Part shown: one piece after another, positions 1 to 16,939 of the stretch
Layout of the letters: the number at the start of each line of letters is the position of its first letter
How positions within the stretch are numbered: position 1 is the stretch's first letter
Assembly: GCF_006345805.1 (NCBI RefSeq)
Contig: NW_021825007.1
Location: 1 to 16,939 of the forward strand
Length of the DNA stretch: 16,939 bases
Reading direction: 5' to 3'
DNA from: Octopus sinensis
Taxonomy: Eukaryota
Position numbers and translations under genes: made by a program
The notes under the pieces: generated by a model
Told to the model about the DNA's origin: nothing
The model's input: the letters and a program-made list of their open reading frames with translations, nothing else
The model's database searches: none

Positions 1-113
1 GCTTTTAGGTGTTTTCACTCAATAAACACTCACAACGCCCGGTCTGGGAATCGAAACCGCGATCCTATGACCGCGAGTCCGCTGCCCTAACCACTGGGCC
101 ATTGCGCCTCCAC
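1..113 (-). mobile_element. tRNA-derived SINE, 5' head (runs off the window edge)
   Basis: The minus strand reads GTGGAGGCGCAATGGCCCAGTGGTTAGGG...GGTTTCGATTCCCAGACCGGG, giving a Pol III A box (TGGCCCAGTGG) and B box (GGTTTCGATTCC) followed by a non-tRNA body. A related head is at 13819-14015. Confidence 0.85.
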
Positions 114-403
114 GTCTGACTATGAAGCTGTAACACACTTTGGATGACATGAAGAAAGCTTTCGAGACGCAGTAGACAGGGAAACATTTTGGTTCGTCCT
201 CTATAGACTAAGCGTGGGTATGGGGCGGATTACAGCTCACCAGCTCATTCACTGCTTCCACACGACTGAAACGAAGACGGCTAATGACGAAACGAGTGAT
301 AGGTTTGTTATATCCAGCGGATGTATCAAGCAGGATTTCGCGGTTTCACCACACCCTTTAGTTTTGTTCTTCCTCCAAGTAATAATAGATGCTTTAGAAA
401 TCT

Positions 404-618
404 GAAGGTTGGTAGCGTCGGTATATGCCGGACGAAATGCTTAGCGGTATTTCGTCTGTCTTTACGTTCTGAGTTCAAATTCCTCCAAGGTCGATTTTGC
501 CTTTCATCCTTTTGGAGTCGATATATGAAAAATGCCAGTTGCGTACTGGGGTAGATCTAATCGATTCGCCCTCGTCCCCCAAGGATTTCGGGCCTTGTAC
601 CCAGAGTGGAGAAGAAAA
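404..618 (+). mobile_element. tRNA-derived SINE with Nin/Deu-like central domain
   Basis: It has a B-box-like GAGTTCAAATTCC, then GCCTTTCATCCTTTTGGAGTCGAT (Nin/DeuSINE-like core) and the tail TTTCGGGCCTTGTACCCAGAGTGGAG. It aligns by eye with copies at 8162-8332 and 13638-13817. Confidence 0.85.
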
Positions 619-659
619 GTGCATACTAGGTAGTATGTTAACGTTGAAAAACGGCAATT

Positions 660-954
660 AATATATATATGTATATATATATACTTGGTATATGTGTTAC
701 ATCTACACATACATATATGTGTGTGCGTGTGCGTGGTACATAGGGTATGTATATATATATACATACATACACATACATATACATACATACATGCACATAC
801 ATACACATACATGCATACACACACATGCACATACATACATATATCCATACATACATTCATTAACATATATTCATACGTATATTCATACATATAATATATA
901 TATATAAAATATATATATATATATGTATGTATGTATATATATACATATATATAC

Positions 955-1039
<85 letters not shown>

Positions 1040-1163
1040 TTATATATATATATATATATATCGTGACGTATATTTGCCATCTCAATATGGCTACCCCTAA
1101 GGGTGGATGCTACTGTAGTTTTTAGCCTCACTTTGATATTTATCATTATATATTATATATATA

Positions 1164-1203
<40 letters not shown>

Positions 1204-1205
1204 GA

Positions 1206-1237
<32 letters not shown>

Positions 1238-1238
1238 T

Positions 1239-1283
<45 letters not shown>

Positions 1284-1326
1284 CAATATATATATATATA
1301 TATATAGATATATATATATATATATA
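660..1326. repeat. compound (TA)n/(CATA)n/(TG)n microsatellite block with a short non-repetitive island at about 1062-1146
   Basis: Directly visible. Confidence 0.95.
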
Positions 1327-1496
1327 AATGCCTATTTTCTATGTGTCAAGTTACATATATTAAAACAGTTACAATATATTAAACGGAGAATTATTCAATA
1401 CTTCTTTAGTATTTGTTTATCACACGTTTACAAGCAAGACGTTGGAAGTGATTTGAAGTCACTGTCAACCTTTTCCTTGTAAAAGCCCAATAAGCA

Positions 1497-1677
1497 TATA
1501 TGTATGTTTGTATGTATGTATGTGTATATATATATATTATATAATATATATATATATTATATATATATATATATATATATTATAAATACATGTATATACA
1601 AAACTATATGTATGCACACACACATACACACACCACACTAACACACACACACAGACACACAAATATAATATATATAC
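1497..1677. repeat. (TATG)n/(TA)n/(CA)n microsatellites
   Basis: Directly visible. Confidence 0.9.
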
Positions 1678-1802
1678 TCAAACTACTTTGCACGTCTTTT
1701 AGTACGTAAGCGACAGCAGATGTGTTGTCCTTATGAGATGTCTATTCTACCATCTGGTGTCGCTTGCATTGCTATAAACATACCTCATTATATTTTGCTT
1801 CA

Positions 1803-1846
1803 TGTGTGTATGCATGTCTCTCTCTCTCTCTCTCTCTGTATATATC

Positions 1847-1880
<34 letters not shown>

Positions 1881-2060
1881 TGTGTGTGTTTGCATGTATG
1901 TTTTTTCTTTGAATTTTATTCAAGTTCGCCTGAAGAGAATTCAAGCAGGTGTCATGTGTGTACGTAAGTATGTATGTATGTATGTATGTATGTATGTATG
2001 TATGTATGTATGTATGTATGTCTGCGTGTGTGTGCGTGTGTGTGTGTGTGTTTGTATATA
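1803..2060. repeat. (TC)n, (TG)n and (TATG)n microsatellites
   Basis: Directly visible. Confidence 0.9.
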
Positions 2061-2129
2061 GTTGAAAGTCTTAGACCCCGCGCATGCGGAGAACACCTTT
2101 TTTTTAACATTGGTTTCATACTAGAGTCG

Positions 2130-2250
2130 TTCTTAGCGTTCTGAGCGCTTTAACATTAACGTTCTGAGTTCAAATCTCCCCTGCGTAAAATTTGGCTATT
2201 ACCCTCCCTGATAGATGACGAGCCAGAAAATTCTGCGATCAAATCTTATC
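2130..2250 (+). mobile_element. highly degenerate SINE fragment related to the 404-618 family
   Basis: It shares ACGTTCTGAGTTCAAAT with the 404-618 copy; the remainder is diverged. Confidence 0.45.
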
Positions 2251-2259
2251 TTCCTCAGT

Positions 2260-2262
<3 letters not shown>

Positions 2263-2294
<32 letters not shown>

Positions 2295-2376
2295 CTTTCT
2301 CTCTCTCTAATATATATGTATGTATAATATATATATGTATATATATATATATTATATATATATATATATATATATT
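2263..2376. repeat. (TC)n and (TA)n microsatellite
   Basis: Directly visible. Confidence 0.9.
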
Positions 2377-2494
2377 AATTTCAGCAAAACAATTAAGATT
2401 CACATGAATTCAAATGAAATCAAATGAATATGGTACTTAACTTAGATGCACCAGAATTCTTTATGGTATTAACCAAAAAAATATGTGGGGTGAT

Positions 2495-2612
2495 TATAAC
2501 CAAGAAAAAAGTAACAAGAATAGATCAGTAATTTAGTACAATTGTTTCATATGTTCTTAGTATGAAACAATTGTACTAAATTACTGATCCTTCTTGTTAC
2601 TTTTTTCTTGGT

Positions 2613-2616
<4 letters not shown>
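2495..2616. repeat. near-perfect inverted repeat (57/56-bp arms, 9-nt loop)
   Basis: 2495-2551 is the reverse complement of 2561-2616 except for one TA-versus-G difference. The loop is TGTTCTTAG. Confidence 0.95.
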
Positions 2617-2663
<47 letters not shown>

Positions 2664-2668
<5 letters not shown>

Positions 2669-2866
2669 ATCCAAACATGAACAAAAAGAACATAACAACG
2701 CGAGGACGTGCAACAAGTATAATGTTATTGGACGCTCAGGAAAGGAAAGAAAGTAGGAGGATTTAACGTTTCGAGCGGAGCTCTTCGTCAGAAACATAGA
2801 AAACGGAAAGGTTCAAGGAAGGGACAGACGGAGAAAGAAAATCGCCAACGATACACACGCGGTCAC
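2664..2866 (-). mobile_element. Penelope-like element terminal-repeat (pLTR) fragment
   Basis: It is embedded in (TA)n and contains CTGACGAAGAGCTCCGCTCGAAACGTT on the minus strand, the hammerhead-type motif characteristic of Penelope-like element termini. Confidence 0.6.
2761..2795 (-). ncRNA. minimal type I hammerhead ribozyme-like motif
   Basis: The minus strand reads GTTT-CTGACGA-A-GAGC(TCC)GCTC-GAAA-CGTT-AAAT. This gives the CUGANGA and GAAA cores, a 4-bp stem II, a palindromic AACGTT in the stem III region and a weak 4-bp stem I. Confidence 0.6.
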
Positions 2867-2878
2867 ATATATATATAT

Positions 2879-3358
2879 GATGCACTCTCCCGTCGGTTTC
2901 GACGTATGAGTCTCCGACAACTTACTCGTTCTTTGTCAGTCGAATGTGACATTTAAGTCCCGCCAACGATTTGCAAAGAAAGCCACACAAGTATGAGGAT
3001 TAGAGGCGGTGCAGGTTGTGTATTTGCAGCCGCTTTTCTCCTTTGCCTTTCACCCCGAAACCATGCAACATGGGTTTTAATACCATTTTCAAACAGCAAT
3101 CTCCATTTTGCTCGTTCCAAGGTTGTTCGCCCAAAGGTGTTGTGAGCTATCTCCATCTCTAAGCGGTTACTCTTCAGCTTGTCCTTGTATTTGAGTCATG
3201 GTCGACCGATATACCTGTGCCCACTCTCAATTTAGTTGTACACAAGGACTTTGGGTATACTTTCGTCACTTATTCTGATGACATGGCCAGTCCAGTGCAA
3301 TTATGATTGTATGAGGAAGCTCTCCATTCCACCAATCTTACACTTGCTGAACAAGTCA
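2879..3358 (-). mobile_element. RTE-clade LINE 3' end (5'-truncated, pseudogenised)
   Basis: Manual translation gives LIQS*LHWTGHVIRISDESIPKVLVYN*IESGHRYIGRP*LKYKDKLK...ERAKWRLL. After a frameshift it continues CGFLCKSLAGLKCHIR, a terminal zinc-finger remnant. It has three in-frame stops, and the 3' UTR ends in (TA)n. Confidence 0.9.
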
Positions 3359-3360
3359 AC

Positions 3361-3406
<46 letters not shown>

Positions 3407-3520
3407 ATATAAATAGAAGATCTATATAGAAAGATGCCGTTACTTTATATACAAAGCGAGAATTCAAAAAAATTTCAAATGTAGAGAGAGCAAGCGAGAG
3501 AGAGAGAGAGAGAAAGAGAG
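3361..3520. repeat. (TA)/(TG)n and (GA)n microsatellites
   Basis: Directly visible. Confidence 0.85.
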
Positions 3521-3988
3521 CGGTGGGGGAGAGAGGTGAAATGATATAGTACCGTTTTAGACTTTGCTACGCTTTGGTATTTTATTGTATTTTTCCAATT
3601 CGTGTTTACATGTCTATATCAATTTCACCCACTTTCTTTAGCACGAAAGCTTTAACTCCCACTTCTAATCCGCTTCTTACTTTTCAGAATTTCTTTCCCT
3701 GTTTATCTCTATACACCATGATTCGTCATCACCTCCAGTACATCATTACCACAACTAACAATTGCTATTTCTTACTATATTTCAGTTGCACATTCAAACT
3801 GGTGAAGCTTTTCCCCGGTGAGGATCAAACCAAAATCTATTTTACTGTAGAATTATTCTACAACATGAGATCACATCACCAGCGACCATCCCAAAGCCGT
3901 TTATTTTCAGAAATGAGAATAAACAAAATTGTGTGAAATCTGCTTCCGAATAAAGTCTAACATCTTCCAGACATAATAATGTCATTTC

Positions 3989-3991
<3 letters not shown>

Positions 3992-4052
<61 letters not shown>
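3992..4052. repeat. pure (TA)n microsatellite
   Basis: Directly visible. Confidence 0.95.
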
Positions 4053-4058
<6 letters not shown>

Positions 4059-4601
4059 TCTGTTTTCAGTTCCCTGGTATAGTCATCAATCATTTCCTAC
4101 TGTTTACTAATGTGTTTTACTATTTCTTCTTTTTAACCCTTTGAAAGCGAAAAACGGTTATATACACGGAAAATTTTATTACCATTAACTGCAAAAAACT
4201 GTTTTACTCAAAAACTTTGAAAAAACACTTCTCCTTCTACTGAGAGAAGCGGAGACATCCCCACTGATTCTTTTGACAAAAGACAATTCTTCAGATTTTT
4301 AAAATTTTTTCATATATTTCACCGAAATATCGCTTTCCGGAGTTAGAATCACATACTTTTAATAGTGGATATGCAAACCGTACCTACTTTAAATACTGCC
4401 AAAGTATTGCAGATGCAAAAAAATATCAATTCTGACTTGTTTTCTTTGGCGGATAATTTACATAATTACGGAAATTGCGAAATTTAATTATGTAGTCAAA
4501 AGGTTGAAATGAGGATAGTTTATTGCTCAACGTAATGCAGTGTGTGAAAGTTCGAATCACGTTGAGTTTAGTTTTCTGTATTGCACCTTGTGTGTCAAGA
4601 A

Positions 4602-4875
4602 CAGAGGTTCTCAAAGTGAGTGGTTCTCCCTTGAGGGCGGTGGAAAGATCGGAGGGGAGCATTGAAGAAAAGTGGGCGATAATGGGTTGACCAAAAAAAG
4701 GCGATGGATGTAAAAAAACATAATGGGTTGATTAGATTAACTTATATTTGTGAAATACATTTGTTCTGAATTTGCTGCAGAAAGCAGTCTGTGTTTGTGG
4801 CGGTGAGTTAGGGGCGCTAGGAACGTGGCCCGGATACCAGAGAGGCGACAGCCCGAAAAGGTTTAAGAATCAAGT
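4602..4875. mobile_element. hAT/Charlie-like MITE (degenerate)
   Basis: The left end CAGAGGTTCTCAAAGTG matches the Charlie-type TIR CAGTGGTTCTCAA, and the right end AAAAGGTTTAAGAATCAAG is a decayed complement. No intact 8-bp TSD is visible. Confidence 0.55.
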
Positions 4876-5185
4876 ACTTTCACTGCAATATTTCTTCTCT
4901 CCATTATCTGGAGAGACAGCTTTTGCTGAACTACCATCTCAATTATACAGCTCATGGGCAATTTTTGAATTTAGCTTAAGTTTTTAAAAGCTGTGTGTTA
5001 TCTTTGGTGTACTAAGTACATAAATTGAAAGCTGAGCTGCAACTAGGTGGTGGGAAAAAGAAAAAGTCCTAATTTGCATAAATTATAATGCGGAGTACTA
5101 CAATAATGGGATGCAAGTTTTACCTTATGCATCATTATCTTAAATTTTTAAAAATGGCTTACACATCGAAAGGTAAGACTTTAAC

Positions 5186-5350
5186 CATTGTTTTTAATGA
5201 ATCCTTAGCTTCAAGATTTCAATGATGCGACTGTATATTTTCAGAATGACATTGCAGGGTAGCTACGAGATGTAGAATCTGGTCAATTTGAACTTAAAAC
5301 AGGAAGAATATTTGGTTCGGATATGGCTGCTTTCAATGCAAAAGGGTTAA
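5186..5350. mobile_element. piggyBac-like MITE, right-end portion
   Basis: It ends in ...CAATGCAAAAGGG-TTAA, i.e. a CCCT-type TIR plus the TTAA target. The body resembles a common cephalopod MITE as I recall it (not searched). Confidence 0.55.
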
Positions 5351-5394
5351 AATAGACAACTAGGCAGTCGGACAAGTAAACTGATACACACTTT

Positions 5395-5397
5395 CTT

Positions 5398-5468
<71 letters not shown>

Positions 5469-5476
5469 TAACATGA

Positions 5477-5534
<58 letters not shown>

Positions 5535-5571
5535 CTCATGTTAGTATATATATATATATATACATGTATAT
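5395..5571. repeat. (TC)n and (TA)n microsatellite containing an inverted 10-mer pair
   Basis: Directly visible. CTAACATGAG at 5468-5477 is the reverse complement of CTCATGTTAG at 5535-5544. Confidence 0.9.
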
Positions 5572-5695
5572 TAAAAAATGGTTCTGCGAATCATTCATGA
5601 TACAGTCAGAATATTTGAAGAATATTGATTACATAAGAATTAATTATATAAATTGCATATTAATTATATAGGAATATATTTTGAAAAACCGGATT

Positions 5696-5844
5696 GATAC
5701 AAATATTTTAGAAGGAAGTATTATGTTGTGTGAAGCGCCTTTCGCTTTTTACAGTTTTTCAAGCACACGTGTTATGAAGCCTGAAAAACTAAACGGCGAA
5801 AAAGCCGAGCACAATACGAAACTTCCTTCGAAAACAGTTGTATC
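5696..5844. repeat. old imperfect palindrome of about 150 bp
   Basis: 5696-5730 versus 5810-5844 gives 28 Watson-Crick and 2 G-U pairs out of 35. The inner arms TTTCGC...AGTTTTTCAAGC and GCCTGAAAAACT...GCGAAA also pair. Confidence 0.8.
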
Positions 5845-5845
5845 T

Positions 5846-5952
5846 GTGATGTAAGAAGCTTGCTTACCAACCACATGGATCCGCGTTCAGTCCCACTGCG
5901 TAATATCTGAATCCAACACCACGTGGTTCTGAAGCAAATTTCTTAACCGCAC
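5846..5952. mobile_element. two truncated tRNA-like SINE heads in convergent orientation
   Basis: The plus strand has GTAAGAAGCTTGCTTACCAACCACATGGATCCGCGTTCAGTCCC. The minus strand has GTGCGGTTAAGAAATTTGCTTCAGAACCACGTGGTGTTGGATTCAG. A head of the same family is at about 14775-14835. Confidence 0.6.
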
Positions 5953-6127
5953 TACCCACCCGGCAGCCGTAAAACAGAAATTCCCCTCGTTGCCATAGTT
6001 ACCGTCACCAACATCAACCCCGCCACTGCAGCTCCTGTCCCAACTCGAAACCACTATAACACCAGCCACATCCATCACGTTTATCACATACATCATAACC
6101 TCGACAACCACACAAGAATCAGAGCAT

Positions 6128-6323
6128 AAACCAATACATGAACCTCTAAGGGGTTACTTGACCAGCTAGAAACAGCAGTCAAATCTCCCTCAACTCACAC
6201 CCAATTTTCTTCAAAATGCCAAATTGGATAAAGCTATGGATTACCCGGTATGGCTGTTTGTCACGGCTGGAATGTCTTTGAGCATAGGTCTCCCCGATGA
6301 GGGCTGCCCTAAAAAATGACAAC
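6128..6323 (+). mobile_element. short non-tRNA retroelement, family X (copy 1)
   Basis: It shares GACCAGCTAGAAACAGCAGTCAAATCTCCCTCAACTCACACCC and GGCTGGAATGTCTTTGAGCATAGGTC with the copies at 7621-7885, 10115-10342 and 10455-10668. Confidence 0.75.
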
Positions 6324-6354
6324 TTGTATGATGCTGTTTAGAGGATACAAAAAG

Positions 6355-6520
6355 GTAGTGTTGGTCATGGTTGGAAAGCTTTCCTGCTTAGATCTCTTAG
6401 ATCAAAGCGGACCTGGAGGCTAATAACCCCAACAACGACAACAACTACTTCTACTACTACAACTACTACTGATGATGCTGCTGCTGCGGCTGCTGCTGCG
6501 GCTACTGCTGCTGCTACTGT
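6355..6520 (+). mobile_element. 3' tail fragment of family X running into a (CAA)n to (CTA)n to (CTG)n trinucleotide tract
   Basis: The sequence GGTCATGGTTGGAAAGCTTT...GGACCTGGAGGCTAA is followed by CAACAAC. Confidence 0.6.
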
Positions 6521-6651
6521 AGTGAACATCATATGAATAGTGTCTGTGTTTAATTGGCAAAAATGATGACCATCCCAAATTATAAAAATATCCGTTTCCA
6601 AACACGATTTCATATCAGGAATCTTGCAAAACAAACACATAAACGTATACA

Positions 6652-6668
6652 AACACACATACACGCAC

Positions 6669-6710
<42 letters not shown>

Positions 6711-6859
6711 ACTCACATATACATATAGATAGAAAGATAGATATAGATATATCTATATACATATATAAATACATATATATATACACATATATATACATAT
6801 ATATATATATGTATACATATATATACCTATATATATACACACACACACACATGTATACA

Positions 6860-6914
<55 letters not shown>

Positions 6915-6949
6915 GTATATTTATACATATATAATGTATATGTTTATAC

Positions 6950-7048
<99 letters not shown>
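6652..7048. repeat. compound (CA)n/(TA)n/(GA)n/(GATA)n microsatellite
   Basis: Directly visible. Confidence 0.95.
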
Positions 7049-7620
7049 CACTCACACATACATCGTCCCATCAATCCATATATACATACATACTCCTGAA
7101 TGATATCAATTAAACGACAAACGAAACAAAAGAGCACTCAGTACATTATGTAGAGTATATATTTGTAGGGCGGTGGTGCTGATGGGGGTGGCAGGCGATG
7201 AGTTGTACTGCCATACACTGATTTGCATAGGTAAGAATTCAAGCACCTAGGATTTAAACTTTAAATGCTGGACGGTATAATTCCCTTACACCCCCCCCGC
7301 ACACACACACACGTGCGTGGGTGGGTGTTTACGTGTGTGTGTGTGAAAAAGAGCGACAGAGTTCTTAGCAGCTGCGTGACTATATTTAACACCGGTCTTA
7401 AATCCGGTGTTCTTGTTTAGGTTGTACCCATTTATGACATGACCCTAACTGAGCAGTTCAACAAATAAGGATGGATATAAATAGTGCCAGATTAAAAGGT
7501 GTACTAAAATTGATGTCACCGACTGAAAACTATTGCCGGCCATGCTTCAGCACGGCCACAGTCCGAGGACTGTAAGCAGTAAAATGAAAAATAAATATTA
7601 GACGGGATGATGAATTTAGT

Positions 7621-7644
7621 ATTGTTGTTGTTGTTGCTGTTGCT

Positions 7645-7682
<38 letters not shown>

Positions 7683-7885
7683 ACCTCAGGCCCGCCCTAA
7701 CCCGACAGATCAATGGTTGAAGACATTCCACGACCACCGCATCGGTTTTTGTATGCAGGGCTATAATCATCCAATATGTCCCTTTCTCCTCTTCACAAAA
7801 TGATTAAGGGGGTGTGTGATTTGAAGAAGTGATTCGGCTGCTATTTCTAGCAAATCAAATGATTACGTCCCCCTCGTTGGCTTGC
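7621..7885 (-). mobile_element. family X (copy 2) with long (AAC)n tail
   Basis: The minus strand reads AGCCAACGAGGGGG...TGCTAGAAATAGCAGCC...CAAATCACACACCCC...GGAATGTCTTC...CCTGAGGTTAAACAACAAC. The (TTG)n tract spans 7621-7680. Confidence 0.75.
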
Positions 7886-7949
7886 TCTCGTGCTAATATT
7901 TCGAATTGATGGTGTTTGATGTGTTTGGATGTTTGGGCATCAACTGATA

Positions 7950-8040
7950 ACACCGTGGCAATGTTTCGGTGGATTCGATCCCGGTGCAGCGGTCAATTGC
8001 GTTTCTTCTGTGACCTTTAAGCAGTTCTTCCAATATACTC
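7950..8040 (+). mobile_element. degenerate tRNA/CORE-like SINE remnant
   Basis: B box GGATTCGATCCC at about 7971-7982 is followed by a CORE-like GTGACCTTTAAGCAGTTCTT. Confidence 0.35.
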
Positions 8041-8161
8041 TTGTGATCAATAACTGAATCTTATATTCACTTTTGTAGACTTCTGATAATAAAGTTAGAT
8101 GTTATATTCCCTTCCTGTATTCTCGAGCCAGAAAGCCATATTCTTTATGCTGTTCTGTGTT

Positions 8162-8332
8162 CTAATAATCCTTTTTACTATAACCCACAAAGCCTAAAAT
8201 GTTCGGTTATGGGCTAGTCGAAAGGATAAAAAGCGAAGTGGTCCTCGGCAGAATTTGAACTCAGAACGTAAAGACGGACGAAATGCCGCTAAGCATTTTA
8301 TCTGGCGTGCTTACGATTCCGCCAGTTTGCCA
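8162..8332 (-). mobile_element. tRNA-derived Nin/Deu-like SINE with an internal deletion
   Basis: The minus strand reads GGCAAACTGGCGGAATCGTAAGCACGCCAGATAAAATGCTTAGCGGCATTTCGTCCGTCTTTACGTTCTGAGTTCAAATTC, with tail TATAGTAAAAAGGATTATTAG. It is homologous to 404-618. Confidence 0.85.
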
Positions 8333-8883
8333 ACTTGTATATTTTTGTATATAATCAATAATCAATCAATTCCTGATTGTCACAATTCCTTCCGCTCTTT
8401 TTGACAATAACCTGGGGCTTGTAGTCGCTCCTAGTTTCTAGTGATCAAGAACTTGCTGACATCTTGATTTTTGTGGTCTTTTGCCAAGCCTGTGTGACCA
8501 TATTCCATCTCATGTTCCTGTAATCAGTTAGCGTGTAATATATTCCCTGATGCATTAGTCCCTGGGTTGTCTAGTCCATCCTGTATTAGATCCTGGGCAT
8601 TGAAATTCCCTCTGAGTCTCTGTTATTTGTAGCTAGAAGAATGGTTGCAGACCGTCCTGTAATCTTTTGAATTCAGGAATCCCTCGTGTATTACGTAGAT
8701 TCCTGCATGTAATCCTTCTAAAGCGGCCTGGTACTGAATGTTTACAATCTTTCCCGTAAAATCTTAACCCACTCCTGATTTCAAGCTGAGTGTTTATTGT
8801 TTCTCGTGTATTTTTGTAATCATTAGTTATATGTTATTCTCTTTCTTGTCCTTGATTCATCAGTATAGGGATTTTTCTTGTTC

Positions 8884-8940
8884 TAGTGTCCAAGTGTTGT
8901 ATCATGTTGACATAGTGTCCAAGTGTTGTATCATGTTGAC
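8884..8940 (+). repeat. perfect 28-bp tandem duplication at the LINE 5' junction
   Basis: TAGTGTCCAAGTGTTGTATCATGTTGAC occurs at 8884-8911 and at 8913-8940. Confidence 0.95.
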
Positions 8941-9224
8941 GAGGCCCACAGCTCTTCAATATCCTCCCGAAGAACCAAAGAGACCTGCATGGGGTGGATG
9001 CAGATGTCTTTAAAATGAAACTGGATCTCTTCTTGTCAGGTATCCCAGATGAACCAACTTCACGGCAGGAGGTGTAGATGAGGGCAGCTGCATCGAACTC
9101 TCTCATGCACCAAATGGCAGTTGCCAAAAAGCATTCGTGAAGTAAAATCATGTAGCAACACCAAATGGCGGTGCCCCAGCATGGCCACAGCTCGTGAGCT
9201 GAAACTAGAATCAATCAATCAATC
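8940..9224 (+). mobile_element. CR1-group LINE 3' end (5'-truncated) with (AATC)n tail
   Basis: Translation gives RGPQLFNILPKNQRDLHGVDADVFKMKLDLFLSGIPDEPT...SNSLMHQ, matching the C-terminal FN.LP...FK..LD.FL motif of CR1/L2-group ORF2. The 3' UTR hairpin CAGCT-CGTG-AGCTG is followed by (AATC)4. Confidence 0.85.
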
Positions 9225-9644
9225 ATATCTGTCTTCCTTCCAACTAAATATTATATTGTTTGTTTTAGTTCCGCCTAAATTCTTCTGGTCCAGAGTTCTG
9301 TACTCTCGTCCTTCGGTGTTCTTATGGCCAAGTACCAATTGTTGTAATCCACCAAATACTCTTATGACCGAGTACTGTGAGATGTAATCCCTCCTGCATC
9401 CATGGGGCCAAGGGTTGTGTGTTGTGATTCCGCTAATCCGAATTTTATTCATACAGTCTAGATATAGTCTATTCTGTGCGTGTTTTTTTTTTTTTTGTTT
9501 TGTTTTTTATCGGTAGCTGAGTCACAAACCCTGCTATTTTCTTAGGGGCACCATCGGGATTTTAGTAGTAACGGGAGAAAGATGTTATATATGTATAATC
9601 TGAAAGCTATTTTGTTGCTGCAATTAGTTGATATAGTTAAATGA

Positions 9645-9658
9645 TATTATATAATATA

Positions 9659-9689
<31 letters not shown>

Positions 9690-9692
9690 ATA

Positions 9693-9752
<60 letters not shown>

Positions 9753-9762
9753 CGTGTGTGTG
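9645..9762. repeat. (TA)n microsatellite
   Basis: Directly visible. Confidence 0.95.
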
Positions 9763-9972
9763 TGCGTATACGTGTGTATGCTTGTGTGTCTGTTCCCCCC
9801 CCACCCACCATCGCTTGACAACCGAAGCTGGTTTGGTTACGTCCTCGAAACGTAGCGGTTCGGCATAAAAGAACGATATGATAAGTACTAGGCTTGCAAA
9901 GAATAAGTCCTGGCGTCGATTTGCTCGGCCAAATGACTGAAACAAGTAAAAGAATAAAAGAATAAAAGAATA
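9763..9972 (+). mobile_element. SINE 3' half with (AAAAGAAT)n tail
   Basis: It reads CCACCATCGCTTGACAACCG...GATAAGTACTAGGC...TCCTGGCGTCGAT (Nin-like segment)...ATGACTGAAACAAGT followed by the repeated tail. The family was recognised from memory. Confidence 0.7.
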
Positions 9973-10114
9973 CATGTATATTATTTTCGGCTTTATGTTC
10001 CAACGCATTCCATCAGACATAAGTGAAGATCACAAAATCAAGTCCATATTTGTACAACAATATTACATGTAGTCACGGCGTAGTCTACACCTAACAGTGT
10101 TAGAAGCTCTACTG

Positions 10115-10342
10115 GAGCCAACGAAGGAACTTAGACCTGCTAGAAATAACAGCCAAATCTTCCTCAAATCACACCCTTAAGCCTTTTAAAGAAATAAGAA
10201 AAAAGGCAGGAGACACAGACAATCTTAGATATACACAACGGGATGGTCGTAACTGGAATATCTTTGATTGTAGTTTGATTGTAGGTCCGCCGATATACAA
10301 CACTGGTGACGTGGAGGTCAACAACAAGAAACACAACAACAA
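10115..10342 (+). mobile_element. family X (copy 3)
   Basis: It reads GAGCCAACGAAGG...GACCTGCTAGAAATAACAGCCAAATCTTCCTCAAATCACACCC...GATGGTCGTAACTGGAATATCTTTGAT...CAACAACAA. Confidence 0.8.
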
Positions 10343-10454
10343 ATGCAATGTTAGTAACTTTGTTAGTAAAGAGGGGGGTCTTGTTAGGGGTTCGTTGGTG
10401 GTGTTAATGACATCAATTTTCTACACAGGAGGGGACATAGAACTTAATCGGTTT

Positions 10455-10668
10455 GTCCCCTGGTCTTGAGCCTACCTATGATCAGAGGCATTCCAGTTAA
10501 TCCCACGCTTCTCTTCTAGTTAAAATCTATCCCAGACTGCATCATCGAATTTGTCCCTTTTTTTCTTTTCTTTTCCTTTTTAGACGATAGGGTGTATTTT
10601 GATGAAGATTTGGCTGCTATTTCTAGCTGGTCAAGTGACCACATAAAGGTCCCTTCGTCTGCTCACCT
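10455..10668 (-). mobile_element. family X (copy 4), best-preserved 5' end
   Basis: The minus strand reads AGGTGAGCAGACGAAGGGACCTTTATGTGGTCACTTGACCAGCTAGAAATAGCAGCCAAATCTTCATCAAAATACACCCT...CTGGAATGCCTCTGATCATAGGT. Confidence 0.8.
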
Positions 10669-11482
10669 TACAGCTTGGTACAACCATAGGTGCTCTACTA
10701 AACCGAGGTACACGATGATGTTATTACTAGTATGATGGTGTTATAACTAGTACGACTGACAACCATGAAAATATTGTTTGTACTAACGAGATACCAACTT
10801 TATTTTGTGAACTTTCATGTCTTCAAATTCATTTCTTAGAATAGATTGTTCTTCGTGGTCTTCGACTAACGGATCCTCTTCCATTTTCAAAGAATATTTT
10901 TAGTACTTCCTACTAACCGACATTTTGTCTTTGTTGGGTTTTATAATCGTGCACCTTAATCTATATTTCCAATGAAATATAGTTATAAATAATATCAACA
11001 TCAGTTTTTTTATAAAAAAAAATCGATTGAAAATGTTTTATACTCTTCCATTTTTCTGTCGCCTTCGATCTTCGATCTCTTAAGATTTTAGTATTAGTAT
11101 TACAAACGTCATCCTTAACCTCTCCTCCATTGTTCTTCAGTCGTTGTTTTTTCCCCCTCTCCTTCTTACATCTGAGATATAACTTATCTTTATATTATAC
11201 CTTTATACGGTTATCAATGTTTATCATTTCGTTTCTTTCCATTTTTTTGTATTACTTCGTCGTACTGATGTATTTATCTCTAATATAACTATTTTTAGCT
11301 TTCCTTTTTCATTGGCATTCGTTCAAACATATATTCGTGTCTCTTGTTCTTTCAGTCCAAATTATATTTACTCTAAAGCATTATTATTATTTTTTTCTCC
11401 AATGCATATTTCTCTTATGCTTCCTTGTTTAAAAGTCCATAAATATTGAGGTATTTGTAGTGTTAAGACCTTAATGTTGTGA

Positions 11483-11483
<1 letters not shown>

Positions 11484-11556
<73 letters not shown>

Positions 11557-11570
11557 ATGCATGTGTGTGT
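11484..11570. repeat. (TG)n microsatellite in the putative 3' UTR of the minus-strand gene
   Basis: Directly visible. Confidence 0.95.
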
Positions 11571-11673
11571 ACGTGAAGAAGTGTAGTTTTTACAAGTTGT
11601 GTGAGCCATGCTTTGCTGTCGTGTATTGTAGCTATTGCTGTGTTGGAATACAATTCATAAATAATGTTTTATA

Positions 11674-12801
11674 CTACACCTCTTCTAGATCTATCTCTTC
11701 AAAGTCTCTGAAATCGTCAGGCCATGGAACAGAAGATACACCTGTAGGAGAGTTGTTCAATTCTTTCACTTTGTGTTTTTTGCCCTTCTCCGGATTTCCT
11801 TTACCCATGCTCGGAACACCGTCCGGCTCTTGCGATCCACGACGCTCCAGAGAAGAACATTTTCCCTCAGTTGAATTATCGATGTCCCTGGTTGAGCAGC
11901 CTTTACGTGAATCATGGAAGGCTTTAAAACAGACTGCTTTACAAATGTCTGGACAGGGTGATACAGAAATTAATTTTACATTCCCATGACCAACATTTTT
12001 TACACCTGGACCCAAAATGTATTTTAAATTTTTCAACGAAAGATATTCCCCTTCTTCTTGGTCAGATGCTTGTTCTACAGTATGATAGGATTCACTTTTG
12101 TTGCTATCCGTGCCTGAGTCAACATAGCTACCTAGGTCTGAATCATAAGACAACTTTGAACTATGCATTGGTTCTGCTGTATAAAAGGAATCAGAATCGG
12201 AGGCAATTTCGTCATCAAGTTCTTGAACATTAGTTTGATCGTGGAAATCGTAGAGTGATTGGAGGTTAGTAGTTTTTGCTGAAGCGCTTCTAACCATTAT
12301 GTCATGAACAAGCTTAGGTTCATAGATATCATCTTCGAGGCAGAAAGAAACAGTTTTGGCTCTAACAATAGGAGTGGAATCTTCATTTGAATCGAGAATA
12401 ACCTTTGATTCAATGATGTCTTCCTCTGGACGGAAGACAACAGATTTAGATTTTAAGTCAGGAGAGTTTGTTGCGATTAAATAAGAAGCGGAGCTTGATC
12501 TGTATGAGGATTCTTGCAATGGAGTTGAACCAGATTTTGTGTTCAAATCATTGGTGCAGACATTTGAATTTGGAACAACTTGTTGAGAGACGTTTATTTT
12601 GCGTGGTAAGAAATCGGTTTGCGTACATGAGTCCACAGTGGGCATTTGACCGAGGCAAGGAATAATTTCTTCCACAGACGCATCATTTCTTGAGATGCAA
12701 CAGCAGAAGAAAAAATTCATGAAACAATGGCCGATCCTCGAGAAAAGGTCCATCAGATAATCTCTCAAGTTGAGATTTTCGTCCGGAGGCTTTTCGAGCA
12801 T
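11674..12801 (-). CDS. uncharacterised Ser/Asp/Glu-rich, probably disordered protein, 375 aa, single coding exon
   Basis: This is a 1128-nt open frame of non-repetitive sequence in AT-rich DNA. The first ATG is at 12801 with A at -3 (the track starts 6 codons earlier at a GTG). There are in-frame stops upstream at about 12832-12837, and the stop is TAG at 11674-11676. I see no transposon motifs and no recognisable domain. Confidence 0.75.
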   Translation of the reverse strand: MLEKPPDENLNLRDYLMDLFSRIGHCFMNFFFCCCISRNDASVEEIIPCLGQMPTVDSCTQTDFLPRKINVSQQVVPNSNVCTNDLNTKSGSTPLQESSYRSSSASYLIATNSPDLKSKSVVFRPEEDIIESKVILDSNEDSTPIVRAKTVSFCLEDDIYEPKLVHDIMVRSASAKTTNLQSLYDFHDQTNVQELDDEIASDSDSFYTAEPMHSSKLSYDSDLGSYVDSGTDSNKSESYHTVEQASDQEEGEYLSLKNLKYILGPGVKNVGHGNVKLISVSPCPDICKAVCFKAFHDSRKGCSTRDIDNSTEGKCSSLERRGSQEPDGVPSMGKGNPEKGKKHKVKELNNSPTGVSSVPWPDDFRDFEEIDLEEV

Positions 12802-13002
12802 TTTCAAAAGAAAATCCACGCACGGACGAAATTATCAAGGATACAATCAGTAAAACTGATCAAGTAGAAAAAGCATCGATTAATTCATCTACAAAGGTTA
12901 TCAAATGAACTGTTTCGAAACCTGAAATTTATGAATATAAAATATCAACCAGAATTCGCTTTGGAACGTCAATTCGAAATGTGAATGAACTGAAGTTTGA
13001 GG

Positions 13003-13060
13003 TTATATCTCAAGCCAGACCCATCGCTACGTCATGTTGCACTTGTTGATTATGACGTAG
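13003..13060 (-). promoter_or_regulatory. candidate promoter: inverted pair of CRE-like sites plus TATA-like element
   Basis: CTACGTCAT (13027-13035) and ATGACGTAG (13052-13060) are exact reverse complements, each containing TGACG. A minus-strand TATAA lies at 13007-13003, about 200 nt upstream of the ATG. Confidence 0.35.
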
Positions 13061-13509
13061 TACACACTGAAACTTTAAACACCTCCTTGTCGCATCAAGG
13101 CTACAGATTTACACAGAAACAAACGCTTTTATCACCTTTATTCGATCGGGTGACTTGACTTGCCTACCGACATGTAACTCCTCCACGCCACATGTTCCCG
13201 ATCGAGCGATACGGCATGAACGTCTGGTTGGAGTTTTAGTCACGCTGGTCTTTTTTCATATAAAAGGAAATACCTCACCTGCACGTACCACAAAAAAACG
13301 GACGATAGCCATAGCTTGCTAAGAGAACCTGGCCGTGGACGATTTGTTGTCTGTTCAAACGCTCAGCATCCACAGGTAATTCGTCATTGATTCCAATAAG
13401 CTCATCCGCTGAAATAGTTCGCATCCACCGTGCTGCATCCTTTGAGTTCAACGTACCCTGGTTTGGGTGGTTACATACTAATTAACACATAACTGGCACC
13501 CTGACAGGC

Positions 13510-13510
<1 letters not shown>

Positions 13511-13598
<88 letters not shown>

Positions 13599-13632
13599 CA
13601 GCAGCAGTAGTAGTAGTAGCAGCAGCAGCAAC
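13511..13632. repeat. (AGT)n/(AGC)n trinucleotide repeat
   Basis: Directly visible. Confidence 0.95.
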
Positions 13633-13637
13633 AGTTT

Positions 13638-13817
13638 AAGGCAGTGAGATGGCAGAATCGTTAGCACGCTGGACAGAGTTCAAATAGCGCCGGTGTTTCC
13701 TTCGCATTCTTCGATGAACTGAGTACCGGTGGAGAAGTGGAGGGATGGGGCGATGTAATCAACTCCCGCCCTCTCCATATTTCAGACCTTGTGCCTAGAG
13801 TAGAAAGGATTGTTATT
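13638..13817 (+). mobile_element. tRNA-derived Nin/Deu-like SINE with an internal deletion
   Basis: It reads GGCAGTGAGATGGCAGAATCGTTAGCACGC...GAGTTCAAAT...GAGTACC...GACCTTGTGCCTAGAGTAGAAAGGATTGTTATT. Confidence 0.8.
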
Positions 13818-13818
13818 G

Positions 13819-14015
13819 GTGATGGCACGTGGCCTGGTGGTTAGAGTGTTGCGCTCACGAACGCGACATCGTGGTTTCAACACCTAGACCGGGTAGTGCG
13901 TTGTTTTTCTTGCGCAAAACACTTCATCTCACGTTTCTCTGCGATCACTTCGACACCTGAGGCGTGGAAAACTTGTGCACCTGTTCAGGTAACGACGTCG
14001 ATTGGATGGAGGGAG
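13819..14015 (+). mobile_element. tRNA-derived CORE-like SINE
   Basis: It has A box TGGCCTGGTGG, a decayed B box GGTTTCAACACC, then CTTGCGCAAAACACTTCATCTC (CORE-like). The head is homologous to 1-113. Confidence 0.75.
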
Positions 14016-14676
14016 TGATGTATATTTTTATCAAACATTTTATAGCCATGTTGTATATCATCGAGCAACTTCGAGAGAGTTATTAAAGCTAAACAAAAGA
14101 GGAGTGGTGATTGAGGGTCAGCCTGGAAAATACCACAGGAAATTTTTACATCTCCAGCATTGAGAGATTCATTGTCACTCTTCAAAGTCAGTGTGTTTCT
14201 CCATGATCTCATACTTACAGGCAAAAAGTTTCGCAGAGTAGACGCTATTTTATACATTTCCATACATTTTTTAATCCAGCTATGTGGTAGACTATCAAAA
14301 GCCTTTTTATAGTCTATCCAGGCTATCGACATGTTTTGTGTCGTTTGTGACAATCTTCTGGGATCATCTTAATAATGAGTAGCTGATCTTTTACAACCAT
14401 AAGACCCACGTTTACAACCTTTTTGCTCATTAGGGAATATGCCACTTTCTATTAAAAAAACTATATATTCACTCGAAACAGATGATAGTATTTTATATAT
14501 TGTTGTTAAGCAGGTGATGGGTCTATAATTTTTTGGTTCATTTGTTTCTTCATTTTTTAGAAGTAGTAATGTAACACCATTAACTAACCAAGAGGGAATC
14601 ATACTAGGTTGTTGCAAAACATTGTTGTAAAGTTTTGTTAGCAGTCCATGGCTCTTTGGGAAGGTATTCAACCATC
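14014..14676 (-). mobile_element. R4/Dong-clade non-LTR retrotransposon reverse transcriptase fragment (pseudogene)
   Basis: Translation gives PKNYRPITCLTTIYK...EQKGCKRGSYGCK/DQLLI (after frameshift)...AWIDYKKAFDSLPHSWI...GIFQADPQSPLLFCLAL...GY. There are compensating +1/-1 frameshifts near 14390-14335, and the fragment ends just before the YMDD motif. Confidence 0.9.
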
Positions 14677-14699
14677 GGCCTCAATGTTCAGCCGATGTG

Positions 14700-14835
14700 C
14701 CTGGATTTGCCTAACAAGGCTTTGATTTAATATAGTAGATTTAATATAGTAGTGTCCGAGGTGCTAGTTGCCGACTGAACCCGGTACCATTAGGTTGGAA
14801 AGTGAACTTACCGCCATACAACTACGCATGTGCCA
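14700..14835 (-). mobile_element. degenerate tRNA-derived SINE 5' portion
   Basis: The minus strand reads GTAAGTTCACTTTCCAACCTAATGGTACCGGGTTCAGTC...GCACCTCGGACA...CAAAGCCTTGT. The head is similar to 5846-5901. Confidence 0.55.
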
Positions 14836-15029
14836 TGACAATTACATGTATATATTTACGTAGAAGTTTGCTTTTCTGTTGTGTGAAACGAACCCTGGTC
14901 TGCTGCGAACTATGAAAGCGCAATCGCCAGAAACGAAATAATTTGAAAGACGTTCTTCCTGATGTCTCCACTTAATATTCGCACGAAATCGAAAGTGAAG
15001 TCTACTTACTTGAGACAGATTCAAATTAC

Positions 15030-15101
15030 ATAGATAGATGTAGATAGATAGATAGATAGAGATAGATAGAGACAGATGGATAGATAGATAGACAGACAGA
15101 C

Positions 15102-15188
<87 letters not shown>
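15030..15188. repeat. (GATA)n/(GACA)n microsatellite
   Basis: Directly visible. Confidence 0.95.
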
Positions 15189-15189
<1 letters not shown>

Positions 15190-15228
15190 TAACGGATTAG
15201 TGACGAGGATTTTGCACTCATAATGTGG

Positions 15229-15940
15229 ATATATGTATATATATATATGTATATACATATATATGTGCATGTGTTTGTGTCTATCTATGTAAGTATGTAT
15301 ATACATACATATAAAGATATATATATATTTATGTATATATGTATATATGTGTGCATATATGTATGTATATATTTATGTATGTACACACAAGCAGACATAT
15401 GAGTTTACAAATACCATATATAGATTTACATTTATATTCATATACATACAGATGTCTGTTTATCTGTGTGTGTATATGTATATATGTGTGTGTGTGTGTG
15501 TGTATAAGTATATAAGCATATATGAGTGCCTATATATAAGTATGTGCATATACATATATATATATATGTGTGTGGGTGTGTGTATATATATATATGATTG
15601 TATGTATGTATGATGTATATATATGATTGTATGTATGTATGATGTATATATATGCCTGTATGCATGTATGTATGTATTTATGTATGTATGTATGTATGTA
15701 TGTGTGTGTATGTATGCATGCATGTATGTATGTATGTATGTATGTATGTATGTATGTATGTATGTATGTATGTATGTATGTATGCATGTATGAATGTGTG
15801 TGTGTATGTATGTATGAATGTGTGTGTGTGTATGTATGTATGAATGTGTGTGTGTGTGTATGCATGTATGTATGCATGTATGTATGTATGTATGTATGTA
15901 TGCATGTATGTATGTATGTGTGTGCGTATGTATGTATGCA
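15229..15940. repeat. long degenerate (TA)/(TG)/(TATG)n microsatellite block
   Basis: Directly visible. Confidence 0.95.
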
Positions 15941-16033
15941 AACACAAGCACACGCTCGCACGCGCTCGTACAATAGATTTTCCTTGGTAAAATGGCTTAC
16001 GCCGTTGCTGCTATCAAATTGCCTGTCAGCTTA

Positions 16034-16073
16034 GGAGGTACTTACTTGGAGGTACTTACTTGGAGGTACTTAC
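16034..16073. repeat. 14-bp tandem repeat, about 2.9 copies (GGAGGTACTTACTT)
   Basis: Directly visible. Each unit contains GTAAGT on the minus strand. Confidence 0.95.
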
Positions 16074-16109
16074 CAAATGACTTTGGCACAGGAATAATAT
16101 CTTCGGTTT
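16074..16109 (-). other. candidate 36-nt symmetric microexon (xTEDIIPVPKSF)
   Basis: An upstream T-rich tract leads to a CTTTCTAAAG acceptor, and the donor is TTG|GTAAGT. The length is divisible by 3 and the frame is open in phase 1. Confidence 0.35.
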
Positions 16110-16284
16110 CTTTAGAAAGTTGTAAACCAGACATAATGAAAAAAAAAAAGCTCCCCCAATAACTACCGTCTGAAGAACCACACACACACACAAGTTTATG
16201 TACGCACACATACATGCATACACATTCACAGAGAACTATATACAGACATGTACGCATGTATGTGAGAGTACATACTTTCATAAG

Positions 16285-16565
16285 TATATATATATATATA
16301 TGTATGTATGTATGTATGTATATAAATTAGGAAAAAAAACACCTTTTATCAATTCAAAATGAACAATTAAATTACACCATCTAGAAAATTACATATAATA
16401 GAAATATTAAAAATAACAATATTATACCGATGATTAAGTAAATTACAAAATAATAATAATAACTTATATATTAGGTAGAATAACATATTAGGTAGAATAT
16501 GTATATATACACATATATATATATATATATATATATATTATACACCTACACCCACAAACACCCAT

Positions 16566-16596
<31 letters not shown>

Positions 16597-16939
16597 CATA
16601 TATGCGTATGTTTTTCATTTACTTATGTTAATGTGTTATTATTTTGTTTTTTGTTTGTTTTATGATTTAGGCATTTGTCTTCTTTCTTGGCAGTCTTTTT
16701 TGTGGGTTTTTTTTGCCATCGTCTCTACCTTACATGACTCTATTTATTTTTTTCCTTTTTACTCTCTCTTTGTTTATATTCTCAGATCTTACTATTAAAT
16801 CTACTCTGTGAGACTGCGTGTGTAGGGTGGTAGGAATGGTTGTGCACACGTATATACATGCATATGAGTATATACATGCATATATATACGTATATATATA
16901 CATATATGCATCTTTATATATATAAAGAGACTATAATAT
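16285..16939. repeat. AT-rich low-complexity region with several (TA)/(TATG) tracts
   Basis: Tracts are directly visible at about 16285-16323, 16497-16600 and 16851-16923. Confidence 0.8.

What the first reader, a model, noticed from the sequence alone, without database searches (positions are those of the whole stretch)
10601..10670. Short retroelement family that appears to begin with an HDV-like ribozyme instead of a tRNA head
Seen: four copies (6128, 7885, 10115, 10668) of an element of about 200-260 bp with no Pol III boxes and, in most copies, an (AAC)n tail. The 5' end of copy 4 parses in HDV order: P1 AGGTG, P2 GACGAAGG, P3 ACC, a 7-nt L3 TTTATGT, P3' GGT, P1' CACTT, linker GAC, P4 (consensus CTGCTA-GAAA-TAGCAG), J4/2 CCAA, and P2' TCTTCATC. 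Copy 1 has AACC-TCTAAGG-GGTT against GACC-TTTATGT-GGTC in copy 4, an apparent compensatory pair. Copies 3 and 4 both keep GAAGG/TCTTC. Established: R2, RTE and other non-LTR elements use 5' HDV-like ribozymes with a 3-bp P3, a 7-nt UCCNCGY-type loop and a C-N-A-A J4/2 to cut themselves from host transcripts. Inference: a promoterless, ribozyme-headed non-autonomous retroposon. Copy 4 is sense to, and downstream of, the orphan gene. Caveats: P1 looks short (5 bp versus the usual 6-7), P1.1 is not clearly formed, and all copies are decayed.
Basis: partly seen in the sequence, partly recalled or inferred. Interest (0 to 1): 0.8.

Follow-up and report, generated by a model that had tools for sequence, protein, structure and literature searches.

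The report
Fossil Ingi retroposon with ribozyme head
This is one decayed copy of a very abundant short jumping element whose reconstructed first 65 bases are predicted to fold like the self-cutting RNA of trypanosome L1Tc elements; it is likely a cut-down Ingi-type retrotransposon, a known kind of element, and cutting was not tested.

Summary
The family is real: about 215 bp, (CAA)n tail, no Pol III boxes, roughly 2x10^5 copies (30 hits in 400 kb of sampled DNA, 0 in the control), 73% mean identity to the master. The correct P1 starts at the first conserved base (C1), as in trypanosome L1Tc; the P3/L3 core matches L1Tc at 11 of 12 bases and the single P1.1 pair is U-A here, A-U in L1Tc and C-G in an Ingi-type LINE I found in the same genome. 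That LINE has a similarly folded head, ends in the same 10 or so bases, and has its own head-plus-tail derivative. So this is most likely a RIME/NARTc/SIDE-like Ingi derivative. Against an active ribozyme: master P1 is one position short with a C-C mismatch, copies show no covariation, 0 of 59 are intact, and the sister derivative lost the predicted catalytic C but kept its 5' end. 'Promoterless' is unsupported. The direct parent LINE was not found.

The parts
10451..10665 (-). Copy 4 of the family, near full length, (CAA)n tail missing
   Evidence: Aligns to master positions 2-211 at 79%; orthologous copy in relatives' contigs has the ancestral C at 10665 and 10660
10601..10665 (-). HDV-like head of copy 4 (master positions 1-65), decayed
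   Evidence: Ungapped to the master; master passes the relaxed descriptor
10660..10665 (-). P1 5' strand; predicted cut site just 5' of 10665
   Evidence: Conservation starts here in 56 copies; master CGAGCC, copy 4 has two changes
10651..10656 (-). P2 5' strand
   Evidence: Master GAGGGA pairs with TCCCTC
10638..10650 (-). P3-L3-P3' core
   Evidence: Master GCC / TCTACGT / GGT; copy 4 has lost two L3 cytosines
10630..10637 (-). P1 3' strand (6 nt) and the two J1/4 bases (A forms the single P1.1 pair with L3 U)
   Evidence: two CpG decays in copy 4
10614..10629 (-). P4 hairpin, 6 bp with GAAA loop
   Evidence: present in the MFE fold of the master
10601..10613 (-). J4/2 (candidate catalytic C at 10613 or 10612), 2-3 extra bases, P2 3' strand
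6127..6450 (+). Copy 1 (5' bases decayed) plus a second tail piece and (CAA)n
7620..7884 (-). Copy 2 with long (CAA)n tail; 5-nt deletion in P3/L3
10114..10345 (+). Copy 3; 13-nt deletion removes L3, P3' and most of P1'
11674..12801 (-). 375-aa ORF upstream of copy 4 (context, not part of the element)
   Evidence: no Pfam match; relatives' contigs, guessed to be RNA, run from it into copy 4

Best explanation
This is a decayed copy of an old, very abundant short repeat family that is likely an internally deleted, non-autonomous derivative of an Ingi-clade LINE, keeping a 5' head predicted to fold as an L1Tc-type HDV-like ribozyme and a 3' hairpin plus (CAA)n tail. Shown: the family, its fixed 5' end at C1, the base-pairing potential of the master, and an Ingi-type LINE in the same genome with the same head plan, the same last bases and its own head-plus-tail derivative. 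Inferred: the master RNA began at C1 because the inherited head set that end, probably by acting as an internal Pol II promoter and, weakly or only in the ancestor, by self-cleavage; an Ingi reverse transcriptase would have recognised the 3' end and inserted copies by target-primed reverse transcription. Present copies are dead. I put self-cleavage by the master at about 0.4.
For: Family size and age: 30 hits in 40 x 10 kb, 0 in reversed DNA; 2.0x10^5 copies, bootstrap 1.2-3.0x10^5; 58 two-ended copies 73% identical to the master. 5' end coincides with P1 base 1 although the search pattern did not fix positions 1-6. Master passes a relaxed HDV descriptor once, at position 1; 0 of 20000 shuffles do. 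L1Tc Pr77 sequence (PMC1874656 passage): CC-L3-GGT core identical at 11 of 12 bases; L1Tc also cuts before a C1 and has a one-pair P1.1 (PMC3185411 passages). That pair is A-U in L1Tc, U-A here, C-G in Ingi-2. Ingi-2 at G000:C9:3603748-3611670 has head, 2A motif, Cys-rich region, endonuclease, RT, RNase H and ends GCTAAA(CAA)n like this family. Its derivative N2 (L396-L401) joins head to the last ~70 nt. Master head aligns to three N2 heads at p 0.003-0.02, including the stretch after P2. Four of 29 regions upstream of 2A motifs give full HDV folds with the same 2 extra bases after J4/2; 0 of 58 controls.
Against: Direct parent not found: the tail does not align significantly to Ingi-1 or Ingi-2 beyond the last ~10 bases (p 0.2-0.3), no Ingi coding fragment was found in 254 other loci, and similarity to the Ingi-2 LINE head itself is p 0.08. 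Master fails the strict descriptor: P1 has 6 positions with a C-C mismatch. The descriptor was written after seeing the sequence, so 0 of 20000 overstates significance. No covariation among copies: 1 of 20 pairs at p<0.05 against 3.3% of 1752 unpaired column pairs. Target-site duplications inconclusive. Clade assignment rests on domain order, not on a tree with named references. Promoter activity is borrowed from L1Tc and untested.
Confidence: 0.7

Rival explanations
1. The master head was a fully working ribozyme and the only thing setting the 5' end: a promoterless element cut out of host transcripts.
For: 5' ends sit at the predicted cut site; master keeps L3 U and G, the P1.1 pair and a J4/2 cytosine; five Watson-Crick P1 pairs, four of them G-C.
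Against: P1 one position short with a C-C mismatch; P1 mismatches are reported to impair HDV-like ribozymes (PMC3774820 passage; PMC4035085 passage). N2 has A at the predicted catalytic C in all 6 head-bearing copies yet the same 5' end. L1Tc transcripts start at +1 from a promoter in the same 77 nt, so a fixed 5' end does not prove cutting.
Confidence: 0.17
2. The element is a hybrid or comes from another ribozyme-bearing LINE clade (RTE, R4/Dong, R2): head from one LINE, tail from another, as in R2/R1 hybrid SIDEs.
For: Tail not alignable to the two Ingi families; an RTE here also has an HDV-like head (L140, read by eye); hybrids are known (PMC3414825 abstract).
Against: No hit of the element HMM at RTE, CR1 or Jockey-like ends among 68 RT loci; C1 start and one-pair P1.1 match L1Tc and Ingi-2, not the G1/GG pattern of L140; terminal GCTAAA(CAA)n is shared with Ingi-2. 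R4/Dong ends were not examined.
Confidence: 0.09
3. The fold is coincidence in an ordinary headless SINE or repeat.
For: No covariation among copies; no Rfam ribozyme match; MFE z only -2.0; descriptor tuned after the fact.
Against: P1 starts at the exact element boundary; 11 of 12 match to the L1Tc core; same plan in independent LINE heads. Rfam also missed the Ingi-2 heads, and neutral copies of one master are not expected to covary.
Confidence: 0.04

Closest known systems
NARTc / RIME / SIDER (non-autonomous derivatives of trypanosomatid L1Tc/ingi with the Pr77 head)
   Same: Short, head plus tail of an Ingi-clade LINE; HDV-like head starting at C1 with 3-bp P3, 7-nt L3, one-pair P1.1 (PMC3185411, PMC4035085, PMC1874656: passages).
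   Different: Animal genome; about 2x10^5 copies; (CAA)n rather than poly(A) tail; P1 of 6 positions with a C-C mismatch; parent not identified; activity untested.
R2 SIDEs of Drosophila
   Same: Ribozyme head joined to a LINE 3' end, no ORF (PMC3414825: abstract and outline).
   Different: SIDEs are rare and rDNA-specific; this family is dispersed and abundant and its head is L1Tc-like.
Bipartite non-autonomous RTE and Vingi elements (Bov-A, RTESINE, Vingi-1_EE derivatives)
   Same: Animal, headless, 5' plus 3' LINE parts (PMC5786205: passages).
   Different: No sequence match to RTE ends here; four motifs of this family are absent from that paper's supplement.
Ceph-SINEs and octopus tRNA SINEs (OK, OR1, OR2)
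   Same: Cephalopod short interspersed repeats.
   Different: Those have tRNA heads (PMC5786205 supplement passages; PMC4758252 reference title); this family has none. OK/OR sequences themselves were not seen.

Membership tests
HDV-like ribozyme | Nested double pseudoknot order P1-P2-P3-L3-P3'-P1'-P1.1-P4-J4/2-P2' | tested here: met
   Master passes relaxed descriptor at position 1; 0 of 20000 shuffles
HDV-like ribozyme | P1 of about 7 bp without mismatch | tested here: not met
   Six positions, five pairs and a C-C mismatch; Ingi-2 and N2 heads have 6-7 of 7
HDV-like ribozyme | 3-bp P3, 7-nt L3 with conserved U and G | tested here: met
   GCC/GGT with one G-U, L3 TCTACGT in the master; lost in window copies 1-4
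HDV-like ribozyme | P1.1 of 1-2 bp | tested here: met
   One U-A pair plus C-C; one pair suffices in L1Tc
HDV-like ribozyme | Catalytic C in a CNAA J4/2 next to P2' | tested here: inconclusive
   Two candidate Cs, 2-3 extra bases before P2'; 2 extra bases also in four LINE heads, whose activity is unknown
HDV-like ribozyme | Covariation in helices | tested here: inconclusive
   None among copies or among 8 Ingi-2/N2 heads; across three families the P1.1 pair and P1/P2 sequences differ while pairing is kept (compared by eye)
HDV-like ribozyme | Mg2+-dependent self-cleavage needing the J4/2 C | not testable with these tools
   Needs an in vitro assay
Bipartite non-autonomous Ingi derivative (RIME/NARTc-like) | Short, dispersed, no ORF, simple-repeat tail | tested here: met
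Bipartite non-autonomous Ingi derivative (RIME/NARTc-like) | 5' part homologous to the 5' end of an Ingi LINE | tested here: inconclusive
   p 0.003-0.02 to N2 heads, 0.08 to the LINE head; same fold plan
Bipartite non-autonomous Ingi derivative (RIME/NARTc-like) | 3' part homologous to the 3' end of the same LINE | tested here: inconclusive
   Only the last ~10 bases, tail unit and a terminal hairpin are shared; parent may be extinct
Bipartite non-autonomous Ingi derivative (RIME/NARTc-like) | Target-site duplications | tested here: inconclusive
   12 of 58 copies score >=8 against 9.8% in permuted pairs, no peak at the 5' junction
Bipartite non-autonomous Ingi derivative (RIME/NARTc-like) | Internal Pol II promoter in the head | not testable with these tools
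   Known for L1Tc only
tRNA/5S/7SL-headed SINE | Small-RNA head with Pol III boxes | tested here: not met

The most novel reading that the evidence does not exclude
Animal Ingi LINEs have kept the trypanosome Pr77-type head, a C1-started HDV-like ribozyme with a one-pair P1.1 that doubles as a promoter, and one derivative with a still-cutting 5-bp P1 became one of the largest short-retroposon families of this genome; sister derivatives show catalysis being lost while the 5' end is kept.
Probability: 0.3. Interest if true: 0.7.

Novelty: new member of a known kind. Interest (0 to 1): 0.5.

Why it matters
It would give a name and origin to a large, probably 'unclassified SINE' share of this genome (893 of 900 recently active SINE families in an Octopus vulgaris annotation are unclassified, PMC13282606 passage), extend the L1Tc-type ribozyme from trypanosomes to an animal Ingi lineage, and supply a natural series (Ingi-2 LINE head, N2 without the catalytic C, this family with a short P1, tandem subfamily B) to test whether cutting or promoter activity fixes the 5' end of such elements. 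The kind of element is known; no function for present copies is shown.

Tried and rejected
Rfam scans: no ribozyme match for the window or for six loci including Ingi-2 heads (one weak hammerhead row off the head). RTE, CR1 and Jockey-like LINEs as parent: no element match at their ends. Ceph-SINE identity: rejected. Young intact copies: a 28-nt head pattern had 0 matches; copies chosen by an 18-nt CpG-intact core were still decayed. G/A variant at position 12 as a compensating subfamily: no link to position 63 (p 0.67). Longer P2/P3 spacing: 22 of 25 matches are subfamily B (its 5' or P1' letters or arrays), 3 are dispersed. Metagenome pattern scan: 12 chance matches. Ingi-1 5' end: truncated. 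TSD search: inconclusive. RNA: no RNA holder listed on record; contigs cannot show ends; one contig from a relative (X1, guessed RNA) runs across the predicted cut site of copy 4, which is weak evidence either way. Earlier findings of the scan: none returned. Literature: no paper with octopus+ribozyme+HDV+genome, octopus+SINE+Twhin (the name Twhin was recalled), or three family motifs; searches listed no description of this family. Ruminski 2011 (PMC3308841) was not held; Repbase/Dfam were not available, so the family may already be catalogued there.

Full report
Setting. The window is G000:C1478 in a 2.72-Gb genome with about 30 large contigs; microsatellite content and repeat types suggest an octopus-like animal (inference; not pursued).

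The family. A DNA search with copy 4 gave 41 scored matches on many contigs. An HMM from 58 copies found 30 hits in 40 evenly chosen 10-kb stretches and none in the reversed DNA, about 2.0x10^5 copies (bootstrap 1.2-3.0x10^5). Of 266 distinct hits, 103 near-full ones were aligned: about 215 bp, an A run in the middle, a 3' hairpin region and GCTAAA(CAA)n. Fifty-eight copies with both ends average 73% identity to the master (67-81%), so the family is old and dead. It is also present in runs under four other organism labels. No tRNA, Pol III boxes or Rfam head.

The 5' end. Two 21-nt patterns covering positions 7-27 gave 26 and 30 copies. Upstream columns, not fixed by the pattern, show C/T in 43 of 56 at +1, G/A in 41 at +2, A in 39, G/A in 48, C in 30 and C in 32, and background composition from -1 outward (one of the 56 is an array copy). 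For copy 4, +1 is window 10665. Contigs from relatives carry the ancestral C at 10665 and 10660.

The fold. The master gives P1 CGAGCC/CGCTCG (five pairs, one C-C), P2 GAGGGA/TCCCTC, P3 GCC/GGT, L3 TCTACGT, one P1.1 pair (U-A), a 6-bp P4, and CAAA or CCAA followed by 2-3 extra bases. It passes a relaxed descriptor once, starting at position 1, fails the strict one, and 0 of 20000 dinucleotide shuffles pass; the descriptor was written after seeing the sequence. In 1.3 Mb of natural loci it gave three chance hits and no family copy. With 12 array loci left out, 1 of 20 helix pairs showed excess double changes against 3.3% of 1752 unpaired column pairs, paired and unpaired columns decay alike, and 0 of 59 copies covering the 5' end were intact. 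This is what neutral copies of one master give; it neither supports nor refutes the fold.

Comparison with L1Tc. The 77-nt L1Tc head (oligonucleotide R77 in PMC1874656, passage) matches the master at 11 of 12 bases over CC-L3-GGT (compared by eye); the differing base is the P1.1 base, A-U in L1Tc and U-A here. L1Tc cuts before C1, has a single-pair P1.1, and the same 77 nt are in NARTc and RIME and start transcripts at +1 (PMC3185411, passages).

Ingi-type LINEs in the genome. An RNase H search led to Ingi-1 (endonuclease, RT, RNase H, CCHC, (CAA)n; 5' end truncated). Its RT matches long single proteins with endonuclease, RT and RNase H, several with a 2A motif and PHD; one ORF with an N-terminal 2A is the Ingi pattern (PMC3708506, passages) and RNase H separates Ingi from Vingi (PMC13708176, passage). 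A second family, Ingi-2, has a full-length copy at G000:C9:3603748-3611670 with a nested RTE. Its head starts with C and folds with P1 6 of 7, ACC/GGT, a 7-nt L3, a C-G P1.1 pair, CGAA and a 7-bp P2 with one bulge; over 8 heads 94.9% of cells pair against 33-46% when slid, with no double changes. It ends GCTAAA(CAA)n. A small derivative, N2, joins this head and 5' region to the last ~70 nt: the same architecture as the family studied. The master's first 88 nt align to three N2 heads at p 0.003, 0.018 and 0.012 and to the LINE head at p 0.08; tails do not align (p 0.2-0.3). No direct parent was found. All six head-bearing N2 copies have A at the predicted catalytic C yet share the 5' end, which argues that cutting is not needed to fix that end. 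Four of 29 regions upstream of 2A motifs, all on unplaced contigs, give complete folds with two extra bases after J4/2, and 0 of 58 controls do (looser L3 and no P4 test); so the long J4/2 is not unusual in this lineage, whereas the short P1 is.

Mechanism. Shown: family, boundary, pairing potential, Ingi-type relatives. From established knowledge: Ingi, Vingi, RTE and R2 give bipartite non-autonomous elements (PMC5786205, passages; PMC3414825, abstract). Inferred: a master RNA starting at C1, set by promoter activity and perhaps weak cleavage, was reverse transcribed from its 3' hairpin/(CAA)n end by an Ingi protein. Copy 4 itself has only two Watson-Crick and two wobble pairs in P1 and a damaged L3 and is very unlikely to cut; it lies downstream of a 375-aa ORF without Pfam match, probably in its 3' UTR (RNA guessed).

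Novelty. The kind is known. I found no description of this family or of an animal Ingi ribozyme or in passages of PMC13282606 (plus supplement search), PMC4758252, PMC8967140, PMC10294476, PMC6765202, PMC4035085 and PMC3774820 (passages, sections 15 and 18). Ruminski 2011 and the repeat databases could not be seen and may cover it. Verdict: new member of a known kind, interest 0.5.

Noticed in passing
G000:C9:3603748-3611670 (L406, L348): Full-length Ingi-type LINE (Ingi-2) with an HDV-like 5' head, 2A motif, Cys-rich region, endonuclease, RT and RNase H, interrupted by a nested RTE.
   Followed up: yes
L396-L401 (e.g. G000:C16:32730148-32730430): Small head-plus-tail derivative of Ingi-2 (N2) whose predicted catalytic C is A in all six head-bearing copies.
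   Followed up: partly
L174, L192, L200, L201, L222, L223, L412-L432 (C1, C17, C27, C29, C30, unplaced): Subfamily B: tandem arrays of 90-107-bp units made of the family head plus (TATG)n, younger than the dispersed copies, with a changed P1' and a longer P2/P3 spacing; how they spread is unexplained.
   Followed up: partly
Unplaced contigs such as C1794, C7755, C8694, C8851, C12462: Intact 2A-bearing and Jockey-like LINE families that gave no hit on the large contigs among 150 matches; probably a second organism assembled with the host. Several carry complete HDV-like heads.
   Followed up: partly
L140:1704-1770 (G000:C16): RTE LINE 5' end that reads by eye as a canonical HDV-like fold with one P3 mismatch in this copy.
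   Followed up: no
L298 (G000:C23:10263.8-10267.6 kb) and about 40 scored 3' fragments: Second Ingi-type family (Ingi-1) with (CAA)n tail; 5' end not recovered.
   Followed up: partly
window 11674-12801 (-): 375-aa acidic, serine-rich ORF with no Pfam match; conserved at about 90-95% in relatives' contigs guessed to be RNA.
   Followed up: partly
window 14069-14647 (-) and 3079-3354 (-): Decayed RT fragments; the second is RTE-like.
   Followed up: no
L404, L405, L441, L290: Inverted 5' pieces next to Ingi bodies, as expected from twin priming.
   Followed up: no

Follow-up and report, generated by a model that had tools for sequence, protein, structure and literature searches.

An orphan gene of the genus Octopus encodes a predicted disordered protein that may be a membrane-anchored hub of short docking motifs

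A minus-strand gene in a 16,939-nt stretch of the Octopus sinensis genome (the whole stretch analysed, here called the window) is a real, lineage-restricted orphan found in Octopus only. The reading that we prefer, tentatively and at a little under even confidence, is that of an octopus-only and likely transcribed gene whose protein would be a membrane-anchored hub of short docking motifs. Three Octopus genomes already list the gene as an uncharacterised protein (NCBI locus name LOC118760912 in O. sinensis), and a literature search for UniProt accession A0A0L8GX42 found no paper. Orphan disordered proteins are common, and no long-standing question hangs on the gene. The present work contributes a motif map that is ranked and testable, and the parts of it that concern PP1, PKA and PDZ domains are the weakest.

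Results

The minus-strand open frame at 11674..12831 comprises 385 codons and is the longest in the window; among 300 mononucleotide-shuffled versions of the window, no frame exceeded 178 codons (mean 115). An earlier note on this DNA had placed a coding sequence at 11674..12801, and this is confirmed on the minus strand, with 375 residues from the ATG at 12801 instead of 381. The 381-residue track begins at an upstream GTG (12819) that the orthologues do not use, and both full-length orthologues open with MLEKPP.

11674..12801, minus strand: coding sequence P0001, 375 codons plus a TAG stop; unspliced isoform ending ...EEIDLEEV, with a start Met shared by the orthologues

All strings that the earlier note had listed were found where it had put them in the 381-residue track, namely CFMNFFFCCC at 32-41, TQT at 66-68, KSVVF at 125, KTVSF at 155, SFYTAEP at 211-217, KAVCF at 294, RRGS at 326 and DDFRDFEEIDLEEV at the C-terminus; residue numbers below refer to the 375-residue protein. 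The protein has a net charge of -24 and 50 Ser, and its AF2 model has a mean pLDDT of 35, with 348 of 375 residues below 50, values that a shallow alignment by itself lowers. The disorder that had been proposed is borne out as a prediction, and the gene is intact and encodes an acidic, predicted largely disordered protein.

Evidence for transcription comes from three runs of one study (X10, X11 and X12; 62-69 Mb of contigs each), whose RNA nature we infer, as the records give their kind as '?'. In each run a single contig spans 11571 to 12946-13027 with 0-1 differences, covering the whole ORF and passing unspliced through the stop codon. Neighbouring contigs differ 2- to 10-fold in depth. In each run, the match of a plus-strand contig ends at 13375, precisely at a GTAAT of the window, and is followed by 53-590 unlike letters; this break and the unlike continuation indicate spliced RNA. 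From these RNA-like contigs, the gene is likely transcribed, mainly without splicing.

10584..11673, minus strand: sequence downstream of the stop covered by RNA-like contigs (10584-11473 and 11571 onward, X10-X12), likely the 3' UTR of the unspliced mRNA
12802..13027, minus strand: upstream transcribed leader, with contig ends at 12946, 13017 and 13027; contig ends cannot prove a transcript start
13027..13060, no strand assigned: perfect 9-nt inverted repeat CTACGTCAT / ATGACGTAG with two TGACGT, between two divergent transcribed stretches
4817..4854, minus strand: second coding exon of NCBI model P0012, (G)AVASLVSGPRS*, doubtful in this genome

The likely 3' UTR includes a (TG)n array at 11484-11570, and the contig as a whole is rich in microsatellites. 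Within the leader, the block at 12903-12986 has 79 % identity with the upstream region of the paralogue described below. Positions 13028-13101 are without cover in X10-X12. The two TGACGT of the inverted repeat are CRE-like half sites, and the upstream region of the paralogue carries an aligned TACGTCAC. An Rfam search of the window gave no matches.

In NCBI model P0012, of 386 aa, a further coding exon lies at 4817-4854. Only one of 1800 exon-end combinations reproduces this model (exon 1 ending at 11679, exon 2 starting at 4854), and the intron at that junction has the ends TG...TC. The single coding exon claimed by the earlier note is favored by the RNA-like contigs, and we rate the second exon as doubtful. 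If the 11679-4854 joint were to dominate transcripts, the C-terminus would be ...EEGAVASLVSGPRS and the EEV end would be irrelevant.

Intact copies are present in O. sinensis, O. vulgaris (99 % identity), O. bimaculoides (LOC106874399; 79 %) and a third octopod (63 %), and all indels among these orthologues are in-frame. A 179-aa paralogue on another chromosome has the N-terminal and central blocks in common with the long protein, at about 38-44 % identity in the aligned blocks and 44 % in the acidic block. With the paralogue protein also used as a query, the 2.7-Gb genome yielded two loci and one fragment. Searches of 5.8 billion proteins gave three and then five matches, and a profile search of 1.84 billion representative proteins gave four; these were octopus or Logan sequences that fell into the same two groups, orthologue and paralogue. 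No relatives outside Octopus were found in these two collections, Pfam (no families for the protein or the paralogue), the PDB (no matches in a profile search) or the ESM Atlas (no usable match), and no score was obtained for any of 7545 candidates among longer proteins (696-2000 aa). The lineage-specific character that had been proposed is thus borne out.

It is extremely improbable that the frame is a chance ORF in a non-coding RNA or is derived from a transposon or virus. Such an origin would accommodate the confinement of homologues to one genus, the absence of a fold, the microsatellite-rich setting and a reverse-transcriptase (RVT_1) remnant 1.2 kb upstream of the gene (E 9.8e-7, 29.1 bits with a cut-off of 29.6). 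However, the frame is kept open for about 375 codons across species down to 63 % identity, with in-frame indels only, there are two loci and one fragment in the genome, and none of the three large searches returned a viral or transposon protein.

The alignment from which conserved islands were read holds three divergent orthologues, so the islands rest on few comparisons; its background is 218 invariant columns of 375 (58 %). The islands are the N-terminal amphipathic helix with CF..F.CCC and EEIIPCL, the strand (D/E)S(C/S)TQT, K[TS]V[ST]F, the acidic FYTA block and the C-terminal PWPDDFRDFEEIDL. All ten columns of the Cys cluster are invariant, as are six of eight in DSCTQTDF, all seven in SFYTAEP and 12 of 14 in the C-terminal block; residues 357-370 are 93 % invariant. 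The expectation that the motifs would be conserved islands therefore held for the Cys cluster, TQT, one RVxF match, FYTA and the C-terminal block, but not for KSVVF, KAVCF, RRGS or the exact C-terminus. CCC/EEIIPCL, SCTQT, DS[FY].TA and DSD.GSY.DSG are kept between the paralogues.

In 5000 shuffles of the protein, the probability of at least the observed number of matches was 0.025 for TQT, 0.007-0.02 for three RVxF, 0.0008 for two F/Y-F/Y/H-S/T-A/V, 0.075 for RRxS and 0.23 for LIR-like matches. These values are post hoc and uncorrected for hundreds of possible motif classes, so the co-occurrence of motifs, which the earlier note had taken as the signal, is not significant by itself; conservation is the usable signal.

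A substantial possibility, which we also hold below even, is that the orphan is real and the named motifs are coincidental, with the islands serving other, possibly octopus-specific partners or a folding-upon-binding domain and not LC8, VAP, PP1 or beta-TrCP. Each motif has 3-7 residues and was found post hoc (shuffle P 0.007-0.08, uncorrected), four of the ten listed strings are not conserved, and other equally conserved blocks, such as EEIIPCL and ILGP.VK.VGHG.V.LISV.PCPDIC, match no nameable motif. On the other hand, the exact TQT, FY-T-A and DSG..[ST] residues survive between paralogues at about 38-44 % identity, and the flanks of the LC8 site fit the positional rules given in the relevant part of PMC6607443. 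With our preferred reading of a membrane-anchored motif hub in mind, we consider the individual sites from the N-terminus onward.

12649..12774, minus strand: predicted membrane anchor, residues 10-51, comprising an amphipathic helix, CFMNFFFCCC (12697-12726) and SVEEIIPCL; S-acylation putative

In the three orthologues residues 23-51 are 97 % invariant, and CCC and EEIIPCL are unchanged throughout the six-member family. AF2 places a helix at residues 12-37, and the helical moment peaks at residues 10-31, where it reaches 1.86 at 14-31. Residues 19-37 are the most hydrophobic stretch of the protein, and the 19-residue Kyte-Doolittle maximum is 1.34. The usual threshold for a transmembrane helix is 1.6; hence no such helix is predicted. 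A Cys cluster adjoining a hydrophobic or amphipathic stretch in a protein that lacks a predicted transmembrane helix matches the palmitoylation consensus. The S-palmitoylation cluster of the earlier note thus stands as a conserved feature, and its lipidation is putative. The amphipathic helix together with CF..F.CCC would attach the protein to a membrane, probably through S-acylation, and the protein is probably lipid-anchored. Like the S-acylated Cys-cluster anchors of the GAP-43 and SNAP-25 type, the octopus CCC lies by aromatic and hydrophobic residues and follows an amphipathic helix in a protein with no transmembrane helix. Unlike those anchors, the octopus cluster is 33 residues from the N-terminus, and there is no sequence relation to them.

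An unlikely alternative to a lipid anchor is that the Cys-rich segment is a short membrane hairpin, a signal-anchor or a metal or redox cluster formed by H25, C26, C33-35 and C49. None of these residues varies among the orthologues, all six family members share Cys33-35 and Cys49, and the hydrophobicity of residues 19-37 would suit a membrane segment. Yet the Kyte-Doolittle maximum is below threshold with only about 14 consecutive apolar residues, C26 is replaced by W in one paralogue, and no metal-binding family was matched in Pfam or in the PDB profile search.

12610..12633, minus strand: DSCTQTDF, residues 57-64, candidate LC8/DYNLL-binding beta-strand motif with TQT at 60-62

Downstream of the probable lipid anchor, TQT is kept in all three orthologues, two of three paralogue sequences and the fragment copy; in the O. 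bimaculoides paralogue model (P0007), AQT replaces it. The pLDDT of about 29-34 at this site puts the anchor within a predicted disordered segment, and a canonical LC8 of 89 aa is encoded in the genome by a single exon (L003:1489-1755). The rules for the flanks, in the part of PMC6607443 that deals with them, are an H-bonding residue at -4, P, D or E at +2, no pre-anchor proline and no bulky hydrophobic residue at -2, and numerous TQT-containing peptides are reported there to fail to bind LC8. Compared by eye, V-D-S-C-T-Q-T-D fits these rules, with D/E at -4, D at +2, a small residue at -2 and no Pro from -5 to -2. LC8 docking at the TQT anchor, as the earlier note had suggested, is plausible from the conserved anchor and its flanks. 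The (D/E)S(C/S)TQT strand likely docks in the groove of the LC8 dimer, and we propose that two chains would thereby be paired. Known LC8 clients with a TQT in a disordered region (among them BCL2L11/Bim, a strong binder in the same part of PMC6607443) are similar in that the octopus TQT is disordered, conserved and permissively flanked. The octopus protein differs in having no homology to any known client, Ser in place of the preferred large basic residue at -3, and one predicted site with no multivalency.

12070..12201, minus strand: acidic Ser-rich block, residues 201-244, SDSDSFYTAEP...SYDSDLGSYVDSGTDS..SESYHTVEQ, with FYTA (phospho-FFAT-like), DSGxxS (degron-like) and a second YHTV

Of residues 201-226, 88 % are invariant, five of six columns of DSGTDS and six of seven of SYHTVEQ are invariant, and an AF2 hairpin at residues 217-228 is the only stretch with a pLDDT near 59. 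The DSGxxS site, which the earlier note missed, reads DSGTDS, DSGTDS and DSGTES in the orthologues and DSGVET in both full-length paralogues. DSGxxS is the consensus of the SCF-beta-TrCP degron. As in substrates of that ligase, the octopus DSG[TV][DE][ST] is conserved and lies in a Ser/Asp-rich stretch suited to priming phosphorylation; in contrast to them, it is a pattern match only.

The FYTA site of the same block had been read as a phospho-FFAT. In the portion of PMC7705450 that defines these motifs, the conventional FFAT core is E1F2F3D4A5x6E7, phospho-FFATs have S or T at position 4, and most of those tested sit in membrane-anchored proteins. SFYTAEP, invariant in all three orthologues, lies behind ELDDEIASDSD, and its F2, Y3, T4 and A5 fit this core, but S at position 1 and P in place of E at position 7 do not. 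The paralogues have SYHTA and SFCTA in place of SFYTA. The likeness to the phospho-FFAT partners of VAP and MOSPD2 named in that portion of the source (STARD3, MIGA2, PTPIP51 and Kv2.1/2.2; PMC7705450) lies in the single F-Y-[S/T] core with Thr4 and Ala5, the acidic Ser-rich tract upstream and a separate predicted membrane anchor. Unlike them, the octopus protein has no transmembrane helix, lipid-transfer domain or channel domain, has Pro at position 7, and has paralogues with the weaker YHTA and FCTA. It is possible that the SDSDSFYTAEP...DSDLGSYVDSGTDS block is a phosphorylation-controlled module that serves as a VAP site of the phospho-FFAT type, as a degron of the beta-TrCP type or as both.

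12433..12447, minus strand: KSVVF, residues 119-123, RVxF match in the first unit of a 30-residue internal repeat
12343..12357, minus strand: KTVSF, residues 149-153, the one RVxF match that keeps its position in the orthologues
11926..11940, minus strand: KAVCF, residues 288-292, RVxF match, not conserved

The pattern of RVxF docking sites, [RK]-x(0,1)-[VI]-{P}-[FW], matches three times (119, 149 and 288), with 0.34-0.56 matches expected by chance in this protein. There are three matches in O. bimaculoides, one in the third octopod and none in three paralogue sequences. KSVVF, whose repeat unit (119-137) shares 9 of 19 residues with the unit at 149-167, is KNVYF in O. bimaculoides (P0003) and KSDFF, with no RVxF match, in the third octopod (P0004). 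KTVSF is KSVSF and KSVTF in the orthologues, and EIVSF and ETVSF, without the basic residue, in the paralogues. P0003 and P0004 have each lost KAVCF, with one of five columns invariant. PP1 targeting, the core of the model in the earlier note, is thus a weak claim, with one of three sites kept in place across the orthologues and none in the paralogues. Disordered PP1-interacting proteins with RVxF share with the octopus protein its disorder, a K-x-V-x-F followed by acidic residues and one conserved match. Acidic residues after RVxF are found in many PP1 interactors. In contrast to such proteins, two of the three octopus matches come and go from species to species, and the paralogues have none. 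A second PP1 motif (phi-phi, SILK or MyPhoNE) was not recognised, and no homology to any PPP1R family was found (no Pfam match). A PPP1R15/GADD34-like reading of K-x-V-x-F-x-x-E-[DE]-D was rejected, with no family match and no downstream motif of that family seen.

11677..11733, minus strand: conserved acidic-aromatic C-terminal block, residues 357-375, SVPWPDDFRDFEEIDLEEV, with a LIR-like DFEEI
11833..11844, minus strand: RRGS, residues 320-323, PKA-type match, not conserved (QRGS in P0003, QCGS in P0004)

DFEEI occurs in all three orthologues, and LIR-like matches number four in the protein with 2.3 expected. The ATG8 site proposed earlier keeps its conserved acidic [WFY]-x-x-[LIV], the LIR consensus, but such matches are common (P 0.23). 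A role for the block in binding adaptor ears, or as an acidic activation motif, was also considered. K[TS]V[ST]F and the C-terminal island would recruit further partners, for which PP1 and ATG8 are candidates, each at low odds. The proposed PDZ-binding end fares poorly. It is kept as EEEV in O. bimaculoides, but in the third octopod the stop is replaced and the frame runs 26 residues on, into a stretch homologous to the O. sinensis downstream sequence, and EEV-COOH is replaced in NCBI models P0012 and P0011. The PKA site is likewise dropped, as RRGS has changed in both O. bimaculoides and the third octopod.

Discussion

The full model of the earlier note was of a palmitoylated, LC8-dimerised PP1-targeting subunit at ER contact sites via VAP, with PKA, ATG8 and PDZ inputs, and from the motif evidence we regard it as very unlikely. 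The three RVxF matches here and three in O. bimaculoides, the K[TS]V[ST]F that is in place in all three orthologues with acidic residues after it, and the conserved Cys cluster, TQT and FYTA speak for it. However, the third octopod keeps one RVxF match and the paralogues none, the pattern is loose, neither KAVCF nor RRGS is conserved, the protein does not always end in EEV, and the full model needs five or more candidate interactions together.

A more far-reaching idea, which we consider very unlikely as a whole, is that of an octopus family with one long and one short paralogue of lipid-anchored, fully disordered tethers that combine LC8 dimerisation, a phospho-switched VAP FFAT and an adjacent beta-TrCP degron. 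Such a protein would act at membrane contact sites as a self-destructing tether that arose in this lineage and has no counterpart in other animals, and the long paralogue would in addition dock PP1 and ATG8. If our preferred reading holds, the gene shows how a genus-restricted gene can be assembled almost wholly from short docking motifs for ancient, universal hubs, namely LC8, VAP, beta-TrCP and possibly PP1. Four islands are common to the long and the short paralogue, and this provides an internal test of which motifs came first.

A reading frame and protein confined to octopus

The longest open frame of the window, an unplaced contig (C1478; 16,939 bases) in a 2.72 Gb genome of 13,516 contigs, runs for 385 codons on the minus strand (11674..12831); the longest frame in 300 shuffles of the window was 178 codons. 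NCBI names the product 'uncharacterized protein LOC118760912 [Octopus sinensis]'. Annotations of three Octopus genomes already include the gene as uncharacterised, and a literature search by its UniProt accession found no paper. An earlier note on this DNA listed motif strings, every one of which was found where it had been placed. Its 381-residue numbering begins at a GTG (12819); the true start is instead the ATG at 12801, for a protein of 375 residues (P0001), and both full-length orthologues begin MLEKPP.

Every relative recovered is from octopus: three matches to a single-protein word-seeded search of 5.8 billion proteins, five to the profile version of that search over the same number, and four to a full HMMER scan with a profile against 1.84 billion representatives. 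No relative was found among proteins of 696-2000 aa, nor any match in Pfam, PDB sequences or the ESM Atlas, and the protein is outside every known family. The matches form two groups, orthologues and 152-180-aa paralogues.

Orthologues (identity) and the O. sinensis paralogue
O. vulgaris: 99 %, 323-aa model, N-terminally truncated
O. bimaculoides (P0003): 79 %, 381 aa
Third octopod, a Logan sequence (P0004): 63 %, 397 aa
Paralogue P0005: C25, L002:1474-2013, 179 aa, intronless

The frame has stayed open through about 375 codons between sequences that are 63 % identical, and all indels are in frame, which argues for coding constraint. AlphaFold2, run on a five-row alignment, returned a mean pLDDT of 35 (below 50 in 348 of the 375 residues) and a pTM of 0.15, although the low pLDDT is of limited weight because the alignment is shallow. 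The model places weak helices at residues 12-37, 43-51, 256-263 and 284-300 and a hairpin at residues 217-228. The composition (net charge -24; 50 serines) and the conservation pattern agree with disorder. The earlier description of an orphan, disordered, motif-bearing gene was borne out.

The genome carries only two loci, the window gene and the C25 paralogue, which rules out a dispersed element. The paralogue's EEIVPCL...SCTQT stretch also recurs once as a truncated fragment (L002:402-503; G000:C25:22320507-22320608), about 1 kb upstream of the intact copy, at 65 % identity over 36 residues and with stops around it; this looks like a relic of tandem duplication.

Which motifs are conserved

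Of 375 columns, 218 (58 %) are invariant in all three orthologues, and this is the background for the motifs below.

Invariant columns per motif
Well above background:
Cys cluster: 10/10, within a 97 %-invariant block, residues 23-51
DSCTQTDF: 6/8
SFYTAEP: 7/7
DSGTDS, a beta-TrCP-type pattern absent from the earlier list: 5/6
SYHTVEQ: 6/7
C-terminal block: 12/14
At or below background:
KSVVF: 2/5 (KSDFF in the third species)
KAVCF: 1/5
RRGS: 2/4

The proposal that the motifs are conserved islands holds for the Cys cluster, DSCTQTDF, SFYTAEP and the C-terminal block and fails for KSVVF, KAVCF and RRGS. The least supported part of the earlier model is its centring on PP1: the three orthologues carry 3, 3 and 1 RVxF matches, and the paralogues carry none. 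KTVSF retains its K, V and F in the orthologues (KSVSF, KSVTF), and the first two RVxF sites fall in a 30-residue internal repeat (9/19 identities). The gene and its paralogue are 38-44 % identical in aligned blocks and share four islands.

Islands kept between paralogues
CF..F.CCCIS.N..S.EEIIPCL
[DE]SCTQT
DS[FY].TA
DSD.GSY.DSG[TV][DE][ST]

Such sharing is the best evidence that the functional core would be these four islands and not the RVxF, RRxS or PDZ strings.

A possible mechanism

At the N-terminus a stretch of strong amphipathicity, reaching a moment of 1.86, leads into 14 apolar residues, which include a run of three cysteines. This region, whose 19-residue hydropathy maximum is only 1.34, may be a peripheral membrane anchor, probably S-acylated, and we lean slightly towards a lipid anchor. 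The string V-D-S-C-T-Q-T-D, with Asp at -4 and +2, a small residue at -2 and no proline ahead of the anchor, agrees with positional rules for LC8 clients set out in PMC6607443, a source that also stresses how many TQT peptides fail to bind LC8. The genome encodes a canonical LC8 gene in a single exon, and the chances that the string would dock LC8 appear about even.

SFYTAEP follows ELDDEIASDSD and has the FFAT-core residues F2, Y3, T4 and A5, with deviations at positions 1 and 7. According to PMC7705450, Thr at position 4 is the mark of phospho-FFATs, most of those tested being in membrane-anchored proteins. SFYTAEP and its acidic flank could form a phosphorylation-controlled, phospho-FFAT-like module, for which VAP binding is a tentative suggestion. 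The DSGxxS site 17 residues beyond might, equally tentatively, be a degron. Judged from the motifs, PP1 docking is doubtful, ATG8 docking unlikely, and a PKA or PDZ role highly improbable. If it works as proposed at all, the protein would act like known membrane-anchored motif hubs. Taxonomically restricted disordered proteins are nothing out of the ordinary; the motif map of this one is unusually clean and testable.

Dynein_light (PF01221) had 22 matches above cut-off in the genome (G000; L003-L008), 17 without an internal stop. Several are full-length in one exon, including a tandem pair on C8459, and five share a four-stop pattern; the LC8 family looks expanded or retro-copied.

Transcription and splicing

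Evidence of transcription comes from three sequencing runs of one study (X10-X12), with 62-69 Mb of contigs each and run records that carry no RNA label. In each run one contig spans 11571 to 12946, 13017 or 13027 with at most one difference, adjacent contigs lie 2- to 10-fold apart in depth, and a plus-strand contig starting at 13102-13120 matches to exactly 13375 and continues for 53-590 letters unlike the window, which reads CAG/GTAAT at 13375/13376, a plus-strand splice donor. From the single-contig cover of the ORF, the uneven depth and the contig that leaves at this donor, we infer that the runs are RNA.

No joint touching the ORF was seen in the X10-X12 contigs, which pass through the stop codon; more contigs cover 10584-11473. 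In the contig-derived third-octopod protein the stop is replaced and the frame reads into the homologue of the sequence downstream, so that transcript is also unspliced there. Two NCBI protein models, P0012 (386 aa) and P0011 (391 aa), replace the last residue by (G)AVASL(V/I)(S/P)GPRS.

4817-4854, minus strand: alternative last coding exon of the NCBI models (AVASLVSGPRS, then stop)

Only one junction in the window reproduces P0012, and because its intron ends are TG...TC the spliced form is doubtful in the O. sinensis window. The sequence ahead of the exon reads ...CCTTTTCGG, without AG; possible reasons are an acceptor lost in this genome or a model carried over by homology.

The 152-aa O. 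bimaculoides paralogue model (P0007) diverges after '...SD', where the O. sinensis paralogue reads GAT/GTAAGT (L002:1750-1760). This coincidence suggests that the short paralogue may have a spliced isoform removing the FFAT-like and DSG block.

At 12044 and 12178 the plus strand shows T>C (A>G in mRNA sense), each difference in one of the three RNA-like runs; they could be alleles or A-to-I editing. The first changes Tyr253 to Cys, the residue encoded by O. vulgaris, O. bimaculoides and the third species; the second is synonymous (Thr208).

Flanking sequence

13102-13375, plus strand: transcript-like exon, donor at 13376
13027-13060: perfect 9-nt inverted repeat CTACGTCAT/ATGACGTAG with two TGACGT, between the divergent transcribed stretches
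12903-12986: upstream block with another TTGACGT
13510-13619: (AGT)n array, 36.7 copies, upstream of the gene
13985-14680, minus strand: decayed reverse-transcriptase remnant, two adjacent open frames, 1.2 kb upstream of the gene
11484-11570: (TG)n array, 43.5 copies, downstream of the stop codon, flanked by RNA-like contigs
10590-10650: short dispersed repeat

The divergent exon, in which no long ORF was seen, lies about 80-100 bases from the ends of the gene's own contigs, which suggests a bidirectional promoter. The TGACGT half sites of the inverted repeat are presumably CRE-like. The upstream block shares 79 % identity with the region upstream of the paralogue, itself with an aligned TACGTCAC. 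One frame of the reverse-transcriptase remnant matches Pfam RVT_1 (E 9.8e-7) at 29.1 bits, just below the 29.6 cut-off. At the dispersed repeat, many unrelated RNA-like contigs match about 40 bases at about 90 % and then continue into other sequence.
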